Source: a virus (lineage: Duplodnaviria; Caudoviricetes). From it: a stretch of 38,856 nucleotides of DNA. A model generated the notes under the pieces. It was not told where the DNA came from. It was given only the letters and a program-made list of their open reading frames with translations, and ran no database searches. How positions within the stretch are numbered: the first letter of the stretch is position 1; each line of letters begins with the position of its first letter. The DNA lies in IMG/VR virus record IMGVR_UViG_3300035433_000019, positions 1-38,856 of that record, one strand, 5' to 3'. Shown piece by piece: positions 1 through 38,856 of the stretch. The position numbers and the translations under genes are program-made.

Positions 1-426
1 ATGCGGCAGCTCACCCTTTTCGACGACAGCACTCCCAATCTTTCCGGCGTGATCCCCGCCGTGCGCGCGGCCATGAACCGCGCCGCAGGTGAAAGCGCGG
101 AAGGCCGGAAGCTGCTCGTCGACCGCATCAACGCCATCGCCAGATCTCACAACCTCAGGCTTACGCGGGGCAACGCCAGGGTCATTTCCAAGGACCTGCT
201 CGACAAGTGGCTGGCCCCGCACGACCGCGACCACACGCCCTCGCTTCTGGCGGTGGTGGTCTTCTGCCACGCCACCGGCGACTTCGGCCCGCTGGAAGCC
301 ATCCTGCGCACCTTCGGGCTGGGCATCCTCACGCCCGAAGTCCTGCGCGATGCGCACTTCGGCAGGGCCGTGAAGGAAGAGAAACTGGCGCGCAAGCGCC
401 GGAGACAACTGGAGGAAACCCTATGA
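1..426 (+). CDS. phage early regulatory protein (CII-like, putative)
   Basis: 141-aa ORF at head of early operon, helical with LDKWLAP motif, stop overlaps next ATG. Confidence 0.6.
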   Translation: MRQLTLFDDSTPNLSGVIPAVRAAMNRAAGESAEGRKLLVDRINAIARSHNLRLTRGNARVISKDLLDKWLAPHDRDHTPSLLAVVVFCHATGDFGPLEAILRTFGLGILTPEVLRDAHFGRAVKEEKLARKRRRQLEETL

Positions 427-698
427 TGACCAGAGCCGATTGCGGCCACCGGCGCGGTGACGCTTCAGACTTCATCAAGCGCGAACTGCGGCGGCGCAAC
501 CACACCATGCGCAGCCTTGCCGCCCTCATCGGCCTGTCTGGCGAAGCCGTGGCCAAGACCGTGCGCGGCGAACTGCACAGCCCCCGCGTGCTCGACGCGC
601 TTCGCGACCTTGGCGTGCCGGAAAAGTACCTGTTCGACCCGCGCAGACTGGCCCAGCCGCAACCCCTGACCCAACCCGAACGGCAGGACGCCGCGTAG
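423..698 (+). CDS. Ner/Cro-like HTH DNA-binding protein
   Basis: ATG 423 after GGAGG; IKRELRRRNHTMRSLAALIGLSGEAVAKTVRG is an HTH; sits immediately before the transposase as Mu ner does. Confidence 0.7.
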   Translation: MMTRADCGHRRGDASDFIKRELRRRNHTMRSLAALIGLSGEAVAKTVRGELHSPRVLDALRDLGVPEKYLFDPRRLAQPQPLTQPERQDAA

Positions 699-725
699 CG
701 CCCCCCGCACCAGCAGGGCCGAACC

Positions 726-2915
726 ATGAAGACCTTCAAGGACGCATACACCGCAGGCGAACTGGCCGCCGCGCTCGGAGTCACCGACCGCGCCGTCCAG
801 ATGCGCGCCCGGCGCGAAGGCTGGCAGGCCCGGCGCAGGCCGGGGCGTGGCGGCGGCAACGAATGGCTGGTCGTCTCCATGCCGGAAGGCACGGCGCTGG
901 CCGTGCGCATGGCGGAAGAACGCACCGCCGTGGCGGCTGCCGCGTCGGACCACCCGTCCACCCCATCCGCCCCGTCCACCTTGCCCGGCGCGCCCGCCCC
1001 GCTCGACCCCAAGCGCCGCCAGCAGGCCCTTGCCCGGCTGGACCTCGTGCGCCTGTACCTCGACTGGCTGCGCAGGCACGGCAAGTCCGTGCAGAGCCGG
1101 GCGGACTTCCTTGCCGCGTACGATGGCGGCGCGTGGCCGCAGCTGCTGGCCACGGTGGGGCCGGTCAGCTGGAAGACGCTGGAACGCTGGAAGGTGCAGC
1201 AGCGCCGCGCGGGCGACCTGATGGCCATCGCGGACAAGCGCGGTCTTGCCCACCGGGGCAAGTCGCTGCTCACCGAGCGGCACCGCCAGATCATCCTCGG
1301 CAAGGCGCTGCACATCAACAACCCCGCCATCAGCTACGTCTGCAATCAGGTAACCGGGCTCTGCAAGGCCGAGGGGCTGCACGTGCCGTCGCCTGCCACC
1401 ATCCGGCGCTTCCTGAACCAGTACATGGGCGACTGCCATGCGGAATGGACCTTCATCCGCGAGCGCAAGAAGGCATGGAACGACAAGGCCGCCATCTGGT
1501 TCGAGCGCAACTGGGGGCTGGTGGAGGTGGGCGACATCCTCATCGCCGACGGCCACACCCTGAACTTCGAGACGACCAACCCGGACACGGGCAAGCCCTG
1601 CCGCATGACCATGGTGCTGTGGTTCGACGGGGCCAGCAACTACCCGCTGGGGTGGGAACTGATGCCCACCGAGAACACGGCCAGCATCAGCGCCGCCCTG
1701 CGGCGGGCCTGCATCCGCCTCGGCAAGGTGCCGCGCATCGCCTACCTCGACAACGGCAAGGCGTTCCGCGCCCGGCACTTCAAGGGCTGCGCAGACTTCC
1801 GGCAGGCCGGGATCGTGGGCCTGTACGAAGACCTGGGCGTGCAGGTGATCCACGCATGGGCCTACCACGGGCAGTCCAAGCCCATCGAACGATTCTTCGG
1901 CACCTTCCACGAACTGGAAAACTGGGTGCCCTCGTACACGGGCCGCAGCATCGACACCAAGCCCGCCCGCATGCACCGGGGCGAGGCGATGCACCGCAAG
2001 TTGTACGACGCCCTCGGCGGACGCCCGCTGACGATGCAGGAAACGCACGCGGCCATTGCCCATTTCTTCGACGCCTACGTGCTGCGTCCGCAGCGCGGAC
2101 ACCTTGCCGGGCGCACTCCACACGAGATTTTCAGTGCCGGGCGCGGGCCGGGCCTGACCGCCGACGACCTGAACCGGCTGAACCTGTGGATGCTCTCGCG
2201 CGAGGTGCGGGAAATAGACCGGGGCGGCACGGTGCGCCTGCTTGGCCGCCGCTACTTCGCGCCGGAACTGTACGGCAAGAAACACGCGGTCGTGGTGCGC
2301 TACGACGACCAGCGCCCGCAGAGCGTGCTGGTGTACGCCACCGACGGGCGTTTCCTTGCCGAGGCGCGAGAGATGCAAACCCTGCATCCCGCTGCCTACT
2401 ACCTTGGCGAAGGTGAGCACCGCGAACAGCTTGCCGACGCCCTTGCCATCCGGCGCGAGCAAGAGAAGCTGGCCGGGGCCAGTTCGCGGGCGCTGCTGGA
2501 TGCGGTGGTCATTCCCGAACACCGGCAGCGCATGGCGCAACTGGCCAGCGACACCCCGGCGGCCCTGCCCGAAGGCGAAAGCGCCATCCCGGCCCACGCC
2601 CGCCGCGAACTGCCCACCCCCACCATCACCGATGACGAGCGCCGCGCCCACGACGCCATGCTGGCCGAACACCGCGCCCGCATGGCGGCCCGCCCGGCCT
2701 ACGAGGCCCCGTCGTTCTTCGCCTCGCAGCTCGACCGCTACGAGTTCCTTTTCCGGATTTCCGAGGTTCAGGGCCTGCCCCTGACCGAGGCCGACGCCAC
2801 ATTCAAGGCCGAGTACGAGCAGTCGGACGAATACCTTGAGGTGGCCCTGCCCCGCTACGAACAGCAACGCCGCCTGATTGCGCGCATGGCGGCCATGGAG
2901 GCTCGCGCATCATGA
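726..2915 (+). CDS. Mu-type DDE transposase (MuA-like)
   Basis: N-terminal HTH (YTAGELAAALGVTDRAVQ), catalytic IADGH / YLDNGKAF / SKPIERFF motifs, C-terminal Mu transposase-like region (VVVRYDD). Confidence 0.95.
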   Translation: MKTFKDAYTAGELAAALGVTDRAVQMRARREGWQARRRPGRGGGNEWLVVSMPEGTALAVRMAEERTAVAAAASDHPSTPSAPSTLPGAPAPLDPKRRQQALARLDLVRLYLDWLRRHGKSVQSRADFLAAYDGGAWPQLLATVGPVSWKTLERWKVQQRRAGDLMAIADKRGLAHRGKSLLTERHRQIILGKALHINNPAISYVCNQVTGLCKAEGLHVPSPATIRRFLNQYMGDCHAEWTFIRERKKAWNDKAAIWFERNWGLVEVGDILIADGHTLNFETTNPDTGKPCRMTMVLWFDGASNYPLGWELMPTENTASISAALRRACIRLGKVPRIAYLDNGKAFRARHFKGCADFRQAGIVGLYEDLGVQVIHAWAYHGQSKPIERFFGTFHELENWVPSYTGRSIDTKPARMHRGEAMHRKLYDALGGRPLTMQETHAAIAHFFDAYVLRPQRGHLAGRTPHEIFSAGRGPGLTADDLNRLNLWMLSREVREIDRGGTVRLLGRRYFAPELYGKKHAVVVRYDDQRPQSVLVYATDGRFLAEAREMQTLHPAAYYLGEGEHREQLADALAIRREQEKLAGASSRALLDAVVIPEHRQRMAQLASDTPAALPEGESAIPAHARRELPTPTITDDERRAHDAMLAEHRARMAARPAYEAPSFFASQLDRYEFLFRISEVQGLPLTEADATFKAEYEQSDEYLEVALPRYEQQRRLIARMAAMEARAS

Positions 2916-3613
2916 AAAAGGGCATCTTCATCGAAACGGACAACGTGGCGCGCCTGCGCCGGGCCTTGCGACAGGCGGAAGACACGGAACGTGGCCGCCC
3001 CGGCATGGTGGCGGTGTGGGGCGAGGCGGGCGTGGGCAAGACCATTGCCGCGCACAGCATGTACGCCCAGCACGGCGGGGCCTTTCTGCGGGTGCTGGAG
3101 GGCATGACCCAGCACGCCTTCCTTCAGGAACTGTGCTGGGAACTGATGGAGGCGCGGCCCCACGGCGCGCACCGCTGCCGCGCCGAAATCCTGCGCGCCC
3201 TCGATGCCGAACCCGTGACCATCTACGTGGACGAGGCCGACCGGCTGGATCTGCGCCGCCTTGAAGACCTGCGCGACATCCACGACATGTCCGGCTGCCC
3301 GGTGGTGCTCATTGGCGAGCAGCACCTGCCCGGCAAGCTGTCGCAGCGCAGCCGCATCGACGACCGCATCCCCGACGAATACCGGGTGGCCTTCACCGGC
3401 ATCAGCACGCAGGACGTGGCCCTGTACGCCATGGAGGGGGCCGACCTTGCCCTGACCACCGACGCCGCCGCGCTCATCCACAAGCAGGCCAGGGGCAACT
3501 TCCGCCGGGTTCACAACCTGCTGTTGTCGGTGGAATCCGCCGCCCGCGCCAGGAACACCGGCACGGTGGATGCGGCCCTCGTCAAGGCGGCGCTGCCCAC
3601 CGCGCGGAGGTAG
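2912..3613 (+). CDS. transposition AAA+ ATPase (MuB-like)
   Basis: Walker A GEAGVGKT, Walker B IYVDEAD, GNFR; ATGA overlap with the transposase. Confidence 0.93.
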   Translation: MKKGIFIETDNVARLRRALRQAEDTERGRPGMVAVWGEAGVGKTIAAHSMYAQHGGAFLRVLEGMTQHAFLQELCWELMEARPHGAHRCRAEILRALDAEPVTIYVDEADRLDLRRLEDLRDIHDMSGCPVVLIGEQHLPGKLSQRSRIDDRIPDEYRVAFTGISTQDVALYAMEGADLALTTDAAALIHKQARGNFRRVHNLLLSVESAARARNTGTVDAALVKAALPTARR

Positions 3614-3615
3614 CC

Positions 3616-4260
3616 ATGCGCACCGACGCCATGGACGCCGTGCGCGCCGCCCTGCGGTCCTTCTGCCCCACCGGCAAGGAATCCGTCACCACGCCGCAGC
3701 TTGCCGAAGCCCTTGGCCTGACCACGGAAAGCCAGCGCCAGTTGCTGCGCAGGCGGCTGCACGCCCTGATGGAACGTGGCGAGGTGGACAAGCCGGACCG
3801 GGGCCTCTGGCGGCTGGTGCCCGGCGTGGAACCGCGCCGCACGGGCGAAAGCTACGTGCGCATGTGGCGGGCCATCCGCATCCAGACCGCCGGGTGGCGT
3901 CTGGCGGACATCGCCATCATTGCCCGCGTGGAACGAACCACGGTGGGGCGGTACGTGCGCTGGCTGGAAGCGGAAGGCTACATCGCCCGGAACGGGCAGG
4001 ACGGCAACGCCAACCTGTGGCGACTGACCGCCGCCGGGCGCGAACGCCGCGAAACCCCGTGGCCGCCCATTGACCTGCCGATGGCCTACGAAGCCGAACG
4101 CCGCGCCACTGCCCAACTCTGCCGCATCCTGCTGCTGGAAGACCCGGACGTCCCCGCCACGCGGCGCAGGATTCAGCAACAGCTTGCCGTGCTTGTCGCA
4201 CGGTTTCCCATCACAACCACCGCAAACGGGGCCGACGCCCCGCCCGCCACGGAGGCATGA
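3616..4260 (+). CDS. winged-helix DNA-binding protein (two putative wHTH)
   Basis: TTPQLAEALGL and LADIAIIARVERTTVGRYVRWLEAEGYI segments; GGAGG upstream. Confidence 0.65.
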   Translation: MRTDAMDAVRAALRSFCPTGKESVTTPQLAEALGLTTESQRQLLRRRLHALMERGEVDKPDRGLWRLVPGVEPRRTGESYVRMWRAIRIQTAGWRLADIAIIARVERTTVGRYVRWLEAEGYIARNGQDGNANLWRLTAAGRERRETPWPPIDLPMAYEAERRATAQLCRILLLEDPDVPATRRRIQQQLAVLVARFPITTTANGADAPPATEA

Positions 4261-4472
4261 CCATGGTGGCCGACAAGATCAGGGATGCCCGGCTGGCGCT
4301 GGGCGTGCTGGCCGGACAGGTCAGCGAGGAAACGTGGGGGCTCATCCGGTGCATCCAGAACGAACTGGATGCGGCGGCCGGACAGGTTGAAACCATGGAA
4401 CGGACGTTCCCCGTGCCCGGCATGCCCGCCGGGTCCGCGAACACGGCAGGCGAAACGCAGGAGACGCACTGA
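4257..4472 (+). CDS. hypothetical phage protein (coiled coil)
   Basis: 71 aa, translationally coupled at both ends, GGAGG upstream. Confidence 0.6.
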   Translation: MTMVADKIRDARLALGVLAGQVSEETWGLIRCIQNELDAAAGQVETMERTFPVPGMPAGSANTAGETQETH

Positions 4473-4981
4473 TGGCACGACGCAAGCCCAACCCGGTAAT
4501 CATCGCCGACCGCCCGCAGGCCGAAGGCGCACTGGCGGAAATCGCGGTCATCGACCGCAAGCTGACCGGCATCGAAACGGACATGAACACGGCCATCGAC
4601 GCGGCCAAGGCTGCCGCCGGTCAGGCCAGCGCCCCGTTGCTGGCCCGCCGGGCCGACCTTGAAAACGCGGTGGCCACGTGGGCCACGCTGAACAAGGCCG
4701 AACTGTTCATGGACCGCAAGAGCATCGACCTCGGCTTCGGCGTCGTCGGCTTCCGGCAGGCCACCAAGCTCAAGCAGGTGCCCAGGGTAACGGTGGCCAT
4801 GACGCTGGAACGCCTGCGCGAGCTGGGCTTTCTCGACGGCATCCGGGTGAAGGAAGAGGTCAACAAGGAAGTGGCGGCGGGCTGGCCCGCCTCGAAGCTG
4901 GAACTGGTGGGCCTGAAGCGGCACATCACCGACGACTTCTACATCGAGATCGCGCGCGAGGACGTGGAGCGCGCGGCCTGA
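4472..4981 (+). CDS. gam: host-nuclease inhibitor Gam (Mu Gam family)
   Basis: Coiled N-terminus, KSIDLGFGVVGFR and IRVKEEVNKE motifs, C-terminal DDFYIE typical of Mu Gam. Confidence 0.9.
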   Translation: MARRKPNPVIIADRPQAEGALAEIAVIDRKLTGIETDMNTAIDAAKAAAGQASAPLLARRADLENAVATWATLNKAELFMDRKSIDLGFGVVGFRQATKLKQVPRVTVAMTLERLRELGFLDGIRVKEEVNKEVAAGWPASKLELVGLKRHITDDFYIEIAREDVERAA

Positions 4982-4997
4982 CGCACCGGAGGCGGAC

Positions 4998-5288
4998 ATG
5001 GCCCACGACAGCATCGACATCCCCCGCTACGCGCGGCTCTACGCCCAGCGCGTGCTGCGCAACACCAACCTGGACCCCGGCGACATGCCGGAACTGTCCC
5101 GCAACACCGAATTCAAGGCGCGGGCCGTGCGGGAAAAGGCCGACGTGACGCGCACCATCCGGCGAGAGGCGGGGCACCTGCTGGTGGCGTCGGGCCTGCC
5201 CGCCGATGCGGTGCGCAAGGCCCTGCGTCTAGAGCACTGGTGGCAACCGGAACAGCGCGGCGCGAAGCACAAGGAAAAGGTGCGATGA
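4998..5288 (+). CDS. hypothetical phage protein
   Basis: 96 aa, GGAGG SD, phage-like codon usage. Confidence 0.65.
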   Translation: MAHDSIDIPRYARLYAQRVLRNTNLDPGDMPELSRNTEFKARAVREKADVTRTIRREAGHLLVASGLPADAVRKALRLEHWWQPEQRGAKHKEKVR

Positions 5289-5289
5289 A

Positions 5290-5361
5290 TGCGAAACCGC
5301 CCCGTCCATGCGGCGGGGCGGTCGCCCGGCGGTGGCGCGCCGGGCCTGACGAGCAGCCACC
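5290..5361 (+). ncRNA. hammerhead ribozyme, type II, with pseudoknot
   Basis: GAAA 5293-5296; stem III 5296-5306/5312-5322; GUC cleavage triplet 5321-5323; stem I 5324-5331/5338-5345; CUGACGA 5346-5352; stem II 5290-5292/5353-5355; loop GUGGC pairs with GCCAC 5356-5360. Confidence 0.9.
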
Positions 5362-5379
5362 CCGCACAAAGGAAACGGC

Positions 5380-5829
5380 ATGGCCGAACATCGCAAGAAA
5401 TGCGCGTCTGTTTGCGTAAAAAATGGCGCAATCGGGTCGGGCACCGTGGAATTCTTTCCCGCAGCGCAATGGGGCGGCCCGCAGGGGCTGTACCGCCTGC
5501 GCATGGGGCGCAAGTGGCTGGACGCCCCCCACGGCCTGCACGGCACCGGGCGCTTCCTGACCGTGGCCGAGATTGCCGCGCTGCTGGCCTACCACATCTT
5601 TGGCGTGGATCTGCGCCACGCCGCGCCGCCCCCACCACCGGACCACCTGCCCCGCAAGCGCCTTGTGGCCGTGCGCACCGGCGGCACCGACGAATACCCC
5701 CTGCACGACGTGACCCGCATCGCCAGCGAGGCCCCCGTGCTGGGGGCCGACGGGCGCTGGTACGTGGCCGTGCATCTTTACGGGCGGGGCACCGTGCTGG
5801 TGCCCGCCGAGGAGTGTCACCCGAAATGA
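5380..5829 (+). CDS. hypothetical phage protein
   Basis: 149 aa, AAGGA upstream, stop overlaps gemA ATG. Confidence 0.65.
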   Translation: MAEHRKKCASVCVKNGAIGSGTVEFFPAAQWGGPQGLYRLRMGRKWLDAPHGLHGTGRFLTVAEIAALLAYHIFGVDLRHAAPPPPPDHLPRKRLVAVRTGGTDEYPLHDVTRIASEAPVLGADGRWYVAVHLYGRGTVLVPAEECHPK

Positions 5830-6320
5830 GAACGAACGCCGCCCACCGCAAGGCCCTGCTGGGCAAGTCTTCCATCGGCGTGAAGCAGCTCGGCATTGAT
5901 GCCGACACCCTGCGCGAGATGTTGCGCAACCTGTTCGGCAAGGAATCGCGGGCCGAGCTGACCGCTCCGGAGCTGGTGCGCCTGTGCGACCACCTGGCGC
6001 AGCGCGGTGCGCGGTTCACGTCCGGCGACGCACCACGTGAAGGCAAGCCGTACAAGGTGAAGGCCGCCGGGCGGCGCAGCGACTGGTACGAGATTCCCGA
6101 AGGGCCGCAGGCCGCCCGCAAGCGCGGCATCGCGGCCATGTGGCGCAAGCTGGGCTACGACATGACCAGTCTGGACACCCGCGTGCAGCGGGCTTTTGGC
6201 GTGGAGGCGTTCCGCTGGCTGGACGACGAGGGCAACCTGCGCACCCTTGCAAGGGATCTGGAAGCGCGCCTGCGGGCCAGGGAACAGCGGGAGCAGGATG
6301 CGGCAGGGGCCACCGCGTGA
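5826..6320 (+). CDS. gemA: GemA-like regulatory protein (Mu gp16/DUF1018)
   Basis: Start reassigned to ATG 5826; KQLGIDADTLREML..GKESRAELT and IAAMWRKLG...LDTRVQRAFGVEAFRWL patterns. Confidence 0.82.
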   Translation: MRTNAAHRKALLGKSSIGVKQLGIDADTLREMLRNLFGKESRAELTAPELVRLCDHLAQRGARFTSGDAPREGKPYKVKAAGRRSDWYEIPEGPQAARKRGIAAMWRKLGYDMTSLDTRVQRAFGVEAFRWLDDEGNLRTLARDLEARLRAREQREQDAAGATA

Positions 6321-6682
6321 CGGACGAAGAACGCGCGGCGCTCGATGTGGCCATCCGGCAGCACTACGGAACGCCGCACCGGTTCTGCAAGCAGACGGGG
6401 CTGCCGCGCGGCACGGTCTATCAGGTGCTGGCCGGGCGCTACGCGGGCGACATGGACAGACAGGGCGAGCGCATCCGGCAGGCATTGCGGCAACCCCGCA
6501 CCGCCGGGCTCGACGCGGCCAGCATCGGGCGCATCCTGCGCCGGCACGCCTGCGCCCGTTGCCTGTCGCGCGGGTCCGGCCTGTGCGACCGCTGCGAGCC
6601 CATGTTCGCGGCGCAGACACGAGACATCCTTGCCCTTGCGGGCCAATCGACGGAGGAAACGGATGGCGACGCTGATAGATGA
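6317..6682 (+). CDS. HTH protein with C-terminal Cys cluster
   Basis: GTG 6317 overlapping gemA stop; FCKQTGLPRGTVYQVLAGRY HTH; CARC...CDRC. Confidence 0.6.
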   Translation: MTDEERAALDVAIRQHYGTPHRFCKQTGLPRGTVYQVLAGRYAGDMDRQGERIRQALRQPRTAGLDAASIGRILRRHACARCLSRGSGLCDRCEPMFAAQTRDILALAGQSTEETDGDADR

Positions 6683-7130
6683 CGTGGTGAAGCTGGTGCG
6701 GCACGGCTGGCGACCCTATCAGGGCACCGTGGAGGCGGCGGTGTACGAGCGACTGCGCTGCCCGCGCGCGCCGTTGCCCGCGCCGGGCGCATCGCGGCGC
6801 ACCAGCGGGCCGTACTGGTTCCACCGGGCGGACGTGTTCCTGTGCATCGGCTGCGGTCGGCGGTGCAGCCTGAACCGGCCCGACGGCTTCGCGCCGCCGC
6901 TGCCCATCCGCTATCCGTACAGCAGGGAACTGCCCTTCACCCTCACCCCGCAGGAAATGGTGACCCGGCTGCGCCTGCTGAACGTGAACCAGGCGGCCTA
7001 CTGCCTGAACGCCAGCGCCAGCCAGATCTACCACTGGATAGCAGAGGGCAGGCTGCGGCGGCTGAAGGATTCGCCCGTGCGCGTCCCCGCCGAGGACGTG
7101 CAGGCCATGATGGAAGATTGGGAGGATTAA
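6663..7130 (+). CDS. Cys-cluster plus excisionase-type HTH protein, candidate transcription activator
   Basis: ATG 6663 after GGAGG; CIGCGRRC; C-terminal LLNVNQAAYCLNASASQIYHWIAEGRL MerR/Xis-like HTH; occupies the Mor/C position. Confidence 0.7.
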   Translation: MATLIDDVVKLVRHGWRPYQGTVEAAVYERLRCPRAPLPAPGASRRTSGPYWFHRADVFLCIGCGRRCSLNRPDGFAPPLPIRYPYSRELPFTLTPQEMVTRLRLLNVNQAAYCLNASASQIYHWIAEGRLRRLKDSPVRVPAEDVQAMMEDWED

Positions 7131-8470
7131 ATCCTTGTGAACAATGGGTTTTTTAACACTCTGCGTTCTATCAACTCCCATGAGAACCCTAGTTCGTGTA
7201 ATAATATTGCCCACATGATCTTTTTAAAAAAGCTTGCGACATCGATATATTTATCTATTGTATAAGATCTTTGTGCTGGTTTTGAATGATGCGTCAATTC
7301 ATTTCTCATTTCAACAGCATCCCTTATGTAGTTTTTATAATCTTTAATTTTCCCATACGACGTGTTTGAAATTACTTTTTCTATTAATTTAGCTGCCTTG
7401 TCTCTGAGAGAGAATTCGTTGCCATGTTCAAGTTGGCTTAAAAATTTATTTTTAATTTTTTCGTTCTTGATGCTGCTTATCGCATCCTTCATATTCTCTT
7501 TTATTGTTAAGAACTCATCGTCATTGCAATATGCACCTTTGTAAAATTCCCTTTCAAGCATTTCTATGGACTGGATTATTCTGTAGAATGTATTCTCGAT
7601 GTATATAGTTCGTCCGGAGAAAACCTCTCTAGCCTTGGATATTATCCCGTCAATTGCGAACGATTTTTCAAAGAAATTCACAAAAGCAGTTCGCAAGTCG
7701 TCCTTGCCCGTGAAAAAAACAACACTTCTGCCAATATCTGCATCTGGTGCATACATCATGCGCGGGGGTGATATTTCGTATTCTCCATCGCTATCGTATA
7801 AGGAAATATCTGTTGGCATCATGGAGACACCAACAAAAATCAAAAACAGGCCTTGTATTTTGCATACGATGTCAGAAAAAAAATCATATGACTTTGGATT
7901 GCTTGATTCTATCTCGATTCGCACCTGAGGATCCAAAGATGCGCGGCGCTTTCCATAACGAAATATTGACGATTCTACTATCTTAATGTTCACATCATCT
8001 AATACATCAACATCCATCCAGATATAATTTCCCATTGCTATAGAAAGAGTCATTCCACTTTCATTATGTTTGATGCTATTTCTTTCATCAACTTTGAACC
8101 ATTTTGAGAAATTTTCAAATGTAAATGAGCATTTAAAAAACCTATTGTTATCGTGACTGCGTAAGTGATCACCCAAAAAAACACCATTTACATGAAAATC
8201 GTTCAATGTACCAATTTTTCCATGATTAATACTCTTGCAAAAACAATTAATGAGTGTGCAATGACCGCAATCAGTTGCGCCATGTATTGATGTCATCCCT
8301 GCATCAAACATATCTAAGTATTTGTCACTCTCTACGAATAAGTGCAATTCGCCGCCATCTTCTTTGTGCTGATAAACGCCAGAAACCCATTCATTAGTTG
8401 ACCCGCTATAATCAACACTCCACATGCCAAACAACTGGAATTTGTTGCCTGTGGTAATTATCCTGCTCAT
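7127..8470 (-). CDS. ApeA-like HEPN domain protein (putative anti-phage RNase)
   Basis: AT-rich antisense moron; N-terminal GMW...VSG ApeA-NTD-like start, C-terminal SLRDK and RNELTH (RxxxxH) motif. Confidence 0.8.
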   Translation of the reverse strand: MSRIITTGNKFQLFGMWSVDYSGSTNEWVSGVYQHKEDGGELHLFVESDKYLDMFDAGMTSIHGATDCGHCTLINCFCKSINHGKIGTLNDFHVNGVFLGDHLRSHDNNRFFKCSFTFENFSKWFKVDERNSIKHNESGMTLSIAMGNYIWMDVDVLDDVNIKIVESSIFRYGKRRASLDPQVRIEIESSNPKSYDFFSDIVCKIQGLFLIFVGVSMMPTDISLYDSDGEYEISPPRMMYAPDADIGRSVVFFTGKDDLRTAFVNFFEKSFAIDGIISKAREVFSGRTIYIENTFYRIIQSIEMLEREFYKGAYCNDDEFLTIKENMKDAISSIKNEKIKNKFLSQLEHGNEFSLRDKAAKLIEKVISNTSYGKIKDYKNYIRDAVEMRNELTHHSKPAQRSYTIDKYIDVASFFKKIMWAILLHELGFSWELIERRVLKNPLFTRI

Positions 8471-8585
8471 AATTAAATTCCTGTTTTAAGGTTTGCACAG
8501 ATAAGGTTGTGACAAAAACGACATCCTAGCCCAATTTATTTACATAACCTTTCTAGCTTACGGAAAACGCTCCGTCCACGTGGCA

Positions 8586-8607
8586 GATCCTCCCCAAAAG
8601 GAGGATC
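8586..8607 (+). promoter_or_regulatory. hairpin occluding holin Shine-Dalgarno
   Basis: GATCCTCC-ccaaaa-GGAGGATC perfect 8-bp stem; GGAGG lies in the 3' arm, ATG at 8610. Confidence 0.6.
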
Positions 8608-8609
8608 GT

Positions 8610-9011
8610 ATGCGTTTTACCCCCCGAAAACTTCCCCGCTTCCGTCCCCCGCGCATGGGCTGGTGCATGGCGCTGGCCGTTGTGCTGCTGCTTGGCGTGG
8701 CCCGTTTCGCGCCGCAGAACCTGCCCGTCATCATGTACAAGGGCTCGCTGCTCACGCTGGCCAGCGTGGGCGGCTACTGGCTGGCCCGCTGGGTGTTTCC
8801 CTATGGCCGCCCCGACCAGTGGCTGACCGGTGACCGCGCGGTAACCCTTGCCGCCAGCGCCGGGGCCATGCTGTCGGAGCGCATGGGCGTTTCGCTGCCC
8901 GTCGGTCCCGGCACCGTGCTGGCCGTGGCCGTGGGCATGGCCTGCGTGAGCATGATCTGCCGGGCGCTGCTGATGCTGGGGGCCATGCTGGCCGTGGGGC
9001 TGGGCCTGTGA
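8610..9011 (+). CDS. putative holin (2/3-TM type)
   Basis: Hydrophobic segments, GGYWLARWVFPYGRP and C-terminal MLAVGLGL typical of Mu-like phage holins; first gene of the lysis cassette. Confidence 0.8.
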   Translation: MRFTPRKLPRFRPPRMGWCMALAVVLLLGVARFAPQNLPVIMYKGSLLTLASVGGYWLARWVFPYGRPDQWLTGDRAVTLAASAGAMLSERMGVSLPVGPGTVLAVAVGMACVSMICRALLMLGAMLAVGLGL

Positions 9012-9754
9012 TGCGGGGACGTTCTTACCCCGCATGCTGCGTCAGGCTTCGTGGCCTGCTTCGGGGCAGGACGGAAGAGTCCAGCCCCGATGCAGCCCGC
9101 TTGCCTTCCTTGCCTGCGTGGCAACTCCGCCCCCTCATCCTGTGCGTGCTGTTTTTGTGCGCACTCCCCGCCATCTCCCACGCCGTCACCATCCCGCCGG
9201 ATGCCCAGCGCCATCGGGCCACGCTGACCCGTGAAGCCCGGTTCCGCTTCGGCATGGATGCGCCGGTGGCCACCTTTGCCGCGCAGATCCACCAGGAGAG
9301 CGAATGGCGCGCCGGGGCGGTTTCGCCCGTGGGCGCGCAAGGGCTGGCCCAGTTCATGCCCGGCACCGCCCGCTGGCTGCCCACGGTCATGCCCGACACG
9401 GGCCAGCCCGCACCGTTCAACCCCGCGTGGGCCATCCGGGCGCTGGTGGCCTACGGCTGGTGGATCCTGCAACGGGTGCGCGCCGCCACCCCCTGCGACC
9501 GCATGGCCAAGGGGCTTGCCGGGTATAACGGCGGCCCCGGCTGGCTGACGCGCGACGAGCGCAAGGCCGCCGCGCAGGGGCTGGACCCGGACGTGTGGTG
9601 GGACAGCGTGGAAACCGTCAACGCGGGCCGCAGCCGTGCCGCCTTCCGAGAGAACAGGGGCTATCCCCGGCGCATCCTGCGGGTGCTGGAGCCGGTCTAC
9701 ATGGCGGCGGGCTGGGGCGCGGGTTCCTGCCCGGCGGAAGGGGGGCGCTCCTGA
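9008..9754 (+). CDS. lytic transglycosylase (SLT) endolysin
   Basis: QIHQESEW, SPVGAQGLAQFMPGTA, AGYNGG, ENRGYPRRI motifs; N-terminal hydrophobic signal; exact start uncertain (GTG 9008 or ATG 9011). Confidence 0.9.
   Translation: MMRGRSYPACCVRLRGLLRGRTEESSPDAARLPSLPAWQLRPLILCVLFLCALPAISHAVTIPPDAQRHRATLTREARFRFGMDAPVATFAAQIHQESEWRAGAVSPVGAQGLAQFMPGTARWLPTVMPDTGQPAPFNPAWAIRALVAYGWWILQRVRAATPCDRMAKGLAGYNGGPGWLTRDERKAAAQGLDPDVWWDSVETVNAGRSRAAFRENRGYPRRILRVLEPVYMAAGWGAGSCPAEGGRS
9011..9133 (+). repeat. palindromic interspersed element, copy 1 (in frame in endolysin 5' end)
   Basis: GCTGCGTCAGGC 9036-9047 and CCTTCCTTGCC 9104-9114, same motifs and 68-nt offset as the copy at 20929/20997. Confidence 0.7.
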
Positions 9755-10173
9755 TGTTCGACGCCATCACCGCCTTCCTTTCGCCCAAGCCCCGCCTGCT
9801 CGCGCTGGCCGCCGTGGCCGTGGCCCTGCTGGTGGCGCTGGCCGCCGTGGGGGTGCGTTGCGCCCTGGTGCAGGCCGAACTGCGCACCGAACAGGCCACG
9901 CACGCCACCACACGGGAACAGCTTGCCGCCGCCGTGACGGAGGGCAACCGCTGGGCCGCCGTGGCCCGGCAGGCCAACGCCACGGCGGACGCGCAGGCGG
10001 AATACGCCGCCGCCTGCATCGAGCGGGAACAGAAGACCGCCACGGATGCCGCCGCCCGCGCGGCCATCCTTTCCAGCGTCAAACCCCGCCCGCGCACCGA
10101 TGCGGAGCGTCAGGAGGTTGTGGACGATGCCACGCGCATGGCCGCTGCTGATCGCCTCAATCGCCCTTGGTAG
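9754..10173 (+). CDS. inner-membrane spanin (Rz-like)
   Basis: ATG 9754, N-terminal TM then Ala-rich coiled coil, follows endolysin. Confidence 0.75.
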   Translation: MFDAITAFLSPKPRLLALAAVAVALLVALAAVGVRCALVQAELRTEQATHATTREQLAAAVTEGNRWAAVARQANATADAQAEYAAACIEREQKTATDAAARAAILSSVKPRPRTDAERQEVVDDATRMAAADRLNRPW

Positions 10174-10408
10174 CGGCTGCGCGGCCCGGCCCGTGCCCGT
10201 GGTGCCCCCGGCCCCGGTGGTGGTGGGCGCAAAGCCCTGCGCCGCGCCGCCCCGGCCCGCGCTGCCGCCCGTGGACCGGGCCACGCCCTTTGACGCACCC
10301 GCCAACGTGGACGCGCTGCTGCGGCGCGACGACATCCACCGCAGCTATGCCGAAGCGCTGGAAGCCGCGCTCGCCTGTTACAAACGCCAGATTCCGGAGG
10401 GTCGATGA
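10127..10408 (+). CDS. outer-membrane lipoprotein spanin (Rz1-like)
   Basis: ATG 10127 overlapping the i-spanin 3' end in another frame; signal with lipobox LGSGC; Pro-rich. Confidence 0.75.
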   Translation: MPRAWPLLIASIALGSGCAARPVPVVPPAPVVVGAKPCAAPPRPALPPVDRATPFDAPANVDALLRRDDIHRSYAEALEAALACYKRQIPEGR

Positions 10409-10899
10409 ACCCCGCAGACATCACCAAACTCGTGCAGGCCCTGCAAGTGATCGCAGGCATCCTGCAACAGCTCGGCGTGCCGGGCCTTGTGGCCATCATG
10501 CTTGCCGGGCCTGCCGCCGTGCTGATCACCGTGCTGGTTCTCGACCATCTGCGTGGCCGCAAGCAGGCCGAGCTGCTGGAAACCTACCGCAAGGATGTGG
10601 CCGCCATGGTGGCCGCGCTACAGGCCGAGTCGGACAACCGGCGCGAAGAAGCGTCCGGCAGGCTGGAAACCTATCGGGCCGACATGCAGACCGTGCTGCG
10701 CCAACTGGGCGAGCACCAGAAGGAAACGGCCCAGTACTACCGCGACAACGTGGAACTGGTGAAGGTGTACGAGCGCATGGCCAACGACCTGACCGACGTG
10801 GTTGTCAGCAACACCCGCACCATGGAGCGCGTGGTGAACCTGATCGAAAACAACATGAGCTGTCCGGCTGCACGGCAGGCCGCACGGGGGAACAAATGA
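10405..10899 (+). CDS. membrane-anchored coiled-coil phage protein
   Basis: N-terminal TM, coiled coil, C-terminal CP motif; conserved position after lysis genes. Confidence 0.65.
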   Translation: MNPADITKLVQALQVIAGILQQLGVPGLVAIMLAGPAAVLITVLVLDHLRGRKQAELLETYRKDVAAMVAALQAESDNRREEASGRLETYRADMQTVLRQLGEHQKETAQYYRDNVELVKVYERMANDLTDVVVSNTRTMERVVNLIENNMSCPAARQAARGNK

Positions 10900-11138
10900 G
10901 CGAACGCACCCAGTACATGGGCCAGCGCGTGGAACTGCGCCAGCAGCGCCAGCGGGTGGCCCTTGATTGCGAGGCCCTGCGCGACCGGCTGCGCCTGGCG
11001 CTGCCCCTTGCGGAAGAAGTGTCCGCCATCGACCGCGAGGTGGTGGTGAACGCGGCCATGGCCCTGCACGAGCGCCTGGGCGAATTGCAGGGCATCGACC
11101 GCAAGCTGGCCATCCTCAACCGCGAACTGGGCGACTAG
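10896..11138 (+). CDS. hypothetical phage protein
   Basis: ATG 10896 overlapping previous stop (ATGA); MSERTQYMGQR..., 80 aa. Confidence 0.65.
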   Translation: MSERTQYMGQRVELRQQRQRVALDCEALRDRLRLALPLAEEVSAIDREVVVNAAMALHERLGELQGIDRKLAILNRELGD

Positions 11139-11162
11139 TCCCGAAGCGAGCAGGGAGCCACC

Positions 11163-11762
11163 ATGGGCAGGGAGCACGAACCGGAAACCGTCTGGCGCGC
11201 GCAGGAACTGTACTGCTCCGACCGCCTGACCTTCGAGGGCGTGGCGGCGTCCACCGGCGTGGCCGTCTCCACCCTGTGCCGCTGGGCCGACAGGTACGGC
11301 TGGCGCGCAAAGCGAGAGGAACTGGCACGGGCCGAAAGCGAGATCCGCGCCGACAAGGTGCTGGCCCGGTCCAAGACGCTGAAGGCCCTGCTGAACAAGC
11401 CGGATGCGCAGAACGCCTTTGCCGTGTCCGCGCTGGAAACGCTGGCCCTGAAAGAGGCGGAGGCCGCCCGGCAGGGGCAGGCCCTGCCGGATGCCGCCAC
11501 GGGCGAGCTGCCCGCCATCCGCACGCGGGCCGATGCCGTGGCCGCCGTGCGCACCGCCGTGGAGCGCCGCCTGCACATGCTGCTGGCCCGCCCGGAATCG
11601 GTGGACTTGCGCGCCCTGCAAGAGGTGCAACGATGCCTTGATTTGCTGGCCACGCTGGAACGCTCCGTCGCGCCAGACGAGGACACGGCGGAAGCCGCGC
11701 GCACGCGGGGCATCCCTGCCGACATCGCCCAAACCCTGCGCGAAGCGTTGGGGCTCAAATGA
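11163..11762 (+). CDS. putative terminase small subunit (HTH)
   Basis: AQELYC...TFEGVAASTGVAVSTLCRWADRYGW HTH; directly upstream of terL. Confidence 0.7.
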   Translation: MGREHEPETVWRAQELYCSDRLTFEGVAASTGVAVSTLCRWADRYGWRAKREELARAESEIRADKVLARSKTLKALLNKPDAQNAFAVSALETLALKEAEAARQGQALPDAATGELPAIRTRADAVAAVRTAVERRLHMLLARPESVDLRALQEVQRCLDLLATLERSVAPDEDTAEAARTRGIPADIAQTLREALGLK

Positions 11763-11771
11763 CGACGGCCC

Positions 11772-11863
11772 CCCGCACGTCCAGTGCGGGATGGCCTGTC
11801 ACTTGCCGGGAGCGCGGTCCCGGCTGCGCTCCCGCTGCGCGGTTGGCGGGCATCCTGCCCGCC
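11772..11863. repeat. cluster of three GC-rich palindromes (REP-like)
   Basis: CCCGCAC/GTGCGGG, GGGAGCGCGG/CTGCGCTCCC, GGCGGGCA/TGCCCGCC stems. Confidence 0.55.
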
Positions 11864-11891
11864 GGAACTTTCATTTTCCCGTGAGGACAGC

Positions 11892-13379
11892 ATGCCCCAC
11901 ACCGCAGACATCCTGCTGGGCTACCAGCGCGCATGGATAGACGACAAGCACCCCGTGAAGTGGTGGGAAAAGTCCCGCCGCATCGGCGCAAGCTGGGCAG
12001 AGGCGCTGGACGCCGTGCTGGCCGCATCGCTGGCGCGCGAGCACGGCGGGCAATCCACCTACTACCTCGCCTACAACATGGACATGACCGAGCAGTTCAT
12101 CAAGGACTGCGCATGGTGGGCGCGCGCCCTGAACGTGGTGGCCGGGCAGATAGAGGACGGGCTGTGCCTGCTGGGCGACCCGGACCGCGACGTGCTGGTC
12201 TACCGCATCCGCTTTGCCAGCGGGCACGAGGTGGTCACCCTGCCGTCAGAGGCGCGCAGCCTGCGCTCCAAGCAGGGGCGCGTGGTCATCGACGAGGCGG
12301 CCTTCGTGGACGACCTGGAGGAGGTGCTGAAGGCGGCCATGGCCCTGCTGATGTGGGGCGGTCAGGTGCGCGTTATCTCCACCCACAATGGCGAGGAAAA
12401 CCTGTTCAACGAGCGCATTCAGGAAATCCGGGCCGGTAAGTGGGACTATGCCCTGCACCGCACCACGCTGGACGATGCGCTGGACCACGGCCTGTACAGG
12501 GCCATTTGCCGCCAGCTCGGTACGCCGTGGTCGCCGCAGGCAGAAACCGCGTGGCGCGCGGACATCGTGCATCGGCACGGCGACAACGCGGACGAGGAAC
12601 TGTTCTGCATCCCCAAGCGTAGCGGCGGCGCATGGCTGCCCGGCGCGCTGATCGAAGGGTGCATGGCCGAACAGGCGGCGGACGTGCCGGTGCTGCGCTG
12701 GCGGCCCCCGGTGGACACCTTTGTGGATGTGCCCCTACCGCAGGCGGAGGCCATGGTGGCCGCATGGCTGGAAGAGCACGTGGCCCCGCTGCTGGCCATG
12801 CTGCCGAAGGACCGCAACCACTATGTGGGCGGCGACTTTGGCCGATCCGGCGACCTTTCGGTGTTCTGGCCACTGACGGAGCGGGTGGACCTGACCATGG
12901 CCACCCCGTTTCTGCTGGAACTGCGCGATGCCCCGTTCCGCACGCAGGAACAGATTTTGACCTACCTCGTCAACGGACTGCCCCGCTGGGGCGGCGTGTC
13001 CCTTGATGCGCGCGGCAACGGGCAGGCCCTAGCCGAATACGCCCGCCAGACGTGGGGGCCTTCCATGGTGGCCGAGGTGATGTTATCGGAGGGCTGGTAT
13101 CGTGAGCACATGCCCCGCGTGAAGGCGCGCATGGAAGACCGCACCATCGTCCTGCCCCGCGATGCGGACGTGAAGGACGATCTGCGCAGCCTGCGCATGG
13201 TGCGCGGCGTGCCCAGGGTGCCGGAAACCCGCAACCGTGGCGGCAACGGCCAGCGCCACGCGGATTCCGCCGTGGCGCTGGCGCTGGCCCTGCATACGCA
13301 GGCCACACTGGGGGCAGTGGAGCCGTGGGAAGTGGAGACGATTAAGAAGGTGATCTTTTATCGCTGCTTGGACACTTAG
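11892..13379 (+). CDS. terL: terminase large subunit (Mu gp28-like)
   Basis: LLGYQRAW, EKSRRIGASW, VVIDEAAF, ISTHNG, GGDFGRSGD, HADSAVA; start ATG 11892 after GAGG. Confidence 0.95.
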   Translation: MPHTADILLGYQRAWIDDKHPVKWWEKSRRIGASWAEALDAVLAASLAREHGGQSTYYLAYNMDMTEQFIKDCAWWARALNVVAGQIEDGLCLLGDPDRDVLVYRIRFASGHEVVTLPSEARSLRSKQGRVVIDEAAFVDDLEEVLKAAMALLMWGGQVRVISTHNGEENLFNERIQEIRAGKWDYALHRTTLDDALDHGLYRAICRQLGTPWSPQAETAWRADIVHRHGDNADEELFCIPKRSGGAWLPGALIEGCMAEQAADVPVLRWRPPVDTFVDVPLPQAEAMVAAWLEEHVAPLLAMLPKDRNHYVGGDFGRSGDLSVFWPLTERVDLTMATPFLLELRDAPFRTQEQILTYLVNGLPRWGGVSLDARGNGQALAEYARQTWGPSMVAEVMLSEGWYREHMPRVKARMEDRTIVLPRDADVKDDLRSLRMVRGVPRVPETRNRGGNGQRHADSAVALALALHTQATLGAVEPWEVETIKKVIFYRCLDT

Positions 13380-13428
13380 CCCGATGCATTTTTTCAATTC
13401 TTAGTGAACAATATTTTGAGGATATTGC

Positions 13429-14208
13429 ATGACATCGAAAGTGGATTTGACTCAAGTCGTGTCGTTTATAAGTATATTTGCAATAATACCTGCAATAATA
13501 TCATCAGGGTATAGTTATGCACTGTTGTCATGGTTTGATGTTTCAAATGTATTAGAGTTTTTCTCACTATACGACATAGCTTACTCGAATATTTATAAAG
13601 GAATTTCGAGTACGGCTCAAATATTTTTTGTTTGTATCCTTATGTATCACTTCAATTATCGGCAATCTAAAAAAACATCTACAAACTCTACAGGTGTAAT
13701 TTTTAAATTCATATGGAGTATTGGGTTTATATTTTTCGCTATAGGGATAATATTTTCTTTAAAAATGCTTATAGATGGCAATGCTAAGTCTGTTTGGTCT
13801 TTTGCAACTATACTAGTAACGGTTATATCAATTTTTATATCAATCAAAACGTTTCGGTCATGCGGAAATAATATGCATGTGCTAATTATATCGTACACAT
13901 TAATAATGTCTGCATGGTCAATATTTAAAGGGGCTCAGATGGAGGGATATGACATATTAAAAAATGACACATCTGCATATGAAATAAATTTCACAGATAA
14001 ATCTCTTGATAAGCTAAAACATGCACACATAATAATGACTGGTGATAAAAATACAGCATTATACGATAAAAACAGCAGCACTGTATTTTTTGTCAAGAAT
14101 GAATTTATAAAATACTATGAATTCAAGCCTAGTGTCCAAAAAAATAAAATAGACTCTTTTACAAGATTTGTTCAAGAATGCTACGCAGGTCTCAAGACGT
14201 TTTTTTAG
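13429..14208 (+). CDS. AT-rich multi-pass membrane protein (moron)
   Basis: 259 aa, about five hydrophobic segments then a soluble C-terminus; GAGG SD; sharp drop in GC. Confidence 0.75.
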   Translation: MTSKVDLTQVVSFISIFAIIPAIISSGYSYALLSWFDVSNVLEFFSLYDIAYSNIYKGISSTAQIFFVCILMYHFNYRQSKKTSTNSTGVIFKFIWSIGFIFFAIGIIFSLKMLIDGNAKSVWSFATILVTVISIFISIKTFRSCGNNMHVLIISYTLIMSAWSIFKGAQMEGYDILKNDTSAYEINFTDKSLDKLKHAHIIMTGDKNTALYDKNSSTVFFVKNEFIKYYEFKPSVQKNKIDSFTRFVQECYAGLKTFF

Positions 14209-14255
14209 CGCCACAATTCCTGCCACACCGCCCACCACATCCGGTATCCCCCTCC

Positions 14256-14368
14256 GCCATCGCATAGCCTCCTGTCCAAGCGACAGGAGGCTTTTTCATG
14301 CCCACCAATGACGGCCCGCGCGGCCTGTACCTGCCGGATGGCTCGTTCCGCCCGTTCGATGCCGAGGC
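14256..14368 (+). repeat. direct repeat copy 1 of portal upstream region and first codons
   Basis: 113 bp identical to 15476-15588 except one base (14312 vs 15532); looser match extends back to 14231/15451. Confidence 0.95.
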
Positions 14369-14423
14369 ATTGAATAAGGACGTTTTGTGCGCCCACAGCA
14401 ACGATGGGGCGCTGGCGCTATAA
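14298..14423 (+). pseudogene. truncated duplicate of portal 5' end
   Basis: MPTNDGPRGLYLPDGSFRPFDAEAL then diverges and stops (TAA 14421-14423). Confidence 0.8.
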
Positions 14424-15083
14424 TGACATATTGCGTTTCGGTAATTTTTTCCCTTTTGCAAGTGTCTTTTCTATTTGAGGCTTCAACGTGCTCCATTTTT
14501 CTCCAACATCAAAGTTTTTATCGGTCATGCCTATGAACGCATCAAGTTTACCCATTAATGCAGTTATGGCTTGCTCAGTGTCGTTCAACAATTCTGTGTG
14601 CATATTGTTGTCTTTGTCATATTTTACCATTTTACATATTTCTGGGTATATCTCTAGTCGCAAGACAAGCTGTATATAGTAAATATCGTCTGTTGCTTTT
14701 TTGTATTTATTGTTTAACTCGCACATGATAAAATTAAATTTAGCCTGAGACAGTATGTCGCTTTTGAATCGTTCAGAATTGAAAATTATATTTTTCGATA
14801 TTTGCTCACCAGATGCGCCTTGTAATTTTGCGGCACAAACTGTTCTCTTTGCCAAAATTGCAGACGCATAACAATCAATAGCGTATGACCTTAAACTCAG
14901 AATGTATGAATCTCTGTCTTTAAGATATGACAGTAGCGCCGTCATTGAAACAACTAGCGCTCCTGTATTTATTGACGTAACATAATTAAGAATAAAGCTA
15001 TCTCTGATGGAAAGTATGAATGGCGTTGTCAGTATGAATAATGATGAAAAAAATATAAAAATTATTTTGTTTGTTGTTTGCAT
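14418..15083 (-). CDS. AT-rich protein with two N-terminal TM segments (moron)
   Basis: 221 aa antisense ORF lying between the two repeat copies. Confidence 0.75.
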   Translation of the reverse strand: MQTTNKIIFIFFSSLFILTTPFILSIRDSFILNYVTSINTGALVVSMTALLSYLKDRDSYILSLRSYAIDCYASAILAKRTVCAAKLQGASGEQISKNIIFNSERFKSDILSQAKFNFIMCELNNKYKKATDDIYYIQLVLRLEIYPEICKMVKYDKDNNMHTELLNDTEQAITALMGKLDAFIGMTDKNFDVGEKWSTLKPQIEKTLAKGKKLPKRNMSL

Positions 15084-15475
15084 TTATTTCACTTTGCAAT
15101 GTAATTTATAACTGTTACGCATTGAAGCAATCAATAGCACACCTAGTCACCCAATATTGATATCGTTCTGCGCTGAAACCAATGATCTCAATATTCTATA
15201 TTTGCGTAGCTGTCAATGGTGACAATAAGAGGAAATTCAATTCGTTATAAACACAAAAACAATACTGCATATCTGTGATTTATTTCTACCACATTAGCCG
15301 TGCGCACAATGCATTATAAAGCACGCAACGTGCAATTCCTTAAAAGATGCTCCAATATTAACTTAATAAGCATTTTCAGTATGCTATTTTTATATTTCAG
15401 TACATATCTGCCGTGCATGTTCGTTTCTTATCGGATTTTTCTCTATATCCCCCACCACCTCCGGCACTCCCCCCA

Positions 15476-15588
15476 GCCATCGCATAGCCTCCTGTCCAAG
15501 CGACAGGAGGCTTTTTCATGCCCACCAATGAAGGCCCGCGCGGCCTGTACCTGCCGGATGGCTCGTTCCGCCCGTTCGATGCCGAGGC
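15476..15588 (+). repeat. direct repeat copy 2 (true portal 5' region)
   Basis: Matches 14256-14368 at offset 1220. Confidence 0.95.
15486..15516 (+). terminator. terminator-like hairpin containing the portal SD (also at 14266-14296)
   Basis: AGCCTCCTGTC-caagc-GACAGGAGGCT 11-bp stem followed by TTTT; ATG at 15518. Confidence 0.7.
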
Positions 15589-17092
15589 GCTGACCTCGGA
15601 ACTGGCAACCCGCCAGCGGGCCGGGGATTTCCTTTCCCTTGCCGGGGGCTACCTCGGCATTCTGCCGGACCCGGATCCGGTGCTGCGCGCCCGCAACGAC
15701 GATGTGGCCGTGCTGCACGACCTTGCCGCAGACGACCAGGTGACAACGGCCATGCTGGGCCGCAAGAACCGGGTGCTGAACCGGCGCGACTACGCGCTGG
15801 CCCCCGGCCAGCGCAAGGGCCGCGATGCGCAGCCGGACGCCGCCCAGCTGTGCGACCTGCTGACGGAAGACATGGAGCGCTGGGACATGGCCGCCGTCAT
15901 CTCCGGCGTGCTCGATGCGCCGTTCTACGGCATGACGCCGCTGGAACTGCGCTGGGAGGCGCACGGCGGCTGGTGGCGGCTGGCAGAGGTCACCCCCCGC
16001 CCGCCGGAATGGTTCGGCTACAACGACCGTAACGAGCTGGTCTGGCGCGGGGCCAACATGGCCACGGGCGAACCGTTGCCCGTGGGCAAGTTCGTGGTGG
16101 CGCGCCACCACCCCACCTATCGCAACCCCTACGGGCTGCGCCTGCTGTCGCGCTGCCTGTGGCCCGTGGCGTTCAAGAAGGGCGGCATCACCTTCTACAC
16201 CACCTTCGTGGAACGCTACGGCATGCCGTGGGCCGTGGGCGTGGCCCCGGCCAAGGCCACGCGCGAAGACAAGCGGGCCATGGCGCAAGACCTTGCCCGC
16301 ATGGTGCAGGACGCGGTGGCCGTCATCCCCTACGGGGCAGACGTGCGGCTGGAAACGGTGTCCGGGCAGGTGGGCGACCTGCACGACAGGTTCCTGCGCC
16401 GGTGGGACGCCTCCATTTCCAAGGTGCTCATGGGGCAGACCCTGACCGTGGAACTGGATGGCCGCAACGGCTCGCGCGCCGCGTCCGAAACGCACAAGGA
16501 CGTGGCCGACGACCTTGCCGAGGCAGACCGCCGTCTGGTGGAAGCCACCCTGAACGAAATCGCGTGGCTGTACGCGCAGGTGAACCGCCCGGCGGCGCTG
16601 GCCCCGGTCTTTGCCTACGACGAGCCGGAAGACCTTCAGGCGCGGGCGCAACTGGACAAGACCCTGTCCGACGTGGGCGTGGTGTGGAAGAAACCCCACT
16701 TCGAGCGGGCCTACAGCCTGGATCCGGAAGAATTCGACGTGCGTGAACCGGCGGAGGATCCGGCCCGGCCCGCGTCCTCGCAAACAGATTCCCCCCTGTT
16801 CGCGTCCGCCCCCGCCGGTGCCCGCCCGTCCGCAACCGCAGCCGCGCAGGCCACCCTTGATGACGCCATCAGGCAGCACCTTCCCGCCGCCATGGCCGCC
16901 AACGCCGCCGCCGTCACGCAACTTGAGAAGGCTCTGCACGCCGCCGAAAGCTGGGAAGACCTGCAACTGCTGCTGGCCGAACACCTTGGCGCGCACATGG
17001 GGCCGGACCAGCTGGAAGACCTGCTGGCGGAGATGATGCTGGCGTCCACGGCCTACGGGCGCGCTGCGGTGCATGATGAAGGGGACAGCTAG
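15518..17092 (+). CDS. portal protein (Mu gp29/DUF935)
   Basis: LPDPDPVLR, LDAPFYG, NPYGLRLL, FVERYGMP, ISKVLMGQTLT motifs. Confidence 0.93.
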   Translation: MPTNEGPRGLYLPDGSFRPFDAEALTSELATRQRAGDFLSLAGGYLGILPDPDPVLRARNDDVAVLHDLAADDQVTTAMLGRKNRVLNRRDYALAPGQRKGRDAQPDAAQLCDLLTEDMERWDMAAVISGVLDAPFYGMTPLELRWEAHGGWWRLAEVTPRPPEWFGYNDRNELVWRGANMATGEPLPVGKFVVARHHPTYRNPYGLRLLSRCLWPVAFKKGGITFYTTFVERYGMPWAVGVAPAKATREDKRAMAQDLARMVQDAVAVIPYGADVRLETVSGQVGDLHDRFLRRWDASISKVLMGQTLTVELDGRNGSRAASETHKDVADDLAEADRRLVEATLNEIAWLYAQVNRPAALAPVFAYDEPEDLQARAQLDKTLSDVGVVWKKPHFERAYSLDPEEFDVREPAEDPARPASSQTDSPLFASAPAGARPSATAAAQATLDDAIRQHLPAAMAANAAAVTQLEKALHAAESWEDLQLLLAEHLGAHMGPDQLEDLLAEMMLASTAYGRAAVHDEGDS

Positions 17093-17093
17093 C

Positions 17094-18404
17094 ATGCCCC
17101 GCACCCCCGCCCGCATCTCGGTCAATCCGCTGCCGCCGCAAGAGGCGCTGGCCTTCTGGCGCGGCAAGGTGCCGGTCACGCCCGAAGCCTTCCGGGCCAT
17201 GGCAGACGCGGCCCGCACGCGGGCCTTTGCCGTTTCCGGCATGGCCCGGCTGGACCGGGTGGCGGCGCTGCAAACGGCGCTGGCCGATGCGCTGGAGAAA
17301 GGGGAATCGCTGGCCACGTTCAAGGGCCGCATCGGCGAGATACTGCAAGAGCAGGGCTGGTCCGGCACTGCGTGGCGGGTGGAAAACCTGTTCCGCACCA
17401 ACGTGCAGCAGGCGTATCAGGCCGGGCGCTACGCCCAGCAGCGGGCCACGGTGCAGGACCGCCCCTTCTGGCAGTACGACGCCGTGGGCGACCGGCGCAC
17501 CCGGCCAAGCCATGCCGCGCTGGACGGCATGGTCTACCCGGCGGACCACGAATTCTGGAACGCCAACTACCCGCCCAACGGCTTCCGCTGCCGGTGCGGG
17601 GTCCGTTCGCTGTCGCGGCGGCAGGTGGAGCGCGAAGGGTTGACCGTGCGGCGCGACATGCCCGGCCCCACGGTATGGACGGACCCGGCCACCGGCATGG
17701 AGCACTTCGTGGCCATGCCCGGCGCGGACAGGGGCTTTGCCGTCAACCCCGGTCGGGACTGGCTGGCGGGGCTGGCCCCCGGCCCGCTCGATGACGGCAC
17801 GGTCGCCTTTCCCCCGGCCCTCGTGCTGTGCAGGCGCGGCGGCCCCGCCTTTGCGGACCCCGGCCAGAAGGACGACCCGTGCCGCCCCCCGCTGGCCAAG
17901 CTGGATCCCCGCCACATCCTGCCCGTGACCAACGCAGACATCCTGCCGCGCGGCCTTGCCCCGGCGGACTACGTGCTGGCCTTCCTGAAGGAATTCGGCC
18001 TGACGGACATCCACGCCAGCACGGCCATCCGCCTGCCGGGCGTGAAGCTGCCCGTGGTCATCGGCAAGGGGCTGTTCATCGACAAGGCCACCGGCGACTG
18101 GAAGCTCTCCAAGAACGCCCGCGACCAGCACGTGCTGTTGCTGGCCCGCACCATCAAATCCCCGTGGGAGATCTGGCAGGTGCCCGCCAAACTGTCGGGC
18201 AAGGCATGCACGACGCTCCGGATGATCCGGCTGTTTCGGGACGGCGAAAAGCAGGTGGGGGGATTCGGCGTGTGCAACCTGGTCAACGGGCGGGGCTGGG
18301 TGGGCACCACGGCCTTCATGCCCAAGGCAGACAGGTCGGAGCGGAGAATACTGGAATACCTCGAAGCCCAGCGCACCGGGGTGCTGCTGTACCGCGAACC
18401 CTGA
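17094..18404 (+). CDS. MuF (gp30) minor head protein with C-terminal PBECR-like nuclease extension
   Basis: RAFAVSG, FRTNVQQAYQAGR, DRRTRPSH, YPPNGFRCRC = MuF; an additional C-terminal region with TIKSPWEIW, GWVGTTAF, YLEAQRTGVLLYR resembles PBECR2. Confidence 0.85.
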   Translation: MPRTPARISVNPLPPQEALAFWRGKVPVTPEAFRAMADAARTRAFAVSGMARLDRVAALQTALADALEKGESLATFKGRIGEILQEQGWSGTAWRVENLFRTNVQQAYQAGRYAQQRATVQDRPFWQYDAVGDRRTRPSHAALDGMVYPADHEFWNANYPPNGFRCRCGVRSLSRRQVEREGLTVRRDMPGPTVWTDPATGMEHFVAMPGADRGFAVNPGRDWLAGLAPGPLDDGTVAFPPALVLCRRGGPAFADPGQKDDPCRPPLAKLDPRHILPVTNADILPRGLAPADYVLAFLKEFGLTDIHASTAIRLPGVKLPVVIGKGLFIDKATGDWKLSKNARDQHVLLLARTIKSPWEIWQVPAKLSGKACTTLRMIRLFRDGEKQVGGFGVCNLVNGRGWVGTTAFMPKADRSERRILEYLEAQRTGVLLYREP

Positions 18405-18441
18405 AACGAAAACGGCCCGGAAGTCACGCGGCCTTCCGGGC
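18405..18441 (-). terminator. intrinsic terminator on minus strand
   Basis: Minus strand reads GCCCGGAAG-gccgcgtga-CTTCCGGGC followed by cgTTTTcgTTT. Confidence 0.55.
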
Positions 18442-18544
18442 AGGCGGCACCCTTGCTTACGACCCCTGCTCGGTCAGGGCATTCAGGGTACGCCGCCACG
18501 ACATTTCCACCTTTTCGATAACGCGCCACGCACAAGGAGTCAAC

Positions 18545-19525
18545 ATGCCCACCCCCAACGCCGCACAGGACGCCGCCCCCCGCGCCAACCCGTGGATCCG
18601 CATCGCCCGCACCGGCACGTGGACCGACAGCCAGGGCACGCCGCGCACCTTCACCAGCGCAGACTTCGACGCCATCGTCCGCAACTACGACCCGCAGCAG
18701 GAAGAAGCCCCGCTGGTCATCGGCCACCCGGAAACCGATTCCCCGGCCTACGGCTGGGTGCGGGCGCTGCGCCGCACCGGGGCCGATCTGTTCGCACAGC
18801 TCGCACAGGTTCCGGAAACAGTGCGCGAGGTCGTGCAGAGTGGCTCCTATCGGTACGTGTCCATGGCCCTGCACCCCGGCGGCAAGCGCCTGCGGCACGT
18901 GGGCCTGCTGGGCGGCGTGCCGCCCGCCATCAAGGGGCTGGGGCCGGTGCAGCTTGGCGACGGCTCGGACGCCATTGTCATCCGCTTTGCCGCCCACACC
19001 CCCGAACACCCCGCACCCGGAGGAACCCGCATGGATATGGAAGATCTTCAGAAGCGCATTGGCGCGCTGGAACAGCAGGTCAACAGCCTGACCACGGCCA
19101 ACAACGAGCTGAAGGACAAGCTGGCCGCCAGCGACAAGGCCCGCGCCGACGCCGACACGGCCAGAACCGCCGCAGAGGAAGGCAAGGCCAGCGCCGAACA
19201 GGAATTCGCCGCCTACAGGGGCGAACAGGCCAAAGCCGCGCGCACGGCCCGGCTGGAACGCCTGACCGCCGATGGCAAGGTCACCCCCGGCGAGCACAAG
19301 GACATCCTTGCGCAGGTGGACGCCCTGTCCAAGGTGCCCGAACCCGTGGAGTTCAGCGACGGCGGCAAGGAAACGCTGGAGGAACGCTTCTGGAAGCAGC
19401 TGGAAGGCCGCACCCCCGCGCCGTTCCTGCAACCGGTTGCGCCGCCCGCCGGGGCTGGCCCGGCCTTCTCGGCCCCGACCGCTGCCGCTGCTGCCGCCCC
19501 CGTCGACCTTTCCCGCAAGATCTAG
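18545..19525 (+). CDS. prohead protease/scaffold (Mu gpI-like)
   Basis: ATG 18545 after AAGGAG; APLVIGHP, PAYGWV, YRYVS, LRHVGLLGGVPPAIKGL; coiled-coil C-half. Confidence 0.9.
   Translation: MPTPNAAQDAAPRANPWIRIARTGTWTDSQGTPRTFTSADFDAIVRNYDPQQEEAPLVIGHPETDSPAYGWVRALRRTGADLFAQLAQVPETVREVVQSGSYRYVSMALHPGGKRLRHVGLLGGVPPAIKGLGPVQLGDGSDAIVIRFAAHTPEHPAPGGTRMDMEDLQKRIGALEQQVNSLTTANNELKDKLAASDKARADADTARTAAEEGKASAEQEFAAYRGEQAKAARTARLERLTADGKVTPGEHKDILAQVDALSKVPEPVEFSDGGKETLEERFWKQLEGRTPAPFLQPVAPPAGAGPAFSAPTAAAAAAPVDLSRKI
19031..19525 (+). CDS. probable nested in-frame scaffold protein (Mu gpZ-like)
   Basis: Internal GGAGGA 19019-19024 before in-frame ATG 19031 at the start of the coiled coil. Confidence 0.6.
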   Translation: MDMEDLQKRIGALEQQVNSLTTANNELKDKLAASDKARADADTARTAAEEGKASAEQEFAAYRGEQAKAARTARLERLTADGKVTPGEHKDILAQVDALSKVPEPVEFSDGGKETLEERFWKQLEGRTPAPFLQPVAPPAGAGPAFSAPTAAAAAAPVDLSRKI

Positions 19526-19543
19526 CCGCAAGGAGGCACCCCC

Positions 19544-19891
19544 ATGACCCTGAACGAAGGCGTGCTCGGCACCTTTTCCTTCAAGGGCGACCACGCCCAC
19601 ACCATGGACCACCCACCGGTGCTGTGCAGCGGCGCGGTGAAGCAGAACAACGGCATCTATCCCGCCGGGCTGGTGCTGATGCGCGACGGCGACGGCAAGC
19701 TGGTGCCGTGGGATGGCGCGGCCACCCCCACCGGGGTGTGCGACCTGCCGTGCGACACCGCCACCCTGCCCACGTGCGTCTATCTGGCCCACGGCACCGT
19801 GCGGGCCGCCGTGCTGACCAAGGCTGGCGGCGCGGCGCTGACCGCCACGGAAACCGCCCTGCTCGCGCAGGCCACCATCCATTCCGTCTAG
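19544..19891 (+). CDS. head decoration protein (lambda gpD-like)
   Basis: YPAGLVL..DGKLVPWDG..GV..VYLAHGTV pattern; lies between scaffold and capsid. Confidence 0.75.
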   Translation: MTLNEGVLGTFSFKGDHAHTMDHPPVLCSGAVKQNNGIYPAGLVLMRDGDGKLVPWDGAATPTGVCDLPCDTATLPTCVYLAHGTVRAAVLTKAGGAALTATETALLAQATIHSV

Positions 19892-19900
19892 GAGATTCCC

Positions 19901-20905
19901 ATGCTGCTTTCGCTCAAGAACATCTTCACCCCGCAGGCCATCGCGGCCACGCTGACCAAGCTGCCCGACCTTGCCACCACGGTGCTGGACACCGCCTTTC
20001 CCGACCGGCCCACCCACCCCTTTGCCGTGGTGGGCGTGGGCGAACTGACCCGCATCGTGGGCACCGTGCCCGTGGTGCGGCGCGGCGGCCAGCCCGTGGC
20101 CGTGGGCGGCGAAGGGTACGACGTGCAGCTCATCGCGCCCAAGCCGGTCAAGCCGTCCATCGAAGTGACGGCGGCGGAACTGAACGACCTCAGGCTGATC
20201 CTCGGCAACGCCGCCGCGCTGGAAACGTGGCGCACCAGCAAGGTGGATTCGCTGCGCCGCCTGGTGCGCGACACCACCGAGGCCATGGCCTCGGTGGTGC
20301 TGTACACCGGCAAGGTGAACTGGCCCTCGCGCATCGATGGCGGCGGGCACGAAAGCTACGTCATCGACTACGGCCCGGTGCTCACCCACACCCCGGCGGC
20401 CATGCTGACCGACGATTCCAAGGCCAGCGCGGCCTACAAGCTGCTGCTGGCCATGCGCACGGCCATCCGTCAGGCGGGCATCGGCGGCAAGGTGGCGTTC
20501 CATGCCGGGTCCGATGTCTTCTCGGTGCTGCTGGACATCTGCCAGGCGTGGACCAGCACCGCCGACAGCGGGCAGGGCCTGCGCGTGGAAATCGGCCAGG
20601 AGCAGGGCAAGCTGGTCATCGGCGGCTTTGCCGTCACCCTCATGGACGAGGCCTACCCCCATCCCGTCAGCGGCGAGTGGACCAACAAGCTGGAGCCCAA
20701 GGCGCTGGTGGCCTACGCCACCGATGCGCCCGGCAAGGTCTGGTACTGCGCCATCGACTCCATCAGCGCGGCCAACGCGGCCACGCCGTTCTACGTGGTG
20801 CCGGAGCCGCTGCCCGGCGATTCGGGCTTCCGCCTCATCGCCCAGTCCAAGCCGTTGCCTGCCCGCAACCCGAAGACCATCTGCAAGGCCATTGTCGTTG
20901 ATTAG
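19901..20905 (+). CDS. major capsid protein (lambda gpE-like)
   Basis: 334 aa, position, PVVRRG and C-terminal QSKPLP motif. Confidence 0.85.
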   Translation: MLLSLKNIFTPQAIAATLTKLPDLATTVLDTAFPDRPTHPFAVVGVGELTRIVGTVPVVRRGGQPVAVGGEGYDVQLIAPKPVKPSIEVTAAELNDLRLILGNAAALETWRTSKVDSLRRLVRDTTEAMASVVLYTGKVNWPSRIDGGGHESYVIDYGPVLTHTPAAMLTDDSKASAAYKLLLAMRTAIRQAGIGGKVAFHAGSDVFSVLLDICQAWTSTADSGQGLRVEIGQEQGKLVIGGFAVTLMDEAYPHPVSGEWTNKLEPKALVAYATDAPGKVWYCAIDSISAANAATPFYVVPEPLPGDSGFRLIAQSKPLPARNPKTICKAIVVD

Positions 20906-21031
20906 GCGCTACGTCCTTTTGCCCACCGGCTGCGTCAGGCCACGCCGCGCGCTGCGGTCACGTACCAAAAAAGTACGCTCCCTCGCTCGCGGCGGACCTT
21001 CCTTGCCGGTGAACAAAATCCCTGTAGCGCC
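20905..21031 (+). repeat. palindromic interspersed element, copy 2
   Basis: Outer imperfect IR GGCGCTAC..CACCGGC/GCCGGTG..GTAGCGCC; GCTGCGTCAGGC 20929-20940, CGTAC/GTACG apex, CCTTCCTTGCC 20997-21007. Confidence 0.7.
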
Positions 21032-21173
21032 CGACGGCGGGGCGACTTCCCGCACGCTACGGGTCGGCATCACGGATGGCGCTTGCGCCCGCCGGAAAGA
21101 CGAGGATCGAACACAGGCCCGCGCCAAACCCCTCACACTAGTCTGAAACCAGTCTGAAACCCCCGGAACGGCC

Positions 21174-21605
21174 ATGGAATACTGCACCCGCGAGCACATC
21201 ACAGACCTGTTGCTGGCCGACTACGTGGCCGTGGCCGAGGCGAAGAACCCCGGCATCGTGGAGCGCACCATCGCCGCCGTGTCCAGAGAGGTCACGGCCA
21301 TGCTGGTGTGGCGCTACGTTACCCCGCTGCCGGAGGTGCCGGAACTGCTGCGCTACATCACCTCGGTCATCGCGGCCTACCGCATCGTGCAGGCCATCAC
21401 CTCGCTGGTGGATACCGAGGGCAGCACGGACAACGAATGGATTCCGCTGCAACGGCAATGGAAGCACGTGACCACCATGCTGAACGACCTTGTGGACGGG
21501 CGGCTGAAGCTGCCGCCCCCGGCGGTGGAACTGAACCCCGACCGCGAGGAAGCCAGCGTGGCCGTGGTCACCCGGCCCCCGCTCTTCGATCTGAGGAGGT
21601 TCTGA
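21174..21605 (+). CDS. head-tail connector (Mu gp36/DUF1320)
   Basis: YCTREHI, RYVTPL..VPELL..IAAYRI, LVDGRLKL motifs. Confidence 0.85.
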   Translation: MEYCTREHITDLLLADYVAVAEAKNPGIVERTIAAVSREVTAMLVWRYVTPLPEVPELLRYITSVIAAYRIVQAITSLVDTEGSTDNEWIPLQRQWKHVTTMLNDLVDGRLKLPPPAVELNPDREEASVAVVTRPPLFDLRRF

Positions 21606-22051
21606 TGGGCAAGACCGGCGTGACCCTGAACTGGGGCGGACTGGACCGGGTGGTGGGCGGCGCGGCGCGCAGCCTTGCCGACCGGCGCGGGCTGCTCCGG
21701 TCCGTGGGCGAAACCCTGGTGTCGTCCACGGTCAAGCGGTTCCGGGACGGGGAAAGCCCCGAAGGCGACCCGTGGAATCCTTCCGCGCGGGCGCAGCAGG
21801 AAGGCGGCGTGACGCTGGTGGATACCGCCCGGCTGCGCAACTCCATCGGCTACGCCACCACGGCCGACGCGGTTCTGGTGGGCACGTCGGTGGAATACGC
21901 GGCCATCCACCAGAAAGGCGGCCAGACCGGGCGCAACCATGCCGTGACCATGCCCGCCCGGCCCTTCATCGGCATTTCCGCCGAGGACAAGGCCGAAGTG
22001 GGCGACCTGCTGGCCAACCACATCGCCGCCGCGTTCGGAGGAAAGAGATGA
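21605..22051 (+). CDS. virion morphogenesis protein (Mu gpG / P2 gpS-like)
   Basis: RF..GESPEGDPW, LVDTARLRNSI, VGTSVEYAAIHQKGG, MPARPFIG. Confidence 0.9.
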   Translation: MGKTGVTLNWGGLDRVVGGAARSLADRRGLLRSVGETLVSSTVKRFRDGESPEGDPWNPSARAQQEGGVTLVDTARLRNSIGYATTADAVLVGTSVEYAAIHQKGGQTGRNHAVTMPARPFIGISAEDKAEVGDLLANHIAAAFGGKR

Positions 22052-22584
22052 GAACGCTGGCGCACGAGGTGATCCGGCAGGCGGCGGAAGCCGCCGGGCT
22101 GCCTGCCGACCGGGTGACCGGCCAGAGCGCCAAGGACAATGCCACGCTGCCCCGACCCCGCGTGGAGGTGCAGTACCTGACGGAAACATTCGCCCGCACC
22201 GGGCGCGTGCTGGACCGGCGGCGCGAGGTGACAGCCATTCCGCCGGTCCAGCGCACCAGGCGCGAACTGTACACCGTGCGCCTGCCCGTGGTGGCCCATG
22301 TGCTGGCCGACGACGAGGCATGGCTGGACGGCTTCTGCCCGGCCTTCGTGGCGGCGCTGCCGCGCGGGCTGAACGACGCGCGGGGCCTGTGGGTGGCGGT
22401 GCGCGTGCAGCGGGCGGAGTTTCAGGGCTACGCCGAGCGCCGCGTGGGCAACGCGGTGGTGGCCCCGTTCACCAAGCGTTCGCGCCTGTTCACCATCGAC
22501 TTCACATGGCGGGTGGCCACCGAAGAGGAGGTCCGCCTGCTGACCGACATCAACATCGTTCCCCACGTGGGAGGAGGCAACTGA
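22048..22584 (+). CDS. putative tail terminator/neck protein
   Basis: ATG 22048 overlapping previous stop; position before sheath. Confidence 0.6.
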   Translation: MRTLAHEVIRQAAEAAGLPADRVTGQSAKDNATLPRPRVEVQYLTETFARTGRVLDRRREVTAIPPVQRTRRELYTVRLPVVAHVLADDEAWLDGFCPAFVAALPRGLNDARGLWVAVRVQRAEFQGYAERRVGNAVVAPFTKRSRLFTIDFTWRVATEEEVRLLTDINIVPHVGGGN

Positions 22585-22585
22585 C

Positions 22586-22984
22586 ATGGCCAACACCGCG
22601 ACCAAGAGCGCGCCCAAGAGCACGCAGGGCAAGACGGACAAGACAACGGCGCAGGCCGCGCCCGACACCACGCAGACGCAGGCAACCGCCAGCGACACGC
22701 CGCAGCAGGCCGCCACTCCGCAGCAGGGCGGCCAGCAGGCCGACACAACCGAAAATGCCACCGCCGCGACCGATGGCGATGGCGCCGCAGCCACCACGAG
22801 GCAGGACCAGCCCGCGGCGACGCTGCATTCGCTGGACGAGCTGGCCACGCTGTACCGCGTGCCCAGTTGGCAGCAGGCGGCGCTGGCGCGCATGCAGGGC
22901 TGGGAGCCCGGCAAGCGCGTTGCCGCAGAAACCTACGAAGCGGCCCTGACCGCGCTGGGCGTGCGTCCGCAGGGCGGGCGTTAG
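22586..22984 (+). CDS. small tail-associated protein with T/A/Q-rich low-complexity N-terminus
   Basis: GGAGG SD; ordered C-terminal part (WQQAAL..GWEPGKRV..YEAAL). Confidence 0.65.
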   Translation: MANTATKSAPKSTQGKTDKTTAQAAPDTTQTQATASDTPQQAATPQQGGQQADTTENATAATDGDGAAATTRQDQPAATLHSLDELATLYRVPSWQQAALARMQGWEPGKRVAAETYEAALTALGVRPQGGR

Positions 22985-22999
22985 CCGCAAGGAGGCACC

Positions 23000-24688
23000 A
23001 TGGGCGACGTACTGGAATATCTTGTGGACGGCACGTCGGGCCTTGCGCCCGGCGGTGTAGACGGCACGGCCATGATCGTGGGCGTGTGCTCCGGGGGCCA
23101 GCCGGGCAAGGGCTACCTGCTGGGCAAACGCAGCGACCTTGCGGGCCTGCTGGGCGTGGGGCCGCTGGTGGATGCCCTGCGCGACATCTTCGCCACCGGG
23201 GGGCAGAACCCCGTGGTCATCGCCGTGCCGGTGGCCGGGCAGCCCGCCGGGTACATCTCGCCGGTGCGGCAAAGCGGCCCCGGCGCGGCCTGCGCCACCA
23301 GCGGCGTGCCGCAGGCCAACGCCGACGTGGTGGTGGAAGTGGTGGCCGACGGGGCCGTGGGCCTTGCGCCGGTGCGCATCTCTCCGGATGGGGGCGCGAC
23401 GTTCGGCAGCCAGCAGGCATCGGCAACGCAGGTCACCATCGCGGCCACCGGCGTCACCCTGACCTTTCCCGAAGACGGCGAGCTGAAGGCGGGCACCGCC
23501 TACCGGTTCACCGTGCGCACGGCGGTGGGTCCGGTGACGCGCATCGGCGGCGGCCCGCAGATCACGCTGGCGGGCACCCCCAGGGCAGAGGCGCAGCTGG
23601 TGCTGGAAGTGGTCAGCGGCGGCGCGCGCAATGAAGGCACCTACCGCCTGTCGCTGGACGGCGGGGACAACTACGGCGCGGTGCGCACCATTCCGGTGGA
23701 TGGCGCGGCCACGGCGGGCGACACCGGGGTGGCCATCACCTTTCCCGCTGGCGACTACCAGGGCGGCACCACCTACACGGCCACGTTGCAGGCCCCGGTG
23801 CCGTCCATCGTGGATGTGATGACCGCCATCGAACGCCCGCTGGAACTGTACGACGTGGAGTTCGTACACATCGTCGGCCCGTCCGACTCGGTGGACTGGG
23901 CGGCGGCGCAGGCCAAGGCCGACGAGCTGTGGAACCTGCACCGGCCCACCTACTTCAAGATGGAAAGCCGCCTGCCCCGCGACGGCGAGGACATCAACGA
24001 CTGGGTAGCCGTCATGCTGGCCGAGCGGGCCGCGTTTGCCGGGCGCTTCGTGCAGGTATGCACCCAGTACGGCGAGGTCAGCGATGCCACGGGCCAGCGC
24101 AAGCTGCGCAACTGGGGCGGATTGCAGGCGGGGCGGGTGCTGTCCATCCCCGTGCAGCGGGCCACCGGGCGCGTGCGCGACGGCGGCATATCGCAGGGCA
24201 CCCTGCCCGAAGGCTGGAACGAGGCGGTGCAGGCCGCGCTGGAAAAGGCGGGCTTTCTTACCGCAAAGGTCTACGCCGGGCTGCGCAGCGCCTACTGGGG
24301 CGATTCGCGCACCATGGCCGAGGTGACCAGCGACTTCCAGTACGAGGAAGTGCTGCGCGTGGTGTTCAAGGCCGTGCGCAAGCTGCGCATCGCGGCGCTG
24401 AAATCCATGTACGACGAACTGGGCGACCCGCTGGTGCCGGAAAACGCGGGCGGGCTGGAATACCTGCGCACCAACCTTGAAACCGCGCTGACCACCATGA
24501 CCGCCGCCGTGCCGCCGGAACTGGCCGCCTACGTGGTGGCCATCCCGCCGGGGCAGGACTACGTGAACAACGGGGTGGCCGTGGAAACAACGCTCATCGG
24601 CATCCCCATCATCCGGCAGATCAAGCTGTTCGCCAACTACGCCTACGCGGGCAGTTCGTTCGACCCGCGCCTGACGGCGGCAGCATAG
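23000..24688 (+). CDS. tail sheath protein (DUF2586-like)
   Basis: 562 aa; MGDVLEYLVDG, GPLVDAL, DFQYEEVLRVVFKAVR, IGIPIIRQI; followed by tube gene. Confidence 0.85.
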   Translation: MGDVLEYLVDGTSGLAPGGVDGTAMIVGVCSGGQPGKGYLLGKRSDLAGLLGVGPLVDALRDIFATGGQNPVVIAVPVAGQPAGYISPVRQSGPGAACATSGVPQANADVVVEVVADGAVGLAPVRISPDGGATFGSQQASATQVTIAATGVTLTFPEDGELKAGTAYRFTVRTAVGPVTRIGGGPQITLAGTPRAEAQLVLEVVSGGARNEGTYRLSLDGGDNYGAVRTIPVDGAATAGDTGVAITFPAGDYQGGTTYTATLQAPVPSIVDVMTAIERPLELYDVEFVHIVGPSDSVDWAAAQAKADELWNLHRPTYFKMESRLPRDGEDINDWVAVMLAERAAFAGRFVQVCTQYGEVSDATGQRKLRNWGGLQAGRVLSIPVQRATGRVRDGGISQGTLPEGWNEAVQAALEKAGFLTAKVYAGLRSAYWGDSRTMAEVTSDFQYEEVLRVVFKAVRKLRIAALKSMYDELGDPLVPENAGGLEYLRTNLETALTTMTAAVPPELAAYVVAIPPGQDYVNNGVAVETTLIGIPIIRQIKLFANYAYAGSSFDPRLTAAA

Positions 24689-24697
24689 GAGGGCACC

Positions 24698-25168
24698 ATG
24701 GCCGTCAACGGCAAGAACTACGACTGGGAAGACATCACCGTGCGCCTGCCGCAGGGCGAAACGGTGGGCATTACCGACATCAGCTACAAGGACGGCCAAG
24801 GCGTGGAACCGCGCTACGGGCGCGGGGCCACCGCGCGCGGCTATGGCCGCAAGAACTACGAGGCGTCGGGATCGTTCACGCTGGACCGCGACGAATTCGA
24901 GCGGCTGAAGAAGGAGATGGCCAGTTCCGGCGCGGGCGGTATCTACGACCACACGCCGTTCCCGGTGGTGGTCAGCTACGCCAACAGTGACCAGCCTACC
25001 ATTGTGGACACCCTGCCCGCGTGCAAGGTGACCAGCTTCGACACCTCGTCCGCCCAGGGCGACGACAACGCCGGGCAGGTGAAGTGCGAAATCACCATCC
25101 TCTCGCCCATCCTGTGGAACGGCGTGCCCGCCAAGGTGGACCGGAAGGTGAGCAGTTTGACGGGGTAA
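24698..25168 (+). CDS. tail tube protein
   Basis: NGKNYDWEDI, ISYKD, YGRG..GYGRKNYEASGS; follows sheath. Confidence 0.85.
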   Translation: MAVNGKNYDWEDITVRLPQGETVGITDISYKDGQGVEPRYGRGATARGYGRKNYEASGSFTLDRDEFERLKKEMASSGAGGIYDHTPFPVVVSYANSDQPTIVDTLPACKVTSFDTSSAQGDDNAGQVKCEITILSPILWNGVPAKVDRKVSSLTG

Positions 25169-25193
25169 GGGGGAGCAAGGAAGGAGAGAGATG

Positions 25194-25221
25194 AGAAAGG
25201 CCGGGGTGACCCGGCCTTTCT
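25194..25221 (+). terminator. intrinsic terminator-like hairpin after tail tube
   Basis: AGAAAGGCCGGG-gtga-CCCGGCCTTTCT 12-bp stem at the left edge of an AT-rich insert. Confidence 0.75.
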
Positions 25222-25299
25222 AACTGATTTATTATTTGCCATATGATATTTAAAAGTATGGGTGCTCCAGGGTAGGCTATTTGGAGAAACTGCCAAAAA

Positions 25300-25914
25300 A
25301 TGAGGTGGATTATGGTTTATCTTGTCAACTATGACCGCGAAGGGTTTTACACCATATCGAGCAGTGTTTTGGCGTGGCAATTCGATCTGCTCAAGTCCAT
25401 AGGACGGTGCAGGGCTTACTACAAAGAAATAAGGCCATTATTGGGCAACATAGAAGACGAAAGAATCAAGAATTACGCCACTCACACATGTAACAAAATG
25501 TTTTTGAGTTTTATTATTGATTGGTGCAAGATCTTTGGATCTGAAAACAACAAAACACACTGGAAAAAGTTATTCAAAAAACACTACACTACAGATGGAA
25601 CGCTAATATGCAAAGAGGATGCATATATCAATAAGGTTGAATCTGTCATATTTGCAGAATGCGGAATGGATTTGGATGGCTTTAAAAGGGCAAAGAAAAA
25701 AATGGTTAAGGCTCGTAATAAATTTGCTGCCCATGTAGACATCGGGGAAATTCCTGAAATGCCATATATGGATGTTCCTTATGGCATAGCACAAGCATTT
25801 TGCATATTCTTGTCTCACATAGAAGGTGATAATTTTGAGACTCTTGACGATCTTGCGGACATGTTTGAAGGTGAAGCAATGGCTTTTTTAAGAGCGCTGA
25901 ATTTGGAACAGTAG
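25300..25914 (+). CDS. HEPN domain protein (AbiU2-like), moron
   Basis: AT-rich; IIDWCKIF and ARNKFAAH (RxxxxH); ATG 25312 after GAGG is an alternative start. Confidence 0.72.
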   Translation: MRWIMVYLVNYDREGFYTISSSVLAWQFDLLKSIGRCRAYYKEIRPLLGNIEDERIKNYATHTCNKMFLSFIIDWCKIFGSENNKTHWKKLFKKHYTTDGTLICKEDAYINKVESVIFAECGMDLDGFKRAKKKMVKARNKFAAHVDIGEIPEMPYMDVPYGIAQAFCIFLSHIEGDNFETLDDLADMFEGEAMAFLRALNLEQ

Positions 25915-26021
25915 ACCACGATTGACAGTGAATGATGCGTGCGCAACTTACTTAGAAATTGTGCAAGCGAAGAATAGTACTTGCGCCATATCAGGCATGT
26001 TCTCCTGCAGGGGGATTCGAC

Positions 26022-27170
26022 ATGACGTGCGAAGAAAAAGAATGCTGCGATTTTATTGATTTTTCAGTTGAGGGTATTGGCGATTTCAGAATTTTCTTTT
26101 CAACAAAGGAATCTCCTGAAGTCGTGAATAAGAATAGTGGCGATGCAATAGTTATACTAAATTTGTTTTTATTGCATCATTCATTTTCAATCAAGCGAGG
26201 TGAAATATATTGCGAACTTTCACAAGATGATATCTATGCTATAGATGAGAATTCATCAGTTATGATCTTGCGCGCATTGTGCGCATCTCTTGGCGTTGAA
26301 TGCGCTTCAGGCTCTATAGATGTAGACGCATTGGGAAAGCTAAAAGAGAAGATGAACCATGATTTTTTGAACATTGATAGTTTTTCAGGTGACGGCATAG
26401 GCGCGACTATGGATGATACAAGCAGAAACGACAGGATAAAAGACGCAATAAAATCAATTTCTGCCGATCTTATGGTCGGAAAAAGCTGCATTGATGACGA
26501 GTTATACAAAAAATTCGTTAAGCATAACGATTCTATGAGTGCAGCTCGTGCGCTATATGAAGTTCAAAAAAACAATCCGCTGAAATCCATAGCTGATCAA
26601 TTTAAAGAATTTTCACAGGTTAGTGCATTTGATGAAATAAATAAAAAGCATAAAGATGCGCTTCGACTTAGTGGGCTGGACAGGGATTTGAGTGCGCTAT
26701 CTGGCTCTAGCAAAGAAATGTTCAAAGATTTTTGTGGTTCAAGTCTGCTGTCAAAGCAATTTGAAGAAATGAAAAAGACTGCGTTACAATCGCAGATACC
26801 ACATGACTTAAGTGAAAAATTTGACATCAATCCACTTAACATCGCAACGATGGTGCCTAGTGGCATTGAAAAGGCATTTGAAGAAAGCAACAATAGTTTT
26901 CTAAGAATTCATGAAGATATAGCAAATAGAGCAAGGATTCATCAAATAGCAGCAGAAAGCACGGCGTCAATGCCTGCAATGCTTGAACGCATGAATGACG
27001 TTCTTGTACAAATAGATAGTAATCTCGTAAAGATTAATGTTCACAATGAATCGACAAATGAGGAAACATATAAGAATCGAAGAATTGCCGATAAACAATT
27101 CTGGGCAATTTTTATTGTGTCAGCCTTGGCATGCGCTGCGTCCGTAGCGTCTTGCCTCAAAGCACCATAA
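26022..27170 (+). CDS. AT-rich hypothetical protein with C-terminal coiled coil and TM anchor, moron
   Basis: Long open frame, ATG 26022 after GGGGGA; ends FWAIFIVSALACAASVASCL. Confidence 0.7.
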   Translation: MTCEEKECCDFIDFSVEGIGDFRIFFSTKESPEVVNKNSGDAIVILNLFLLHHSFSIKRGEIYCELSQDDIYAIDENSSVMILRALCASLGVECASGSIDVDALGKLKEKMNHDFLNIDSFSGDGIGATMDDTSRNDRIKDAIKSISADLMVGKSCIDDELYKKFVKHNDSMSAARALYEVQKNNPLKSIADQFKEFSQVSAFDEINKKHKDALRLSGLDRDLSALSGSSKEMFKDFCGSSLLSKQFEEMKKTALQSQIPHDLSEKFDINPLNIATMVPSGIEKAFEESNNSFLRIHEDIANRARIHQIAAESTASMPAMLERMNDVLVQIDSNLVKINVHNESTNEETYKNRRIADKQFWAIFIVSALACAASVASCLKAP

Positions 27171-27307
27171 TACGAACGCAGTCTTTCTCCTGCTTGACAA
27201 TATCTCCCCGCATATCTCCCACTGCCTCCGGCCCCGCCTTTCGGCCTCCGCTAGGGTAGCGGCGTAGCAGGTTCACCTGCCCAAACGCCAACCCGCATGG
27301 AGGCATC

Positions 27308-27664
27308 ATGCCCGACCCCGCCAACACCTCGCAGGCCATTTCCGCCACCTCGGCAGACGCCGAAGGGGCCGCCCCTTCCGGGCGTGCCTATGCCGCTTTC
27401 GAGCACAGCTGGACCGACCGCTGGGCCGACACGGAAGTGGCCGTGTCCTACCGTTTCGCCAAGCCCTCGCCCACGCACATCAAGCGGTTGCAGTCCACGG
27501 CGGCGCGCAACCCCGCACAGGCGTCGCGCGCGCTGATCCTCGACGTGATCCACCCCGACGACCGCGCCCGGTTTCTCGCCGACGCGGACAGTTACCCCGG
27601 CCTCGTCACCACCATGAGCAGCGCGCTCATCAAGGCGGTGGGCCTCGGCGACCTGGGAAACTGA
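27308..27664 (+). CDS. tail assembly chaperone
   Basis: GGAGG SD, YRFAKP motif, upstream of tape measure, ends in G GGA AAC TGA. Confidence 0.8.
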   Translation: MPDPANTSQAISATSADAEGAAPSGRAYAAFEHSWTDRWADTEVAVSYRFAKPSPTHIKRLQSTAARNPAQASRALILDVIHPDDRARFLADADSYPGLVTTMSSALIKAVGLGDLGN

Positions 27665-27849
27665 TTGACGCCGCCCGCCAGCGGCTTGGCGGGCTCGGAC
27701 AGTATGACGCCATGATCCGTCACTGGCTGCATGCCGAGCCCGCCGACGACTGGGAAGACTGGGCCGGGCAGGTTGCGCAGGCCCTGTTTCTGGAAGAACG
27801 CCACATCAAGACCCTCGCCCAGATCATGGGCGCACGGACAAAAGCATAG
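27655..27849 (+). CDS. -1 frameshift extension of tail chaperone (gpGT-like)
   Basis: Slippery GGGAAAC 27655-27661; the -1 frame is open (GKLIDAARQRLGGLGQYDAMIRHWL...AQALFLEERH...) to TAG 27849. Confidence 0.8.
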   Translation, partial: GKLIDAARQRLGGLGQYDAMIRHWLHAEPADDWEDWAGQVAQALFLEERHIKTLAQIMGARTKA

Positions 27850-27856
27850 GCCCGCC

Positions 27857-30202
27857 ATGGAAGTGTTCAGCGTCTTCGCCACCATGTCCTTGCAGGACAT
27901 GATTTCCGGCCCGCTCGGCTTCATCACCGGCAGGATGAAGCAGCTTGCGCAGGCTGCCGACGGCCTTGGCGGGCGCATGGGCAAGCTGGCCATTTCCATG
28001 GCTCCGGTTGCCGTGGCCGCCGCCGTGCTGCTGGCCACGCTGGGTCTTGCCGCGCGAGAGGCCATCGCCTTCGAGAGTGCGATGGCCGACGTGGCCAAGG
28101 TGGTGAACTTCGAAAGCGCGGGCGAGCTGCAATCCATGTCCGACACCATCCTGGACATGAGCACCCGCATCCCCATGGCGGCGGACGGGTTGGCGGCCAT
28201 CGTGGCCGCCGCCGCGCAAAGCGGCGTGGCCAAGGCCGACCTTACGGAGTTCGCCGAACAGGCCGCCAAGATGGGCGTGGCCTTCGACCTGACCGGGGAC
28301 CAGGCGGGCAAGATGATGGCCGACTGGCGGGCGGGCATGAATCTGTCGCTGCCGCGCGTCTACGCGCTGGCGGACAGCGTGAATCACCTTTCCAACAACA
28401 TGAACGCCACCGCCCCGGCGCTGGGCGAGGTGATCCAGCGCGTGGGCGCGGTGGGCATGGCGTCGGGCCTTGCGGAAACGCAGGTGGCGGCGCTGGGCGC
28501 GGCGTTCCTGTCCGCCGGTGCCTCGCCCGAAATCGCGTCCACGGCGCTGAAGAAATTCACGTCCACGCTGGTCAAGGGCACGGCGTTAAGCAAGGACGCG
28601 CAGGCGGCCTTCGGCTCGCTGGGCTTCTCGGTCACGCAGATGGCGAAGGACATGCAGACCGACGCGCAGGGCACGATCTTCAAGGTGTTGCAGGCGCTGG
28701 CCGACAAGCCCAGGGAATTGCAGATGTCGCTGCTCACCGAGATGTTCGGTGAAGAAGCGCTGGGGGCCATTGCTCCGCTGCTGGCCAACATGGGCAACCT
28801 GACGCAGGCGTTCGAGCTGGTGGGTGATGCCTCGGCCTATGCGGGCAGCATGCAGGCGGAATTCGACACCCGCAGCAAGACCACGGCCAATACCCTGATC
28901 CTGCTGGGCAACAAGATGAAGGCGCTGATGATCGTGGCGGGCAGCTACTTTCTGCCTGTCATAGGGCGAGTTGCCGAAGGCGTGGGTGGCTTCGTGGACA
29001 TGCTGCGCGGCGCGGCGCAGACCGTGGCCGGGGAATTCGCGCTCAAGCTGCTGGCGGGCGTCGCCACCGCCGTGGTGGCCGCCACGGCCCTGTCCGGGGC
29101 CATCTGGCTGTTGTCCGCCGCCGGTCCCATGCTGGCCAAGGCCCTTGGCCCGCTCAAGGCGGCGCTGCTGGGCCTGTCGTGGCCCATGTGGGCGCTGATC
29201 GCCGTTGGCGCGGCGCTGTACGTGGCCTATCGCACCAACTTCGGCGGCATGGCGGATACCGTAGACCGCTGGTGGTCGCGCATCTCGCTGGTGTTCCGGG
29301 GCGTGGCCGCCGTGTTCGCCACCCTTACCGACGGCGTGGGCGAGATTCGCGGCCAGTTGGCCACGGACATCCGCGCCGCCGGGCTGGAAGGGCTGGTGAC
29401 CGCCGTGGCCCGCGTGGTGTTCCGCATCCGCGAATTCCTCACCGGCATGGTGGATGGAGTGGCCCCGGTGGGCCAGCGCATGGCCGACATCCTTGGGCCT
29501 TCGTTTTCGGCCATTGCCGCCACGCTGGGGCAGGTTTTCGACGCGCTGGGCAGAATGACCGTCGCACTGTTCGGGGCCGGGGCCGCCACTGATGCGTCCG
29601 GATGGCAGCGCTTCGGCGAGGTGCTGGGCACCTTCGTGGCCGGTGCCGCCGAAGGGGTGGCCATTGCCGTGCGCGCGCTCATCGCCCCCATCGAAATGGC
29701 GGCGGGCGTGGTGCAGTTCTTTCTCGACCTCATCAACGGGGTGAGCCTGTTCGACGCCGGGGCGGCGCTGCTGGGCACGTTTGCCGACGGCATCAAATCC
29801 ATGTTGGCCGTGCCCATGGAAGCCGTGCGCGGGGCCATGGATCTTGTTGCCAAACTGCTGCCGCATTCGGATGCCGACGCGGGGCCGTTGTCCACGCTGA
29901 CCGCATCCGGTCGGGCCACCCTGACCACCATGGGCGAGGGCATGCAGGCCGCCGCGCCGGACCTTAACGCCGCACTGGATGACGCCCTGGGCGCGGCGGT
30001 GCCCCCCGGCACGCTGGAAGCCATGGCCGAGGTGGGCGTAACGCCCGCCAAAGGGCGCGAGGGCCGCACCGGCGGGCGGGGGGTGACCATCCACATCGGC
30101 AGCGTGAGCCTGCCGGGCGTGTCCGACGCGCAGGGCTTCGTGTCCGAATTGCAGGCCCTTGTGGCCGAGTACGACGGAGTGCCGGAAGGCGGTGCCGCAT
30201 GA
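27857..30202 (+). CDS. tape measure protein (TP901-type core)
   Basis: ATG 27857; AIAFESAMADVAKV, MFGEEA, GSMQAEF; Ala/Gly-rich; LPHSDADAGPLSTLT near the C-terminus. Confidence 0.93.
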   Translation: MEVFSVFATMSLQDMISGPLGFITGRMKQLAQAADGLGGRMGKLAISMAPVAVAAAVLLATLGLAAREAIAFESAMADVAKVVNFESAGELQSMSDTILDMSTRIPMAADGLAAIVAAAAQSGVAKADLTEFAEQAAKMGVAFDLTGDQAGKMMADWRAGMNLSLPRVYALADSVNHLSNNMNATAPALGEVIQRVGAVGMASGLAETQVAALGAAFLSAGASPEIASTALKKFTSTLVKGTALSKDAQAAFGSLGFSVTQMAKDMQTDAQGTIFKVLQALADKPRELQMSLLTEMFGEEALGAIAPLLANMGNLTQAFELVGDASAYAGSMQAEFDTRSKTTANTLILLGNKMKALMIVAGSYFLPVIGRVAEGVGGFVDMLRGAAQTVAGEFALKLLAGVATAVVAATALSGAIWLLSAAGPMLAKALGPLKAALLGLSWPMWALIAVGAALYVAYRTNFGGMADTVDRWWSRISLVFRGVAAVFATLTDGVGEIRGQLATDIRAAGLEGLVTAVARVVFRIREFLTGMVDGVAPVGQRMADILGPSFSAIAATLGQVFDALGRMTVALFGAGAATDASGWQRFGEVLGTFVAGAAEGVAIAVRALIAPIEMAAGVVQFFLDLINGVSLFDAGAALLGTFADGIKSMLAVPMEAVRGAMDLVAKLLPHSDADAGPLSTLTASGRATLTTMGEGMQAAAPDLNAALDDALGAAVPPGTLEAMAEVGVTPAKGREGRTGGRGVTIHIGSVSLPGVSDAQGFVSELQALVAEYDGVPEGGAA

Positions 30203-30744
30203 GCATGCTGACCTTCGAGGATGGCGTGGTGCGCCTTGGCGGGGTGGCCCTGCCGGGCATCCTGCGCGCCCAGCGCGTGGCCTGCGCCGTGCGCTTCGAC
30301 GAGCAGAAGGTGGACGGCGTGTCCGGCAAGAGAAAGACCCCCCTCGGATGGGAAGACGCCGAGATCACGCTGACCCTCGACCTGCTCACCGACGACGACG
30401 CCACCTGCTACGACCGGCTGGAAACCATCAACGGGGCATTCCGGGGCACGGACAGCCGCACGAACCCCAAGGTGCTGGAAGTGGCCAACCGCCACCTGCT
30501 GGCGCGGGGCATCCGGCGGGTGGTCTTCAGCCGCCTTGAAAGCGAGGAGACGGACGCCGACGACACCCTGCGGGCCACGCTGGCCTTCGTGGAGCATGTG
30601 CCGCCCATCGTGCGGGTGGAACAGTCCGGGGCCAGGACCCCGCGCGCGGCAGAGGCCGCCGCGCAGGGCAGCAGCGCCACGCCGCAGCAGGAGGCATCGC
30701 TGCTGGTGGACGTGTCCGGCAGGAAAGCAAGGGGGAGTCGCTGA
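30199..30744 (+). CDS. tail/baseplate protein (putative tube initiator)
   Basis: ATGA-coupled to tape measure; position. Confidence 0.6.
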   Translation: MSMLTFEDGVVRLGGVALPGILRAQRVACAVRFDEQKVDGVSGKRKTPLGWEDAEITLTLDLLTDDDATCYDRLETINGAFRGTDSRTNPKVLEVANRHLLARGIRRVVFSRLESEETDADDTLRATLAFVEHVPPIVRVEQSGARTPRAAEAAAQGSSATPQQEASLLVDVSGRKARGSR

Positions 30745-31544
30745 TGGACATCACCGGCGTGGATATCATCGTGCGGGTGGGCGGGCTGGAAGTGCTGCGT
30801 TCCCCACGGGCCGAGGTGGTCAGCCGCCGCCGCGCGGTCATCACGCGGGCCGAGGTGGAACTGCCCGACCCGGACGGCTCGGTGCGGGCCGCCCTGGCGT
30901 TGGGGCAATCCGTCTCGCTGGGCTTCGGCTACCGTGGCGGCCCCATGCAGCAGTTCACCGGCACGGTGGACGGCTTCCGCCCGGCAGGGCCGGACGCGGT
31001 GGCCGTGCTGGCCGCCGGGCAGGAGCTGGCCCTGTCGCGCACCACCATCACCGAATCCTTCCACGGCGAACCCGCCGACGCGGTGGCCCGGCGCATCCTG
31101 TCCCGCAGCGGGCTGGCCGTGGCCGCCGTGGAAATTCCGGACGTGACCCTGCCGCACATGGTGTTCGCCACGGTGCCCCTGTGGCGCGCGGTGCGGCAAC
31201 TGGCGGAATCCATCCGGCGCGGGCACGGGCACGACCTTTCGCGCCACGCCCTGTGGCTGGGGGCCGACGGCCTGCGCTGGAGCGCGGGCGACGAACCCGG
31301 CCCCCTCTACACCGTGGCCACCGGCGAAAACCTCATCAATCACGAGGTGGCCACCACGCCGGGCGCGCTGGCCGAGGTGGAATCGGTACTGCTGGCGGGC
31401 CTTGCCCACTCCATGCCGTTCCGGCTGGAGGACGCGCGGCGCGGCGTCAGCGGGCGGTTCCGCGCGCAGGAGGTGCGCCACGTGCTTACGCCCGGCGGCA
31501 ACAGGACGTTCATCCGGTACGGGGCGGACCATGGCTGGGGCTAA
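30744..31544 (+). CDS. baseplate hub protein (putative)
   Basis: VSLGFGY..FTGTV, VRHVL patterns; precedes spike. Confidence 0.65.
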   Translation: MDITGVDIIVRVGGLEVLRSPRAEVVSRRRAVITRAEVELPDPDGSVRAALALGQSVSLGFGYRGGPMQQFTGTVDGFRPAGPDAVAVLAAGQELALSRTTITESFHGEPADAVARRILSRSGLAVAAVEIPDVTLPHMVFATVPLWRAVRQLAESIRRGHGHDLSRHALWLGADGLRWSAGDEPGPLYTVATGENLINHEVATTPGALAEVESVLLAGLAHSMPFRLEDARRGVSGRFRAQEVRHVLTPGGNRTFIRYGADHGWG

Positions 31545-32256
31545 CGGCGGTGCGAACAGCGCCAACCTGCTGCAACTCATCCGCCGGGCGGTGGAGCTGT
31601 GCATGCCGGACCTGCGGCACTACTACCGCGTGACACGCAAGGCGCGGGTGGTGGCGGCCTACGCCAGCGACGGGGCCTACTACGCCGACGTGCAGCCCCT
31701 GCGCAACGACGAGACAGACGACCCCGCCGAGCCTGTGGTGCCGCGCGTGGAACTGCCGGTGCTGTGGGGCGGGCCGGACCGGGGCGTGGTGTGCCCGCCC
31801 GTGGTGGGCACCCTGTGCGACCTTTCCTACTACGACGGCGACCCCAACTACCCCCGCATCAGCAACATCCGCTGGCAAGGGCACGGCGCGCCGCTGGCCG
31901 CAGTAGGCGAGTTCGTCATTCAACTTGAGAAGGGCGTGGAAATCCGCATCGACACCGGCAGGCGCATCGTGGCCATGACCCCGGCGGACTGGCTGGTGCA
32001 GGTGGGCGGCAACGCCACCGTGGAAGCGGCGGGCTCCATCACCTTGCAGGCCCCGGAAATCATCCAGCGCGGCAACGTGACGGGCGAAGGCCACGATGGC
32101 GGCAAGGGCACGGTGAGCGAGCACGCGGACCGCACCATCACCGGCAGCCTGACCATCAATGGCCCGGTGGCCATCACGGGCGGGCTGTCGGTGGATGGTG
32201 ACAGCACGGTGAGCGGCAACAGCCACGCGGGCAGCCGCAGCGGGGGATCTATCTAG
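31531..32256 (+). CDS. baseplate spike protein (gpV/Mu gp45-like)
   Basis: ATG 31531; OB-fold-like N-part (ADVQPL, PVVGT, YYDGDPNYP), Gly/Thr-rich beta-helical C-terminus. Confidence 0.8.
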   Translation: MAGANGGANSANLLQLIRRAVELCMPDLRHYYRVTRKARVVAAYASDGAYYADVQPLRNDETDDPAEPVVPRVELPVLWGGPDRGVVCPPVVGTLCDLSYYDGDPNYPRISNIRWQGHGAPLAAVGEFVIQLEKGVEIRIDTGRRIVAMTPADWLVQVGGNATVEAAGSITLQAPEIIQRGNVTGEGHDGGKGTVSEHADRTITGSLTINGPVAITGGLSVDGDSTVSGNSHAGSRSGGSI

Positions 32257-32428
32257 GTTGGAAGTTTTTCCAACCAAGCAACTTTATGACGCATTCACGC
32301 TTTTTCGTGCCAATTTCTTCAGGCGTCGCATCAGGATGCTCGTCGCACCATTTGAAAAATTCCTTTTGAAGTTCCCGCCGCTTCGGATCGTCACTGGTGA
32401 GTCTGCTGTCGTTGTCGTCGATATCCAT
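32249..32428 (-). CDS. 59-aa antisense small protein (moron), absent from the ORF track
   Basis: GGAGG 4 nt before ATG; MDIDDNDSRLTSDDPKRRELQKEFFKWCDEHPDATPEEIGTKKRECVIKLLGWKNFQPR; fills the gap between spike and wedge genes. Confidence 0.7.
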   Translation of the reverse strand: MDIDDNDSRLTSDDPKRRELQKEFFKWCDEHPDATPEEIGTKKRECVIKLLGWKNFQPR

Positions 32429-32463
32429 AATGCCTCCCTGTTAAACACACACGGATTTGGCGC

Positions 32464-32901
32464 ATGAACACAAGCTTTAGCACCATGTGGGGCCAAGATA
32501 TCGCCCTCGACGATACAGGCCAAGCCCTCGTTGCCGCAAGCGGCGAGTTCATCCTGACCGAAGGTGTGGAAACGGGCCTTCAGGACATCCGCCTGCGCCT
32601 GTTCACCCGGCTGGGTTCGCTCTTCTACGACCAGGGCTGGGGCAGCCTGATCCACGACTGGATTTTCGAGGAGAACACCGAGGGTGCCCGCATCGCCTTC
32701 GAGGCGGAGGTGACCCTGCGGGTGGAGCTGGACCCGCGCGTGCAGGTGGGCAGCGTGCGCACCACGGTCTTCACGTGGGACGAGCGCACCGTGCAGGCCG
32801 AGGTGTCGTGGACGTTCATCGGCGAGGACCAGCCCTCAAACCTCATCTTGCGCGCCGACAAGTCCGTGCGCGAACTGGTGGTTCAAGATGTCAGCCTATG
32901 A
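32464..32901 (+). CDS. baseplate wedge protein (gpW/gp25-like)
   Basis: GQDIALD, QDIRLRLFTRLGSLFYD..WGS, DPRV motifs. Confidence 0.85.
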   Translation: MNTSFSTMWGQDIALDDTGQALVAASGEFILTEGVETGLQDIRLRLFTRLGSLFYDQGWGSLIHDWIFEENTEGARIAFEAEVTLRVELDPRVQVGSVRTTVFTWDERTVQAEVSWTFIGEDQPSNLILRADKSVRELVVQDVSL

Positions 32902-34129
32902 CACGGGGGGCGCTGCCCCCCAGACCCCCCAGAGTTCCGGCGAAGGCGTACTTCGCCGGTCCTCCCTGCGTCTCTCTAAATCGCTGGAGCAGATCCGCGG
33001 GGAACTCTACGCCCGCATGGAGGCCGTGCAGGACGAGTACGCCGCGCACGGTTGGCTGCCGCAGCGCCTGAACCTGAACAAGGGCATCGCGCGCGGCCTC
33101 ATAGAGCTTTTCGCGTGGGGGTTGTGGCAGCTCTACCAACTGCTGGAGCAGGTGTTCCAGCAGGCCGTGCCCGCCAACGCCACCGGCGACTTCCTCGACC
33201 TGCACGCGGAGCAGATAGAACTGGCCCGCAAGCAGGCCACGCAGGCGCGGGGCACGGTGACCTTCCACCGGGCGGCCACGTCGGCCAGCGGCGGAACGGA
33301 CACGCCCAACGTGCGCATCCCCGCCGGGCGCATCGTGCGCACGCTGCCGGATGGCCGGGGCATGGTCTACCGCTACGTCACCGAGTCCGACGCGGTGCTG
33401 CCCGCCGGGGCCGGTGCGGTGGCCGTCATGGCGCGGGCCGAGGAATACGGCGCGGCGGCCAACGCGGCCCCCGGCCAGATCGTGGAGCTGGCCACGCCGG
33501 TGCCCGGCATCGGCGCGGTGAGCAACGCGGCGGGCTGGCTGACCGAGGAAGGGGCCGACGCGGAATCCGACGCCCTGCTGCGCCGCCGGTACGCGCTGGC
33601 GTGGCAGGCGCGCGCGGGCATCACCAGCGCCGCGTACAAGGCGGCGGCCCTGTCCGTGACCGGGGTGGTGGACGTGTACGTGGACGACCAGCACCCGCGC
33701 GGCGAAGGCACCGTGGACGTGGTGGTCAAGGGCGCGGCGGGCCAGCCCACCGAACAGTTGTTGCAGGCGGTGCGCGCCGCCATCGCCACGCAGATCCGCA
33801 TCAACCACGACGTGGTGGTGAAGGCCCCCACGCCGGTGGGTGTGGACGTGGCCATGGAACTGGAACTGCTTTCCGGCGACGCGAACGCCACGGTGCTGGC
33901 CGCCCGCGCGTGGGTGGAGGCGCTGTTCAAGGGTGACCAGCCGGAGGTGCCCGCCTTCGGCATCGGGCACGATGTGGTGCGCGACCGCATGGCGGCGGGC
34001 ATCGTCTCCATTGCCGGGGTGAAGCGCATCAACTGGGCCAGCCCGGTTGGCGACGTGGACATTCCCGCCGACGGGCTGGCCACCCTGAACAGCCTGACCG
34101 TGACCGCCCGCTGGGTGACGGAGGCATGA
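32888..34129 (+). CDS. baseplate J-like protein (Mu gp47)
   Basis: ATGDFLDLHA, ARGTVTF, GADAESDALLRRR, RGEGTVDVVV. Confidence 0.93.
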   Translation: MSAYDTGGAAPQTPQSSGEGVLRRSSLRLSKSLEQIRGELYARMEAVQDEYAAHGWLPQRLNLNKGIARGLIELFAWGLWQLYQLLEQVFQQAVPANATGDFLDLHAEQIELARKQATQARGTVTFHRAATSASGGTDTPNVRIPAGRIVRTLPDGRGMVYRYVTESDAVLPAGAGAVAVMARAEEYGAAANAAPGQIVELATPVPGIGAVSNAAGWLTEEGADAESDALLRRRYALAWQARAGITSAAYKAAALSVTGVVDVYVDDQHPRGEGTVDVVVKGAAGQPTEQLLQAVRAAIATQIRINHDVVVKAPTPVGVDVAMELELLSGDANATVLAARAWVEALFKGDQPEVPAFGIGHDVVRDRMAAGIVSIAGVKRINWASPVGDVDIPADGLATLNSLTVTARWVTEA

Positions 34130-34312
34130 TGCGCAAGCAGCAGGCCGGAGTCAGGGCCGCCAGGACGGCGGCCAGCCGCGCAGCGCGAGCGCAGCAGGGG
34201 CTTTGCCCCGCAAGCGAGAGTCCGTCCCGCGCAGGACCGCAGCCGTTAGGCAAGCGCCATGCGCGAGCCTTACGGATGGGGATAGCAGCGATCAGCGCGG
34301 GCGGACGGCATC
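34128..34312. repeat. multi-hairpin intergenic element
   Basis: GGCCGCC/GGCGGCC and GGGGC/GCCCC stems; GTCCGtCCCGCGC 34220-34232 pairs with GCGCGGGCGGAC 34295-34306, enclosing CCGTtAGGC/GCCTtACGG. Confidence 0.5.
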
Positions 34313-34327
34313 AGGAGGACGCATAAC

Positions 34328-34999
34328 GTGGCGGGCCTGTTCTGGTCATACTTCCGCGAACGGCTGGCGTGGCCGTGGATCTTTCGTCCGGGGCCGCTGG
34401 CCGTCATCGCGCGCGGGCTGGCCGACTACCTGGACACCGTGCGCGAGGACATCCGCTGGACGCGCGACCAATGGATCGTGACCACGGCGGAACAGGCGCT
34501 GATGCAGGGCTACGGCGCATCGCGCGGCGCGCCGCGCACCCGGCACGATGACGACGACCGCCACCGTCGCCGGGTGGAACGGGCCTACGCCTGGCACGCC
34601 ATGGGCGGCACCGTGGAAGGGCTGCCGCGCATCCTGGAGGAATACGGCTACCCCGGCGGCAGGGTGCGCAACCTGCGCGACCACAACGCCGAGCTGTGGG
34701 CGCACTTCGACGTGGGCCTGCTGAACCCGCCCGCGCTGTTCGGGCAGGCCGACATCGAAGCCGTGCTGGATCTGGTCAACGAGTACAAGCCCGCGCGCTC
34801 GGTGGTGGGACTGGTGCAGTTCACCGGTCGGGGCGCGGCACCGTTGGCGCTGGGGGCCGTGCTGACCACATCGGTTGTGGTCGAGCACGTGGTGGCCACC
34901 GGTTCCGAAGCGCCGTTCCCGCCCGCCCCGCTGCAAGCCGGGGTGGTGGCCGTGCAATACATTTTCGTCCGACACGAAGTACGCGAGGTTACGTCATGA
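34328..34999 (+). CDS. baseplate/tail protein (P2 gpI-like)
   Basis: GTG after AGGAGG; WHAMGGTVEGL, WAHF, VNEYKPARS. Confidence 0.85.
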   Translation: MAGLFWSYFRERLAWPWIFRPGPLAVIARGLADYLDTVREDIRWTRDQWIVTTAEQALMQGYGASRGAPRTRHDDDDRHRRRVERAYAWHAMGGTVEGLPRILEEYGYPGGRVRNLRDHNAELWAHFDVGLLNPPALFGQADIEAVLDLVNEYKPARSVVGLVQFTGRGAAPLALGAVLTTSVVVEHVVATGSEAPFPPAPLQAGVVAVQYIFVRHEVREVTS

Positions 35000-36189
35000 G
35001 CGATGAGCTGAAAGGCATCTGGACCGCGAAGGGATTGGAAAAGCTGGCGGCGGCCTACGCCGGGGGCGCGCCCCTGGTGCTGCGGCAGATTGCCGTGGGC
35101 GACGGCGGGGGCAGCGTGCCCGCACCCGCGCCCAGTTGGACCGGCCTTGCGGCAGAGAAGTGGCGCGGCAACGTCAACGCCGTCATGGTCAACCCCGACG
35201 CCCCCACCGAGGTGGTGGCCGACGTGGTGCTGCCCTTCAACGTGGGCGGGTTCTTCATCCGCGAATGGGGCCTGTTCGACGAGGCTGGCGACATGGTGGC
35301 CGTGGGGCCGCACGCGGAAACCTACAAGCCGCTGATAGCCGAGGGCACGGCGGTGGAAGTGACCGAACGCATCCGCCTGCCGCTGACCAATTCCGCCGCC
35401 GTGACCCTGACCATCGCCAGCGCGGCCATGGCCACCCAGCAGTACGTGCGCCAGTACGTGACGCAAGTGGTGGAGGGGCATGATGCGGCTGCCGACGCGC
35501 ACGCCGGGCGGCTGGATGCGTTGGCGGAGGCGCTGGCCACCCACGGGCATGCCTATGCCACGGAGGAAACGCCGGGATTCGTGCGTCGGGCCACGGACGA
35601 GGAGGTCGAGGCGAGAACCGGCAACGGGTATGTTTCGCCGTCCCAGTTGGGCGAGGCGCTGGAATCTGTCGATGTGGCGGCAGCCATGCGCGACATGCTG
35701 GCCGGTGACATCGTGATGTGGGGGAACGAGGCCATCCCCGTGCTGGCCGACGGATTGCCCAAGGGGCTGGAACTGAATGGCGACGTGGTGTCGCTGGAAA
35801 CATTCCCCCGCCTGCTGCGCAAGTGGTGCGGCGCGACGACAAACGCCACGGCCGAGGCGTTCTACCGTTGCACGGATGCCGGGGTGCGGGACGTGGCGGG
35901 AACCCACATTCGCCTGCTGGACATGCGTGGCGTCGCACCGCGCGGGTGGGACCATGGCCGGGGGCTGGATGCCGACCGCGTGCTGGGCAGCTTTCAGGCC
36001 GACGAATTCGCCAGCCACGTGCACACCCAAAGCCGGAACAGTGCCAGCGGCTCTCTGGGCAACAAAGGTTGCCAAGGCACGGACACGAACAACAACGGCT
36101 ACAGCTCGGGATCCAACGGCACGGGTGCCACCGGCGGCACCGAAACCCGCATGAAGAACGCCGCCGTCATGTTCATCATCTACGTCTAG
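34996..36189 (+). CDS. tail fibre protein
   Basis: ATG 34996; N-terminal IAVGDGGG, GGFFIREWGLFD, YKP; collar-like DMRGVAPRGWDHGRGLDADRVLGSFQ; ETRMKNAA end. Confidence 0.92.
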   Translation: MSDELKGIWTAKGLEKLAAAYAGGAPLVLRQIAVGDGGGSVPAPAPSWTGLAAEKWRGNVNAVMVNPDAPTEVVADVVLPFNVGGFFIREWGLFDEAGDMVAVGPHAETYKPLIAEGTAVEVTERIRLPLTNSAAVTLTIASAAMATQQYVRQYVTQVVEGHDAAADAHAGRLDALAEALATHGHAYATEETPGFVRRATDEEVEARTGNGYVSPSQLGEALESVDVAAAMRDMLAGDIVMWGNEAIPVLADGLPKGLELNGDVVSLETFPRLLRKWCGATTNATAEAFYRCTDAGVRDVAGTHIRLLDMRGVAPRGWDHGRGLDADRVLGSFQADEFASHVHTQSRNSASGSLGNKGCQGTDTNNNGYSSGSNGTGATGGTETRMKNAAVMFIIYV

Positions 36190-36199
36190 GGAGCAACAC

Positions 36200-36763
36200 A
36201 TGCCCACCATCCATATCCATGACAGGCAGACGCGCGAGTACCTGCGCACCGAGGACTGGACGCAACCCGCGCCGTGGGTGGCGCTTCCGGCCGATGCCGT
36301 GGCCGCCGAGGCCGTGCCGTTGCCCCCCCCGCGCGCGGGGTTTGCGCGCGTGCTGACCATCACGGGCGACGCATGGGAGTACGTCGAGGACCACCGGGGC
36401 AAGCAGGGCTGGCGGGATGATGGCACACCGCAGGTTGTGGAAACGCTGGGGCCGCTGCCGGACGGCTGGAGCGGCACCGCGCCCGTGCCCGCGCTGGAGG
36501 AAGTTCACGCCGCCAAGCAGGCCGAGATCCGCGCGGGGTATGATACGGCCCTCGCGGGCGTGCTGGCCGGGGCGGAAGCGACCGCCACCGGAGTGGCCGT
36601 TGGCTCGGCCCTGATGGCCGTCACGGATCCCGACGGACTGGAATATCTGGTGGAGCGGCTGACCGCGCGCCGGGTGGAACTGGAACAGGGGCTGGCGGCC
36701 GCGCAGGCCGGTGAGGAACCCGTAGCCGCCGTGCAGGCCATCGTGGTGAGTTACCCCACGTAG
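36200..36763 (+). CDS. tail fibre assembly protein
   Basis: TREYL, WEYVEDHRG, LGPLPDGW motifs of the Tfa family. Confidence 0.85.
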   Translation: MPTIHIHDRQTREYLRTEDWTQPAPWVALPADAVAAEAVPLPPPRAGFARVLTITGDAWEYVEDHRGKQGWRDDGTPQVVETLGPLPDGWSGTAPVPALEEVHAAKQAEIRAGYDTALAGVLAGAEATATGVAVGSALMAVTDPDGLEYLVERLTARRVELEQGLAAAQAGEEPVAAVQAIVVSYPT

Positions 36764-37047
36764 CGCGGCCCCCGGTAGGACGGGCTCGTTCACTGACAAT
36801 CGAATAGGGACGGAAAGGAAAGGCCCGGTCGCGTCAGCTGCAAGAGGCGGCGCGACCGGGCACGAAGCCGAGAGGAACAGGCGGGGGCGTTGGCGCGCCC
36901 CCACTGGACCGGCGCAGGCACGCCGGGCCACGGCCCCCGGAGGGTAGCAGCCCGCCGGTTCGTTCCGCTGCTCCATGGCCCCTCGTCCGAAAGACAAGGG
37001 GGCCACGGTTGTAGCAGGCACGAATGGCCATCACCACCAGGCACGAC

Positions 37048-37233
37048 ATGACGGGACACACGCAACGGGAAGTGCGCTGCGGCAACTGCCGCCGCCTGCT
37101 GGCCAAGGGAGAGGCCATCGACCTCACCATCAAATGCCCGCGCTGCGGGTGCATGAACCACGTGAGGGGCACGACCCCCGGCACGGAAGGCCAGCGAGCC
37201 TCGAAGGAGACTTCGCATGGACCGACCGATTGA
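37048..37233 (+). CDS. com: Com-family zinc-finger translational regulator
   Basis: EVRCGNCRRLLAK...IKCPRCGCMN; overlaps the downstream methyltransferase as in Mu com-mom. Confidence 0.9.
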   Translation: MTGHTQREVRCGNCRRLLAKGEAIDLTIKCPRCGCMNHVRGTTPGTEGQRASKETSHGPTD

Positions 37234-37978
37234 ACGCATTGGCGACGTGGCCACCATCATCCAGGGCGACGCCCTGACCGTGCTGCGGGAACTGCCCGGC
37301 AAAAGCGTGGATGCCGTGGTCACTGACCCGCCGTATTCCAGCGGTGGGATGACCCTGACGGCCAAGCAGGCCGACCCGGCGACCAAGTACCAGACCAGTG
37401 GCACAAAACGCAGCTACCCGGCCATGCTGGGCGACAACAAGGACCAGCGCAGCTTCACCACGTGGGCCACCCTCTGGCTGACCGAATGCTGGCGCATGGC
37501 CCGCGACGGTGCGCCGCTGCTGGTCTTCACGGACTGGCGGCAACTTCCGTCCACCACCGACGCGGTGCAGGCCGCCGGGTGGCTTTGGCGAGGGCTGGTG
37601 GTCTGGCACAAGCCGTCCGCCCGGCCCCTGCTGGGGGAATTCCGACGTGATGCCGAATTCCTCGTTTATGCGGTGAAGCGCAAGGCCAACCCGGCCACGC
37701 GCAACTGCCTGCCGGGCGTGTTGCGGCATGGCGTGAACCCGGCAGAGAAAGTCCACCTGACCGGCAAGCCCGTGGCCCTGCTGCGTGACCTGCTGGCCGT
37801 GACGCAGCCCGGCGGCCTTGTGCTCGACCCGTTCACCGGGGGCGGCACCACCGGCATGGCCTGCATGGAGACGGGGCGGCGCTTCCTCGGCATCGAGTTG
37901 TCGCCAGAGTACCACCGCATCGCTGCCGACCGCATCGCGGCGGCCCACCGCGACGCACTGGCCACGGAAACGCGCTGA
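37217..37978 (+). CDS. DNA amino-methyltransferase (N6A/N4C, beta class)
   Basis: VTDPPY motif IV precedes LDPFTGGGTT motif I; HLTGKP; FLGIEL. Confidence 0.93.
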   Translation: MDRPIERIGDVATIIQGDALTVLRELPGKSVDAVVTDPPYSSGGMTLTAKQADPATKYQTSGTKRSYPAMLGDNKDQRSFTTWATLWLTECWRMARDGAPLLVFTDWRQLPSTTDAVQAAGWLWRGLVVWHKPSARPLLGEFRRDAEFLVYAVKRKANPATRNCLPGVLRHGVNPAEKVHLTGKPVALLRDLLAVTQPGGLVLDPFTGGGTTGMACMETGRRFLGIELSPEYHRIAADRIAAAHRDALATETR

Positions 37979-37996
37979 CCATGGGATAAAACGCAA

Positions 37997-38028
37997 AGCC
38001 CCCGGCAGGGGAGAACCTGCCGGGGGCT
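37997..38028 (-). terminator. intrinsic terminator between convergent genes
   Basis: AGCCCCCGGCAGG-ggagaa-CCTGCCGGGGGCT 13-bp stem, T-rich tail on minus strand. Confidence 0.8.
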
Positions 38029-38055
38029 ACCGGGCGAATGGATTGGAAGAGAAAG

Positions 38056-38856
38056 CTACCGCGCGGGGCCGGTGGACGGAACGGTCGCAAGCTGGTCCGG
38101 TGAAAGGGGCACCGGTTCCGCCAGAACGGCTGCGAGGGTCACTTCGCGGACGGATATCCCCATGCGCTTGGCAATGGCGGCGCTTAACGCATCTTCGTCG
38201 GTAAAGCCGTCCTTCTGGTAGTGGCCGCGCATCTCGGCCCACATGCTGGCCATCTCGCGTTCCTGCGTCGTAAGGCCCCGATTGCCCCCCACAACGCTCC
38301 ATATCTTGCCGGTTTCGCCGCCAGCGCCCTTGCCGTCCGGCGAATATTCCGCCCGCGCAAGCTGGGTTGCGGCATGTGGCCGCCGGTCGGCCTGCGATTC
38401 CAGAATGACCTGAACGAGGGCGGCCCCGCCCGTCTCAGCGTAGTGCTTGGCGGCGGCAATGACCGTGGCCGCCATGTTCTGTCGCGAAAGCTCGGACTGG
38501 TCGGCATCCGCAGGCACGATGCGATACCGCCAGCGCTTGCGGGATCCGCCGGACATGTCCTCTGACGACACCAGCATGTACGGCACAGGAGCAGGAAGCG
38601 CCGCCACAACACTGGCCGGTGCCGAAGATACGGGGGCGGATGCAACGCTATGCGACGATGCCGGGATAGGCGACGGCTGCGGCGGTGCATCGATACCCAT
38701 CGACAGCACGGCCATCAATCCGAAATACACCAGAAACGCCTTCACGCGCGTGGGCTTGCCCCACCGCATGACCCACGCAGGCTTGAATAGTCCCACCAGC
38801 GCGGCAAACATCGCCGCCCCGGCCAACAGTGTGAATACGGCAGACACAGCGGACAT
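38056..38856 (-). CDS. membrane-anchored hypothetical protein (two N-terminal TMs, Pro/Ser linker, soluble domain)
   Basis: 266 aa; LVGLFKP..RWGKPTRVKAFLVYFG N-terminus; begins at the window edge. Confidence 0.7.
   Translation of the reverse strand: MSAVSAVFTLLAGAAMFAALVGLFKPAWVMRWGKPTRVKAFLVYFGLMAVLSMGIDAPPQPSPIPASSHSVASAPVSSAPASVVAALPAPVPYMLVSSEDMSGGSRKRWRYRIVPADADQSELSRQNMAATVIAAAKHYAETGGAALVQVILESQADRRPHAATQLARAEYSPDGKGAGGETGKIWSVVGGNRGLTTQEREMASMWAEMRGHYQKDGFTDEDALSAAIAKRMGISVREVTLAAVLAEPVPLSPDQLATVPSTGPAR

What the first reader, a model, noticed from the sequence alone, without database searches (positions are those of the whole stretch)
5290..5361. Intact type II hammerhead ribozyme inside the early operon of a Mu-like prophage
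Seen: every core element is present in type II order: UGC-GAAA, an 11-bp stem III, GUC (predicted cleavage after C5323), a perfect 8-bp stem I, CUGACGA, and GCA closing stem II. The stem I loop GUGGC can also pair with GCCAC 5356-5360. Established: this is the hammerhead consensus with a pseudoknot-type tertiary contact, and hammerheads occur in prophages with unknown function. Inference: self-cleavage would split the transposase-gam part of the early mRNA from the 5380/gemA/activator part, 56 nt before the next start codon, and could set stability or timing of the early-to-late switch.
Basis: partly seen in the sequence, partly recalled or inferred. Interest (0 to 1): 0.85.

Follow-up and report, generated by a model that had tools for sequence, protein, structure and literature searches.

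The report
Self-cutting RNA upstream of phage gemA
A complete copy of a well-known self-cutting RNA (type II hammerhead ribozyme) fills the gap between two early genes of a Mu-like prophage, at a spot where about a quarter of such phages carry one; it is predicted to cut the long early message in two and likely leaves both halves with hairpin-protected ends, so it is an ordinary member of a known family whose job is still untested.

Summary
Real, but a known kind in a known setting. Rfam Hammerhead_II scores 58.1 bits (cut-off 37) at 5289-5362; core, stems, cut site (after C5323) and pseudoknot are as described, and stem I and the pseudoknot covary in 55 relatives. Type II hammerheads in prophages and their enrichment near Mu-like phage genes are published, and this scan found the same layout on two other genomes. 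Added here: 34 of 146 sampled gemA loci carry one, all 41 copies sense and upstream of gemA (two exceptions in a second sample); coliphage Mu has none. The same ribozyme sits unannotated in the model Pseudomonas phages DMS3, D3112, JBD30, JBD24 and MP29. One of five informative RNA-seq assemblies of a Pseudomonas relative breaks exactly at the predicted cut; two bridge it (weak hint). The DMS3/JBD24 accessory-gene indel starts at the ribozyme's 3' end. Best reading: constitutive processing of the early mRNA into hairpin-capped pieces, insulating the gemA block from swappable upstream genes. The 'early-to-late switch' and 'activator' are unsupported here (no Mor gene found). Value lies in testability in DMS3/JBD30.

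The parts
4472..4981 (+). gam (Mu Gam-like DNA end protection), upstream context
   Evidence: Pfam PF07352 125 bits, PHROG 491
4998..5288 (+). 96-aa ORF of unknown function; its stop codon ends 2 nt before the ribozyme
   Evidence: phrog_23109; no usable atlas family
5291..5296 (+). stem II 5' strand (GC) and core GAAA
   Evidence: invariant in 61 of 61 relatives
5297..5321 (+). stem III hairpin, 10 bp, loop CAUGC; would form the 3' end of the upstream product
   Evidence: changes in 2 of 3 close relatives fall in the loop or keep pairing
5321..5323 (+). GUC triplet; predicted cut between C5323 and G5324
   Evidence: sequence and hammerhead consensus; cleavage not tested
5324..5345 (+). stem I hairpin, 8 bp, loop GUGGCG; would form the 5' end of the downstream product with no single-stranded overhang
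   Evidence: 8 of 8 pairs show two-sided changes, 97% of cells paired in 55 relatives
5346..5355 (+). core CUGACGA, stem II 3' strand (GC) and invariant linker A
5356..5360 (+). pseudoknot strand GCCAC pairing with loop I GUGGC
   Evidence: 4 of the 5 pairs kept in 49-54 of 55 relatives, with C-G and A-U swaps; the fifth pair only in 9 of 55
5369..5373 (+). Shine-Dalgarno-like AAGGA of the next gene
   Evidence: sequence
5380..5829 (+). 149-aa ORF of unknown function, first gene of the downstream product
   Evidence: phrog_18900; 6 homologues, one named from Nitratidesulfovibrio termitidis; no fold assigned
5826..6320 (+). gemA (Mu gp16)
   Evidence: Pfam PF06252 68.6 bits
6320..7130 (+). two HTH / excisionase-like ORFs ending the likely early operon (not Mor)

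Best explanation
This is a type II pseudoknotted hammerhead ribozyme between a stop codon and a ribosome-binding site in a Mu-like early operon; it is predicted to cut itself after C5323 soon after transcription and likely acts as a host-independent mRNA processing site that leaves both halves hairpin-capped. Shown: the motif, its position, its covariation and its recurrence upstream of gemA across bacterial groups. Inferred from hammerhead chemistry: the upstream piece (transposase to the 96-aa ORF) would end in stem III and a 2',3'-cyclic phosphate; the downstream piece (149-aa ORF, gemA, two HTH genes) would start with a 5'-OH directly on stem I and the pseudoknot, 56 nt before the start codon. 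Inferred, untested: such ends resist 3' exonucleases and 5'-end-dependent RNase E (recalled), so the gemA block gets a fixed, stable leader whatever accessory genes lie upstream: a natural counterpart of the synthetic RiboJ insulator and of RNase III sites in T7 early RNA (T7 comparison recalled).
For: Rfam 58.1 bits; covariation: 11 of 13 pairs with two-sided changes, 0 of 500 shuffles as high, slid registers far lower. Strand and side: 41 of 41 copies in 34 of 146 gemA loci sense and upstream, 0 in 558 kb downstream, 0 antisense; 23 of 23 gemA-bearing records in a ribozyme-first sample likewise, and gam upstream in 5 of 5; 40 of 42 in the window's own subtype. Neighbours change while the ribozyme stays: 32 upstream and 32 downstream protein clusters around 69 Mu-type copies. 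Cut-to-start distance is narrow: 36-110 nt, median 47, n=64. Perreault 2011 (sections 6 and 11 read): prophage type II hammerheads cut ~2-kb polycistronic transcripts in vitro and in E. coli; 14 of 18 tested were active. RiboJ (hammerhead plus hairpin) is used to give a uniform 5'-UTR and higher stability (PMC7536230 passages). Weak in vivo hint from a Pseudomonas relative (L014): in RNA run X9 one contig ends on the C of GUC (6344) and the next starts there with a 1-nt overlap, while its three other junctions overlap by 30 nt.
Against: No cleavage, stability or expression data for this sequence. Of 5 informative RNA runs of the relative, X3 and X4 bridge the site in whole-prophage contigs at depth ~300, and X1 (ends 6340) and X13 (gap 6316-6357) break near it but also elsewhere; raw-read runs X23, X24 laid 0 reads. 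About three quarters of gemA loci and Mu itself lack it, with no other Rfam ribozyme in 32 of 33 descriptor-negative loci, so it is dispensable. Two copies lie downstream of gemA (L438, second copy in L458). Two of three Desulfovibrionaceae genomes tested carry a TIGR00649 (RNase J, name recalled) gene besides RNase E/G, which could degrade a 5'-OH product as with glmS.
Confidence: 0.5

Rival explanations
1. The cut destabilises the downstream (gemA) piece or the upstream piece and so lowers or shortens expression, as glmS cleavage does through RNase J.
For: glmS precedent (PMC6765202 section 13); RNase J-family gene in 2 of 3 Desulfovibrionaceae genomes; in run X9 contig depth is ~206 before and 55-120 after the site (contig depth is a poor measure). 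GemA licenses Gabija defence against JBD30 (PMC12407980 passages), a reason to keep it low.
Against: Same ribozyme in a Pseudomonas genome with no RNase J hit; the 3' product starts on a paired base of stem I, which usually blocks 5' exonucleases (recalled).
Confidence: 0.12
2. Translation-coupled switch: a ribosome ending on the upstream stop codon covers GC-GAAA and delays folding, and the folded ribozyme hides the next ribosome-binding site until it cuts, so cleavage links downstream translation to upstream ribosome traffic.
For: Upstream stop within 5 nt in 50 of 62 Mu-type copies (random positions 2.8%) and 39 of 54 in the window's subtype; start codon within 20 nt of the pseudoknot in 52 of 64.
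Against: Ordinary gene junctions in these operons are just as tight (-16 to +38 nt), so compaction explains the spacing; in the window the Shine-Dalgarno is predicted mostly open before and after cutting.
Confidence: 0.13
3. The ribozyme is kept mainly as a mobile gene-cassette header or recombination anchor (or as a near-neutral passenger); cutting is tolerated rather than used for regulation.
For: DMS3 and JBD24 are 99.3% identical up to the ribozyme's GCAGCC tail, where JBD24 has a ~690-nt extra gene; in L194, L226, L326 and L365 that 223-241-aa gene is flanked by two ribozyme copies; some non-Mu phages carry 7-9 copies between small genes; patchy presence.
Against: Catalytic core and pseudoknot are kept with compensatory changes while stems diverge, which means selection on RNA activity, not on DNA homology; strong strand bias.
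Confidence: 0.15
4. A regulated timer of the early-to-late switch.
For: In Casadabanviruses the downstream piece carries gemA and the late activator.
Against: No Mor in this record; no added sensor domain; absent from Mu and most relatives.
Confidence: 0.1

Closest known systems
Type II hammerhead ribozymes with loop I/3'-tail pseudoknot (Rfam RF02276; Perreault et al. 2011, PMC3088659)
   Same: Core, topology, 2-bp stem II, pseudoknot, prophage setting between genes; the Rfam consensus is nearly this subtype.
   Different: Nothing structural. Single copy rather than the tandem arrays tested in that paper; function of any prophage copy still unproven.
Ribozymes enriched near Mu-like phage genes (Roth 2014, Weinberg 2015, as cited in PMC10085705; primary papers not read)
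   Same: Hammerhead next to Mu-like early genes.
   Different: Here the side, strand, spacing and frequency relative to gemA are counted, and the model phages DMS3, D3112, JBD30 are named as carriers; whether the primary papers' supplements already list them was not seen.
RiboJ synthetic insulator (PMC7536230 passages)
   Same: Hammerhead cut followed by a hairpin and a ribosome-binding site, giving a fixed 5' leader.
   Different: Natural, internal to an operon, and both hairpins are the ribozyme's own stems; the effect is untested.
glmS ribozyme (PMC6765202 section 13)
   Same: Self-cleavage inside a bacterial mRNA upstream of a gene.
   Different: No ligand or sensor domain evident; flanking genes vary.
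RNase III processing sites in phage T7 early mRNA (recalled, no call)
   Same: Intergenic cuts that turn one early transcript into shorter messages.
   Different: Needs no host enzyme and leaves 5'-OH / cyclic-phosphate ends.

Membership tests
Hammerhead ribozyme type II (RF02276) | Score above the Rfam gathering cut-off over the whole model | tested here: met
   58.1 vs 37 bits, model positions 1-66
Hammerhead ribozyme type II (RF02276) | Core CUGANGA, GAAA and NUH triplet without substitutions | tested here: met
   CUGACGA, GAAA, GUC
Hammerhead ribozyme type II (RF02276) | Stems I and III closed by loops, stem II open | tested here: met
   covariation in relatives
Hammerhead ribozyme type II (RF02276) | Pseudoknot between loop I and the tail after stem II | tested here: met
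   5 bp in the window; 4-bp register kept with compensatory changes
Hammerhead ribozyme type II (RF02276) | Self-cleavage 3' of C17 giving 2',3'-cyclic phosphate and 5'-OH | not testable with these tools
   Only a weak contig-break hint in a Pseudomonas relative: 1 of 5 RNA runs exact, 2 near, 2 bridging
Mu-like transposable prophage | DDE transposase A, transposition ATPase B, Gam, GemA in one early cluster | tested here: met
Mu-like transposable prophage | Mor/C-type transcription activator after gemA | tested here: not met
   PF08765 not found at E <= 0.1 in the 74%-complete record; HTH genes in its place
glmS-like ligand-gated ribozyme | Ligand-binding domain and fixed metabolic gene downstream | tested here: not met
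   No other Rfam match; 32 different downstream protein clusters
Intrinsic terminator | Hairpin followed by a U run | tested here: not met
   No terminator-like site near 5290-5380
Rolling-circle / circular-RNA ribozyme pair | Two ribozymes (tandem or opposite strands) flanking a unit | tested here: not met
   One copy in the record

The most novel reading that the evidence does not exclude
Mu-like phages use this ribozyme as a two-level gene-cassette insulator: at the RNA level it cuts the nascent early transcript so that Rho loaded on, or decay started in, swappable accessory genes cannot reach the gemA/activator block, and at the DNA level repeated copies are the homology anchors through which accessory genes are gained and lost (DMS3 versus JBD24 versus double-copy prophages). 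It would be the first defined function for a phage self-cleaving ribozyme, testable with one point mutation in DMS3 or JBD30.
Probability: 0.25. Interest if true: 0.72.

Novelty: new member of a known kind. Interest (0 to 1): 0.38.

Why it matters
The copy itself is ordinary. What matters is that the role of self-cleaving ribozymes in bacteria and phages is called largely elusive apart from glmS (PMC6765202, 2019, section 13), and the same ribozyme sits unannotated at the same place in DMS3, D3112, JBD30, JBD24 and MP29, genetically tractable phages used widely in anti-CRISPR and defence work. One inactivating point mutation there would test a question open since 2011. It also warns that some Casadabanvirus gene models overlap or ignore a structured RNA.

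Tried and rejected
Chance match: rejected. Terminator reading of the GC-rich hairpins: no U tail. The 343-aa ORF starting at 5289 in frame with gemA is read as a GC-rich artefact: GemA homology covers only its last ~160 residues. Substitution by other ribozyme classes: Rfam on 33 descriptor-negative gemA loci found one more type II hammerhead (L298) and a tRNA, no twister, pistol or hatchet; descriptor found no type I or III. Coliphage Mu 1-12000: no Rfam match to E 0.05. Function of the flanking ORFs: atlas searches gave no usable family. Stop-codon adjacency as proof of ribosome coupling: not accepted, compaction explains it. Raw-read RNA runs X23, X24 held no reads of the locus, so no read-level ends were obtained; no RNA run was sought for the window itself, the single run search went to the Pseudomonas relative L014. 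GemA alignments were too diverse for the search for related loci. Literature: 10 searches; none showed a paper on the function of a hammerhead in Mu-like phages or naming it in D3112/DMS3/JBD30; JBD30 paper PMC11445458 has 0 hits for 'ribozyme'; Perreault supplements had 0 hits for D3112, DMS3, Desulfovibrio, but the alignment file was cut when stored, and Roth 2014 / Weinberg 2015 with their supplements were not read, so these phages may already be listed there or in Rfam's full alignment.

Full report
Observation. The window reads GC-GAAA (5291-5296), a 10-bp stem III, GUC (5321-5323), an 8-bp stem I with loop GUGGCG, CUGACGA (5346-5352), GC, A and GCCAC (5356-5360). Rfam Hammerhead_II matches 5289-5362 at 58.1 bits against a cut-off of 37, the only gathering-level match in 38,856 bases and the only copy in the record; 0 of 100 shuffles give the core pattern. 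Three close relatives (Gam 99% identical) keep the core, stem I and tail unchanged; their 0-3 differences lie in the stem III loop or keep pairing.

Setting. The record is an IMG/VR provirus, 74% complete. PHROG and Pfam give a Ner-like regulator, transposase A, ATPase B, an HTH protein, Gam (4472-4981), a 96-aa unknown (4998-5288), the ribozyme, a 149-aa unknown (5380-5829), GemA (5826-6320) and two HTH proteins, then an AT-rich apeA gene on the other strand and lysis genes. No Mor was found. No + strand promoter or terminator consensus lies in 1-7000. A homologue of the 149-aa ORF is named from Nitratidesulfovibrio termitidis, so the host is likely a Desulfovibrionaceae.

Structure is under selection. 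From descriptor scans of my loci I kept 107 distinct type II hammerheads, 69 in Mu-like context; 66 of the 69 have exactly 22 nt between the cut and CUGA. In an ungapped alignment of 55 distinct stem I-core-tail segments, 90.5% of cells pair, 11 of 13 pairs show two-sided changes, no shuffle of 500 reached any measure and slid registers scored 0.03-0.13 against 0.58 (the sequences are related, so this is not a probability). Four pseudoknot pairs are general; the fifth, present in the window, is not (9 of 55). Stem II is 2 bp followed by an invariant A.

Position rule. Sample 1, gam-first: 11 of 34 held records (of 40 loci) carry the ribozyme. Sample 2, ribozyme-first: of 124 pattern loci, 55 passed the descriptor; I dropped 3 weak and 2 near-duplicate loci and sent 50, of which 47 records were searched; 40 matched Rfam at E <= 0.001, 23 carry gemA, and in 23 of 23 the ribozyme is upstream on the same strand; gam lies upstream in 5 of 5. 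Sample 3, gemA-first: of 241 loci, 150 had 2.5 kb upstream and 146 remained after exact de-duplication; 34 carry the ribozyme (19 of 73 viral, 15 of 73 GTDB), all 41 copies sense and upstream at 84-4205 nt, none in 558 kb downstream or on the other strand. This is a lower bound: Rfam found one more in 33 descriptor-negative loci and no other ribozyme class. Samples 2 and 3 share some records. Sample 4, the window's own subtype: 57 loci, 54 distinct copies; 42 had a GemA hit within the flank, 40 downstream of the ribozyme and 2 upstream. Carriers named by the GTDB records include Pseudomonas, Acinetobacter, Azotobacter, Cupriavidus, Amphritea, Rheinheimera, Oceanospirillum and Fundidesulfovibrio. 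Coliphage Mu has none.

Model phages. The ribozyme alone matches 121 phage records, 119 of them Pseudomonas phages (GenBank and RefSeq duplicates included). I fetched 5 of them (MP29, DMS3, D3112, JBD30, JBD24): each scores 66-68 bits, starts on the base after the stop codon of the last small early gene and lies before gemA and the late activator, and none is annotated as an RNA.

Anatomy. The upstream stop codon is within 5 nt in 50 of 62 Mu-type copies against 2.8% of random positions (ORFs called mechanically), and a start codon follows the cut at a median of 47 nt. Ordinary junctions in these operons are equally tight, so this shows a stop-ribozyme-SD-start cassette but not ribosome coupling. 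Flanking proteins fall into 32 upstream and 32 downstream clusters. DMS3 and JBD24 are 99.3% identical up to the GCAGCC tail, where JBD24 has about 690 extra bases encoding a 223-aa protein, then 97.5% identical again; in L194, L226, L326 and L365 that gene lies between two ribozyme copies. The DMS3 arrangement is what recombination between two copies would leave; this is inference from a few related genomes.

Is it cut in vivo? Not tested for the window. For the Pseudomonas relative L014 (cut predicted after C6344) I laid 8 of 24 listed runs. X9 (RNA): one contig ends at 6344, the next begins at 6344, a second variant ends at 6333; the other three junctions overlap by 30 nt as assembly branches do. 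A reverse-transcriptase stop at stem III is a poor explanation because the upstream contig runs through that stem. X1 ends at 6340 and X13 has a gap 6316-6357, but both are shallow and have other gaps. X3 and X4 (RNA) and X16 (kind not on record) bridge the site in long contigs, which DNA in the library or uncut precursor would give. X23 and X24 laid nothing. This is a weak hint: 1 exact, 2 near, 2 bridging among 5 informative RNA runs.

Mechanism. Shown: motif, covariation, strand, side, spacing. From established chemistry: a cut gives a 2',3'-cyclic phosphate and a 5'-OH (PMC6765202 passages). Because stem II is the open stem, each product keeps a hairpin at its new end. Inferred: both ends resist the usual entry points of decay (recalled), so the downstream gemA block gets a standard leader, independent of whichever accessory genes precede it, much as RiboJ does in synthetic circuits (PMC7536230 passages). 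I give this 0.5. Rivals are destabilisation by RNase J, found in 2 of 3 Desulfovibrionaceae genomes tested, ribosome-coupled switching, a cassette anchor or passenger, and a timer of the late switch.

What is known. Perreault 2011 (sections 6 and 11 read; passages elsewhere) described type II hammerheads, the pseudoknot and prophage copies flanking genes, showed cleavage of polycistronic RNA and proposed processing into operon- or gene-length mRNAs. PMC10085705 (passage) states that the strongest gene associations of bacterial hammerhead and twister ribozymes are with Mu-like phage genes and that the reason is unknown. PMC6765202 (section 13) calls their roles largely elusive. PMC11124144 (passages) lists a type II hammerhead in Oleidesulfovibrio alaskensis. 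PMC4378225 (passages) maps the accessory regions of these Pseudomonas phages; the passages I saw name no RNA there. PMC12407980 (passages) shows GemA is uncharacterised and sensitises JBD30 to Gabija. PMC13725137 (abstract) gives a eukaryotic-virus precedent for cleavage promoting translation. Ten searches found no functional study in Mu-like phages (see Tried and rejected); unread primary papers and cut supplements may list these copies. Two earlier notes of this scan report the same layout on other genomes; my reading was written down before I saw them.

Verdict. Observation confirmed; interpretation partly supported; a new member of a known family in its best-known setting. Interest 0.38, carried by the testability in DMS3/JBD30, the position rule and the cassette-boundary lead.

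Noticed in passing
window 7127-8470 (- strand): ApeA-like HEPN defence gene (PF18862, PF18739) at 36% GC against 65-69% around it; the three closest prophages share both flanks but not this sequence, so the slot between the early operon and the lysis genes is a variable cargo site.
   Followed up: partly
G038 (L047), G066 (L122), G081 (L162): Records without gemA that carry 7-9 type II hammerheads within about 5 kb, one between nearly every small gene.
   Followed up: no
G058:C1:4310-4467 (L106); L123 near 1731-1799: Two hammerheads back to back with no gene between them.
   Followed up: no
L170 (JBD24) about 4745-4765: After the extra 223-aa gene, a short stretch resembling a collapsed second ribozyme (stop, GCG, part of stem I, GAUGA) precedes the next gene; may be chance.
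   Followed up: partly
L455:2587-3033: A 37%-identical homologue of the window's 149-aa ORF directly follows a hammerhead in another prophage with a different upstream gene, suggesting the ribozyme-ORF unit travels together.
   Followed up: partly
L022:6641-6842: RT-15 RNA (RF03018, 91.8 bits) in a gam-bearing viral locus.
   Followed up: no
L245, L365, L121; L322: Core variants CUGAAGA and a GUA triplet among otherwise standard copies.
   Followed up: no
L167-L169 (DMS3, D3112, JBD30) 4071-4367: The gene after the ribozyme is annotated with different starts (60 aa in DMS3/D3112, 98 aa in JBD30); the longer form starts 4 nt after the pseudoknot with no clear Shine-Dalgarno.
   Followed up: no
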